A stretch of DNA of 64,000 bases from Verrucomicrobiota bacterium (GTDB lineage Bacteria; Verrucomicrobiota; Verrucomicrobiia; Opitutales; Cerasicoccaceae): NCBI GenBank assembly GCA_039818205.1, contig JBCBUK010000002.1:513863-577862 (forward strand), in the 5' to 3' direction. Shown here one piece after another: positions 1 to 64,000 of the stretch. Each line of letters starts with the position of its first letter. The first letter of the stretch is position 1. The notes below the pieces were generated by a model. It worked only from the letters and a program-made list of their open reading frames with translations, searched no databases and was not told the origin of the DNA. The translations under genes were made by a program, and so were the position numbers.

Positions 1-1608
1 TACATTCCAGATAGTGAGGATGTCAAACAAGGTAATCTCAAGTTTTGGCGTATCCCTAATACGGCAATTTCATTTAGCAGGTTGGAAGAAGGACCCCGCG
101 AAGGCGACTGGGTTTTCTCTTCGGACACCGTAGAGAAGGCCGATAAGTTTTATCGGAGTGCAAATGATATACCTTACCGCGAAGACGCTTCCGTCGGTGT
201 AATTGGAAAGGAAGGTGGAATCCTTGACCATTACATCAACTATACGGGCCCATTGATTCCCGCTGATTTTACCGACAAAATTCCGGGGCCGTTGCGCGTC
301 CGCTTCTTTGGTGATCCCTTGTGGAAATACCTGGCAAGCTTGCTGATCTTGGCAATTCTGTCGCTGGCATTCTTCGTGATAAAACTCCTGACACGCTCTG
401 GGGGCTCGGATGAGAAGAACGGTACTCTTTTTTACATTCGGCAAATGATCTTACCAGCGGCGATGACGATCCTGTTGCCGCTTACCGCGCACCTTATCAC
501 CATTGATGTTCGGCTGCGCCTGATGCCCTTGGAGATCATGGACGATGTCCTGTGGGGGCTCTTTTACCTGACATCTTTCTGGCTTTGCGTGTGTGTGGGC
601 AATATGGTTTCCGCAATCATCATCGCATCGCCCAGAATCAGCCCATTCAGTCTGGATGCAAGTCTGGTGCGGCTAATCAGCCGTCTCGCTGCCTATTTTA
701 TTGGTTTCTGGATCATCTTCGAGGGCCTGCAAGACCTCGGGCTTTCCCTGGTTCCATTGATTGCAGGGGTGAGTGTCAGTGGCCTGGCCATTGCCTTGGC
801 TGCGAAACCCACGATCGGAAACATTATCGGCGGGATCCTGATCTTTGCCGACAAGCCATTTAAAATCGGGGAACGTGTTGTGGTGAATGGCCACGACGGC
901 GTGATCGAAGATATCGGCCTGCGCTCCACCCGTATCCGGACATTGGACGGACACTTGGTCACCGTACCAAATGAAGAGATTGCCAATAACCTGATTGAGA
1001 ATATCGCGCGCCGTCCCTACATAAAACGCACGCTTAATGTGACGCTCACCTATGATACGCATCCGGATAAAATCGCGCGAGCGATGCAGATTATCCAAGG
1101 TCTTCTCTCGACTGCGGAAGACGGAGGAAAAAACCCCGAGGAACTTGGCCGACCGACAAACGACCGGGTTAACATGGAAGATTTTCCGCCGCGGATTTAC
1201 TTCAACGACCTGAATGCAGATTCGCTGAATATCCTCGTGATATACTGGTTCGCACCGCCCGACTATTTCGACTACCTCGTTCATTGTACTTGGTTCAACT
1301 CTGAGCTGCTCCGGCGCTTTAGCGACGAAGGCATCGAGTTCGCCTTTCCGACTCAAACCATTGATTTTCGCCAGCACAAGGAAACGCCCGCTGGCGATGA
1401 GCGCTCGCCTAGCAATGCGTCACCATCATCGCCCAGCAATGCATCGCCAATCGTAGTGGAACCAGCCAAAGGTCCGGAGAAGCTCAAGAGCGAGGAGGCT
1501 CAGATTGAGGCGTTCGTCGAAGAAAACCGCGAGGAAATTAAGGAGCAAGAGTCGGAAACCACGCAGGCTGAGGCGGAAGTGGAAGATGAAGCCAAAGGCG
1601 GCAAATAG
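1..1608 (+). CDS. mscS: MscS-family mechanosensitive channel (5'-partial)
   Basis: Frame is open from base 1. TM helices are followed by GVSVSGLAIALAAKPTIGNIIGGILIFADKPFKIGE, IGLRSTRIRTLDG, VPN and GIEFAFPTQ, with an acidic low-complexity tail. Confidence 0.92.
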   Translation, partial: YIPDSEDVKQGNLKFWRIPNTAISFSRLEEGPREGDWVFSSDTVEKADKFYRSANDIPYREDASVGVIGKEGGILDHYINYTGPLIPADFTDKIPGPLRVRFFGDPLWKYLASLLILAILSLAFFVIKLLTRSGGSDEKNGTLFYIRQMILPAAMTILLPLTAHLITIDVRLRLMPLEIMDDVLWGLFYLTSFWLCVCVGNMVSAIIIASPRISPFSLDASLVRLISRLAAYFIGFWIIFEGLQDLGLSLVPLIAGVSVSGLAIALAAKPTIGNIIGGILIFADKPFKIGERVVVNGHDGVIEDIGLRSTRIRTLDGHLVTVPNEEIANNLIENIARRPYIKRTLNVTLTYDTHPDKIARAMQIIQGLLSTAEDGGKNPEELGRPTNDRVNMEDFPPRIYFNDLNADSLNILVIYWFAPPDYFDYLVHCTWFNSELLRRFSDEGIEFAFPTQTIDFRQHKETPAGDERSPSNASPSSPSNASPIVVEPAKGPEKLKSEEAQIEAFVEENREEIKEQESETTQAEAEVEDEAKGGK

Positions 1609-1842
1609 ACCCGCGCCGGGTTAGTGAAAATGTAACCGAATCGTGCTCCTTAATTTGTTCCAATGTATCTCTTAGTCTAGCCGCGTCGATTTGAGGTGCG
1701 CTCCCCTGGCATTGGTTATGATGTACGACGAAACTTTGATTGCAGGATCACTAGCAATCGCCGTTGCCGCGATAACTGCGACTAAGACTTTCTTTGAATC
1801 CTGGAGATCGTTCTTTAATGCACAGACGGTGCATGGGGATAT

Positions 1843-3768
1843 CTAGGTATGTTTTTTTCGCTTATAAATTGGTTTGCGGCACATGAGTTTGATTTTGTTC
1901 CGAGCCCTCCACGAAAGTTCATCCATATAGCCTACGTGGATGTCACCGTAAAAGGCGAGGCGAATGGCGAGGTCGTCCTTGAGGAGTTCGACGACCGGGG
2001 GCTTCAGTTGGTGCTTCCAATTCAATTTAAATGCTAGGATGTATTCAGGTTCCAACTCATCCCCTGTGTTCTTGCGCTGGACGAGATAGGTTTTGCTTAT
2101 TTCAGGATAGGTCCGGAAGACGGAACTCATCGATTCAATTGCGTCCTCGCTCAAGCCATGCGGCGCCATTTTCGTTTTTCCACTGATCTTTGACCGCTCC
2201 TGATGCTCGTCTCGTATACGATCTATGTGCTTCAAAAGATCTTCAAAGATAGCCGTGGCGCGATCTGCGTCACCTGCCTTCAGGTAGTATTCGTGCAGCT
2301 GAAGCATTCCCTGGGACTTGAATCGGTAGCTCTCCTTGACCAGCTTTAGCATGGTTTCGGCATAATGGTCGAGTTTCGTAATGTCTTCAGCTCGCTCGCA
2401 CATTCGCAATTTTAGTTCAGCAAGGCAGAATTGTAGACATCGGTTTTCTGGAGAGCGCTCTGCGGCTTCCTCAAAGAATTTAAGGGCATTGCCAGGCTGA
2501 CATAGGCTATCATAGATCGCCCCTGTCTTATAGAGGTCATATACATTCTTGAATCCAATGTCCTGGTATTTGCGTTTAAGCTGAATGAGTTCCTTCTTGA
2601 AAATTTGACCTGATTGGTAGGTGAAATTCCAGATGTCAGCCAACATGGCCCGGGAGTGGTAGTCGTAGGCTTCGACATACTCCTCCATGCCTCCTTTTAG
2701 ATACACCTGCACGGATTTCGCTAGCTTTAGTTGCTTCTGTTCCTTGGCTTCTTCTAGAGTCGTGCCGATGGCTTCAAGGCGATCGCTGAGAGAGGGGTGG
2801 ACATCAAATGGGCCAGCTTTTTCAAGCATTGCCTTGCGGGTATATAGCTCGCTGAGATCTGAGCGAAGCCCCTCCATTGAAATGGCGAGCAAGTGATTAT
2901 AAAATGAAAACGGGCCGCTTTCGTCCTTTAGCATTTGCTGGCGTAGCCGATCCATTGCGTGTGTTTCCGTGTAGGTGCTAGCAACACAGATACTCCGCAA
3001 TGCAGAAGCGGTTAGCTGCCGATTGGTTAGCGATACGGCTACCTCATCGGCCTCGAGTTCGTGTCTGCGGGATAATACGCTTAGGTGAGAACAGAAACGC
3101 GGCAAATACCACTCGGCAAATCGTTTCAGCGGCCATCGAACTAAGATGGGAAGGGTCGCATTTTCGCTCGATACATTGGCCCAGCGAGCGGCTACATTTC
3201 TTACCCAGAAATTCTTTCGGTGCTTTTTCAAGTGGCCAAGCTCATGGGCGATTACCGAGCGCAGCTGGCCACCTGAGAGCATTGAAAAGAGAGGTAACCC
3301 GAGAACCAATGTATGCCCTTGTGTGCCGAGTAACCCAAAGGCTTTTTTTTTGTAGTGCATTGCTGCATTCATCTCGAACGATACGCAAATGCGTTTGACG
3401 CGTGGGCAATCTAGTTCGATGCGCATCTCATCAACTAGTTCGTACAAGTCATGATACCTAACCGGATTGAGCGGCAGAGCTGCTGGACTTTCTTTTGACG
3501 CAAAGAACAATGCGTGAATTAGAGCGCAGAAATCTCCGAGTAAGATTAAGGTTATAATCCCCCAAATCACTGGCATTTCCATCACTGAAAGTTGATAACC
3601 TGCGTATGCCAAAGGTACTGCATAGATCAATAAGCTGAGCCAGGTGGCAATCACTCCCAGGTTAGCGTAGGCATAAGTTCGGAGGAAGAACTGTTTCAAA
3701 TCCTTTTCTGCATGACGTTGGACTGCTTTTACCCGTTCGTGGTAATCAAAATACTTGAACTTGCTCAT
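1843..3768 (-). CDS. M48-family (HtpX/Ste24-like) Zn metallopeptidase with TPR-like C-terminal region
   Basis: Two N-terminal TM segments, EMNAA, AHELGH zincin motif, SRRHELEAD and HPSLSDRL, then helical repeats. Confidence 0.82.
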   Translation of the reverse strand: MSKFKYFDYHERVKAVQRHAEKDLKQFFLRTYAYANLGVIATWLSLLIYAVPLAYAGYQLSVMEMPVIWGIITLILLGDFCALIHALFFASKESPAALPLNPVRYHDLYELVDEMRIELDCPRVKRICVSFEMNAAMHYKKKAFGLLGTQGHTLVLGLPLFSMLSGGQLRSVIAHELGHLKKHRKNFWVRNVAARWANVSSENATLPILVRWPLKRFAEWYLPRFCSHLSVLSRRHELEADEVAVSLTNRQLTASALRSICVASTYTETHAMDRLRQQMLKDESGPFSFYNHLLAISMEGLRSDLSELYTRKAMLEKAGPFDVHPSLSDRLEAIGTTLEEAKEQKQLKLAKSVQVYLKGGMEEYVEAYDYHSRAMLADIWNFTYQSGQIFKKELIQLKRKYQDIGFKNVYDLYKTGAIYDSLCQPGNALKFFEEAAERSPENRCLQFCLAELKLRMCERAEDITKLDHYAETMLKLVKESYRFKSQGMLQLHEYYLKAGDADRATAIFEDLLKHIDRIRDEHQERSKISGKTKMAPHGLSEDAIESMSSVFRTYPEISKTYLVQRKNTGDELEPEYILAFKLNWKHQLKPPVVELLKDDLAIRLAFYGDIHVGYMDELSWRARNKIKLMCRKPIYKRKKHT

Positions 3769-4140
3769 AGTCGTACCAATCTGTAAGCGATTGTATATGA
3801 TCTTTACATTTGCGTCCTAGTTATTTTCTTTGCTTGGCGCAGTCAAGCGGATAGGGGATGTGTTGGATTGGCGCACCATTCCCTGCACGGATTCTTAGAG
3901 AATTGAAATTTGTTATGCGTTGCTCGATTACTCTATTAGTGATTTTTCTGGCGTCGGATCTTTCTTCAGGCGAAAGCGCAAAACCCTTTCTTGGGCCTCT
4001 CATTCTGGGGACTTTTTGTCTTCCGTGTATTCTCTGATAACCGGGAATTTCTGGGAGTTGACCCGCCTTAGTCTCAATAAGAAATCCTCCGAAGGCCGGT
4101 TTGGTGGTTTCGCAAAGTTGCCGTCATGGAGCTTCGATCG

Positions 4141-4227
<87 letters not shown>

Positions 4228-4345
4228 GATCAGCGTGCGAATCTACTTTGAGAAGTAGAGTAAGGGAGAAAGGATGCATTCGAGCCGCTGTTGGACAAGG
4301 CCAAATCTTGCCAAAGTAACGTGCCCAATTTTTGCGGTATCTGAG

Positions 4346-4389
4346 AAATAAATAAGGGGCCGACGGAAACCCCGAAACGTCGACCCCTT
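4346..4389 (-). terminator. Rho-independent terminator (minus strand)
   Basis: AAGGGGTCGACG-loop-CGTCGGCCCCTT then ATTTATTT. The single stem imperfection is a U.G wobble only in the minus-strand transcript. Confidence 0.7.
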
Positions 4390-4429
4390 TTATATTTGTT
4401 GGAAGCCTCTATTCCGAAGCAACCTGACG
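4346..4429 (-). ncRNA. Candidate sigma54-dependent small RNA (~85 nt)
   Basis: Lies between a -24/-12 promoter and an intrinsic terminator with no start-codon ORF inside; contains a 5' hairpin and an A-rich linker. Confidence 0.5.
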
Positions 4430-4439
4430 CCACTAATTT

Positions 4440-4455
4440 AGCATCGACCGTGCCA
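4440..4455 (-). promoter_or_regulatory. sigma54 (-24/-12) promoter
   Basis: TGGCACGGTCGATGCT, which is GG-N10-GC and close to consensus TGGCACG-N4-TTGCW. Confidence 0.65.
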
Positions 4456-4586
4456 ATCACTTGAATTTGGGAAAAATCCGAGCAATATGGGCATTATCAT
4501 CGATGGGCCGGTCTGGAATGATGGGAAATTCTCACAGTTTGTTTATTCGACATTCGCTCAAATTCATATAGGGTATGTAATTCAGA

Positions 4587-6965
4587 ATGGGATCCATCGA
4601 TCAGGTTAAACTCCCCACCCGCGTGTTGGTGATCGGAGACGAGACTTCAAGTAGTTCTGAGATCACCGTCCCGGAAACGTGTAAAGCGCTGTACCACAAG
4701 GCTGAAGCAAACGCGATCAGCAGTCTTTGGCGAACCTGGGGTCCCGATTATTCGGTGGTTATTATTCAGCAGACAGTTTGGGAGATGGAGCCAATTCGCG
4801 CGTTTTTGGCTGAGATCCGGCGTTCGGTGGCGATTCTTGGTGTTCAAGAGCTGCTGTCTGTATCGGATTCTTTTGAGGCGGCTTGCGACGCAGTCATCGG
4901 ATTGTCGGAGCTCGGGGAGGCATCAATCCTCATTAAAAGCCTTTGCAGCCTGACCAAGGCAAAGCGCGAGATGGTCGACGCCTCCGAGGAAAACGCGAAA
5001 CTGTGTCAGCGCGTGCGGGTCCTCGACCAATTGTCAGAGGCTGTTATTGGAACGGACTTGAGTGGCCGCATCAAAGCTTGGAACCAACGCGCGGAGACGA
5101 TGTTTGGCTACACTAGGCAGGAGGTGATCGGGAAACCTTTGAAGTTCATTTTTGACCAAGCGCATGGGCAAGGGCTTGAACTGCATAAGATCTTGGAGCC
5201 GCTCTTGGTATATAATCGCCATACTGTAGAAACTGATATCAGGACTCGGAACGGATTGATGCTTCCCATTCATGCATCGCTGACTTTGGAACGAAATTCT
5301 CGGAGCGACATCGTGGGCTTCATATGCTGCTGTCGCGACATTAGTTTACGCCGCCGGGTAGAGGGAGAGAAGCGCGCGGCTTACCAACGGCTGACGTTTT
5401 TCATCGAGCGTATGCCACTCGGCTTTATTGAGTGGGGGCTAGATGGCTCTATTCGGGCCTGGAATCGGGCTGCAGAAACGATTTTTGGCTATACCCAGAA
5501 GGAGGCGTTAGGGCAGCCCTTTACGATCTTAATCCGCGACAACTTCATTGAGGATTGTCAGAAGATGTTCGCCTTGATGAAGGAACAGAAGGGAGGCTAC
5601 CGCAGCAGCAACCATAACGTGACGCGGGACGGGCGGGTAGTTACCTGTGAGTGGAATAATACACCCTTGCTGGACGATAATGAGCAGGTGATTGGGTTTG
5701 CCTCGATTGTTGAGGATATCACGGATCGGATACGGACTGAGGACGAATTAACCCGCTCCCGCGAAGCAGCTCGTTCAGCAAATCGCAGTAAGGATGAATT
5801 CTTGGCGGTCATGAGCCATGAGGTCCGAACTCCCATGAATTCAATTATTGGTTTCGCCGATCTGTTAATGGAATCACTGGATGATTCTGAGCAAACGGAA
5901 TTGGTGAACATCATTAAAGCTAACGCATTTAACCTGCTTGAGTTGATTAGCAATGTACTCAACTACAGCCGATTGGAGGCGGGGCAGGTTCTCTTGCAGG
6001 AGCAGGATACAGACATTGCAGCCTTGCTGGTGGAAATCGAAGAGGTTGTGCAGGCCGAGGCCGTGGAGAAGCACTTGGGTTTTCACTATGAAGTCGTCGA
6101 GGGAACCCCGATGCATGTCCTGGCCGATTATCTTGAGCTGCGGCAAGTACTCCTTAATCTAACCGCGAATGCGGTCAAATTTACCCAGGTGGGCGAAGTG
6201 CGTATCCGAGTCAGCGCAAAAAAGTTGGCGGGAGAAAGCCCTTGGCAATGGGAATTGACCTTCGAGGTTATGGATACCGGTATCGGCATCGATGACAGCG
6301 CACACGGAAAACTTTTCCAGTCCTTTACGCAGCTTGACTCATCCTCAACCCGGCGGTTCGGGGGAACAGGATTGGGCCTCGCGATTTGTCGGCGAATCGT
6401 CGAACTTTGGCAAGGGCATATCTGGGCGAAACGCAACGAGCCTCAGGGGTCGATTTTTGGCTTCACGCTGCCAACGAATGCGATTGTGCGCGCCGAGGAG
6501 GTCCTGGTCGGTAATGCCTCCTACGATGAGCTTGCGGATGAGCAGTTCGTTAAGATGTTTCCGCTAAAGGTGGTTCTCATTAGCTCCAGTCAAACAACGC
6601 AGGAGATTATTGAGCGCCTGCTCGGCGGCTTGGGATATCCAGTCGCGATCCATGATGAAGGGGTAGAAGCGGTCAATTACCTGCAGAACAAGCCCGCAGA
6701 CTTAGTGTTTATTGATGACGATCTCGACGACTTTACTCAGGAAGAGCTGATCGAGATTATACAATCCGGTCAGGCGGGTCCGGGTAACTCGAATTCGCTC
6801 ATCGCACTTTTTACGGAGCAATCCATGAGCAACAAAGATGGTATGGGGCCGGAGTTCGATTCCTTCACTCAAATTAGGAAGCCGATCATCACGCGCAATG
6901 TTCGCCTAACACTGCGCAAGCTCGCTGTAGAATACCACACGGCGCAGGCGAACCGCGCAAAGTAG
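4587..6965 (+). CDS. PAS-PAS hybrid sensor histidine kinase with C-terminal receiver-like domain
   Basis: Two PAS domains (WNQRAETMFGY, WNRAAETIFGY), H-box FLAVMSHEVRTPMN, N-box NLTANAVKFT, DTGIGI, GTGLGLAI, and a receiver-like tail ending in RKP. Confidence 0.93.
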   Translation: MGSIDQVKLPTRVLVIGDETSSSSEITVPETCKALYHKAEANAISSLWRTWGPDYSVVIIQQTVWEMEPIRAFLAEIRRSVAILGVQELLSVSDSFEAACDAVIGLSELGEASILIKSLCSLTKAKREMVDASEENAKLCQRVRVLDQLSEAVIGTDLSGRIKAWNQRAETMFGYTRQEVIGKPLKFIFDQAHGQGLELHKILEPLLVYNRHTVETDIRTRNGLMLPIHASLTLERNSRSDIVGFICCCRDISLRRRVEGEKRAAYQRLTFFIERMPLGFIEWGLDGSIRAWNRAAETIFGYTQKEALGQPFTILIRDNFIEDCQKMFALMKEQKGGYRSSNHNVTRDGRVVTCEWNNTPLLDDNEQVIGFASIVEDITDRIRTEDELTRSREAARSANRSKDEFLAVMSHEVRTPMNSIIGFADLLMESLDDSEQTELVNIIKANAFNLLELISNVLNYSRLEAGQVLLQEQDTDIAALLVEIEEVVQAEAVEKHLGFHYEVVEGTPMHVLADYLELRQVLLNLTANAVKFTQVGEVRIRVSAKKLAGESPWQWELTFEVMDTGIGIDDSAHGKLFQSFTQLDSSSTRRFGGTGLGLAICRRIVELWQGHIWAKRNEPQGSIFGFTLPTNAIVRAEEVLVGNASYDELADEQFVKMFPLKVVLISSSQTTQEIIERLLGGLGYPVAIHDEGVEAVNYLQNKPADLVFIDDDLDDFTQEELIEIIQSGQAGPGNSNSLIALFTEQSMSNKDGMGPEFDSFTQIRKPIITRNVRLTLRKLAVEYHTAQANRAK

Positions 6966-6971
6966 GACTGA

Positions 6972-8117
6972 TCAGATCACCTGAGCACCATTGCCTGTTA
7001 GTGTATGAAAGACCGATGCGGGTTGGCCAAAGCGCTCGAGGTATTCTCCCGCGATTGATTCGGCTGCAGCTTGGTCAAACTCATCGGTGGTAACTGCCAT
7101 TACTGCGCCACCAAAGCCACCACCCGTCAAACGGGCTCCCCAGACGGAGGATTCATTGTGGAGCTTGTCGACGAGGAAATCTAATTCAGCAATGCTATTC
7201 TCGAAGTCGTCGCGTGAGCTCGCATGGGACGCAAAAATGAGCCGGCCAACTTTCTCCATGTCTTTGTCTTCAAGAGCAGCTTTGACCGCGTGAACGCGGG
7301 CGCATTCGCTGACCACATGGTGGGCGCGGTGGTACAGTGCACCGCTTAATAGAATTCGGTTGTCCTCAAGGTCTTCGAGTGAGATCTCGGCGAGGCACTT
7401 AAGGTCTTTAAAGCGCGTTTGCAGATCGGCAAGTGCATCCATGCATTCACGGTGGCGCGTGGAGTAGAGGGAATCCACCAAGGCATGCTTCTTGGCGGTA
7501 TTAAAGACCCAGAAATTGACACCTTCAGGCATTCGGATGTGGCCAAAGGTTTCCGTTTGGCAGTCGATACTCACCAGGTGATGTTCTTTGCCAAAGGTGC
7601 AAACTCCTTGGTCCAAGATGCCACAGGGGACACCTACGAAATTGTTTTCTGCTCGGCGAGCGAGGCGGGCTATTGCCTGGCGATCGATTTCGAAGCCGTA
7701 AAGTTCGCAAAGGGCACAAGCGCTCGACAGTTCGAAGGCGGCACTACTACTCATCCCGGAGCCAGCTGGCAGATCGCTATCAACGGCCATGTCGAATCCA
7801 CTAGAGATTGTCATACCCGCTTTGATCAATTCATCCAGGACGCCAAGTGCGTAGTTGGCCCAGCCATCGTCGTCCGTCAAAGGTGCCAGTTCGCTCAGGC
7901 GAATTTCCACGCCACGGTGTATGGTGCCACTCCATATCCGGATAAGCTCGTCATTGCGCGGAGCCAATGCGACCGAGACGTGGCGGTTGACTGCGACACC
8001 CAAAACGGGTCCACCATTGTAGTCGGTATGGTTACCGATAAACTCAAGGCGGCCAGGTGCTTGCGCACATACCGTAGGCTCGGATCCATACTGTTTTTTG
8101 AATAGGGCCTTAATCAC
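6972..8117 (-). CDS. galK: Galactokinase (GHMP kinase)
   Basis: APGRLEFIGNHTDYNGG, PAGSGMSSSAA, CGILDQ and GARLTGGGFGG motifs. Confidence 0.92.
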   Translation of the reverse strand: MIKALFKKQYGSEPTVCAQAPGRLEFIGNHTDYNGGPVLGVAVNRHVSVALAPRNDELIRIWSGTIHRGVEIRLSELAPLTDDDGWANYALGVLDELIKAGMTISSGFDMAVDSDLPAGSGMSSSAAFELSSACALCELYGFEIDRQAIARLARRAENNFVGVPCGILDQGVCTFGKEHHLVSIDCQTETFGHIRMPEGVNFWVFNTAKKHALVDSLYSTRHRECMDALADLQTRFKDLKCLAEISLEDLEDNRILLSGALYHRAHHVVSECARVHAVKAALEDKDMEKVGRLIFASHASSRDDFENSIAELDFLVDKLHNESSVWGARLTGGGFGGAVMAVTTDEFDQAAAESIAGEYLERFGQPASVFHTLTGNGAQVI

Positions 8118-8183
8118 AATCTTATTCCTAGAGGTCAGTTTCTTGCGTGCAAAGCATTAATTTCCCGCATAATCCGCTGTCCC

Positions 8184-8213
8184 AAAAAAACCCGCGCCAA
8201 TAAGGCGCGGGTT
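8184..8213 (-). terminator. Intrinsic terminator of hup
   Basis: Stem CCCGCGCC/GGCGCGGG followed on the minus strand by a T7 run. Confidence 0.85.
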
Positions 8214-8244
8214 GGGGTAAGGAAATATATCAAAGATTGAAATA

Positions 8245-8526
8245 CTAGGATACCAACGCCTTGAGGCCGGCACCTGGCTTGAACTTTACCGTCTTCGAAG
8301 CCTTGATCTTGATCTTCTCACCAGTCTTTGGATTAACACCGATGCGAGCTGCGCGCTTAGCAACAGAGAAGGTTCCGAAACCGATGAGTTGTACACCAGC
8401 CTTGTCCTTCTTGATGCCTTTCTTTACTGCCTCCAATACCGCTTCAACTGCGCGTTCGGCAGATGCCTTAGTTGCGTCTTTGCCGAGATTCTTTTGAACT
8501 TCAATAACCAGTTCTGCTTTATTCAT
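8245..8526 (-). CDS. hup: HU DNA-binding protein
   Basis: MNKAELV...[33 protein letters not shown]. Confidence 0.97.
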
Positions 8527-8635
8527 ATTTGTAGTGTTTTGTGTTGCGTTAGTTGGGTTCGATAAACCTGATGCCTCTTATGATGTCTGAGGCCTTGAGT
8601 CGTCAACGAAATTAGCGCACAAAAATGCGTTTTTT

Positions 8636-8887
8636 TTATTTTTCCAATCCTCTAGGGCCTTTATGTGGTGGGAAATCCCGAGGGGTCTCCCCTTGTGCTC
8701 CCCTTATCAAAAGGCTTAAGAGGTGTTCCATCGCCTCAACCCGCTTGATACCGCGCTCCTCGGCGATCTGTTCCGAGCGTTTTAGGAGTTGCCTCGCCAT
8801 GGTTCGTGCTTGTGATTCTGGGGAGCCCAATTGCTGACATAATTTCGTCAGCGACTCCTCATTTTGGCCCGATTCGTCATGCATCAT
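8636..8887 (-). CDS. Small hypothetical protein
   Basis: ATG at 8887/8884 overlaps the ygfZ stop; helical QLLKRSEQIAEERG segment. Confidence 0.6.
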   Translation of the reverse strand: MMHDESGQNEESLTKLCQQLGSPESQARTMARQLLKRSEQIAEERGIKRVEAMEHLLSLLIRGAQGETPRDFPPHKGPRGLEK

Positions 8888-9782
8888 GTGTCGGTGTTTC
8901 GGCGACAATCTTTACGGTGCGATCGCCTGAATTTCCCAAGGTTAGCTGGGTGTCTTCGGTCACATACCGACGCTTTAGAACAGCAAGCCCAAGCGCGGTT
9001 TGTTCGTTTTTCGAACATTGACTGGTAATGGATCCAATGGCCTTTTCGCCCGCGTAAACGGAAACTTTGTCATTGGTAGGTTGGGGAAACTCGACAAGAA
9101 AGAGCGCTCGTTGCGGACGGCCCATGGCGTGAAGCCGAGCCATAACTTCCTGCCCGAGATAACACCCCTTCGTGTAGCTGACGGCGGCACTCGAAAGGTC
9201 GGCGCCTTCGTGGGGTAGGTCATCCGTTCCGATGTCCTGCGGAATGGCCGGGATGCCTGCATCGATGCGGAGTTGGAGCATCGCGTGCACGTCGGCTTCA
9301 GTTGCCGTATCCTCCGCGAAGGGATCGTTTGAATCGCGGGAAACCAAGCACTCAAAATGGATCTTATTCATGCGGCGACCACGGAAAATATACGCTTTTG
9401 CCTGGTGATTATAAGCTCCCGCGGCGGGAAGTCGTTGATTGATCCATGCTTCGTCACCCCAGTAGGTTATCAATTGGAAGCTAGCGGATACGTCCTCGAA
9501 TTCAACCTCATCTGCGATAACATTTGCTTCCACGGTCTCCAACACTTGGGCGGGGTCGCAGAAGTAGCTGACCAAGTAAAAAGACTCGTCACCGGTGCGT
9601 ATTATAAATGCGTCTGCCTGGACCTTTCCTTTGCGGTTGAGGAAAAGTCCATAGGTCACCGGTTGGTCGCCGGAACTCTTTAAATCGTTGGAAAACTGAC
9701 TCTGGAGATAGCTGAGCGCATCCTCACCCGTCACGGAAATGACGCAAATTTGCGGGGCGGTATATCGAAAAAGATTAGCCAT
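8877..9782 (-). CDS. ygfZ: Folate-binding Fe-S repair / tRNA-modification protein YgfZ (GcvT family)
   Basis: VTGEDALSYLQSQFSND and the signature KGCYLGQE. Confidence 0.93.
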   Translation of the reverse strand: MANLFRYTAPQICVISVTGEDALSYLQSQFSNDLKSSGDQPVTYGLFLNRKGKVQADAFIIRTGDESFYLVSYFCDPAQVLETVEANVIADEVEFEDVSASFQLITYWGDEAWINQRLPAAGAYNHQAKAYIFRGRRMNKIHFECLVSRDSNDPFAEDTATEADVHAMLQLRIDAGIPAIPQDIGTDDLPHEGADLSSAAVSYTKGCYLGQEVMARLHAMGRPQRALFLVEFPQPTNDKVSVYAGEKAIGSITSQCSKNEQTALGLAVLKRRYVTEDTQLTLGNSGDRTVKIVAETPTHDA

Positions 9783-9900
9783 AAACCGTTAGCGGTAGCA
9801 CACTTGATGTCTGCTGTCAGGTTTTTAGCCTTGAATTACGCGGCTTCTTGGGCGTTTATGCCCGCTTTTTCCGAAGCCCTAACATCCGGCCCAAAGCCTC

Positions 9901-10971
9901 ATGCAAGTATTGCCCGTGATAAACACGACCGACATCAATATCGAATCCTTCCGCGAATTGCCAACGCCGGAGGAGCTTTTGGCGTCCATTCCCAAGAACG
10001 AAGCGCAGGCCGCTTTCGTCACGGAAGCGCGCGATTCGATTCACCGCATTATCTTTGGTGATGATCCCCACTTGCTGGTCATCGTTGGGCCTTGCTCAAT
10101 TCATGACCTTGAAGCCGGTCGCGAGTATGCCCGCCGTTTGGTGGAGCTAGCTGAGGAGTTGAAGGACCGTCTATATATCGTGATGCGGGTCTATTTCGAG
10201 AAGCCTCGGACGACCGTGGGCTGGAAGGGCCTCATCATGGATCCACATTTGAATGGCTCCTACGATATCCCGGAGGGCTTGAAGATTGCCCGCAACTTTC
10301 TGCGTGAAGTTATCGACATCGGTTTGCCAACCGCGACCGAGTTGCTCGATCCCATCACACCACAATACATTGCCGACCTCATTTGCTGGACCGCCATTGG
10401 AGCGCGGACAACCGAGAGTCAAACCCACCGCCAAATGGCGTCGGGCCTTTCGATGCCTTTGGGTTTCAAGAACAGCACGGACGGTAGCATTGAAGCTGCG
10501 ATCAATGCGATCAAGGCCGCGAGCCAGCAACAGACTTTCCTCGGAATCGCGGCTAACGGTCGGGCCTCGGCAGTCACTACCAAGGGTAATCCAAATTGTC
10601 ACCTCGTTCTCCGTGGTGGCAAAGCCGGGCCAAATTACTCGGCTGAGCACGTCGGCGACTATGCGAAACTCCTAGAGAGCAAAGGACTGATTCCGGCAGT
10701 TATGGTTGACTGTGCGCATGACAATAGTGGTAAAGATCCCGCCAAGTCTCCCGCAATTTTGGCGGAGGCGACCCAGCAGATTCTTGATGGCAACAATGCG
10801 ATGATTGGTGCGATGATCGAGAGCAACATCAATGCTGGGAATCAAAAATTTCCCCAGCCTTTGGATGAACTGAAATATGGTGTCTCGATCACGGATCCAT
10901 GCCTGAACTGGGAAGACACGCAGACCGCTTTGCGCGAGACTTACGAAAAGCTGGCTCCTCGCTTTGCTTAG
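9901..10971 (+). CDS. aroG: DAHP synthase, class I-alpha (AroF/G/H type)
   Basis: GPCSIHD, RVYFEKPRTTVGWKG, IGARTTESQTHR, GFKN and YGVSITDPC. Confidence 0.95.
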   Translation: MQVLPVINTTDINIESFRELPTPEELLASIPKNEAQAAFVTEARDSIHRIIFGDDPHLLVIVGPCSIHDLEAGREYARRLVELAEELKDRLYIVMRVYFEKPRTTVGWKGLIMDPHLNGSYDIPEGLKIARNFLREVIDIGLPTATELLDPITPQYIADLICWTAIGARTTESQTHRQMASGLSMPLGFKNSTDGSIEAAINAIKAASQQQTFLGIAANGRASAVTTKGNPNCHLVLRGGKAGPNYSAEHVGDYAKLLESKGLIPAVMVDCAHDNSGKDPAKSPAILAEATQQILDGNNAMIGAMIESNINAGNQKFPQPLDELKYGVSITDPCLNWEDTQTALRETYEKLAPRFA

Positions 10972-12716
10972 TCGTAGAACGACCAGATCGCATCATGTAG
11001 GTGACGAAGTGCCTGGCCAGTTTGTGGGCCGGGCACGTTGAGCAGCTGGCTATCCACGACTGCAATCTGATCGTTTTTAACGGCTGAAAGCTCACGCCAA
11101 ATCGGATCGCTTTGTAACTGGGCAATGACATCAGCACGCGCGAGTTCGGCGCCAGCTTCCATTGAGTGGGTCACTACAATGACATCTGGGTCCGCCTCGA
11201 TGACGGACTCGCGGGACAACTTGGGCCACAAACCTTGCGCATCCCCAGCAACGTTTTCAGCGCCAGCGAGAGTGATTAGGCTGTCAGCATAGCTATTGGG
11301 TCCGGCGGCGAAATCCAGCCGGGGGCTCAATGCGTAGAGGATTCGTGGCACACGATCGCGATTCTCGACCGATGCCTGAACCGCTTCGCGATCGGCTGTT
11401 AGGGAGCCAACTACTTCTTGAGCGAGATCCGTGCTTCCCAGTGCGTCACTCAGGGTGTTGGCATCGCGGAGAATTCCGTCGTAGCCGTCGTGGTTGCAGA
11501 CCAACACATCGAGGCCGAGTTCTCGCAAGCGTTCAACATGGCGTCGGTCAGCAATGTCTGCGGTAATGATCAAGTCTGGCGCTGCGGCGAGGATCAATTC
11601 GTAGGATGGATTTGGGTACACCGCGTAGCGCGCAACTGCATTGGACGATTCGCCAACTTCGCAATGCTCGGTGACTCCAACTAATCGATCTTCCACCCCG
11701 AGGGCATGCATCCATTGCGTCGTGCTTGGAGCCAGGGAGATAACTCGCATTGGAGTGGAGTGAAGTGTGGTGGCGTCGCCCCGTCCGTCGGTTAGGGTTT
11801 TGGGGTAGTCGGATTGATTGGCTTGGGGCGTCTTTTCCGACTCACTAATGGGGTCGATGATCACCGAAACCGTTTGCCCAACTCGCAGTTGAATGTCGGA
11901 TGGAATGTTGTGCGGTTTGATCCGAACGGGAAATCGTTGAGCCAATCGAACCCAGTCAACGGTGGGCTTTACTATGGGTAGTTGAGTATTCTGGTTGCTC
12001 GAGCCATCTTCGCGGTAAATGCCCCAGCTGACGCTTTCAACCTCTCCGTGAAAGGGTTCAAAGAAGTCCCCCATCATGATAATCCGGACGCGATCACCGG
12101 GCTGGATCGCCGCGAGATCGGTCTCTTTGAAGTAGGCGGAGATCCAAAATGAGTTTGCGTCGACGAGCGCCATCAGCGCCTGGCCAGTGGTCACATAGGT
12201 GCCTGTGGTCACTTCCAGGTTTGTGATGTATCCGCTCACTGGAGCATTGATCTTGGTGTAGCTCAGGTTGAGATTGGCCAATTCGAGCTCGGCTTCGTCG
12301 ACCGCGATATCGGCAACGGCCTCAACGTATTGGGCCTCCAGCGATTGAAACTCTTCAAGTGATATCAGCTCTTGTGCTACGAGGTCGCGCCGCCGTTCCA
12401 CTTCCAACTTGAGGTTTGCCGCAACGGTTTTCGATCGCTGCAAGGCGGCCTCGGTTCGGTGAACAGCTTTCTCGTAGTCGGTTGGATCGATTTCAAATAG
12501 CGGATCACCAACCTCGACCCATTGGTTATCCTTAACGTAAACCTCGACCATTGGGCCATCGACGCGAGCCGCAATGCCAACGACATAGGCGCGAACCTGT
12601 CCATCGCGAGTCCAGGGGTGTTCGTTGTAGAGGTCGTAAAAACGCCAGCATAGCAGTGCCGCGAAGGCGACCGCGATTAGTGTAAACACAACCTTGAGTA
12701 GCCGGGCGAATTTCAT
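10968..12716 (-). CDS. Fusion of AaeA/HlyD-family membrane-fusion protein and BtuF-like (Peripla_BP_2) substrate-binding domain
   Basis: Start MKFARLL at 12716 (ATGA overlap with the upstream gene). N-terminal half: PWTRDGQVRA, WVRLAQRFPVRI. C-terminal half: YPKTLTDGRG, RVISLAPSTT, ELILAAAPDLII, LSRESVIEADPDVI, LSAVKNDQI, PGP. Confidence 0.85.
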   Translation of the reverse strand: MKFARLLKVVFTLIAVAFAALLCWRFYDLYNEHPWTRDGQVRAYVVGIAARVDGPMVEVYVKDNQWVEVGDPLFEIDPTDYEKAVHRTEAALQRSKTVAANLKLEVERRRDLVAQELISLEEFQSLEAQYVEAVADIAVDEAELELANLNLSYTKINAPVSGYITNLEVTTGTYVTTGQALMALVDANSFWISAYFKETDLAAIQPGDRVRIIMMGDFFEPFHGEVESVSWGIYREDGSSNQNTQLPIVKPTVDWVRLAQRFPVRIKPHNIPSDIQLRVGQTVSVIIDPISESEKTPQANQSDYPKTLTDGRGDATTLHSTPMRVISLAPSTTQWMHALGVEDRLVGVTEHCEVGESSNAVARYAVYPNPSYELILAAAPDLIITADIADRRHVERLRELGLDVLVCNHDGYDGILRDANTLSDALGSTDLAQEVVGSLTADREAVQASVENRDRVPRILYALSPRLDFAAGPNSYADSLITLAGAENVAGDAQGLWPKLSRESVIEADPDVIVVTHSMEAGAELARADVIAQLQSDPIWRELSAVKNDQIAVVDSQLLNVPGPQTGQALRHLHDAIWSFYD

Positions 12717-12937
12717 CGTGGAAATAAAATGAGTCCCAAGCCAGCGCTGCAGGCGACCATAAGTGAAAAGAGGAATAGCGGTGGATGCCAAACGAACCGG
12801 GTTAGACCGACCATGTCCATCATCCAGGCGACCGCCCAAGCTAACAGGAACCCACCCGTAACAATCACCAACACAAAGGGTAAATAGAATCCCAGCACGT
12901 CGATCTCGGGGTCCAGGTAGGGGCCGTGGTCAAACAA
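12713..12937 (-). CDS. DUF1656 / AaeX-like small membrane protein (start uncertain, 12937 or 13012)
   Basis: EIDVLGFYLP...RFVWHPPLF motif; stop overlaps the start of the adaptor gene. Confidence 0.82.
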   Translation of the reverse strand: MFDHGPYLDPEIDVLGFYLPFVLVIVTGGFLLAWAVAWMMDMVGLTRFVWHPPLFLFSLMVACSAGLGLILFPR

Positions 12938-13068
12938 TGCGAGGGGGAGGGCGGCGCAAGAAAAACGCCGGATGTCTGTCTTTTCAAAAAACTTTGCCAA
13001 GAAGCGACCCATCAACGCCTTGTGATTGCAAAGATTTCTTCTAGAGATGACAATCTTCTTTCGAGGCC

Positions 13069-15285
13069 ATGCTGAGTCCAGCTCAACTGCAATTGCTGAC
13101 TGCATTTAAGACGGCGCTCGCCGTCATCATTGCCCTGGGTATCGCCATGGCGCTCAACTGGGAGCGCCCCTATTGGACGGGGATTACGGCAATGATCGTG
13201 TTCTTGCCCTACGTGGGCGCCGCGCTGGAGAAGTGTTTGCTACGGATCTTGGGGACCGTTGCGGCCGGCGTCGGCGCGTATTTGTTGACTGGTTTTTTTG
13301 AGCAGGAACAATTTTGGATGACAATTGCCTTGTTCGTGCTGCTTGTTGGAACTGGCTATGGGGCAATGGGGAAGGTCTATCCTTATTTCTTTATGCTGGG
13401 TGGAATCACCCTGTGCATTATCGTTGGCCAAACGGTTGAGTATCCCGAGCGCCTCTGGCACCTCGTCCTCTACCGAACGCTGGAGGTCGGTCTCGGAGTG
13501 GTGGTCGCGATGGCGGTAAATAGTTTAGTTTTCCCACAGCGAGCATCAAACGCTTTGCGTCACAAAGTTTCAGAGACTTTGACAGATTGCCGTGACTTAA
13601 TGCTTATTGCTGCCGAGCACTACATGGATGATGCGCCGTTACCAGAAGGTCTCGATGATAAAGAGCAAAAAATTGCCGCTAAGTTCCCGGGGCTCGTTGC
13701 GCTCATGAACTCCGCCCTGCGTGATAGTAGTCGATTGCTCAACCATCAACGCGCGGCTGAAGAGATGATCCGTGAGACGCGGCAGTGTTTCGTGGCCACC
13801 GTGACGAGCCTGCGAGCGTCGGCCAGTGAGGTGCAACGGAAGTTGCAAAGCGAAATGAAAGACGAGTTGCGATCCTATGTCGATGCGCTACTCAAGGATC
13901 TCAACCACGTGATCGACGATCTGAGCGCCGATCGTCCCGTTCGCAAGTTAGTTGATTGCCATGAGGCGAGAGACGCTTTGGAATCCAAAGTTATTCAGTT
14001 GCGAGCGTCGGGAAAGACTTTCAGCTATCCGCTGGAAGATGTTTCGAACTTCTTCGCTTTTATTGGTGATCTAGACTCCTTGCGCGAAGCGATGGTTCGA
14101 TTGGCGGTTGCTGATCGAACGCTCTATCGCGATGTCGAGGCCAGTGAGATGCCAGATCGTGTCGTATGCGAGCCCCGCGAATGGCGAATGGATATTCGCC
14201 GATTGCAACACGGCATTAAGGTTGGGATTGCCTGCTTGGTCTCATTGTATGCCTACCTCTGGTTGCAGTGGCCCTCGGGGGCGACAGCTTTTGTTACCGC
14301 TGCAATTGTGATTCAGGTTTCAATTTCCGCGAGCAATCACAAATCGATGCTACGCCTGGGCGGGTGCTTGCTGGGGGGCGTCTGCGGTGCCTTTACCCTG
14401 GGTTTCCTGGAAAGCCATTTCGAAACCTACGAGGCCTACGCGATCCCGCTGTTCGCAATATTTTTTCTCTTCGCGTGGATCAACAATGGTCCGCAGAAGT
14501 ATGCCTATGCGGGATTTCAGGCGCATTTGGCTTTTCTCCTGATGACAACGATTTCACCTGAGCAAAGTGTTGATCTAGAGGCCGGTTTTCAGCGTTTCAT
14601 GGGGATTCTACTGGGGGTCTTTATTGCGGCCGTTGTGCAGCGCCTGATTTGGCCCGTGATTCCGGAGCGAGAATTTCGGCATGACATTGCTCTATTTTTT
14701 GAGCGAGGCACCACATTTTTGCATGATCAAGACGCCCGAATTGCCCACCAGCAAACGGAAGGAGAAGCCCGGGATCAGGAGAAGGAGTTGGCCGGCATCG
14801 AGTATCTGCCAGCGAAGACACTTGATTGGTTAGGTCAGATTGGTTTCACGGATCGAGAGGAGGAAGAAAAGCACCAATTCACGCAGACGTTTCTTCATGT
14901 GCAATCGATTGCATTCGCACTGCGAGGCATGGCGCAGGCCAACGCTCGACAGCTCCACCCAGAAGTCCTAGCGGGAATCAAGGACGAGCTCGTTACCTTG
15001 GATCATGCCTTGGCGGATGCGTTGGACCGGTGCCACGCTGCATTTGTTGATAACGAGCGCTTCGAGGCAGGAGCGGGCCTGCATGATGCCGTTCTAAAGC
15101 TGGAAGCTCGGCTGACGGAGCTTTCCCGCGTAAAGCACGCAACTCGCGCTCTGACCGGTCAGGAACTTGGTAGTTTCCTGGCGCTCGTTCGCCGTTATCG
15201 CGAATTGACCTCTCTCATTTCCGCCTGCGAAAAACATACCGCGCAACTGAACTTCAAAGCCCTTGAGCGCACCGAGTTTTTCTAG
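13069..15285 (+). CDS. FUSC / AaeB-like aromatic acid exporter inner-membrane subunit
   Basis: FKTALAVIIALGIA..LNWERPYW, RILGTVAAG, and a second TM bundle with WLQWPSGATA and RLGGCLLG. Confidence 0.88.
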   Translation: MLSPAQLQLLTAFKTALAVIIALGIAMALNWERPYWTGITAMIVFLPYVGAALEKCLLRILGTVAAGVGAYLLTGFFEQEQFWMTIALFVLLVGTGYGAMGKVYPYFFMLGGITLCIIVGQTVEYPERLWHLVLYRTLEVGLGVVVAMAVNSLVFPQRASNALRHKVSETLTDCRDLMLIAAEHYMDDAPLPEGLDDKEQKIAAKFPGLVALMNSALRDSSRLLNHQRAAEEMIRETRQCFVATVTSLRASASEVQRKLQSEMKDELRSYVDALLKDLNHVIDDLSADRPVRKLVDCHEARDALESKVIQLRASGKTFSYPLEDVSNFFAFIGDLDSLREAMVRLAVADRTLYRDVEASEMPDRVVCEPREWRMDIRRLQHGIKVGIACLVSLYAYLWLQWPSGATAFVTAAIVIQVSISASNHKSMLRLGGCLLGGVCGAFTLGFLESHFETYEAYAIPLFAIFFLFAWINNGPQKYAYAGFQAHLAFLLMTTISPEQSVDLEAGFQRFMGILLGVFIAAVVQRLIWPVIPEREFRHDIALFFERGTTFLHDQDARIAHQQTEGEARDQEKELAGIEYLPAKTLDWLGQIGFTDREEEEKHQFTQTFLHVQSIAFALRGMAQANARQLHPEVLAGIKDELVTLDHALADALDRCHAAFVDNERFEAGAGLHDAVLKLEARLTELSRVKHATRALTGQELGSFLALVRRYRELTSLISACEKHTAQLNFKALERTEFF

Positions 15286-15485
15286 TCCTTTGAAGCGGTG
15301 TTATTGCTCCGCTTCCTCTGGATCATAAAGCGACGTAGTGCGTAGACGATTAAGATGAGAAACACGGCAGCGAATACGCTACTGCTTTCACTCGTTTCTT
15401 CGTCACTAATCATGCTGATACACAGGGCGATCAGTAAAATCGCGCCGAATAGACTAAGCCCAATCTTTACCCAATGTGCCGACAT
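15282..15485 (-). CDS. Small two-TM membrane protein
   Basis: 67 aa with two hydrophobic helices and a basic tail, directly downstream of ispF. Confidence 0.55.
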   Translation of the reverse strand: MSAHWVKIGLSLFGAILLIALCISMISDEETSESSSVFAAVFLILIVYALRRFMIQRKRSNNTASKD

Positions 15486-15490
15486 CTCCG

Positions 15491-15982
15491 TTAGGCCGAC
15501 TCCCGCATGAGCAGGCAGGTCGCGTAGGCCGCAATACCGGCGCCCCGGCCGATGTCACCAATCTTTTCATTGGTAGTTGCCTTGAGCCCGACTTCGCTCG
15601 GCGCAACGCCAAGACTGTCGGCGAGTACCGCTTTCATCTTGTCCAGATGCGGTGCGATCTTGGGTTCTTCGGCCACGAGGGCGATATCGACGTTGCCGAC
15701 GACGTAACCGCGCTGCTTGGCTTCGGTTACCGCACGGCGCAATATGTCCTGCGAATCCATGCCTTTGCAGGCGGGGTCATCATTCGGGAAAAAGTGGCCG
15801 ATGTCCGGGAGGCCCAGGGCGCCCAGGACGGCATCCGCCAGCGCATGGGTTAGGCAGTCGGCATCTGAGTGGCCGTCGAGACCCTTGTCGTGGGGGATTT
15901 CTACGCCGCCCAGAACGAGGCGGCGCCCCGAAGCGAACTGATGGATGTCGTAGCCGAGGCCAATGCGAAAAGGAAGACTCAT
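15491..15982 (-). CDS. ispF: 2-C-methyl-D-erythritol 2,4-cyclodiphosphate synthase
   Basis: RIGLGYDIH, GHSDAD, DIGHFFP and KATTNE. Confidence 0.97.
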   Translation of the reverse strand: MSLPFRIGLGYDIHQFASGRRLVLGGVEIPHDKGLDGHSDADCLTHALADAVLGALGLPDIGHFFPNDDPACKGMDSQDILRRAVTEAKQRGYVVGNVDIALVAEEPKIAPHLDKMKAVLADSLGVAPSEVGLKATTNEKIGDIGRGAGIAAYATCLLMRESA

Positions 15983-16692
15983 ACAGGATTTTGGTTCAAT
16001 AGAAATTCGAGGTAGGGGAGGTCAGCTGGTGTCGTTAACTTTGGATTTGGGTGCGGATTCTCGACCAACGTGATTTTGTGGCCCTCTCGGCTGACCGCGG
16101 CCGTGTCATCGGTGACCGATTCGTTGTCGAAACGAAGGCGCCGATAGCAGTCCAGGATCATCTCGCGACCAAACACCTGGGGCGTTTCCATGGCCCAAAG
16201 GTTCGATCGTGGAACGTCGCGCAACTGCCGTTGGGTGATTTTTTTCTGCGAACCGGGCGCGCGTTTGATTGTATCCGTTACGCGGTGGGCGAGCACGGCC
16301 GCCTTGTCTTTGACAACGGTATCGTAAAGTGCCTGGAGGTTCTCCTTCCGCACGATTGGGCGGGCGCAGTCGTGGATAAATACATAGTCGACAAGTAGTG
16401 ATGCCTCGCTGATTCCATTGAACACGGAGTCCTGGCGCTCTTTGCCGCCCGTTGCCCAGGAGACCTGAATCTCTCCCAAATCAATGGTATCGAGCACATC
16501 TTGCAGTTGCTGACGTTGTACGTCGTCGCGGTAAACAATTACGAATGCATCGAATAATCCACTTTCGATAAATCCATTGACCGAATGCCAGAAGACTGGC
16601 TTGCCAGCCAAGGGTGCGAGTACCTTGTCGGCGACTTGGCCGCGCATGCGGGTTCCGCTACCGCCACAGAGTAGTATAGCTGCGTTTGACAT
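15979..16692 (-). CDS. ispD: 2-C-methyl-D-erythritol 4-phosphate cytidylyltransferase
   Basis: Likely start MSNAAILLCGGSGTRM at 16692; GGKERQDSV, IHDCARP, ETPQVF, TDD and NPKLTTPADL. Confidence 0.95.
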   Translation of the reverse strand: MSNAAILLCGGSGTRMRGQVADKVLAPLAGKPVFWHSVNGFIESGLFDAFVIVYRDDVQRQQLQDVLDTIDLGEIQVSWATGGKERQDSVFNGISEASLLVDYVFIHDCARPIVRKENLQALYDTVVKDKAAVLAHRVTDTIKRAPGSQKKITQRQLRDVPRSNLWAMETPQVFGREMILDCYRRLRFDNESVTDDTAAVSREGHKITLVENPHPNPKLTTPADLPYLEFLLNQNPV

Positions 16693-16780
16693 GGTTATTA
16701 TCCTCCGAAAGGGACGTAGCATGCGCCGGGCCATGCCGGGGGCAAGCGCCAACCGTGTTTTTCTCCGACTTTTGTATGCG

Positions 16781-18007
16781 CTAATCATCCTCAGTTTCCA
16801 GGTCGGGAATGTGCTGGAAGGCAATCCGCATGGGCGCTTCCTTCCGGCCATGATGCGCTCCGGCATAGTAAAGTGTTTTTGATCCGTGCTTCTTATTGAG
16901 TGCATCCATGGCCGCATCCAGCTTCACATTGCGCGGATTGTTCATGTCTTCGAAGAGTGGTGGGGTGTAGTTCTGCTCGGAAACGAGGTCGCCCAGCACA
17001 ATGCTGACTTTGCTCGGAACTTCTGTGTCTTCCGGAATCTCTGCCCAGAGTTCCCGCAAATGCTTGAGAAATATGCGGGACTCCTGTGTCGGGTAAAATC
17101 GTGCCTGTCGCCTAAATTTGAAATCGAAGCCTAACTTGACGCTGATCTGCAGGCTTCCGGCGTAATGCTCAAGCTTGCGCAGCCGCATTGCGGCTTTCTG
17201 GGTCAGCCGATGGATGACCGAGAACGCATTCTCGTGATTTCGCATTTTGGGGGCGAGCACATGGGAATGGCTAACCTGTCGCCGAGTTGTTTCTGCGGCG
17301 TCGATGATCTCTCCACGCAACTCGGCAAAAAGTCGGTCGCCTTCCACACTTCCCCAAATGGAATGGAGCTTGGTCCGGCTGCAGGCGTAGAGATCCGTCA
17401 CCGTGTAGACCTTATGTCGAGCAAGGCGCTTCGCCATTTGCTTGCCGATTCCATAAAAGTCCCGCAACTGAAGCGCCGCGAGGGGTCCGGGTAGGTTGGC
17501 TTGATGCAAAATCGTCAGGCCGCAGGGTTTGTTCATGCCGCTGCCGATTTTACTAAGCAAAATGTTGGGTCCGACACCTATGGAGCAGGTGACACAGTGG
17601 CCGACGGCGGCCGCGATCGCTTGGCGAACTTTTTGCGCCACGACGCGAGCATCGGCTTCGGTACGCCAATTGGGTGGTAGCTCGCAGAACAGCTCGTCGA
17701 TCGAACGAACATCCGTTACGGGGATACAGGTTTCGACGGCTTCGAGGATCTTGTGGTGGTAGTCGACATAATGAGCATGCCCGGCCTCCACGAATTCGAT
17801 CTTAGGGCAGAGCCAACGGGCCTCGGCGACCGTAGTCCCAGTTTTTACCCCGAACGCCTTGGCCTCGTAGCTCGCCGCAATGCAGCAGGTGGTATTGGCC
17901 AGCATGGGGACAACGCCAACCGGTTTCCCCCGCAACGCCGGGTCGCGCTGCTGCTCACACGAAGCAAAAAAGGAATCCAGATCGACAAATATATACCGCA
18001 AAGACAT
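16781..18007 (-). CDS. dinB: Y-family DNA polymerase (DinB/Pol IV-like)
   Basis: FVDLDSFFASCEQ, AASYEAKAFGVK, catalytic SIDE, KIGSGMNKP and YGIG. Confidence 0.88.
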   Translation of the reverse strand: MSLRYIFVDLDSFFASCEQQRDPALRGKPVGVVPMLANTTCCIAASYEAKAFGVKTGTTVAEARWLCPKIEFVEAGHAHYVDYHHKILEAVETCIPVTDVRSIDELFCELPPNWRTEADARVVAQKVRQAIAAAVGHCVTCSIGVGPNILLSKIGSGMNKPCGLTILHQANLPGPLAALQLRDFYGIGKQMAKRLARHKVYTVTDLYACSRTKLHSIWGSVEGDRLFAELRGEIIDAAETTRRQVSHSHVLAPKMRNHENAFSVIHRLTQKAAMRLRKLEHYAGSLQISVKLGFDFKFRRQARFYPTQESRIFLKHLRELWAEIPEDTEVPSKVSIVLGDLVSEQNYTPPLFEDMNNPRNVKLDAAMDALNKKHGSKTLYYAGAHHGRKEAPMRIAFQHIPDLETEDD

Positions 18008-18015
18008 GGCTTAAA

Positions 18016-18074
18016 TGAATATTTATACACTAGTATTTTGAGCACTAATCGCAAGTGTTTTGTTCGAATATTCA
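18016..18074 (-). promoter_or_regulatory. Two putative LexA-type operators upstream of the Y-family polymerase
   Basis: TGTATAAATATTCA (18016-18029, minus) and TGTTCGAATATTCA (18061-18074, plus), both degenerate versus the verrucomicrobial TGTTC-N4-GAACA box. Confidence 0.4.
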
Positions 18075-18375
18075 AGGTGATTTCGAGATGGTTTTCCAAA
18101 CCATTGATGGGCAGAAGTTAAATCTGAAATAAAATATATTGTAATATTAAATTCCGTGTTCAACCTCGTTCCATGACTGCACAGACGACCGAGTTACTGG
18201 GGAAGCGTGCGCTAGGTGTCGCGTGCACGTCGGATTATGTCGATTGGGCGACCGAATTGTTGGTGGAGGGCCGACTCCTTCTGATTCGTGAGATGGAGGA
18301 CGCGCCCGGCAGAATCTTGCCGATGAATGGAGTCATGCCGGACTAGGCGATGAAGAGCGGTCCGTTTTTGCGAAG

Positions 18376-18630
18376 CTACGCGTCAATGACGACGTCGCCT
18401 TTGGGGACGGAGCAGCAAAGCAGGATGTTTCCCGGGTCGGGTTCGCCGCCGTGGTCATTGGGGTAGTCGACTTCGCCCGAAACTAGTTTTTGTTGGCAGG
18501 CGGTGCAATTGCCGATGCGGCAACCGAAGTCGAGATCGAGCCCTTTGGATTCGGCAAGGTCGAGGATGAACTCCTCGGAGCCGTCCCAGTCAGCCGAGAC
18601 ATTGCTTTTTTGAAAAGTAACTTTAGCCAT
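18376..18630 (-). CDS. [2Fe-2S] ferredoxin
   Basis: Start [15 protein letters not shown] and ILLCCS plant-type cysteine pattern. Confidence 0.9.
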
Positions 18631-18675
18631 GCTTGAAACTAATAGAGAGTCCGGTAGCATTTCTCAAGTTGCAGA

Positions 18676-18975
18676 ATGAGTTATTTAGACGAAAACAACC
18701 CGGAGGAATCGGTAGAAATGCCAATTGATGGCGTGCTGGATCTCCACACGTTTGCGCCACGCGAGGTGAAAGAGCTGTTGCCTGCCTATTTCGAGGAGTG
18801 CCTGGAGCGCGATATCCTGCAGGTGCGGGTCATCCACGGAAAGGGCACCGGGCAACTTCGCGAGCTGGTGCATGCTCAATTGCGTAAACTACCGATGGTG
18901 AGCCGTTTTGAGCAGGCAGGCGAGAGCGGTGGTGGTTGGGGGTCGACCATCGTACAGTTGAAGCCGATTTGTTAA
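18676..18975 (+). CDS. Smr-domain protein
   Basis: LDLHTF, VIHGKGTGQLR and GGWGSTIV. Confidence 0.92.
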   Translation: MSYLDENNPEESVEMPIDGVLDLHTFAPREVKELLPAYFEECLERDILQVRVIHGKGTGQLRELVHAQLRKLPMVSRFEQAGESGGGWGSTIVQLKPIC

Positions 18976-19060
18976 GAATCAAAGATTAACCTCAGGCTGA
19001 GCTTTTAAGCTTGGAAAGTCGGCAACTGGCTGATTATCTTAAGGTTAACCAACCCCGACA

Positions 19061-33786: not shown

Positions 33787-35871
33787 ATGAAAACAGCTAC
33801 GATATTTGATTCCATCGTTTCAACCGATTGCCCCGACTCGTTAGAAGTAAACCCCGAATCCCGCCGCGCCGACGCCTTTAAACTTGGTTTTACTGCCAAT
33901 GGTGAGGTTCCCTTCCCACAAGTCATTGTGCGAGGGCCAAGCGGGGAAACCGTTTATAGTGGTAAAGACGTAAAGAAGGGCCGCAAAAAGGGTACGTATG
34001 CCGTGACGATTCCCGAAGGTAAACTTGGGGTGGGACGGTATGACGTTCAGTTCGAAGGTTGCCGCCAAGAAGATTGGCAATCCGCGGGTGGTGAGGACTG
34101 GGTGAAGGCATTTGCATCGCTTGAGGTGAAGGCACCGCCGCGCCCAAAAATTTCCGTTGGAGATGCCTCCGCCGTGAAGATCTTCTTCGGTATTCACAAG
34201 CACATGCACCAGCCCTATTACGATGCGGCCAATCCCGATTATTGGGATGGTGAGAAGGGCGAAATTTTTGGGTCTCGCCGCGGAGCGTATTCGCACTTCG
34301 TTCCGACTGCGATCCGGCACTATGGTAACGGCGATCTGCCGCACGGTGGGCTCTCAACGAGCTGGAGTGGCTCCTTGATCGAACAGCTTAACGGCAAGGG
34401 TGGTTTTCCTGGTTGGGCGGATCAGTTGCGTTGGGCAGCACAACAGAAAACCTCGCTGGGTAATCCGCGTTGTGACTTTACCGCCTTCGGATTTTTTCAC
34501 CCACTCATGGCCCTTACGCCGAGCCGCAACATTGTGAAGCAAATTGAGTGGCACCGGGGGATCATTCAGAGCCAGTTTGGGGTGCCCGCCAGCGATGTCT
34601 TGTTCCCGCCGGAGACCGCCTTTCACGTTCGCATGATTCCTGCGCTCAATGAAGCCGGCATCCGCGCGGTCATTTACGATAGTATCCACCGTTTCCGAGC
34701 CTGCCAGGAGTATCCCTATGCCGGGGTAGAGGAGGGGATGTTGCCGCCGAACGAATCGGAGCAAGTAAACCCGCCAGTCGACGATTGGCAACAGCTCCAC
34801 AATATTTGGGCTGGAAGCAAGATCAGCCCCTCACTGCTTCGTCCCGAGTGGATTGTTTATACCGACCCCGATGGCGTAGAGCACAAGATCATCGGCGTCC
34901 CAGCGGAGCGCTACATTGGAAACGAAGACGCTCGCGGCGGTTTCGGGGCATTGCAGTATCCGGCGATTTTCGGGCAGTTGCATGATCAGATCTGTGAGTT
35001 CGGCACCTACGACCCAAAGCATCCGCCGTTCTTCCTGTTGCACAGCGATGGTGATAATTATGGCGGAGGTACGGACAGCTACTACGACCACAACACCATG
35101 CGCATGGTCGAATGGCTGAAGAGTGATCCGCGCTTTGAGCTTTGTGGCGTCAAGGACTACCTCGATCAGTTCCCGCCTGACCCCAAGAACGCAGTCCATG
35201 TTGAGCCCGGCAGTTGGTCCGGTGCAGACAACGGCGATCCGCAATTCATGAAGTGGTTTAGCCGCTATGATCAATCCTACTCTCCAGACTTGAATAGCTG
35301 GGCTGTGCTGACGGCATTGCAAAACTGTGTGCACGCACTCGAGGATGCTCAACCCGACCATACTCAACTGGGCGAGGTGCAACGCCTCATGCTTACGGCT
35401 GAAACGAGTTGTTACTGGTATTGGACCGGGCAACAGAACTGGGACCAGCAGGTGACCAATGCGGCCAATAAGGCGTGGCATATTATGGGTGATCTAAACT
35501 CTGCCGTGCAAAGTGACACGACCGGTCCTACGATCTTTGCTCCGTGGGTTATGCCAGAGAATCCAGGTGGTAAAGCCTGGGGGAACAATTGCCTTAAGGA
35601 AGCCCCGCGAGAAGCCCAAGTGCATACCTTTATCTATGACCTGAGCGGATTGAATGAGGTCACGCTTACGCTGCGTGCCGGCAAAAAGGAAACGGTTATT
35701 AAGCCGAGCCTACAGGCGCCTTATCCCTCGGAGACCGGCCCTGGTCGGACTGCTGATCACGTGGTGTTCGACTTGCCAGTTGGCGCGGGTGATTGCCGTT
35801 ATTTCATTACTGCGATCGATCAGAAGGGCAACGTCAGCAAGTCGGCCCTCGAGCGCGTCTTTCTCGCCTAG
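33787..35871 (+). CDS. GH57/GH119-like glycoside hydrolase with N- and C-terminal beta-sandwich domains (paralog 3)
   Basis: Start MKTATIF; HKHMHQP, SGSLIEQL, FPPETAF, HSDGDNYG and AETSCYWYW. Confidence 0.82.
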   Translation: MKTATIFDSIVSTDCPDSLEVNPESRRADAFKLGFTANGEVPFPQVIVRGPSGETVYSGKDVKKGRKKGTYAVTIPEGKLGVGRYDVQFEGCRQEDWQSAGGEDWVKAFASLEVKAPPRPKISVGDASAVKIFFGIHKHMHQPYYDAANPDYWDGEKGEIFGSRRGAYSHFVPTAIRHYGNGDLPHGGLSTSWSGSLIEQLNGKGGFPGWADQLRWAAQQKTSLGNPRCDFTAFGFFHPLMALTPSRNIVKQIEWHRGIIQSQFGVPASDVLFPPETAFHVRMIPALNEAGIRAVIYDSIHRFRACQEYPYAGVEEGMLPPNESEQVNPPVDDWQQLHNIWAGSKISPSLLRPEWIVYTDPDGVEHKIIGVPAERYIGNEDARGGFGALQYPAIFGQLHDQICEFGTYDPKHPPFFLLHSDGDNYGGGTDSYYDHNTMRMVEWLKSDPRFELCGVKDYLDQFPPDPKNAVHVEPGSWSGADNGDPQFMKWFSRYDQSYSPDLNSWAVLTALQNCVHALEDAQPDHTQLGEVQRLMLTAETSCYWYWTGQQNWDQQVTNAANKAWHIMGDLNSAVQSDTTGPTIFAPWVMPENPGGKAWGNNCLKEAPREAQVHTFIYDLSGLNEVTLTLRAGKKETVIKPSLQAPYPSETGPGRTADHVVFDLPVGAGDCRYFITAIDQKGNVSKSALERVFLA

Positions 35872-35874
35872 CCC

Positions 35875-36444
35875 GTGTCAGAGGCGCATCCAGCAATCCT
35901 CATCAGTGGTATCAGTTTAGCGGGTAAGTCGACCCTTGCCCGCGCGCTGGTGGAAAAATCATCGTTACCCTTAGATCTGATCGAGGGCGATGACCTGCAT
36001 ACCAAGGACTCGATTGCAAAAATGAGTTCTGGCATCCCGCTCGACGATGCCGATCGTGAGGGGTGGCGCGCGAGGCTAGGTGAGCTGATAGCCGGTCATA
36101 TGCCGCCGCCGGTTCGCATGATTACCTGTTCGGCGCTGAGTCGCAGATTTCGTGACCAGCTTAGAGGTTTTGGGGCGATCCGGTTCGTCTTTCTAACCAT
36201 TAGTCCTCAACTTGCTCAGCGGCGAGCGCAGGATCGACTGGCCGACGATGCAAAGCACTTTTTTCAACCGTCCCAGTTTCCGCAACTGCTCGCGGGGCAG
36301 TTTCGAGACCAGCAGATTCCATCATCGGACGAAGTTGATTGCTTCGTGGTCCAGGTTGACCATTACCTGACTCTATCTAAGGCAGTTTCGACAGTTCCCG
36401 AGCCATTGATCAATGACGTTACTTCTTGGCTCAATTGGGACTGA
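35875..36444 (+). CDS. gntK: Gluconokinase (GntK/IdnK type)
   Basis: GISLAGKST P-loop, EGDDLH, KMSSGIPLDDADREGW, CSAL and HFF. Confidence 0.85.
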   Translation: MSEAHPAILISGISLAGKSTLARALVEKSSLPLDLIEGDDLHTKDSIAKMSSGIPLDDADREGWRARLGELIAGHMPPPVRMITCSALSRRFRDQLRGFGAIRFVFLTISPQLAQRRAQDRLADDAKHFFQPSQFPQLLAGQFRDQQIPSSDEVDCFVVQVDHYLTLSKAVSTVPEPLINDVTSWLNWD

Positions 36445-36453
36445 CGGAAGGCG

Positions 36454-37545
36454 CTATTGGCTCGCGCGGTACTTTGTGAGGATCGCATCCCAAGCTGGGC
36501 TTTGGATGAACTCCAGCAGCTCAAGGTCAATTTCCCGTTGATTCACTTGTTCTAGCGGCATGGCGAGCGCCAGGAACGTGGGCTCAAAGGTGTCGGTCAG
36601 CACATCGATCTCTCCCGCGAAGTCTTTGCCGGCCCAATAAGAGATCAACGCGTGGTCGTTAACGAATGCGGAGATCTCGCTGTCGGAAACGGCTCGGAGC
36701 CCGTCGGGAATCGTTTCGAAGTATTGCGGGTAAACTCCAATCGCCTTGAGGTAGTGGTCAGCCACTGAGTCCTCGATTGTCCCAACCCGCACGCGTATGA
36801 GATCTTGTGGTCCTTTGACCTTGGGCGTAAGACTGCCAACGGTGAGCGCAGTCGCGATGGCTCCGGTGAGGCCCGAAATGATTACAATCGAGGTGAACAT
36901 CCAGACCAGTCCAATCAATCGACCGCCAAGGGTTACGGGTGCCTTGTCTCCGTAGCCAACGGTTGTCATCGTTACGGCAGACCACCAAAAGGCGGCACCA
37001 AGCCCATGGGCGGTGTTTCCACCAAAGTGTTCGGCATTTCGTTTCCGCTCGAAGAGCCATACCATGAGTCCGGCCAGCAAGAGGACGACGAGCAGGGCTA
37101 GTAGCGCTTTGATAAAGTTCCAATTGAGTAGGCGACTGAACAGCTCGGTCCAGATGTTCTGTTTGGTGTAGGCGGTCGCGATTCCCAGCGAGGACCCGTA
37201 GTAGGTGTGGGTAAAACTCATGGCCTTCGCGCGGTCTGCCGTTACCGAAATCGCTGCGGCCCCGATGTTTGCTTCGCCGGTTTGAACAGCACCCAAGACT
37301 CCGACGAGGTCATACTCCCGGTACTCGTAGTCGTAGCCTAGTTCATTGGCGATGCCTTCCCACAGATCGATCGTGATCCCGGTCCACTTGCCGTCTGGGT
37401 CCTTGAATGCGAAGGGCGGTGTGTCCTTGGTGGCCACAATCATGGGGCCTGCCGAGGCGCCATTGTTAGCGGTTGCGGAACTCGATTGAGCAAGCAATAG
37501 GTAAGGGCAAACGCAGGCTAAGGCAATGAGCAGAAGCTGTTTCAT
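36454..37545 (-). CDS. GluR0-like ligand-gated K+ channel (split PBP domain plus K+ pore)
   Basis: Signal peptide, S1 (PPFAF, GITIDLW, ISVTADR), TM1, [17 protein letters not shown] selectivity filter, TM2, then the S2 lobe. Confidence 0.9.
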
Positions 37546-37591
37546 AGGTAGACTATTGAAACGTGTATGGACGCGAATTCAATGCCAGGAT

Positions 37592-38236
37592 TTAGGAGCG
37601 ATTGAGTTTTCGCACCAGATCAGCTCCCAGGATGTTTTGAAACGCGGCTCGCAGTTCTGGATGTTTGGGGAGAAAGGTTCGCAGGGTTTCAAAGCTCCAG
37701 CATACATGCCGTGTTTTTGATAGTGCGATCACATCTGCGCAGGCCGTTTTGCCCGTCAGATAGCTCATCTCGCCGACGAAGTGTCCGGCCGATAGCTTGG
37801 CCAGCTCTTTGTCGTTGCGGCGGACCGAGAGCTCGCCCTCGTAGATGACGATGACGCGATCGATCGCACTGTCCTCTGATACGATGATGCCTTCCTTATC
37901 TGCTTCGCTCCACTCACCCAGTTCAAGAAGCTTACGGAAATTACTTGGCGATAAACGGTCAAAAACCAACTGGTAAAGTTTGAGGTCATCGCCTTTCAAA
38001 TGCACCGGCCGTCGATCCAGAATCAGGACGGTGGACTGGACGATGTTGATCGTAATAAATACGACATTCCAGATGATGGGTTCCCAAAGTGGTTCTGGTT
38101 GGAGAAAGTAATAGGGAAGGAGCGAGGTTCCCGCAATGATCGTGAAGATCCGCAACCAAAGGATGTCGCGAACCAGGTAGGAGACCAGGTACAACAGATA
38201 GGCGGCATGGACCAGGTAGGGAAGTAGTGAGCTCAT
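37592..38236 (-). CDS. Popeye-domain (cNMP-binding) membrane protein
   Basis: Three TMs (SYLVRDILWLR, WNVVFITINIVQ), LYQLVF, then a cNMP domain with GHFVGEMSYLT..ACADV. Confidence 0.85.
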   Translation of the reverse strand: MSSLLPYLVHAAYLLYLVSYLVRDILWLRIFTIIAGTSLLPYYFLQPEPLWEPIIWNVVFITINIVQSTVLILDRRPVHLKGDDLKLYQLVFDRLSPSNFRKLLELGEWSEADKEGIIVSEDSAIDRVIVIYEGELSVRRNDKELAKLSAGHFVGEMSYLTGKTACADVIALSKTRHVCWSFETLRTFLPKHPELRAAFQNILGADLVRKLNRS

Positions 38237-38817
38237 AGATAGCCTTCGTTGTCAAATTGAGTCAGTGACATGACTTGTTCCAAAATCTCTGAGACATCCC
38301 AGAAGTCGCCCAATGAGCGCTCGCGGTGCAAAAAGCCAATGCGTTGGTTGGGTTCGATAATGGCCAACCCGCCTTGTTGCAGTGGATCGCCCTCGATGCT
38401 GGTTTGCAAGTGGCCCTGTGAGAGAGCCTTCATCGCGTTGAGCATCGCGATCGGGCCAACGGTCGAGCCGACCGAATTTTTCAAGCCAAACGCCTGGTAG
38501 ATCTTCTTGGTCGGGTCTGTTAAAGAAACTGCCTGATCGCCATCAAGGCCGATCTTATCGATAAAGCCTTGTAGGTGCTCGGGGTCACCATTGCCAACGA
38601 AGACAACCTGAGCACCGAGCCGAGTAAACTCTCGCAGGCGTGGCTTCCACTCAGAAGCGTGCTGACTGCAGGCCAGGCATCCAAAGTGGCGGAGGAAGAT
38701 AAGGATCGTCAGCTTGCCGCCGAGCACGTCGGCGAGCGTCGTCTTTGTGCCGTGCTCATCCAGCAGTTCCAGTTCAAGTGCGCTATCCGGTAAGGTATGC
38801 CCGAGTTCAACAACCAT
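38233..38817 (-). CDS. Peroxiredoxin-like redoxin (AhpC-TSA_2 / PRXL2-like)
   Basis: FLRHFGCLAC CxxC motif, TDPTKKIYQAFGL and GDPLQQGG. Confidence 0.87.
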   Translation of the reverse strand: MVVELGHTLPDSALELELLDEHGTKTTLADVLGGKLTILIFLRHFGCLACSQHASEWKPRLREFTRLGAQVVFVGNGDPEHLQGFIDKIGLDGDQAVSLTDPTKKIYQAFGLKNSVGSTVGPIAMLNAMKALSQGHLQTSIEGDPLQQGGLAIIEPNQRIGFLHRERSLGDFWDVSEILEQVMSLTQFDNEGYL

Positions 38818-38929
38818 AATTGGGTGAAGACTTAGAGCATTAGTTTGGCCGATTCAATCGCCAAGCAATCAGACACACGTTGTTAGTTTGAGCTTAGGAG
38901 CCGTTAGCGCCGGCGATCTCCAGTTTTTA

Positions 38930-39226
38930 TCAACGTAGAGAGTAAAACAGAAATGCGAGTAGGCCGAGCGTTGGCACGATCCAACTGGCGAGCCCAATAT
39001 ATAGCGTGCGCTCTGCGAGTTGTTGGGCTTCGAAATCCTGCTGCTCTTGTTCGCTTATTTTGAACGCCTTCTTGGTCCGCTGATTGTATTTGAGATCACG
39101 AAGATGACCGGTGCGGCCTTTGCCAACGGTTACGATCTTAATCAGCGCAGCACCGACCAGCCACGATCCGATCACGACGACGATTTCGAATAGGAACAGA
39201 AACAAGTAGGGGACTGCTTCGAGCAT
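38930..39226 (-). CDS. Small two-TM membrane protein
   Basis: 98 aa with a GAGGA RBS before the ATG. Confidence 0.65.
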   Translation of the reverse strand: MLEAVPYLFLFLFEIVVVIGSWLVGAALIKIVTVGKGRTGHLRDLKYNQRTKKAFKISEQEQQDFEAQQLAERTLYIGLASWIVPTLGLLAFLFYSLR

Positions 39227-39389
39227 GGGTCCTCAAAATTGATACAGCCCGGGCATCCTATCCCGGACTGTAGATGGCTAACTAGGCTTAAGCCCCTGAA
39301 ATGGGTTGTTGGTGTCAGGCAACAACATGATCCTCAAGTCCAATACTATCTATCACATTGTCATCCAGGTTGCCGAATCTGTGGCCGTT

Positions 39390-39800
39390 TTAGCGGCCGG
39401 AGTGGAGTCGGCGTTCCCAGTCATACTCGTTGCTGGTGACTGCGTGCTCAAGCCGGCGGGTACGCCGATCGAGCTGATCAAAACTCCGCTTGAGCTGTTT
39501 GAGCGCTCGCTTACGCGAGCTCGCAATGTCGTCGTAAAACTCTTGCTCAACATCGTTGCTTGGTTCGATGACGGGTTCGGGCTTCATGATCAGGCCAGCG
39601 ATTACATAGACGGCTAGGCCAAGCCAAAGTCCTGATAGCCAAATCGCGATGAACACGGCGAGACGAATCCAAAAGACTGAAATGTCACGCCATTCGGCGA
39701 GTCCTTTGCAGACCCCGAGGAAGCAGCCGTTTCGTGAACGGTAGAGTGGCTTCCGCAACGGAGGCGGCGTGGACGGGTTCTGGGTACTGTAGTGGCTCAT
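39390..39800 (-). CDS. pspC: Phage shock protein C
   Basis: LYRSRNG.FLGVCKGLAEW, one TM, and C-terminal RRLEHAVTS.EY. Confidence 0.92.
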   Translation of the reverse strand: MSHYSTQNPSTPPPLRKPLYRSRNGCFLGVCKGLAEWRDISVFWIRLAVFIAIWLSGLWLGLAVYVIAGLIMKPEPVIEPSNDVEQEFYDDIASSRKRALKQLKRSFDQLDRRTRRLEHAVTSNEYDWERRLHSGR

Positions 39801-40048
39801 TAAACTTCGGTCGGTTTGTGGTTCGCGGGTTTCTCGTTTTCGATCACGATGGTCTCCAGCGCATCAATGCGCTTTTCTAGGCGGGCCATTCCCGCGTGGA
39901 TTTCCTGAAGCAAAAGGGTTTCGTCTTCGTCCAGGCTATCTTTCTTCTTCGAGGAACTACCCTTGAGAATCGCCACGATGGCGATAGCGGTTCCGCAAAT
40001 AATGGGTAGCCCGATGACGAAGAAAGGAACTAATATACCTGCATCCAT
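39800..40048 (-). CDS. pspB: Phage shock protein B-like
   Basis: N-terminal TM then LEKRIDALETIV; located between pspA and pspC. Confidence 0.8.
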   Translation of the reverse strand: MDAGILVPFFVIGLPIICGTAIAIVAILKGSSSKKKDSLDEDETLLLQEIHAGMARLEKRIDALETIVIENEKPANHKPTEV

Positions 40049-40103
40049 AGCTAATTTTTAAAGGTGGTTGTGGGGGTTGGCAACAAGCAACCAGCGCCGG
40101 TTA

Positions 40104-40766
40104 CTACTTAGGCGCAAGCTTGTTCTTGAGCTCGCTCAGCTCAGCCTCGATGGCGTCGTCTTGCTTCAGGCGGGAAAACTCTTCTTCCAGGCTGGGCTTG
40201 GTCTTTGGATTGACCAGGTCAGCTTCTGCCTCAAGGCGATCGATGCGGGTTTCAAAGGCTTCGAACTTTGCCGTGGTGTCCTTCACGTTGAAGCGGCGGA
40301 TGTCCGTCTGGGCGCGCTTCTTCGCAGTGGCGTGCTGGTGGCGCTGGAGCAAGACCCGTTGCTTATCGCGGGCCTGGTTCAGCTTCTCTTCCAACTCACC
40401 AATGTCACTTTGGTATTGGTTGACGACTTCACCGTGCTGGATACCTTCGGATTCGAGCTTTTCGACGCGCTCCGAATAGGCGCGCTTTTCCATCAGCGCC
40501 TCGCGAGCCAGATCTTCACGACCCTTGGTCAGCGCAAGCTCGGCCTTCGCGGACCACTCGGCTACCTTGATCTCGGATTCAGTCTTGGCGCGTTCGACTT
40601 TGGTGCGCTCGGCCATGCAGCTGGCGCACGAAGCTTTCAGCTCAACGAGCGTGTCCTCCATTTCGCGGATGACGAGCTTCAGGAGTTTTTCTGGATCTTC
40701 AGCCTTATCCAACATGGAGTTGAGGTTCGAGCTGACGATGTCGCGGAATCGGGAAAAAATGCCCAT
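40104..40766 (-). CDS. pspA: Phage shock protein A
   Basis: MGIFSRFRDIVSSNLNSMLDKAEDPEKLLKLVIREMEDTLVE and GREDLAREAL. Confidence 0.96.
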   Translation of the reverse strand: MGIFSRFRDIVSSNLNSMLDKAEDPEKLLKLVIREMEDTLVELKASCASCMAERTKVERAKTESEIKVAEWSAKAELALTKGREDLAREALMEKRAYSERVEKLESEGIQHGEVVNQYQSDIGELEEKLNQARDKQRVLLQRHQHATAKKRAQTDIRRFNVKDTTAKFEAFETRIDRLEAEADLVNPKTKPSLEEEFSRLKQDDAIEAELSELKNKLAPK

Positions 40767-40816
40767 GGTAATAATTTAGTTAGTGTTCTCGTTGATTAAA
40801 ATTCTGCCAACACTAT

Positions 40817-40947
40817 AGAAATTCTTATGCCAACTTCAATTGGGTTGATTTAAGTAATTGTAGATCAATAAAATACGATAGTTTAAGCTCTATGTTTTGT
40901 GTTAAATAAAATAGCGAAAAAGTTTGATAAGTAGTGAAAATCGCTAA
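40817..40947 (-). promoter_or_regulatory. pspA sigma54 promoter and PspF upstream activating sequence
   Basis: TGGCATAAGAATTTCT at 40832-40817 (the -12 reads TC, not GC); near-palindrome TAGTGAAAATCGCTAA at 40932-40947. Confidence 0.6.
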
Positions 40948-40958
40948 TTAATAGCGAA

Positions 40959-41981
40959 ATGATAACCTTGGAAGAGCCGCTTGGAGAATCGGATGCCTTT
41001 TTGGAGTTTCAGGCACGATTGAGCCAAGCCGCGCCCGTCGACCGGTCGGTTTTGCTTGTTGGTGAGCGCGGAACGGGTAAGGAGTTGGCAGCCAGACGTT
41101 TGCACTATCTATCTTCCAGATGGAATGGGCCGCTTGCGGCGCTGAACTGTGCGGCGCTGAGCCCTGGTGTGCTGGAAAGCGAACTCTTTGGTCACGAGCA
41201 GGGAGCCTTTACGGGCGCGGCACGTCGACGGATGGGTCGCTTCGAGACGGCGAATGGTGGCACGTTCTTTTTGGATGAGCTTGGCCAGGCGCCCCTTGAG
41301 GTGCAGCGGAAAATTCTGCGCGTTGTGGAGTACGGTGTGTTTGAGCGAGTCGGCGGCAGTGAGCCGGTTGAGGTCGATGTGCGCCTCGTTGCGGCGACAA
41401 ATGCCGACCTGCCCGCCCTCGCGAAGGCAGGAAAGTTTTTGCCGGATCTCTTGGACCGCCTGGCGTTCGAAGTCCTGGTGTTGCCGCCGCTGCGGGTGCG
41501 CCGCGGGGATATTACGCTGCTTACATCGCACTTTGCGGCCCGAATGGCAGGTGAGCTGGGACGCGCTACGCCGGATTTTTCCGCCAAAGCGCTCCGGGCG
41601 CTGGAGAGTCACGATTGGCCGGGAAACATACGAGAGCTCAAGAATGTGGTCGAGCGCGCCGTCTATCGCCTGAGTGTCGACGATGAGGTTGTCGATCAGG
41701 TCAATTTTGACCCCTTCGAGTCGCCCTGGGCCAGCCGTTTGGTCAAGCCAACCACCGAAGCGACGACCGAACGGCGTTTATCGCGCGAGGCGCCAGACGC
41801 TCCAGAGGTATTTGATTTTGACCGCCCGCTGTCGGAAGTCTTGGCGGCCACGGAAGCGCGTTATGTTGATGAAGCGCTCACCCGCACTCAGGGGCATCAA
41901 GGTCATGCAGCTGAGTTGCTGGGCCTCGGCTACCACCAATTCCGCCGGCTCGTTAAGAAGCACGAAACGGTGGGCGGCTAG
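40959..41981 (+). CDS. pspF: sigma54 enhancer-binding activator PspF
   Basis: GERGTGKE, ESELFGHEQGAFTGA, WPGNIRELKN and C-terminal HTH LGLGYHQFR; no sensor domain; divergent from pspA. Confidence 0.95.
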   Translation: MITLEEPLGESDAFLEFQARLSQAAPVDRSVLLVGERGTGKELAARRLHYLSSRWNGPLAALNCAALSPGVLESELFGHEQGAFTGAARRRMGRFETANGGTFFLDELGQAPLEVQRKILRVVEYGVFERVGGSEPVEVDVRLVAATNADLPALAKAGKFLPDLLDRLAFEVLVLPPLRVRRGDITLLTSHFAARMAGELGRATPDFSAKALRALESHDWPGNIRELKNVVERAVYRLSVDDEVVDQVNFDPFESPWASRLVKPTTEATTERRLSREAPDAPEVFDFDRPLSEVLAATEARYVDEALTRTQGHQGHAAELLGLGYHQFRRLVKKHETVGG

Positions 41982-41991
41982 TACGTGACGT

Positions 41992-42726
41992 TTAGTACAA
42001 TCCCACCACGTGCCCTTGAACAAGCTTTACCGCGAATACACCGAGGTTGCTGGCGAAGTGAGCGGCCATGCAGGGGATTAGCGACTTTTGCGGATTCAAG
42101 GCCCAGAAGCGAACGGTGTAGAACCAGAGGGAATTGATAAACAGGATCGCGCTGGTGAACCAAGCTTTCGACGAGAAATCCCAAGTCAGGGTGCCTTGCC
42201 AAATCTGCCAGCCGTCGACGCCCTCGGGCATGTCGAGTTTCCAGAAAAATGGGTGGAGCAGGGTGAAGAGCAGGGAAAAGGCGATGATGCTTCCAACTAA
42301 TGCTGCCGTGCCTTTGCCATCCACAACCAGGAAACCGCGGAATATCAGCTCCTCAATAAACGCCGCCGTAATCCATGAGAACAGCGCCAGTACGGTCACG
42401 TCGGATTGTTCGGCTGAGAGGCCAAGCATGATTTCGCCGCCGGTCTCGATGCCGAGAATGATGAGTGCGCCGATGACCCCGATCCAGATGGCTTTGCTGG
42501 GGGCTGGGTAGGCCCCAGGTAGCGGCTTGGCGGTTGGTTTGCCGGCTTGATTGGCCTTAAAATCGTCCAACCACAGCTTGAAAACGTAAATTGCGATGCC
42601 GACTGTGGCGATAATCATCAGAGGATCGTTTTGCATGGCGTCTAAGTTGTCGGCCTCGCCGGAGGCCTCTGCAGTCGCCTGGGCGATGGGAAGTAGCGGG
42701 TTATAAGGTAGGTTTATGGCAAACAT
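41992..42726 (-). CDS. CPBP (CAAX/Abi) intramembrane metalloprotease
   Basis: EELIFRG, FTLLH and SLIPCMAAHFASN. Confidence 0.87.
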   Translation of the reverse strand: MFAINLPYNPLLPIAQATAEASGEADNLDAMQNDPLMIIATVGIAIYVFKLWLDDFKANQAGKPTAKPLPGAYPAPSKAIWIGVIGALIILGIETGGEIMLGLSAEQSDVTVLALFSWITAAFIEELIFRGFLVVDGKGTAALVGSIIAFSLLFTLLHPFFWKLDMPEGVDGWQIWQGTLTWDFSSKAWFTSAILFINSLWFYTVRFWALNPQKSLIPCMAAHFASNLGVFAVKLVQGHVVGLY

Positions 42727-42845
42727 GAAATTTTATGCTAAACTGTAAGGATCGATGGTCTGGCTTTTGACTTAGAATCTCTTGTGGTTGTAGTTGACTA
42801 TCGCACACTTTAAAGTCTCTTTTTCAGATTCACGGTTTTCCTAAT

Positions 42846-43886
42846 ATGTTAGCTGCCGATCAAAAAAACGATGTTCATCCGATCGCCTCGATTCAGGCGA
42901 TTATGGAGCCGGTGGCTGGGCATATGACAGCGTTGAGCGACTTCATGGCTCAACAGGTTGGTCAGTTTGAACCCGAGCTCCAGGAGATGGTGCGTTATTG
43001 CCTCGTTCATCAGGGGAAGCGCATCCGCCCGATGTTGCTTTTTTTTAGCGGCTGGTCCGACGAACATACCGCGCCACCGATTGCTCTGATCCGCGCTGCT
43101 GCCGTGGTCGAGCTCGTACATTTAGCGACCCTGGTTCACGATGATATTTTGGACGATGCCGATATCCGCCATAACTCGGATACCGTTAGCGCTAAATGGG
43201 GAACCGATGCCGCAGTCCTTCTGGGCGACGCTTTGTTTGCTCAGGCATTAAATTTAGCGACGGAATTTCCAACCGTCTCGGTTTGCCGCGCTGTTTCGGC
43301 TTCGACTCGCCGTGTGTGCGCTGGGGAGATTCGCCAGACTTTTGAACGCGGTAATGCTGCGCTTTCGCTGGAGGATTATTTTCGAGTCATCGATCTCAAG
43401 ACGGCGGAATTGTTCAAGGTTTCCTGCTTCCTCGGTGCCCATCTTTCGGATCTCGAAGATCCGGTCGTGGATGCTTATGCCGAATTCGGGCGCCGTTTAG
43501 GAGTCGCTTATCAGATTTTCGATGACATGGCCGATATCCTGGGCGATGAGGTCAAGATCGGAAAAACGCTGGGAACGGATCTGGCGAGTGGCAAATACAC
43601 CTTGCCAATCCTGCTTTTGCGGCAGCGATTGAACGATGGGGACCTCAAAGCAATTGATGACGCCATCCAGTCGGAAGCCGATGGTGATCATGAAGCGCTG
43701 GTAAAAATGCTTCAGACTGCACTTCGGGAGCAGGGCATTATGCAAGAGGTCAGTGAGCGCTTTGAGGCGGAAATCGGTGCCGGGGAAGAGGCCTTGGCGC
43801 CATTTGCTGATCAGGCCTCAGCAAAAAGACTCTTGTCGCTCAGCAGCTTCGTCCGCTTGCAAATGAATCGGGTGCTGCCCGAATAG
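42846..43886 (+). CDS. Polyprenyl diphosphate synthase (IspB/HepT-like)
   Basis: GKRIRP, HLATLVHDDILD, LLGD, KTA, YQIFDD and GKTLGTDL. Confidence 0.93.
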   Translation: MLAADQKNDVHPIASIQAIMEPVAGHMTALSDFMAQQVGQFEPELQEMVRYCLVHQGKRIRPMLLFFSGWSDEHTAPPIALIRAAAVVELVHLATLVHDDILDDADIRHNSDTVSAKWGTDAAVLLGDALFAQALNLATEFPTVSVCRAVSASTRRVCAGEIRQTFERGNAALSLEDYFRVIDLKTAELFKVSCFLGAHLSDLEDPVVDAYAEFGRRLGVAYQIFDDMADILGDEVKIGKTLGTDLASGKYTLPILLLRQRLNDGDLKAIDDAIQSEADGDHEALVKMLQTALREQGIMQEVSERFEAEIGAGEEALAPFADQASAKRLLSLSSFVRLQMNRVLPE

Positions 43887-43960
43887 CCGAACCGGCCTGC
43901 GAGGAATATTGTTGCCAGATGGTTTTGGGCGGGGTTATTTGTCTTCTAACCTAAAGCAGC

Positions 43961-44596
43961 ATGGCTGACGCATCCACAGCTTCGTCTTCCGCTGTATCCA
44001 CAGCACAGAACGCCGCACCTAGTGCTGCGGCAGAGGATGCTGTGCTCGTCCAACGGGTTCAGGCTGGCGAGATGGCTGCTTTTGACCAGCTCGTCTCCAA
44101 GTATCGGGAGCGCCTTTACTCGGTGGTCTACAATTTGACCTCGAATCGCGAGGACGCCAACGATTTGACGCAAGAAGCCTTCATTCGGGCGTTTCGCTCA
44201 ATCCGCAATTTCAAAGGGAAATCGTCGTTCTTTACTTGGTTGTATCGGATTGCGGTCAACACGACGATCACGCACCTGAAGCGAAATCGTAAGCGTCGGT
44301 TCTTTAGTTTCGAACAGATTGATGAAGAGGGGCCATCGTCCACCAAATTGGAGACTTTGGCCTCACGCGCAAAGACGGAAAAACCGACTTATATGCGCGA
44401 ACTTCAAGAAAAATTGAACGATGCGCTGCAAAAGTTGTCTGTTAAACACAGAACCGTTGTCGTTCTTTACGAAATTGAAGGCCTTAGCCACCAGGAAATT
44501 GCAGAAATCACGAAAACATCCGAGGGGACAGTCCGTTCCCGACTTCATTACGCGAAGCACCAGCTACGCGAGACATTGAAGGATTATTTGGAATAA
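43961..44596 (+). CDS. rpoE: ECF sigma factor (RpoE-like)
   Basis: DLTQEAFIRAFRSI..FKGKSSFFTWLYRIAVN, EGLSHQEIA and GTVRSRLHYAK. Confidence 0.92.
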   Translation: MADASTASSSAVSTAQNAAPSAAAEDAVLVQRVQAGEMAAFDQLVSKYRERLYSVVYNLTSNREDANDLTQEAFIRAFRSIRNFKGKSSFFTWLYRIAVNTTITHLKRNRKRRFFSFEQIDEEGPSSTKLETLASRAKTEKPTYMRELQEKLNDALQKLSVKHRTVVVLYEIEGLSHQEIAEITKTSEGTVRSRLHYAKHQLRETLKDYLE

Positions 44597-44622
44597 TATC
44601 TGCTGCTCTTATTTTTATTATT

Positions 44623-45192
44623 ATGGCAAATACCGATTCGCGAGAAACGGAAAGACCAACTCTTGAGGAACTGCTTAAAGTTAAGCAGCACGAACGCCCC
44701 AGCGACGACTATTGGGAGCGTTTCGAGAGAGAACTTCACGCTAAACCGTGGCAGGGAATGGTTCGCGCATCAGCGCTTACCCGAGTGTGGGAAGGATTCC
44801 GCTCCTTTGCGCTTCCCGCGATTCCTGTCGGTACAACCGCAGCATTCGCCCTGGCAATCTATTACGGTGGCATTGCGGTGAACCCGGTGGTTGAGGTTCA
44901 GCCAAGTATTGAGTCCGCGCCGGTTGTTGTTGCTGAGGCTCCATCCGAAATTGCGTCCGTAGTGGCTGAGGAGGTGTCCGAGGTTGGGGTTTCTCAAGCA
45001 GCCGATCCACATTTTGTGGTCGGGTCGTTTTCGACGGAGGAATCATCGGATTCAGGATTCACGACTGTTCCGACGACGCATTATATGCCCGCTAGTCAGC
45101 GTGATGGGGTCCATTTTGCTTACAACACCATTGGCCGTTCCGCTAATCGATCCATCGCGATGTCGAATGGCCCGGTTCGCTCCTTTTATTAA
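44623..45192 (+). CDS. Putative anti-sigma factor (single TM)
   Basis: Directly follows the ECF gene; short cytoplasmic domain (ERPSDDYWERFERELH), one TM, low-complexity periplasmic part. Confidence 0.7.
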   Translation: MANTDSRETERPTLEELLKVKQHERPSDDYWERFERELHAKPWQGMVRASALTRVWEGFRSFALPAIPVGTTAAFALAIYYGGIAVNPVVEVQPSIESAPVVVAEAPSEIASVVAEEVSEVGVSQAADPHFVVGSFSTEESSDSGFTTVPTTHYMPASQRDGVHFAYNTIGRSANRSIAMSNGPVRSFY

Positions 45193-45201
45193 GGTAACTC
45201 G

Positions 45202-46454
45202 GTGATACCCCTTAAACCCATCGCAAAGCGTGCGTTTCGTCACGTTTCTATCGCAGTTTTTTTTTAGCCTCTTGCTGCGTGGCATCCGCTCAGGCCGGTG
45301 AAGCTGGTAGCGGAGGAGATGCTGTTGCCCTGCAAAAGCGGGTTGTAGACATCTATCAAGCTAACCGCGATGCGGTCGTAACGGTTTATGCGGCTCACAA
45401 CCCAGAGGACGACGAGAGCCGTCCAGCGCTCTTCATTGGCACTGGTTTTTTTATCAGCCGCGATGGCTTTATTTTAACCAATACGAACACCATTTATGGT
45501 GCCGATCGCGTCTGGATTGAGCGCGACGGTGTGGGCTATCTGGCGGAAGTTGTCGGCAGCGATCCGTTGACGAATATTGCGATTATCAAGTCGTTGGCTT
45601 TGCCGCCTAGTTTTAACTATCTGCGGTTTTCAGAGAAGCCCATGCTGCCAGAGGTCGGTAGCTTTGTGGTGGCGCTCCCGAGTCAACAGGGGATGCCGCC
45701 AGGGCCGTCCTTAGGATTGATCAATGGTTGGAATACTCGCTACTTCGATCGCATTTTGCCAACGATCTATTTGCGCTCCGATATTCCATTTGACGGAGGG
45801 GAAGGTGGCGCTCCCGTGTTTGATATCAATGGCGCGCTTATTGGTATGATCATTGTCGCGCTACCCGAGATTCGCTCCTCCTTTATCCTGCCGGGCCGGG
45901 CGGTGCAGCGAATCCGTGATGACATTTTGTTCTCTGGGAAAGTCACCTTTGCCCATTTCGGTTTTAGCACGCTACAAAAGCCCGATTTTCGCCATGGTCC
46001 CCGGATCGAAATTGAGGGAGTGGAGCCCGACGGTCCGGCGGCGCGCGGGGGCATCTTAGCCGGGGACATCTTGTTGAAAGTGGGCGATTTTGATATCCGC
46101 AAGGATGAGCATTTGCGGACTGCCTTCTTCTATACGCGCCCGGACGAGTTGGTCACGGTGGTCGTATTGCGTGGTGAGGAATCCCTTGAACTGCCAATTA
46201 AAGTCGGGGTGCGCGAGGCGCCGCCAACTGCTATGCCACCGGTTCAGCGGACTCCTGAAGAGACCTACGCTGCGCTGGAGGGTGAGGCCTCACCTAATAT
46301 TTCTGATACCGACGCCAGTGAGGTGGAACCTGAACCTGAACCTGAGCCTGAGCCGGCTCAGGCCGTAGGAAATGAAGCGCCGGTTGAGGAAGTTGCTGAG
46401 GTGCCAGTTCCGGTTGAGGAATCAGCCGGGGGTGGGGCAGACGCCGTCAATTGA
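45202..46454 (+). CDS. HtrA/DegP-like trypsin-PDZ protein with degenerate catalytic triad; 5' end frameshifted at T9 (45257-45265)
   Basis: GTGFFIS..GFILTNTNT, GSDPLTNIAII, GGEGGAPVFDING, and PDZ PDGPAARGGILAGD. The intact ORF runs from 45279; the signal peptide is split across frames. Confidence 0.8.
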
Positions 46455-46769
46455 TTCGAGGCCCCACTCGACCATCGCGCTTAGTATGGGGCGTAAGCTT
46501 TCGCCGCGGGGAGTCAATGTGTAGATGACTTTGCGCCCATCGTCGGGATCGGGTTGGCGCTCTGCTAAGCGGTTCTCTACGAGCCATTTAAGGCGCTGAG
46601 AGAGAATGTTGGTTGCAATGCCCTCCGGAGAGTTGAGGAATTCGTCGAAACGCTTTTTCTCAAAGACCAGCATGTCTCGCACGACCAGGAGAGTCCAGCG
46701 ATCGCCGACAATGTCTAACGCTCCTGCGACCGGGCAAGGTGAGCGCAGTCCTTTGCAAATTTTCTCCAT
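46422..46769 (-). CDS. HxlR-family winged-helix regulator
   Basis: CPVAGALDIVGDRWTLLVVRD, GIATNILSQRLK and YTLTPRG. Confidence 0.93.
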   Translation of the reverse strand: MEKICKGLRSPCPVAGALDIVGDRWTLLVVRDMLVFEKKRFDEFLNSPEGIATNILSQRLKWLVENRLAERQPDPDDGRKVIYTLTPRGESLRPILSAMVEWGLESIDGVCPTPG

Positions 46770-46785
46770 CGTATCCTTAATATAG

Positions 46786-46843
46786 CTTGCATATTAAAAG
46801 TAACAAGGTTTTCTTTGGGCCCATATCGCTTGCATGTTGCAAG
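46786..46843. promoter_or_regulatory. Two putative HxlR operators
   Basis: Perfect inverted repeat CTTGCA-TGT-TGCAAG (46829-46843) and variant CTTGCA-TAT-TAAAAG (46786-46800) between the divergent genes. Confidence 0.6.
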
Positions 46844-46870
46844 TTAAAAGAACCGCTAGATATCGAACAC

Positions 46871-47329
46871 ATGAATATTGTTGAGCCCAAGAGAGTTGAT
46901 TTGAAGAACGCTAAGGCTGTCCACTTTGGAGCGCCTGACCTTTGGACTAATTACGTCTACCGCAATGAAGAGCGGGAGATGGAATTCCCGGGAAAACTGT
47001 GGGTCAAAGAGATGCTAGGCCTCACTGGAGCCGAGATTTCGCTGAGCTCGATGCCGCCTGGGGCCTCGGTTCCGTTCAATCACACGCATAGTCAGAACGA
47101 AGAGCTCTATGTGTTTCTGGAGGGAGAGGGGCAGATGTTGCTCGACGGTGAGATGGTCGATGTCAGTGCTGGTACCATTGTCCGGGTTGATCCGTTGGCC
47201 GTGCGCTGTTGGCGCAATACCGGGACCAAAAATCTCATTCACTTGGTTATCCAGGTTAAGGCGAACTCATTGGAGCAGTGGACCGGAACTGACGGCTCCA
47301 TGACGGATGATGGCCCCAAGTGGGCCTAG
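46871..47329 (+). CDS. Cupin-domain protein
   Basis: ATG at 46871; PFNHTHSQNEELYVFLEGEG. Confidence 0.88.
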   Translation: MNIVEPKRVDLKNAKAVHFGAPDLWTNYVYRNEEREMEFPGKLWVKEMLGLTGAEISLSSMPPGASVPFNHTHSQNEELYVFLEGEGQMLLDGEMVDVSAGTIVRVDPLAVRCWRNTGTKNLIHLVIQVKANSLEQWTGTDGSMTDDGPKWA

Positions 47330-47342
47330 AGTGATCAAAACA

Positions 47343-47377
47343 CAAAAACGGCGCACTCATACGGTGCGCCGTTTTTG
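47343..47377. terminator. Bidirectional intrinsic terminator
   Basis: CAAAAACGGCGCAC-tcatacg-GTGCGCCGTTTTTG between the convergent cupin gene and hpnH. Confidence 0.88.
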
Positions 47378-47400
47378 TTCTAAAATCTCTCCTGGTCCGG

Positions 47401-48600
47401 CTAGTTGCGGCTGATTGGCTCTTCGCCGGTCTTTACTTCGTCTTGGCCACGGGAAGCTGCAATGGCGTCCATGAGTTCGTCTCGGCCGGACTTATCACCA
47501 CTGGAGGAAGCGCAAGCGTGCGGGCCGGTGGCCTCAGGCTTGGTTTCCAAGAGTTGAAGCTCTTCGGCGGAGAAAGTCGCGGGTCGACGGAAACTCACTG
47601 CGGCCTTGAGGAACCGAACCAAACCGGCTGGTGAGAACGTGTCGTTGACCGCAGTGGCCTCGTGTCCGCAGTGAACCATGCAGTTCAGGCAGCGTTCATC
47701 GGTGCCTTTGCCAGCACGACCATACTTTTCCCACTCAGTGGTCTCGATTAGTTCCTTGAAGGTCTTCACGTAGCCATCGGCGAGCAAGTAGCACGGTTTT
47801 TGCCAACCAAAGACGTTGTAGGTCGGGTTGCCCCATGGGGTGCACTCATAGTTGATATCGCCGCGAAGAAAGGCCATGAAGCTGGCGGAGTGGTTAAACT
47901 GCCAGTTCTTCTTCGAGTCACCTAGGATCTTCTTGAAGAGGACCTTGGTGAGGTTGCGACCTAGGAAAATATCTTGCTTAGGTGCTTTTTCGTAGGCGTA
48001 GCCTGGGGAAAGCATCATGCCTTCGACGCCTGCTTCCATCATCTCGTCAAAAAACTCGCGGACGCGCTCTGGGTCGGCGTTGTTGAAGAGGGTGGTGTTG
48101 GTCGTTACGCGGAAGCCCATATCAACGGCTTTTTTGATCGCGGACAGGGCAATTTCGTAAGTCCCTTCGCGGCAAACCGAGTTGTCGTGTTCTTCCTTCA
48201 GGCCATCCATGTGGACGGAGAAGGATAGTTGCTTGTTGGGCTTAAATTTCTTGAGCGCACGTTCGAGTAGCAGGGCGTTCGTGCACAGGTAGATGTAGCG
48301 ACCTTGTTTGATCAGGCCATCGACGATCTCTTCGATCTCGGGGTGGATCAGCGGTTCGCCACCTGCGATGGAAACCATCGGGGCGCCACATTCCTCGGCT
48401 GCTGCCAAGGCCTTCTCAGCGGAAACGCGCTTCTTGAGAATGTGGTCTGGAAATTGGATCTTGCCGCAGCCTTCGCAAGCGAGGTTACAGCGGAAAAGCG
48501 GCTCGAGCATCAGCACGAGCGGGTAATGCTTGCGGCCCGCAAGCTTCTGCTTGAGGACGTAACTGGCGACAGTTGCGGCTTGAGATACGGGTACTGGCAT
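47401..48600 (-). CDS. hpnH: Adenosylhopane-forming radical SAM enzyme HpnH
   Basis: YPLVLMLEPLFRCNLACEGCGKI, AGGEPLIHP, SPGYAYEKAP, CTPWGNPT, WQKPCYLL and CLNCMVHCGHE. Confidence 0.93.
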   Translation of the reverse strand: MPVPVSQAATVASYVLKQKLAGRKHYPLVLMLEPLFRCNLACEGCGKIQFPDHILKKRVSAEKALAAAEECGAPMVSIAGGEPLIHPEIEEIVDGLIKQGRYIYLCTNALLLERALKKFKPNKQLSFSVHMDGLKEEHDNSVCREGTYEIALSAIKKAVDMGFRVTTNTTLFNNADPERVREFFDEMMEAGVEGMMLSPGYAYEKAPKQDIFLGRNLTKVLFKKILGDSKKNWQFNHSASFMAFLRGDINYECTPWGNPTYNVFGWQKPCYLLADGYVKTFKELIETTEWEKYGRAGKGTDERCLNCMVHCGHEATAVNDTFSPAGLVRFLKAAVSFRRPATFSAEELQLLETKPEATGPHACASSSGDKSGRDELMDAIAASRGQDEVKTGEEPISRN

Positions 48601-48683
48601 AGCTTTTAAGGCGCGGATGCAATAGATCGAATGAGCCTATGTCAAGCTAAGCCCGTGCCAGGTACCCGTCAGAAAATGAGTCT

Positions 48684-49016
48684 TTACTCTGGTTTTTGTC
48701 CCGCAGCGATCAAGTTCCACCCCAATGCTTTTGGTAGTGCGGGTATTGCTCGCTCGAACAAACGATCAACCCGTACTGCGCATTTACCTAATGGGTGTGC
48801 GAGCCGTTGAGTTCTGAAAGCCTTCTCAGCAAATGGCGTTGAAAACAGTCCTTGTCCGGTGATGCCGACGTTGGCCAAACGCGCCGACTCAAATTTTTCT
48901 TTTAATTCACCGCTGCTGTATTCGACTTGATCTTCGGAATACTCACGGTCCATGGCACCAGTCAGATCTTTGGGGCGCAACCGGAGGCTCGCGATCAGAT
49001 CAGGTATCTCTCGCAA
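48684..49016 (-). pseudogene. Probable truncated gene (C-terminal part, class I methyltransferase-like)
   Basis: Protein-like C-terminus (YSEDQ..ELKEKF..QGLFSTPFAE..WNLIAAGQK) with no SAM-binding N-terminus; abuts the fcl stop. Confidence 0.35.
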
Positions 49017-49964
49017 TTACACGCGGATATCGCCCGCAGCCATTTCTTCCTGGAAGCTTTGGTAGGTCTGCTTGATGCCCGTTTCGAGGTCAATTTTGGG
49101 TTCCCATCCGAGGCTGCGCATGATCGACGAATCCATGAGCTTGCGCGGAGTGCCGTCGGGGCGGTCGGTGTCCCAGATGAGTTCGCCTTTGAAGTCAACT
49201 GCGTCGCGTATGTATTCCGCCAACTGCTTAATGGTGACGTCCGATCCGAAGCCAACGTTGACGAGGTCGGGCGGGTTTTCGAGTTCAAGCAAGTAGACGA
49301 GGGCTGAGGCCAGGTCGTCGACATGGAGAAATTCGCGCATGGGTGAACCCGTGCCCCAGAGGGTAACGCTTTCAGCGCCGGATTCTTTAGCTTCATGGAA
49401 ACGTTTGAGCAGTGCGGGAAGGACGTGGGAGTTTTCCCCGTGGTAGTTGTCCCGCGGTCCATAAAGGTTGGTTGGCATGGCCGAATGGTAGGTCACACCG
49501 TACTGCTTTCGGTAGTACTCGCAGAGTTTCAGGCCAGCAATTTTGGCAATGGCGTAAGGCTCATTGGTGGGTTCCAATGGCCCAGTTAGCAGAGCATCTT
49601 CACGCATTGGTTGCTCGGCGTGCTTGGGGTAGATGCACGAGCTGCCGAGGAAGAGTACGCGAGGAACGCCTGCGGTGTAGGCGCCATGGATGCAATTTTG
49701 CGCTGAGGCGAGATTTTCGAAAATAAACTCGGCCGGATAGGTGTTGTTCGCATGGATCCCGCCGACCTTAGCGGCTGCAATCACCACAGCGTTGGGCTTT
49801 TCGTCGGCCATGAATTTGGCGACCTCGGTGGTGTTGCATAGATCGAGATCGGAGCGCGTGCGGGTGATCAGATTCTGATAGCCTTTAGCGTTGAGTGCGC
49901 GCACGACAGCCGCGCCAACCATGCCGCGATGTCCGGCAACGAAAATTTTGGAATCGGGATTCAT
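49017..49964 (-). CDS. fcl: GDP-L-fucose synthase
   Basis: [46 protein letters not shown] and DGTPRK. Confidence 0.96.
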
Positions 49965-50039
49965 AGTGGAAGGTGTAAAACAGCCACGGGCCCGCTCAAG
50001 GTCAAGATTGAGTTGCGGGAATCGATTGATTCGCCGGTC

Positions 50040-50864
50040 TCAGGAATCCGCGGGCTCAGCGTGTTTGAAGAGCCATTCCGCCGTTCCGGCGCCAAACAAC
50101 GCTCCCAGACAAGGCGAGACGATGTAGACCAGGATCCAGCCGACGGTCTCGTGGGAGAATGTCAGTGAGCCCCAACCAGTAACAACCGTCCATAGGCGAG
50201 GCCCGATATCCCGTGCGGGATTGAACCCGGCCATACTGACCGGCGCAAATAGGCTGATCAGCACAGCTAAAACAACCCCAATCAAAATGGGAATGAATGG
50301 TCCCAAGGCTTTGGGTTGTTTCGAGGAAGTGAGGCCGAAGACAGTGATTGCTAAGAGCGCCGTTCCGAGAAACTCAGCCCCAATGCCCTCCATGAGGCCC
50401 AATTGGATGCCCGCTTCTTCGAAGTGGGCTGGGTTTCCGGGATGCGGATAGAACGTCACGAACACCTTGGCGGTATCAATGCTTTCGAGGTGCCCGCGAG
50501 TTATGCCAGCTGCTTCTTCGACGGCGGCTAGACCGCCTGCGCTCAGGAAATAAACGGAGGCAGCTGCCAGGAATGCGCCAATGATTTGGGCGACGATGTA
50601 GGGGAGGATCCGCTGTTTGGGGAAACCGCGAAACGTGGCAAAGGCGATGGTGATTGCCGGGTTTAAGTGGGCACCACTGACTGGGCCGGTGACAGAGATG
50701 GCCACCATTAGGCCAAGGCCCCAGAGCATCGCGACGCCAAAAAGACCGAACTGGCCACCGAACGCGACCTCTATGGCAACTGATCCAAGCCCGAAAAAGA
50801 CAAGTAGATAGGTGCCGATGAGCTCCCCCCTGAACCAGGCGGGTATTTTTGGTTTATCCGCCAT
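50040..50864 (-). CDS. MIP-family aquaglyceroporin (AqpS/GlpF-like) in ars operon
   Basis: Start MADKPK at 50864; SGAHLNPA and NPARD motifs. Confidence 0.92.
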   Translation of the reverse strand: MADKPKIPAWFRGELIGTYLLVFFGLGSVAIEVAFGGQFGLFGVAMLWGLGLMVAISVTGPVSGAHLNPAITIAFATFRGFPKQRILPYIVAQIIGAFLAAASVYFLSAGGLAAVEEAAGITRGHLESIDTAKVFVTFYPHPGNPAHFEEAGIQLGLMEGIGAEFLGTALLAITVFGLTSSKQPKALGPFIPILIGVVLAVLISLFAPVSMAGFNPARDIGPRLWTVVTGWGSLTFSHETVGWILVYIVSPCLGALFGAGTAEWLFKHAEPADS

Positions 50865-50866
50865 GG

Positions 50867-51376
50867 TTAAACGAGCTCGGGTAATTCTGTAACCTGCTGG
50901 CCAATTGCATCCAGGGTTGCTTTGACTGCGCCGGAATCGCCGGTTAATTGGCCGTCTTCGGTAGACAGTAGCAAGTCGATCCGTGCTTCGATCTGCTTGG
51001 CGACTTGTAGGAAAAAGCGATAATGCTCTTCTTCCGAACCGTCGTAGTGAGCGGGGTCCGGAGATTGCCAGTGGCCGACAATCGGGTCGCCAGGCCAGAT
51101 CGGGCAAGACTCCGCTGCATTGTCGCAAACGGTGATCACAAAATCCAGACCAGCGTCGTGGTAGACTTCCCAGGACTCCGATTTGGCATCCGAGGCATCG
51201 ATTCCGTATTCGTTTTTCAGGATCTGCAATGCGATCGGGTGCGGGTTGGGTTTGGGTGCGGCGCCGGCGCTGAATGACTCAAACCGGTCACCTCCCTTGT
51301 GGCGTAGGAGGTATTCGCCGAGGATACTGCGGGCGCTGTTGCCCGTACATAGAAAGAGTAGTTTATATGTAGCCAT
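50867..51376 (-). CDS. arsC: Arsenate reductase (LMW-PTP fold)
   Basis: LFLCTGNSARS, ITVCDNAAESCPIWPG and HW..PDP. Confidence 0.93.
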   Translation of the reverse strand: MATYKLLFLCTGNSARSILGEYLLRHKGGDRFESFSAGAAPKPNPHPIALQILKNEYGIDASDAKSESWEVYHDAGLDFVITVCDNAAESCPIWPGDPIVGHWQSPDPAHYDGSEEEHYRFFLQVAKQIEARIDLLLSTEDGQLTGDSGAVKATLDAIGQQVTELPELV

Positions 51377-51399
51377 GTGAATAGACGAGAGTGAGTGGA

Positions 51400-51780
51400 T
51401 TACAGGTGCTGTTGAAGGGACTCAGCGGGTAGGGGGCAACAGCCTGGATTTTTTGCCAATCGCTCGATGAGGATGACACGCCGTTCTTCGTCGTGGACGA
51501 GCTGGGGCTCGCTGGCGATATCGGTGGAGATGCCACCGATAACGGTATTGACCAATTCTTTCCTGGGCTCGGCCAAGCGATAAACTGACCAGTTGCGGAC
51601 CCGCTTGACCTGGAGCAGTCCGGCGCGTCGTAGCTGTGAGAGTTGTTTGGATATCTTGGCTTGAGGCTCATCGAGTATTTCCACGAGGTGGCAAACACAG
51701 AGCGGACCGTTCCACAAAGTCACGAGGATGCGGAGGCGGGTTGCGTCGGTAAGTTGCCGGAATAGATGGGTATATTCCAT
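51400..51780 (-). CDS. arsR: ArsR/SmtB-family repressor
   Basis: Start MEYTHLF; DATRLRIL, LCVCHL, QAKISKQLSQLRRAGL and a C-terminal GCC. Confidence 0.9.
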   Translation of the reverse strand: MEYTHLFRQLTDATRLRILVTLWNGPLCVCHLVEILDEPQAKISKQLSQLRRAGLLQVKRVRNWSVYRLAEPRKELVNTVIGGISTDIASEPQLVHDEERRVILIERLAKNPGCCPLPAESLQQHL

Positions 51781-51904
51781 TTGAGGTATATACTGCTGCA
51801 AGAATAATAGATCTGTCGATAGTATTTTCACGCGAATATGATCTTTCCGTCTCATGAATGACTCAAAGTTTTGGGTAGTTCGGATCAGCTTTTTTAAATG
51901 CCAA

Positions 51905-51932
51905 TTGACACCCCTGAGATAGGTGAAATACT
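51905..51932 (+). promoter_or_regulatory. sigma70-type promoter upstream of the cassette and RND operon
   Basis: TTGACA-N16-AATACT. Confidence 0.5.
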
Positions 51933-51964
51933 CCGGGCCAACTCACCATGCTGCTAGCTAAGTA

Positions 51965-52279
51965 ATGAAGGTAATCGGACGTGCCATTATTCTCCTGATC
52001 ATCGAAATCGTTCTGGTCTTGGTTTTCTTCATTGGCGCATGGCAGTATGGGTTTGGGAGCGCATGGTCTGGTGGAAAACCGAATCTCTCCTTATTGTTCA
52101 TAGGAAATACCCTTTTCTGGCCCATGGATACGTTCGAAAATTACGGCGATGCGACAAGATTTTCGGCTACTCTTGCATGGTGCCTCATTCTGCCATTTAT
52201 ACTTTCTATGGTCTTTGAATCATTTCAAATCAGTCGGAAATCAAAAGAAAATGGAATCCAACAAGACGATGGAGCATAA
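51965..52279 (+). CDS. Small membrane protein carried on an integron-like gene cassette
   Basis: 104 aa, hydrophobic, AT-richer than neighbours; the 3' end reads into the attC site. Confidence 0.7.
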   Translation: MKVIGRAIILLIIEIVLVLVFFIGAWQYGFGSAWSGGKPNLSLLFIGNTLFWPMDTFENYGDATRFSATLAWCLILPFILSMVFESFQISRKSKENGIQQDDGA

Positions 52280-52337
52280 GCCGTTACAGCGCGCTTCTGT
52301 CAGCCACTTCTATGGGTAGCTCATCTCTACGTTACGT
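52256..52337 (+). mobile_element. attC recombination site (82 bp)
   Basis: R'' ATCCAAC - 5 nt - L'' GATGGAGC ... L' GCTCATC - 5 nt - R' GTTACGT; L'' carries one extra G relative to L'. Confidence 0.75.
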
Positions 52338-53735
52338 ATGATCAGTATCTTCTGGAATGTTAGGGGTTTACGTGCGCTTGGCGCTTTTGGCCTCGTCGCG
52401 GCGTTAGGCCTCGTCGGGTGTTATCCTGAGCCCATCAAGCCGAAAGGCCCGCCCCCGCGGACCGTCACCGCAAATGAGGTGACCACCGGCGATGTGCCAT
52501 TGTATAGCGACACTCTGGGACGGGCTACGGCCTTGGAATCGGTGAACATTGTTAGCCAGGTCGACGGGCAGATTGTCGGGGTTCATTTTTCGCAAGGCGA
52601 AAAGCTGGAGGAAGGCGATTTGATGTATACGATCTATCAGCCACCGTACATCGCGGCGGTTGAAGAGGCCGAAGGGCAGTTGGAACAGGCCCAAGCCCAA
52701 CTGGCGATCGATGAGTTGGAGCTTGAGCGCAGCCGACCATTGGTGCCCGAACAGTTGATCTCGGAACAAGATTTCCAAGCTTTGGAAGCCAAAGTGGAAG
52801 AAGATCGTGGCGCCGTTCGCGAGGCGGAGGGGCAGTTGTTGGCCGCACAGGTCAATCTTGGCTACACAGAGATTCGTTCACCCGTGAGCGGGATGGCTGG
52901 TATCTACTTGGTGAATGTCGGCAATGTGGTTTCGGCTGCCGAAGGGCAGACCTTGACGACCGTTCTGAAAATGGACCCGATCTACGTCGATTTCATTTCG
53001 CCCGAGGCACAGTTTGACCAGATTCGCGAGTATTTCCACAAGGCGGGTGGCGAGTTGAAGATCCGCGCGAGCTACCTATCCGATACATCAAAATTTCGCT
53101 ACGGCGACATGACTATCCTCGGCAACGAAGTGGATACTGAAACCGGTACAGTCAACCTACGGGCGACGATGGATAATGCGGATGAGTTCTTGTGGCCGAA
53201 CCAGCCTTTGGCGATTCGGGTTATCATGGACACGTTAAAGGACGCACTATTGGCCCCGGCGAGTTGCGTTGGGGTAGGGCAGAACGGCCATTTCGTGTTC
53301 GTGATCGATGAGGACAAGAACACCGTGACCCAGCAGAACGTTAAGGTTGGTCAGCGGCAGGATGACGGAACCATCGTCATCAAGAGTGGTGTCAAGAAGG
53401 GCGATAAGCTTGTCGGTGAAGGTCTCGATTTCCTCCGCACGGGAACGGTGATCGTGGTTAGCGACGGCAATCCGGCGGACATCAAATTGCCGATGAAGAT
53501 GATTCAACCAGTCATCGATCTCCTACAGAAATACAAGAAGGCCACCCCGGCGCAGATCAAGAAGATCAAGGACAGCCGTCGACTTCCGCCAGAGCTTTTG
53601 AAGAAGTTGTATGAGCACCATGCGATTACTCAGAAAGAAGAAGAGTTTCTCCTGAATCTGGAAACTGGTAGTATCACCGGTGAGCCGCCCAAGGACGCCA
53701 AGCCAGCGGATTCCAAAGAGTCCGGCAGCAAATAA
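52338..53735 (+). CDS. RND efflux periplasmic adaptor (MdtA-like lipoprotein)
   Basis: Lipobox LVGC, SQVDGQI, NLGYTEIRSPVSG, NEVDTETGTV and LWPNQ. Confidence 0.92.
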   Translation: MISIFWNVRGLRALGAFGLVAALGLVGCYPEPIKPKGPPPRTVTANEVTTGDVPLYSDTLGRATALESVNIVSQVDGQIVGVHFSQGEKLEEGDLMYTIYQPPYIAAVEEAEGQLEQAQAQLAIDELELERSRPLVPEQLISEQDFQALEAKVEEDRGAVREAEGQLLAAQVNLGYTEIRSPVSGMAGIYLVNVGNVVSAAEGQTLTTVLKMDPIYVDFISPEAQFDQIREYFHKAGGELKIRASYLSDTSKFRYGDMTILGNEVDTETGTVNLRATMDNADEFLWPNQPLAIRVIMDTLKDALLAPASCVGVGQNGHFVFVIDEDKNTVTQQNVKVGQRQDDGTIVIKSGVKKGDKLVGEGLDFLRTGTVIVVSDGNPADIKLPMKMIQPVIDLLQKYKKATPAQIKKIKDSRRLPPELLKKLYEHHAITQKEEEFLLNLETGSITGEPPKDAKPADSKESGSK

Positions 53736-53753
53736 CCAGACGCCGCACCTGTT

Positions 53754-56700
53754 ATGGCTTCCCTGTCCGACCCATTTGTAAAACGCCCGGTGATGACCCT
53801 GCTCCTCGCCTTGTCGGTGGCGGCGTTTGGCGTCTGGTCCTATCTGACCTTGCCCGTGAGCGACTTGCCGAATGTGGACTATCCGGTCATTCAGGTTCAG
53901 GCGAGCTATCCGGGTGCCAGTCCGCAGATCATGGCCTCGAACGTGGCTTCACCGTTGGAGCAACAGTTTCTTCAGATCCAGGGCATTGAGCTGATCACCT
54001 CGCAGAACACACAAGGTAGCAGCACGATCGTTCTACAATTTGATTTAAGTAAAAGTATTGATGCCGCGGCAACCGATGTACAATCGGCGATTACACGGGC
54101 GCAAGGGGATTTGCCGACTGATCTTCCGAGCCCGCCAACCTATACGAAAACGAATCCGAATGCCCAGCCGGTTATTTATATTGGCTTGGTATCAACCTCG
54201 ATGACCGAGGGCGACATTTATGATTATGCGTTTACCCAGGTTGCGCAGCGGCTCCAGATCATCAATGGCGTTTCTACGGTCGATGTATACGGTTCGAAAC
54301 GAGCGGTGGCGATCCAGCTAAACCCAAACGAGCTTTATAATCGCGGCCTGACCTTTGACCAGGTTACTGAAGCCGTTCAGCAAGGGACGAACTCCCTCGG
54401 AGCGGGTGAGTTCAAGGGGAATTCGATTAATTACACGATCCAACCGAATACTCAGTTGGACACGCCTGAGCAATACGATGACTTGATCATCGCGGTTAAG
54501 GATAGCCGTCCAATCTATCTGCGAGATATCGGCAGTGCGGTTGAAAGCATCGAGATGGAAGACCTGTCCTTGGACTACTGGTCTGATTTGGTCCCGCCCA
54601 ATGCGGCCGGAGTGGTGCTCGCCGTGCAAAAGGCTGATGGCGCCAACGACGTGAAGATAGCCGATGCGGTGAAGGCCATGTTGCCGGAGCTACAGGAGCA
54701 GATTCCACAGTCTATTGTCATGAGCATTATCCATGATCGCTCGAAGACGATTGTGGCTTCGGTCGACGACGTGGAAGAAACTTTGGTGATCGCCTTCGTC
54801 CTGGTGTGCGGAACGATCTTCCTCTTTCTTGGGCGCGCCCGGGATACGATCATCCCGATGGTGGCATTGCCGATGGCCTTGCTGTTGACCTTCACGGTCA
54901 TGAAGCTCTTGGGCTACACGCTCGATAACCTGTCGTTGATGGCGTTGACCCTCTCGATTGGCTTCCTGGTTGATGACGCGGTGGTGTTCCTGGAGAACAT
55001 GGTCCGCCGGATGGAGGACTATGGTGAGGACCCGATGACCGCCACCTTGAAGGGAGCGAAGGAAATCAGTTTTACCATTCTGTCGATGACACTTTCCCTG
55101 GCCGCGGTGTTTATTCCGTTGGTCTTTATGGGTGGATTGATGGGCCGCATTTTCCGGGAGTTTGGCATCACAATCACGGTAGCGGTTATCATGTCCGGGA
55201 TTGTGTCGCTCTCGCTGACACCGTTGATGTGCGCCCGCATGCTGAAGTCGCATTCGGAAGACGATGAGACCTTCATGCAGAAGGTTTCGAACCGCCTTGA
55301 AAAGGCTTGTTTGAATTTGTACGACCCGTCGTTGCGTTTCTTCCTGAAGCACAAATGGATTTCCGCGCTGACCTGGTTCGCCTGTATGGGTGGTGTCGTC
55401 TGGTTTGGTATTCTGGTTCCGAAAACCTTCATCCCACTTGGCGATAGCGGTTTTATTCAAGGGGTGTTCGTGGCCGATACCGGTGCCTCGGGCGATGACC
55501 TCAAGCGCTACCAGAAACAAATCAAAGCGGTCATGAAGGAGAATCCGTACATCGACAACTTCGTGACGGTTGCCGGGGTAAACGGGATTCCCGGGGCGCA
55601 GAGTAATTACATCCTGACCTTTATTTCGCTGATCGATGTTGAGAAGCGTCCAGGGATCGTTGAAGTAAATGATGGACTGCAGGCCGCGTTGCTTGAAATT
55701 CCGGGAATTTTGCCCGCGATACAGCCACAGCCCTCGCTGCAAATTTCCACGGGTGCCACGTCGACCCAATTGGGTAACTACGCTTACAGTCTCTCCGGTT
55801 TGGACGCCGATGACGTCTATCGAATTGCCGAGGAGCTCGTCGGCGCGATGCAAGGAAGTGGCTATTTCTCTTCCGTTCGCAGTGACCTGTTTTTGAGCAA
55901 TCCGCAGATCGAGCTGGAGCTGTGGCGGCCCTTGGGGAGCGCATACGGTGTCACGGCGACGAACTTTGCTACGGTCCTCAAGGACGCCTATTCGCTCAAT
56001 TACAGCTATTTGATCAAGTCGCCGTTTCAGCAATACCAGGTCATTGTTGAGGCATCCCCAGAGTGGCGGGCGAATCCCGACAACATCAAGAGCCTGTATT
56101 TTCAGTCGGCATTCAACCAGAGCGAATTATTCATCAACAATTCGACCGTGTTCGATATCGAGAACAACCTTGTGCCCTTTGGTTCGATCGCGACCTATCG
56201 GGAAGATGTTGGCCCGCTCGCGGTGAACCATATCAACAACTTTAGCTCGGTAACGATCTACTACAACATCAAGGAAGGGAAGGCGATCGGCGACGCCAAC
56301 AACTTCGTGAAGCAGAAGATGTCGGAGATCTCGAACCCGTCGGTGCAGACTAGTTTTCAGGGACAGTCGCTAATGTTTGAGGAGACTATCATTAGCATGA
56401 GCTTAATGGCGATCGTGGCGATCTTCGTGATGTATGTGATCCTCGGTATCCTCTACGAGAGCTGGGTCCACCCGGTCACGGTTCTGAGTGCCTTGCCGGT
56501 TGCGGTCGTTGGCGGCCTGGCCACCTTGTTAATATTGCGCCAAGAGCTCTCGCTCTACGCTGGTATTGGGATGTTCATGCTGATGGGTATCGTGAAGAAG
56601 AATGGAATCATGATGATCGACTTCGCGATCATGCGGCAAGACGAAGGTATGACACCGATCGACGCCGTACACGAAGCCTGCATGGAGCGCTTCCGGCCGA

Positions 56701-56942
56701 TCATTATGACAACGGCCGCAGCCTTGCTCGGTGCGGTTCCAATTGCGTTGGGATGGGGTGCTGATGCGGCTGCCCGGATGCCCTTGGGGTCTTCGATTGT
56801 CGGAGGTTTGATTGTGTCGCAGTTGATTACGCTCTACGTCACCCCAGCATTGTATTTGTATTTTGAATGGTTTGAGAAACACGTTACGGACAAGATTCCA
56901 CTCTTGCAGCGAGGGGAGCGCGCTAAAGCCAGTGTTGATTAA
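53754..56942 (+). CDS. RND efflux permease (MdtB/MdtC-like)
   Basis: RPVMT, LPVSDLPNVDYP, GFLVDDAVVFLEN, GIVKKNGIMMIDFA and RFRPIIMTT. Confidence 0.95.
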   Translation: MASLSDPFVKRPVMTLLLALSVAAFGVWSYLTLPVSDLPNVDYPVIQVQASYPGASPQIMASNVASPLEQQFLQIQGIELITSQNTQGSSTIVLQFDLSKSIDAAATDVQSAITRAQGDLPTDLPSPPTYTKTNPNAQPVIYIGLVSTSMTEGDIYDYAFTQVAQRLQIINGVSTVDVYGSKRAVAIQLNPNELYNRGLTFDQVTEAVQQGTNSLGAGEFKGNSINYTIQPNTQLDTPEQYDDLIIAVKDSRPIYLRDIGSAVESIEMEDLSLDYWSDLVPPNAAGVVLAVQKADGANDVKIADAVKAMLPELQEQIPQSIVMSIIHDRSKTIVASVDDVEETLVIAFVLVCGTIFLFLGRARDTIIPMVALPMALLLTFTVMKLLGYTLDNLSLMALTLSIGFLVDDAVVFLENMVRRMEDYGEDPMTATLKGAKEISFTILSMTLSLAAVFIPLVFMGGLMGRIFREFGITITVAVIMSGIVSLSLTPLMCARMLKSHSEDDETFMQKVSNRLEKACLNLYDPSLRFFLKHKWISALTWFACMGGVVWFGILVPKTFIPLGDSGFIQGVFVADTGASGDDLKRYQKQIKAVMKENPYIDNFVTVAGVNGIPGAQSNYILTFISLIDVEKRPGIVEVNDGLQAALLEIPGILPAIQPQPSLQISTGATSTQLGNYAYSLSGLDADDVYRIAEELVGAMQGSGYFSSVRSDLFLSNPQIELELWRPLGSAYGVTATNFATVLKDAYSLNYSYLIKSPFQQYQVIVEASPEWRANPDNIKSLYFQSAFNQSELFINNSTVFDIENNLVPFGSIATYREDVGPLAVNHINNFSSVTIYYNIKEGKAIGDANNFVKQKMSEISNPSVQTSFQGQSLMFEETIISMSLMAIVAIFVMYVILGILYESWVHPVTVLSALPVAVVGGLATLLILRQELSLYAGIGMFMLMGIVKKNGIMMIDFAIMRQDEGMTPIDAVHEACMERFRPIIMTTAAALLGAVPIALGWGADAAARMPLGSSIVGGLIVSQLITLYVTPALYLYFEWFEKHVTDKIPLLQRGERAKASVD

Positions 56943-56952
56943 TTTGCGTCAG

Positions 56953-58467
56953 ATGCGTCAGGAACAAGTGACCGCGAGAACGATTCGTGGCTGGTTGGTA
57001 TTGCCTGCAATACTGGTCTCGTTGATCGCGATCAGCGGATGTGTTGATGTGAACGAGGAGGTTTCGCAGCGCCCCAGTGAGCTCTGGCGCCCACCGCCCG
57101 CGGCCTTGCGCGATACGCCAAAGACTAACAACCCAGGTACCGATGTGGTTGATTTCGTTGCGGGTCAGGATCCTTATTACACAACCGCGGGTGGCTCCTA
57201 TGCCGGCAGTCCAGTGGCTGCCGTGGGCCTGCCCAAGATGGATCTGCCCGGCCTGGTCGATATTGCGCTGTCAAACAACCCAGTGACTCGCAGCCAGTGG
57301 TTCCTGGCTCGTGCCCGCGCCTCGCAGTACGGGCAGAGTTTGAGCGAGTACTATCCGTGGATCACGGTGAGTGCGACCGTCGAGCGCGAGAAGACGAAGA
57401 ACCTGAGTGCAGTCGGGACTAATTGGAACACTCAGTATGGACCGTCACTCGACCTCAACTGGTTGCTCTTCAACTTTGGAGCGCGCGAAGCCACTGCCAG
57501 CGCTGCACGGGAAGCTTTGTTCTCAGCGAATTTCACCTACAATCAGTTCTATCAGGACTTGGTCCGTGATGTCTTGCAGGAGTATTACACGTTATGGGCA
57601 GCTGAGGCGAATCTCGAGGCCTCACGCACAGCATTGAAGAATGCCGAGGCCACCTATGATGCGGCCCAGAAACGCTTGGACTCCGGGCTGGGGAATAAGC
57701 AAGATGCGTTGCGGGCGCTTGCAGATGTGAAAACGGCGGAGACGCAGATTGAGAAGGACATTGCCGCGATTGAGGAGTCGCGGGCGGATCTCGCTACGGT
57801 CCTCGGAATCGAGGTGAGTTCTCAGTTGCAGATTGAGCACCCAGAGGAATTTCCAGAGTTTGATAGCTTGGATTCTGACGTGAGCCGGTTGATGGCAGAG
57901 GCCATGCAGAATCGTCCAAATCTCCTTTCATCCTATGCCGACGTTCGAGAAACCGAATACAATTTGGATGCTGCCCGCGCAGAGCTGTGGCCCGAGATTA
58001 ACGCTACGCTCTCCATGGATTATCGGGAAATTACCGGTAGCAATGCCAGCCCGGTTAACGATTATGTCGCAGGGCTAACCCTGGAATGGGACATCTTTCA
58101 GGGTTTCAACAAATGGTATGAAATTGACCGCCGTCGCGACCTGGCACGCCGTGCCCAGCAGGATGCCCGGCTGTCGGAGCTTCAAGTCCTTAAGCAAGTT
58201 TGGACGGCCTATTTTGGCTACCGTTCGGCTTTGCGTCAGGTTGAATCTGCTTCTGCTGCTCTGGACGCGCAGCAGGAAGCCTATGACGCAATCGCAATTG
58301 GTTATCAAACTGGCATCAATAGCTTGTTGGATATCCTCACGTCTCAGGAAGACCTTGACGACTCCCGTCGCGACTTGATTGAGGCTCGTACTAATTTGGG
58401 GACTTCGATAGCAGACCTAGCCCGAGCCACGGGGAATTTACCGATTTTAACCCGCGGCCAGCGATAG
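56953..58467 (+). CDS. TolC-family outer-membrane efflux lipoprotein
   Basis: Start ~56953; lipobox ISGC and two OEP repeats (ALSNNP..YYPWI; NRPNL..LWPEI). Confidence 0.9.
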   Translation: MRQEQVTARTIRGWLVLPAILVSLIAISGCVDVNEEVSQRPSELWRPPPAALRDTPKTNNPGTDVVDFVAGQDPYYTTAGGSYAGSPVAAVGLPKMDLPGLVDIALSNNPVTRSQWFLARARASQYGQSLSEYYPWITVSATVEREKTKNLSAVGTNWNTQYGPSLDLNWLLFNFGAREATASAAREALFSANFTYNQFYQDLVRDVLQEYYTLWAAEANLEASRTALKNAEATYDAAQKRLDSGLGNKQDALRALADVKTAETQIEKDIAAIEESRADLATVLGIEVSSQLQIEHPEEFPEFDSLDSDVSRLMAEAMQNRPNLLSSYADVRETEYNLDAARAELWPEINATLSMDYREITGSNASPVNDYVAGLTLEWDIFQGFNKWYEIDRRRDLARRAQQDARLSELQVLKQVWTAYFGYRSALRQVESASAALDAQQEAYDAIAIGYQTGINSLLDILTSQEDLDDSRRDLIEARTNLGTSIADLARATGNLPILTRGQR

Positions 58468-58647
58468 TCGATCCGTTCACAAATTGCCAAATTTGTATGT
58501 CTGTTTAGGAACAAACTATTAAGGCTCTTGCTCCCATTTTGAAGCAGAGTAAAATTTTATCGCCTGAGCCCACTTTGATCGGTATCGTCGTTATCATTTA
58601 TTTTCCTCTAAAAGTCATTAAGTCGCTGAAATAGAAGAGTTACTGCA

Positions 58648-59682
58648 GTGTCCGATAAGTGGTATTACATGGTCGAGCGCAACAAGATCGGTCCCGTGAC
58701 ACGGGATCAAATCTTGATCTTGCTGCGACGCCGTGTACTAAAGGGATCCACTCAAGTGTGGAATTCGGACATGCCACGCTTTGTTCCAATCGAGGAAATC
58801 GATGACATGGCGCCATTCATACCGGAGGACGAATTGGACCCGGCATTGGAGCCCGTAGCATCAGAGCAACCACCGTTGAAAGGCTTTACACGGTTCTTCG
58901 TTCCGAAGAAAAAAGCTGAGGCCGTCGGCGCGCCTCGGAAACCGCTTGCGCCATTCCCTCGCCCGCATCATTTGGAAGATGAAGAGCGTCGCTCTGGGCG
59001 GCGTGGCAGCACTCGTCCGGCTATCCCGGGAGCTCCCGGCAAAGACAAAGCGAAGCGGACTCGGCCTCCATCGCCGCCGCCGAAGTCAGAGGAAGATCGC
59101 CACCCGTCTGCGGTCGAGCAGGTGACCGGTGCTGTTTCGGAAGGTGTGCGATTACTTGGGGCGACGGCGCTTTCCGTAGGAGCGGCAATTTTCGGAGTTT
59201 TTGTTTTGGGTTTGATCGATTTGCTCATCGGTCCTCAGCGCGATTTCTTTTACGATGGGATGGCTTGGCTCGTCCCGAGGGAGTTTCTAACGCTCCTCGA
59301 TCCAGTCGAATGGCTCGGTGTTTTGATCGTGGGCGGTCTCGTTGGGTCGGCCGCGTCTGCAGGCTGCGGAGGCCGCGGGAATTCGATGGTGGCAGCGATG
59401 GCTGCATTTTGCGCCTTTGCGAGCGTTTCTGTTGGCGCGATTTTTGCCGAGATTTTAGGGATGTCGATTGAGCAAGAGGAGACGATCGCCACCCTCGCTT
59501 TGCAAATTGATGCCTGGCTGCATGGGGTGACGGCATTCTACCACAACTTACTGGAAGAGCCGGATGATTTGCTGTTTCTCTTTGGCGCGGCGGGTGAGGC
59601 ATTTCTGATTGCTCGGCATAATTATCGCAAGCACGACGATGAGAAGGAGCACCGAGTGGTGGATCCGTTCCTCAAGACCTAG
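58648..59682 (+). CDS. GYF_2 (DUF4339) domain membrane protein
   Basis: WYY...IGPV...STQVWNSDM, a Pro/Arg-rich linker and a C-terminal TM bundle. Confidence 0.78.
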   Translation: MSDKWYYMVERNKIGPVTRDQILILLRRRVLKGSTQVWNSDMPRFVPIEEIDDMAPFIPEDELDPALEPVASEQPPLKGFTRFFVPKKKAEAVGAPRKPLAPFPRPHHLEDEERRSGRRGSTRPAIPGAPGKDKAKRTRPPSPPPKSEEDRHPSAVEQVTGAVSEGVRLLGATALSVGAAIFGVFVLGLIDLLIGPQRDFFYDGMAWLVPREFLTLLDPVEWLGVLIVGGLVGSAASAGCGGRGNSMVAAMAAFCAFASVSVGAIFAEILGMSIEQEETIATLALQIDAWLHGVTAFYHNLLEEPDDLLFLFGAAGEAFLIARHNYRKHDDEKEHRVVDPFLKT

Positions 59683-60368
59683 CGTCGCAGATGCTTGGCT
59701 AGTCGAATCAAATAGTGTCCGGCAATCAATGCAGCGATCACCGCTGCAAGAGTCCCAGCCAGCGCAAATAGTCTTGAAAAACTGAGCCCTTGATCGATTT
59801 GCCATAGCCTAGGCGTGAGTAGGATAAAGGCGCTAATAGCGAACGCACCGGCGAGGGCCAATGATAGAGGCGAGGGCGGAGCGGCCTTGGGTTTGTCCGG
59901 AATCTGCAGTAGATAGCCATAGTCCTGGAGCGCCTGGCCAAGTGTTTCAAATTCTGGTTGTGAACCGTCTGGCCAGGTGAATCGAATGCGCCGCGTTTCG
60001 ACATCGATTGAGAATTTAAACGTTGGCGATTCTCGCTGAATAATCTGTTCAACCAGCCAGGCGCAGGCACGGCAGACCATGCCTTGGATCTCAAGCTCGA
60101 GTTGATTTGAAGTATGTTGTCTGTTTCTGGTGGCGGCGATTATTGGCTGCCAATCGTGGCGCTCAAAGGGCGTGTTATTGACTGGCTGGGTGATACCCGC
60201 TTTGTCGCGGTAGAATTGAGTTAGCCCATCTTCGTTGATCAGGCGCGCGACGTGGGCGCATCCATTGCAGCAGTATGCCTCATCCTTTATGGGAAGGAAG
60301 GGGCTTCCGCAATGTTCGCAGGTTCGTCTAGATGGCTTGCGCTGTTCGACTGGGCTTCCGTGATTCAA
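59679..60368 (-). CDS. Stand-alone CcoI/FixI-type N-terminal metal-binding protein (no ATPase core)
   Basis: CEHCG, YCCNGCAHVARLI..GLTQFY, HMA motif GMVCRACAWLVE, two TMs, then stop. Confidence 0.8.
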   Translation of the reverse strand: MNHGSPVEQRKPSRRTCEHCGSPFLPIKDEAYCCNGCAHVARLINEDGLTQFYRDKAGITQPVNNTPFERHDWQPIIAATRNRQHTSNQLELEIQGMVCRACAWLVEQIIQRESPTFKFSIDVETRRIRFTWPDGSQPEFETLGQALQDYGYLLQIPDKPKAAPPSPLSLALAGAFAISAFILLTPRLWQIDQGLSFSRLFALAGTLAAVIAALIAGHYLIRLAKHLRR

Positions 60369-60451
60369 GTTCGAAGATCATGCGTTTGTACGGGTGCTGG
60401 CTTCAACGGGAAATTTTACGGTATTCGAGTGGGCCGGCGATATAAATGAAA

Positions 60452-60476
60452 GAGCGCAGTCCAGTGGACTGCGCTC
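60452..60476 (-). terminator. Terminator downstream of ovoA
   Basis: GAGCGCAGTCC/GGACTGCGCTC stem followed by TTTCATTT on the minus strand. Confidence 0.75.
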
Positions 60477-60506
60477 GAAAGAAAGTGCGGATTAAACGGA
60501 TTCAGG

Positions 60507-62654
60507 CTATCGTTTTCGCCAAAAGCTGACTTCTACTTGATTGTGCTCATAGCAACGAGCGTTGCGTCGAATGACTTGCGGAATGTGCAGCGATTCGCCG
60601 CTGTTGGTGAAGTGCTCCTCTAGAGCGATTGCAAGCCCATCAAGGGTCGTTTGGTTTTCTCCGGTGCGGTCTTTGAATCCCCCAAGCCAATTCTCTTTTC
60701 GGGTATGTTCTTCCCGCCAGTCGTTTGTCGAAGCGACGACAAGCAGTCCTCCTTCGTTCAAGCGCTCATGCACGGTTTTGAGGAATTTTGCGGGATCGTA
60801 AGAACGCTCTAAGAGGCAGTTGATTAGGATTAGATCATATCCACTGTAGAGTTCCTTCATGTTGGAGAGGTCCGCTTGCATGAACTCGACTTTGCTTCGA
60901 GCGTTGTCGAGTCCGATGTCTTTCAAATGAGCCTGACGGAAGTCGACGATGTCTCCTTCGGAAGGTATTTCCCACTGGGTATAGCCTTTGTCAATCATCT
61001 CGACACCAATGCGGATGGTTCGCGCGGTTGGGTCGAGGCCGAGAACCGTCTCAAAACCAGCCGCGAGTTCGAATGAAGTTCGACCAACTTTACATCCGAT
61101 TTCCAGCGCGGATCCACGAGTCGATTTCGCCATGCGATCTAAACAGATTTGCGCGATGCGTTCCGAATAGTTTTCGACGTTGAGCGCCTCAGGGCCGTAG
61201 TGCGATTCGCAATAGGGCGTAACAAAGGGGTCGGTCTCGTAGCGGTCGTCTTTGATTGCAACTTCGAATCCGCTTTCGATGTAGCGAAAACCGGCATGCT
61301 GGTAAAAGTGACGACGGAATGCGTAGCGGCTATCTCGAGTGGTTTCGTTTCCAGTTGAGATCCAAGAGCCTCCTTTGATTAGGTTATGCTTGGTATCGAA
61401 TGTGGGCGTTGAGAAATCATCGTAGAGCGGATGAACACCAAAGCCTAGGAAGCCGGCGATTGGTGTCTCCGTGTGTTGCCACACGTTGCCCATGACATCG
61501 AAGAAGCCCTCACCGAACTCGTAGCGATTTACTGGGGTTGAAGATGCGCAAACTTCCAGGTTGATGTTGCCCGGCGCACCATCTGCCCATTGCTCAACAT
61601 CGGGAGTCTTCGTGAAATCGAGTAGGCGATACCACTCTTCTTCACTTGGAAGGCGTATCGACTTGCCGGTTTTTTCGCTCAACCAGTTGCAGTAGGCTTT
61701 CGCCTCAAGATAATTAACCTCAGCGGGCCAAGACCATGGCATGTCCACTTCTTTGAGCATGTTTCGGAGTGCGAAAGATCCGTCTTCGCGCTTACGCCAG
61801 AAACGTGGCATTCCGTGCTTGTCATACTGGGCCCAATGCCAGCCTTCGTCGGTCCAAAATCGTTCAGTATTGTAGCCGTCATCATCGACAAAGGCCTTGA
61901 ACTCCTGGTTGCTAACGAGGAACTTAGATGCCTTGAACGGTGCAACCGATTCTTCGTGCTGCCCGTACTCGTTGTCCCAACCATAGAAAGCGCTAGGCTG
62001 CTGTTTGCCCAGGACGACATCGCCGCCAGTTACTTCGATCAACTCGTTTTTCGGCGGCGTGGAATCTTCTTCGCAAACGTTCCACGATGGATGCTCTCGC
62101 TCGAGGAGGTCCAGTGGGAGTTGACGAATTAGGACGGAGGACGTCTCCAGGTGGATGCGTTCGTGCTCAATGCCCATCATGATGATCCAGTACAGGCTGT
62201 TCCACTGAACGGGTAGTTCGAGCGGTGTTTCGTCAATGAGCTTGTTAATCGTAGCGCGGACCTTGTCACGATACGCCTTCACCACTTGGTGGTCAGGCCA
62301 AACGTAGTGCGCTTCGTTGAGATCGTCCCAGCTCATTTCATCAACGCCGATAGCGCAAAGTGATTCCAAGTGGGGGTCGATGCGTTGCTTCAGGAACTTT
62401 CCGAGAACCAACTTGTTGATAAAAAATACCGCAGTATGGCCGTAATAGAAAATCAGCGGATGGCGGAGCGGATCGGCACGAGTAACGTAGGCCTTCTGGC
62501 CAATCATCGGCTCAAACAGTTTTTCGTAGATATCAAATGTTTGGTGAAAGTAGCGGCGAATCTCCTCGCGCTTTTCCTCTGGCGTTCCCTCAATGAGGTT
62601 AATAGTCAGTGGCGTCTCGATTCCATCGAGCAAGGATTGGCTGGCGGTTGGCAT
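60507..62654 (-). CDS. ovoA: 5-histidylcysteine sulfoxide synthase / methyltransferase (ovothiol biosynthesis)
   Basis: LRHPLIFYYGHTA, IGVDEMSWDD, EHERIHLETSSVLIRQLP iron motif, FGE-sulfatase domain (YGWDNEYG, RYAFRRHFYQHAGFRY) and a C-terminal SAM methyltransferase (EIGCKVGR, WLGG). Confidence 0.94.
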   Translation of the reverse strand: MPTASQSLLDGIETPLTINLIEGTPEEKREEIRRYFHQTFDIYEKLFEPMIGQKAYVTRADPLRHPLIFYYGHTAVFFINKLVLGKFLKQRIDPHLESLCAIGVDEMSWDDLNEAHYVWPDHQVVKAYRDKVRATINKLIDETPLELPVQWNSLYWIIMMGIEHERIHLETSSVLIRQLPLDLLEREHPSWNVCEEDSTPPKNELIEVTGGDVVLGKQQPSAFYGWDNEYGQHEESVAPFKASKFLVSNQEFKAFVDDDGYNTERFWTDEGWHWAQYDKHGMPRFWRKREDGSFALRNMLKEVDMPWSWPAEVNYLEAKAYCNWLSEKTGKSIRLPSEEEWYRLLDFTKTPDVEQWADGAPGNINLEVCASSTPVNRYEFGEGFFDVMGNVWQHTETPIAGFLGFGVHPLYDDFSTPTFDTKHNLIKGGSWISTGNETTRDSRYAFRRHFYQHAGFRYIESGFEVAIKDDRYETDPFVTPYCESHYGPEALNVENYSERIAQICLDRMAKSTRGSALEIGCKVGRTSFELAAGFETVLGLDPTARTIRIGVEMIDKGYTQWEIPSEGDIVDFRQAHLKDIGLDNARSKVEFMQADLSNMKELYSGYDLILINCLLERSYDPAKFLKTVHERLNEGGLLVVASTNDWREEHTRKENWLGGFKDRTGENQTTLDGLAIALEEHFTNSGESLHIPQVIRRNARCYEHNQVEVSFWRKR

Positions 62655-62825
62655 AGTTGGACAGGTTTCGTGGTTTCAGTTATGCGATTGAATATTAGTC
62701 TAGCCAATTATGATTTCCTGACAATCCGGGCGGTAATTTTTTCTGCCGCCAGGAGTGGGATTTTTTCTAAATTTTCCCTTGCCAATGCGCTCTGAATGCT
62801 TTGTTTTCTTCCGCTTTCGTTCTGG

Positions 62826-62901
<76 letters not shown>

Positions 62902-62939
62902 AAAGTATCTTACACTCAGAACGAATTGTGGAGCTGAAT

Positions 62940-62970
62940 CCCGCACCAGTATTGGTCTTGCGGGTTTTTT
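62940..62970 (+). terminator. Putative terminator after tRNA-Lys
   Basis: CCCGCA...TGCGGG followed by T6. Confidence 0.6.
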
Positions 62971-63038
62971 GGTGTGCCCAGCAAAATGATGGTGCCAATT
63001 TGGGTGATTTTTCAAAATTCTTGAAAATTCCAAGATAA

Positions 63039-63056
63039 TGGGCTACTTTGGGCTAC
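63039..63056 (+). repeat. Direct repeat TGGGCTAC x2 (candidate integrase arm-type sites)
   Basis: TGGGCTAC-TT-TGGGCTAC with a 10-bp period, immediately before the integrase ATG. Confidence 0.55.
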
Positions 63057-63059
63057 AGA

Positions 63060-64000
63060 ATGCCGCGAAAAAAGAAGGGAGCTTGTGTTTATCCGGCCCG
63101 AAATCATCCATCGATGAATTGGCAGGTCTCTTTGCGTCTCGCCGATGGCCGACGTATCCGTGAGTACTTCAAGCAACGAACCGATGCGGCGAGCCGTGCT
63201 GAGGAGTTAAATCAGAGGATATTGTTTGAGGGTCTTGAGGGTGTGGTCTTTGGGGCGGAGGCTAGGGCGGAGTATGCCGCGTGTAAGCGTCTCCTTGCTG
63301 AACGCAATGTTTCTTTGTTGGAAGTCGTGAAAGATTGGTTGAAAAGTCACCCTGAAACCGCTCAAAAAGACTTGCTTGAAGCGATCGATGAGTTCTGTGA
63401 ATCAAAACGGAGTGTCAATAGGCGAGAGGTCACGATCGTGAGCTATGAGCGCTGCCTGAAGGAGTTTCGAAGTTTTGCGATGGTCGAGCGCGTTACTGAT
63501 ATCAGTCCTGAGCATTGCCGTGATTACCTTTTGCGGCCTGGTTTGGCTCCTGCCTCGATGCAAAACTACCGAGCATCGCTCAATGGCTTCTTTCGCTATT
63601 GCAAGAAACGCGGGTGGATGTCGTCTGATCCATTAAAATCAATAGATCGACCGACAATAGACGCGAACAATCCGGTTGTTCTATCTCCTGACGAGGTAGC
63701 TCGGTTTATGGCCTCTTGTGCAAGGATCAGTGATGGCCGGATCGTGCGAGCAGTTGCCATTCGTTTATTTGCCGGTCTACGACCTGGTGAACAAGAGGTA
63801 TTAACGGAACGCGACATTCTCAAAGATGGTATTCGTGTCGGGGCAGGCAAGATTCGCGGTCGCCGATCAGTGCGTATTGTTCCGGTTTCAGATATTTTGA
63901 GAGGCTGGCTGGATGCGTTTGAGGATGCTTCGCTCCAACCAACGAACTTCCGCAAGTTGCAGGAGCAAGCGATTGAGCAAGCTGGACTATCGAAGATTTG
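63060..64000 (+). CDS. Tyrosine recombinase/integrase (3'-partial; absent from the ORF track)
   Basis: Manual translation: MPRKKKG..WQVSLRLADGRRIREYFK (arm-binding), core-binding domain (ASMQNYRASLNGFFRYC..RGW), LSPDEV, LFAGLRPGE (catalytic Arg) and GKIRGRRSVRIVP; open to the window end. Confidence 0.92.
   Translation, partial: MPRKKKGACVYPARNHPSMNWQVSLRLADGRRIREYFKQRTDAASRAEELNQRILFEGLEGVVFGAEARAEYAACKRLLAERNVSLLEVVKDWLKSHPETAQKDLLEAIDEFCESKRSVNRREVTIVSYERCLKEFRSFAMVERVTDISPEHCRDYLLRPGLAPASMQNYRASLNGFFRYCKKRGWMSSDPLKSIDRPTIDANNPVVLSPDEVARFMASCARISDGRIVRAVAIRLFAGLRPGEQEVLTERDILKDGIRVGAGKIRGRRSVRIVPVSDILRGWLDAFEDASLQPTNFRKLQEQAIEQAGLSKI

Follow-up and report, generated by a model that had tools for sequence, protein, structure and literature searches.

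A single gene in the window, the 64,000-nucleotide stretch of a Verrucomicrobiota genome analysed here, encodes an AaeA-like periplasmic adaptor and a BtuF-like class III substrate-binding domain as one 582-residue chain (10968..12716, reverse strand). The reading we favor, and consider reasonably probable, is that the AaeA anchor tethers the BtuF-like domain to the membrane, that vitamin B12 is the likely cargo of this domain, and that the cargo is passed to a conventional ABC importer whose genes lie elsewhere. Adaptor and binding protein are both known; it is their covalent union that appears undescribed, a full-text literature search, with few subscription papers in its scope, having returned no description of the architecture. 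We do not think it likely to be a new type of pump.

The earlier note on this DNA had proposed an uninterrupted frame joining an AaeA-like adaptor, a linker and a class III domain, and translation and Pfam agree with it: positions 12716-10968 read without a stop for 582 residues, with HlyD-type adaptor domains at residues 46-282 and Peripla_BP_2 at residues 325-557 (E 3e-29, 102 bits against a cut-off of 27.5). A predicted N-terminal membrane anchor helix (residues 1-32, 12621..12716; helical from residue 2 to 32 in the AF2 model) is followed by the adaptor body (residues 33-289, 11850..12620), with its lipoyl halves, alpha-hairpin and beta-barrel. The N-terminal transmembrane helix, lipoyl domain, hairpin and AaeA beta-barrel (PF25963) place the adaptor in the AaeA/MdtN type, and the body has Foldseek matches to EmrA, AcrA and MexA. 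The NCBIfam AaeA match (residues 8-297) scores 201 bits, below the equivalog cut-off of 400, and that to the RND_mfp subfamily scores 127 bits, above its cut-off of 94.9. After a flexible linker (residues 290-302, 11811..11849; SESEKTPQANQSD) comes the binding domain (residues 303-582, 10971..11810), a class III fold of two lobes joined by a long backbone helix (residues 429-450 in the AF2 model), in keeping with its Foldseek matches. Its BtuF match (residues 318-520) scores 76 bits against an equivalog cut-off of 234, and we therefore file the domain not as an enterobacterial BtuF, only as one that works like BtuF.

The sole hydrophobic stretch of the protein is its N-terminal helix, where 19-residue windows starting at residues 1-11 score above 1.6 (the best window beyond residue 40 scores 1.24), which leaves the binding domain without a separate export signal, as the earlier note had also stated. 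We rejected separate translation of the binding domain from an internal start, since M323 is unconserved and no signal sequence precedes it. The AF2 model, built on an 18-sequence alignment, has two confident modules (mean pLDDT 79.7, pTM 0.49) on either side of a disordered joint at residues 290-301 (pLDDT below 50), consistent with modules that have no fixed mutual orientation. The linker is unconserved, the motif-to-motif span across it ranging from 49 to 94 residues in 18 relatives. From the terminal beta-barrel strand of the model, together with known adaptor structures, we infer that the C-terminus of the adaptor would lie near the inner membrane.

The start of the fused gene overlaps by 4 nt an aaeX-like gene for a small DUF1656 membrane protein (12713..13012, reverse strand). 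Across a 56-bp intergenic stretch (13013..13068), in which an 8-genome alignment reveals conserved ATTGTC and TG..A.A.GCG motifs, runs a divergent gene for a 738-residue inner-membrane exporter of the FUSC/AaeB family (13069..15285, forward strand), the sole FUSC match in the genome. The intergenic stretch likely holds back-to-back promoters; no sigma-70 consensus was found in it, and a promoter and terminator scan stayed at chance level. The trio of DUF1656 protein, AaeA-type adaptor and FUSC protein is that of AaeXAB in E. coli and of FUSC-family exporters. Unlike AaeXAB, however, the FUSC gene is divergent and not downstream, the genes have no LysR regulator between them, the adaptor bears an extra tail of 290 residues, and the FUSC protein (43 bits against 870 for the AaeB equivalog), like the adaptor, falls below the equivalog cut-off. 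We rejected a connection with the convergent DAHP synthase gene, since downstream neighbours vary among relatives. The earlier observation that no ABC permease or ATPase is nearby holds for the 35 window ORFs scanned with Pfam (some shorter ORFs fell outside the scan), and a genome-wide search gave no FecCD permease match on this contig. Searches for regulatory RNA, cobalamin riboswitches included, found none in the window or at 8 ortholog loci; four weak matches in genomes of genus g5 are below cut-off and lie upstream of an unrelated membrane gene.

The frame runs unbroken through the junction between the two halves in 12 of the family's 16 genomes, spread over four genera, and where a single match spans it the relatives are 46-71% identical over the full length. 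In one further genome (G015) the frame changes once within the linker, and the FUSC gene on the same contig is also broken; the remaining three (G006, G007 and G011) carry the binding domain alone, with an N-terminal signal or anchor region of its own. By the names of its homologues the window lies near Cerasicoccus. Full-length matches were confined to this family in a search of 401 genomes of the order Opitutales that scored the top three candidates of each genome, and the fusion was not found in the other 385. Protein searches returned 19 sequence clusters carrying both domains, and among the best 150 representatives from 1.84 billion, one spans both halves; the ESM Atlas gave unfused adaptors only, and other long AaeA-like proteins were either FUSC-AaeA fusions or extended by low-complexity sequence, a binding domain being present in none of them. 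We conclude that the fusion is real, that it is old in this family, and that in what was searched it occurs nowhere else. A divergent FUSC gene adjoins 10 of the 12 intact fusions (there is none within 20 kb in G010, and the G004 contig is too short), and the same divergent FUSC-aaeX-aaeA cassette occurs without the binding domain in G016, whose unfused adaptor, with those of G101 and G173, is sister to the fused adaptors. The adaptor halves form one clade (SH 96). The binding halves fall in two groups with unfused proteins among them; their monophyly is not rejected (p-AU 0.265), in a test of 35 of 67 rows from which long-branch, near-duplicate and non-Opitutales rows and 8 of 11 HmuT sequences had been excluded. 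The history is thus either one fusion with later fissions or several fusions.

What does the binding domain carry? We believe B12 to be its likeliest cargo, because of the neighbours of its clade, their riboswitches, the aromatic residues at four of six pocket positions, the BtuF-like predicted structure, the possession of MetH without a MetE or CobS match, and the loci of individual carriers. In the tree the domain belongs to an Opitutales clade separate from the HmuT paralogs, which are of the same binding-protein class and about 25-28% identical to it. Many of its stand-alone orthologs adjoin B12-uptake genes: 15 of 23 have a TonB receptor, a DUF4465 gene or an unknown gene that accompanies these no more than 6 kb away (2 of the 15 through the unknown gene alone), versus none of 11 HmuT loci by that cut-off. 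This linkage is not seen at the fused locus itself. One clade member (G026) sits in a full cluster of DUF4465, receptor, binding protein, ATPase and permease genes; cobalamin riboswitches precede orthologs of the clade's neighbouring receptor in G039 and G036, and in G017 a riboswitch lies upstream of the DUF4465 and receptor genes. Proteins with DUF4465 bind B12, one from Coraliomargarita being among those studied (PMC13398666). Two fusion carriers, G008 and G010, have a DUF4465 and receptor locus without any binding protein, and their class III proteins are HmuT and the fusion only.

BtuF from E. coli (1N2Z, 1N4A) and V. cholerae (5YSC) shares the class III fold with TM-scores by target of 0.84-0.87 and gives the lowest rmsd among the listed Foldseek matches (1n4a 2.4 Å, 5ysc 2.6 Å); the top E-value belongs to a heme binder, 2r7a. 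The HmuT-type tyrosine at position 366, before the first docking glutamate, which we take to be heme-ligating, is present in 10 of 11 HmuT proteins versus 0 of 24 fused copies, a set that includes two near-duplicate pairs and the frameshifted copy. The aromatic pocket of BtuF is formed at Y50, W66, W85, F162, F168 and W196 (PMC5269720). By a mapping that rests on alignment and spacing, the equivalents of Y50, W66, F168 and W196 are aromatic, His counted, in 24 of 24 fused copies, whereas that of W85 is non-aromatic in all 24 and that of F162 is also not aromatic. Residues E373, E503, W497 and C352 are invariant in the fused copies. The window genome, which is 99.97% complete, has MetH and no match to MetE or CobS, and from this gene content appears to need imported B12; a MetE-type match in 7 of 15 relatives means that the need is not uniform. 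Unlike the setting of BtuF, no dedicated btuCD or btuB was found in the window genome, nor any BtuB-like receptor, DUF4465 gene or cobalamin riboswitch, and its two TonB receptors are large and do not match BtuB-like queries. In genera g1 and g5 none of 11 genomes, this one included, gave a BtuB-like match, which leaves our reading without a route for B12 through the outer membrane there.

As to the importer, the two glutamates of BtuF form salt bridges with permease arginines (PMC3741162, where they are numbered 74 and 202; counting from W66 gives 72 for the first). E373 and E503 align with them and occur in all 24 fused copies, the only two invariant positions among 16 glutamates; the other 14 are kept in at most 17 of 24. 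Both are invariant in HmuT too (11 of 11), and their conservation may be partly structural. Exactly one FecCD match (E<=1e-30) occurs in each of the 16 family genomes. That of the window genome keeps the RLPR arginine motif and belongs to hmuTUV on contig C7, a heme operon; it is because this sole permease sits in an operon with its own HmuT that we can only infer its sharing. In the same genome hmuS is divergent from hmuTUV. The permease clusters in a FastTree tree (SH 91) with those of G016, G020 and G021, which are orphans, and in G016, G021, G025, G026, G027, G031 and G039 (each at least 90% complete) there is one permease and the sole class III protein is of this clade. One genome, G029 (93% complete), has the binding domain and no FecCD match. 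ABC genes occur within 6 kb of only 2 of the 23 stand-alone orthologs, and distance from permease genes is the normal state of this BtuF-like clade.

The same tether and the same docking on a shared ABC permease could also serve some other metal chelate: a siderophore, a heme derivative, or a chelate of Ni or Co. The location of the permease in a heme operon would fit such a cargo, as would the low BtuF equivalog score, the lack of a BtuB-like receptor or riboswitch in the window genome, and the mixture of B12, heme and iron binders among the best sequence and fold matches. Against this, the clade's neighbours are B12-uptake genes, HmuT is already present and its tyrosine is missing from every fused copy, and the organism apparently needs imported B12. 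On balance we regard a cargo other than B12 as unlikely.

Under the reading we prefer, that of a tethered B12-binding protein served by an unlinked importer, the N-terminal helix would anchor the fused protein and both domains would lie in the periplasm. The adaptor half would form an ordinary exporter of the AaeXAB kind, its partners being the divergent FUSC protein and a TolC-like channel whose gene is unlinked, while the binding domain, on its flexible linker near the inner membrane, would capture corrinoid and dock through E373 and E503 on an HmuUV/BtuCD-type permease shared with HmuT, with the permease and ATPase of hmuTUV as the proposed partners. The fusion would have persisted by replacing the domain's own anchor or signal peptide; export and tethering would be the only role of the adaptor's anchor for the binding domain, and the two jobs would be co-expressed yet mechanically independent.

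The earlier note had instead assigned the binding domain to the FUSC pump, as part of a new transport architecture. The fusion at the center of that proposal is real, conserved and apparently undescribed; the work for the pump is the part that is not supported. Such a domain would load, gate or recapture a corrinoid or metal chelate, and in favor of the idea are the retention of the fusion over four genera at 46-71% identity, the FUSC gene adjoining most intact copies, and the lack of ABC genes close by. As noted above, however, an orphan position is normal for the clade; the docking glutamates for an ABC permease remain invariant, and a permease is encoded elsewhere. The pump does not need the binding domain, given the unfused cassette in G016, and the domain occurs without a pump: FUSC was found in none of five carrier genomes tested, two of them about 80% complete. 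The varying linker span is a further point against coupling, as is the export of aromatic carboxylic acids by the characterised AaeXAB (PMC9301823). A predicted complex of the binding domain (residues 303-582) with FUSC residues 1-715 gave an ipSAE of 0.00 in two runs, for which controls were not folded, and is uninformative either way. P0149, a protein nested in the Cerasicoccus fused clade (SH 98), has before its binding domain a hydrophobic N-terminal stub of 16 residues and another short piece of AaeA, as if nearly all of the adaptor had been lost in two in-frame deletions and the stub kept; as one protein from one 2,491-bp contig it is at most suggestive. Two other stand-alone proteins are also placed among the fused lineages. 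We consider service to the FUSC pump, taken by itself, to be quite unlikely.

A broader version would have an adaptor ring hold several corrinoid-binding domains at the base of the FUSC/TolC-like conduit, where they would load, gate or recapture substrate, or allow B12 to enter independently of BtuB. That the fusion was kept so long in four genera may point to a genuine benefit of coupling, and it is because of this retention that we keep the pump and the entry route, taken together, as a minor possibility. The entry route on its own, in which the adaptor sets the binding domain under a TolC-like channel that serves corrinoid entry where BtuB was lost, is very improbable. It would suit the missing BtuB-like matches in g1 and g5, the apparent need for B12, and the 16 OEP matches at 8 loci in the window genome. 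TolC-type channels rest closed, however; the two carriers with a DUF4465 and receptor locus have the fusion as well, the unfused G006 and G007 likewise lack a BtuB-like match, and the adaptor body appears to be lost in P0149.

We see only a slim chance that the binding domain is the decaying passenger of an accidental read-through fusion. Compared with the adaptor half, the domain evolves faster by a factor of 2-3, and one genome has the frameshift at the linker; that contig has the broken FUSC gene too, however, and the pocket and docking residues are invariant. In four unsaturated g5 pairs, most other pairs being saturated, the dN/dS of the binding domain is 0.16-0.38, similar to that of FUSC (0.14-0.34), with the adaptor at about 0.1, and the domain is under purifying selection. 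For an assembly chimera or strain-specific deletion, which the earlier note had named as its own refutation, we found no supporting point, and the continuous frame in 11 other genomes and the 19 sequence clusters from several sources effectively rule it out. One sequencing-run contig also spans the junction without differences; it is possibly the source of the window and hence not independent.

A covalent membrane anchor is in itself familiar among class III binding proteins, and lipoprotein, TM-anchored, tandem and PGF-CTERM forms were all seen among our matches; here, in contrast, an entire and conserved adaptor from an unrelated exporter provides the anchor, with the binding domain joined to its C-terminus. 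If pump and binding domain did work together at the conduit, this would be the first binding-protein-assisted FUSC transporter and a new transport architecture. If our preferred reading of a tethered B12 protein is correct, the binding protein of an importer has borrowed the adaptor of an exporter as its anchor, and proteins annotated as efflux adaptors alone likely hide the family's B12-binding protein. In the named, cultured species of Cerasicoccus and Rubellicoccus it can be tested whether heme and B12 share a single HmuUV-type permease, and by what route B12 crosses an outer membrane in which no BtuB has been found.

The FUSC exporter gene and the aaeX-aaeA pair stand head to head across a very short spacer (window 13013-13068), in which the alignment reveals conserved ATTGTC and TG..A.A.GCG motifs. 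The same head-to-head arrangement, again with a very short conserved spacer, is found at loci L021, L022, L023, L024, L027, L028 and L031, and no regulator gene lies between FUSC and aaeX-aaeA in the window or at any of these loci. The spacer is likely to hold overlapping divergent promoters with short leaders. At its other end, the fused gene overlaps the stop of a convergent DAHP synthase gene by 4 nt (10968-10971), and the genes downstream of it differ in most relatives.

In a single 307-aa relative, P0149, the adaptor is almost wholly lost and its signal-peptide-like N-terminal stub is fused to the binding domain. Separately, metagenome proteins P0144-P0146 carry FUSC and AaeA in a single 960-aa chain.

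A complete RND adaptor-pump-outer membrane channel operon (52338-58467, plus strand) lies about 40 kb from the fused gene, and its channel is one among several possible partners for the fused gene's adaptor. The window also encodes a ligand-gated ion-channel-like protein (36454-38236, minus strand; SBP_bac_3, Lig_chan and Ion_trans_2), GluR0-like, with a POPDC/cNMP-binding gene directly upstream; a protein with FGE-sulfatase and methyltransferase domain matches (60507-62654, minus strand), which is the architecture of the ovothiol synthase OvoA; one rRNA operon, whose spacer holds two tRNAs (23360-28734); and two further tRNAs (4144-4227 and 62826-62898).

Elsewhere in the genome, hmuTUV is transcribed away from hmuS, and two predicted secreted proteins come next (contig C7, locus L048, 8450-14522); the listed ORFs of this 20-kb locus include no TonB receptor. 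In 7 of the 23 loci of stand-alone binding-domain orthologs, a protein family with no Pfam match (L039 7510-8442; L073 7550-8884) recurs as a neighbour of the BtuF-like gene, DUF4465 and TonB receptors. A distant homologue in the window's genome lies opposite biotin-synthesis-like genes. We consider this family a candidate new accessory protein of B12 uptake.
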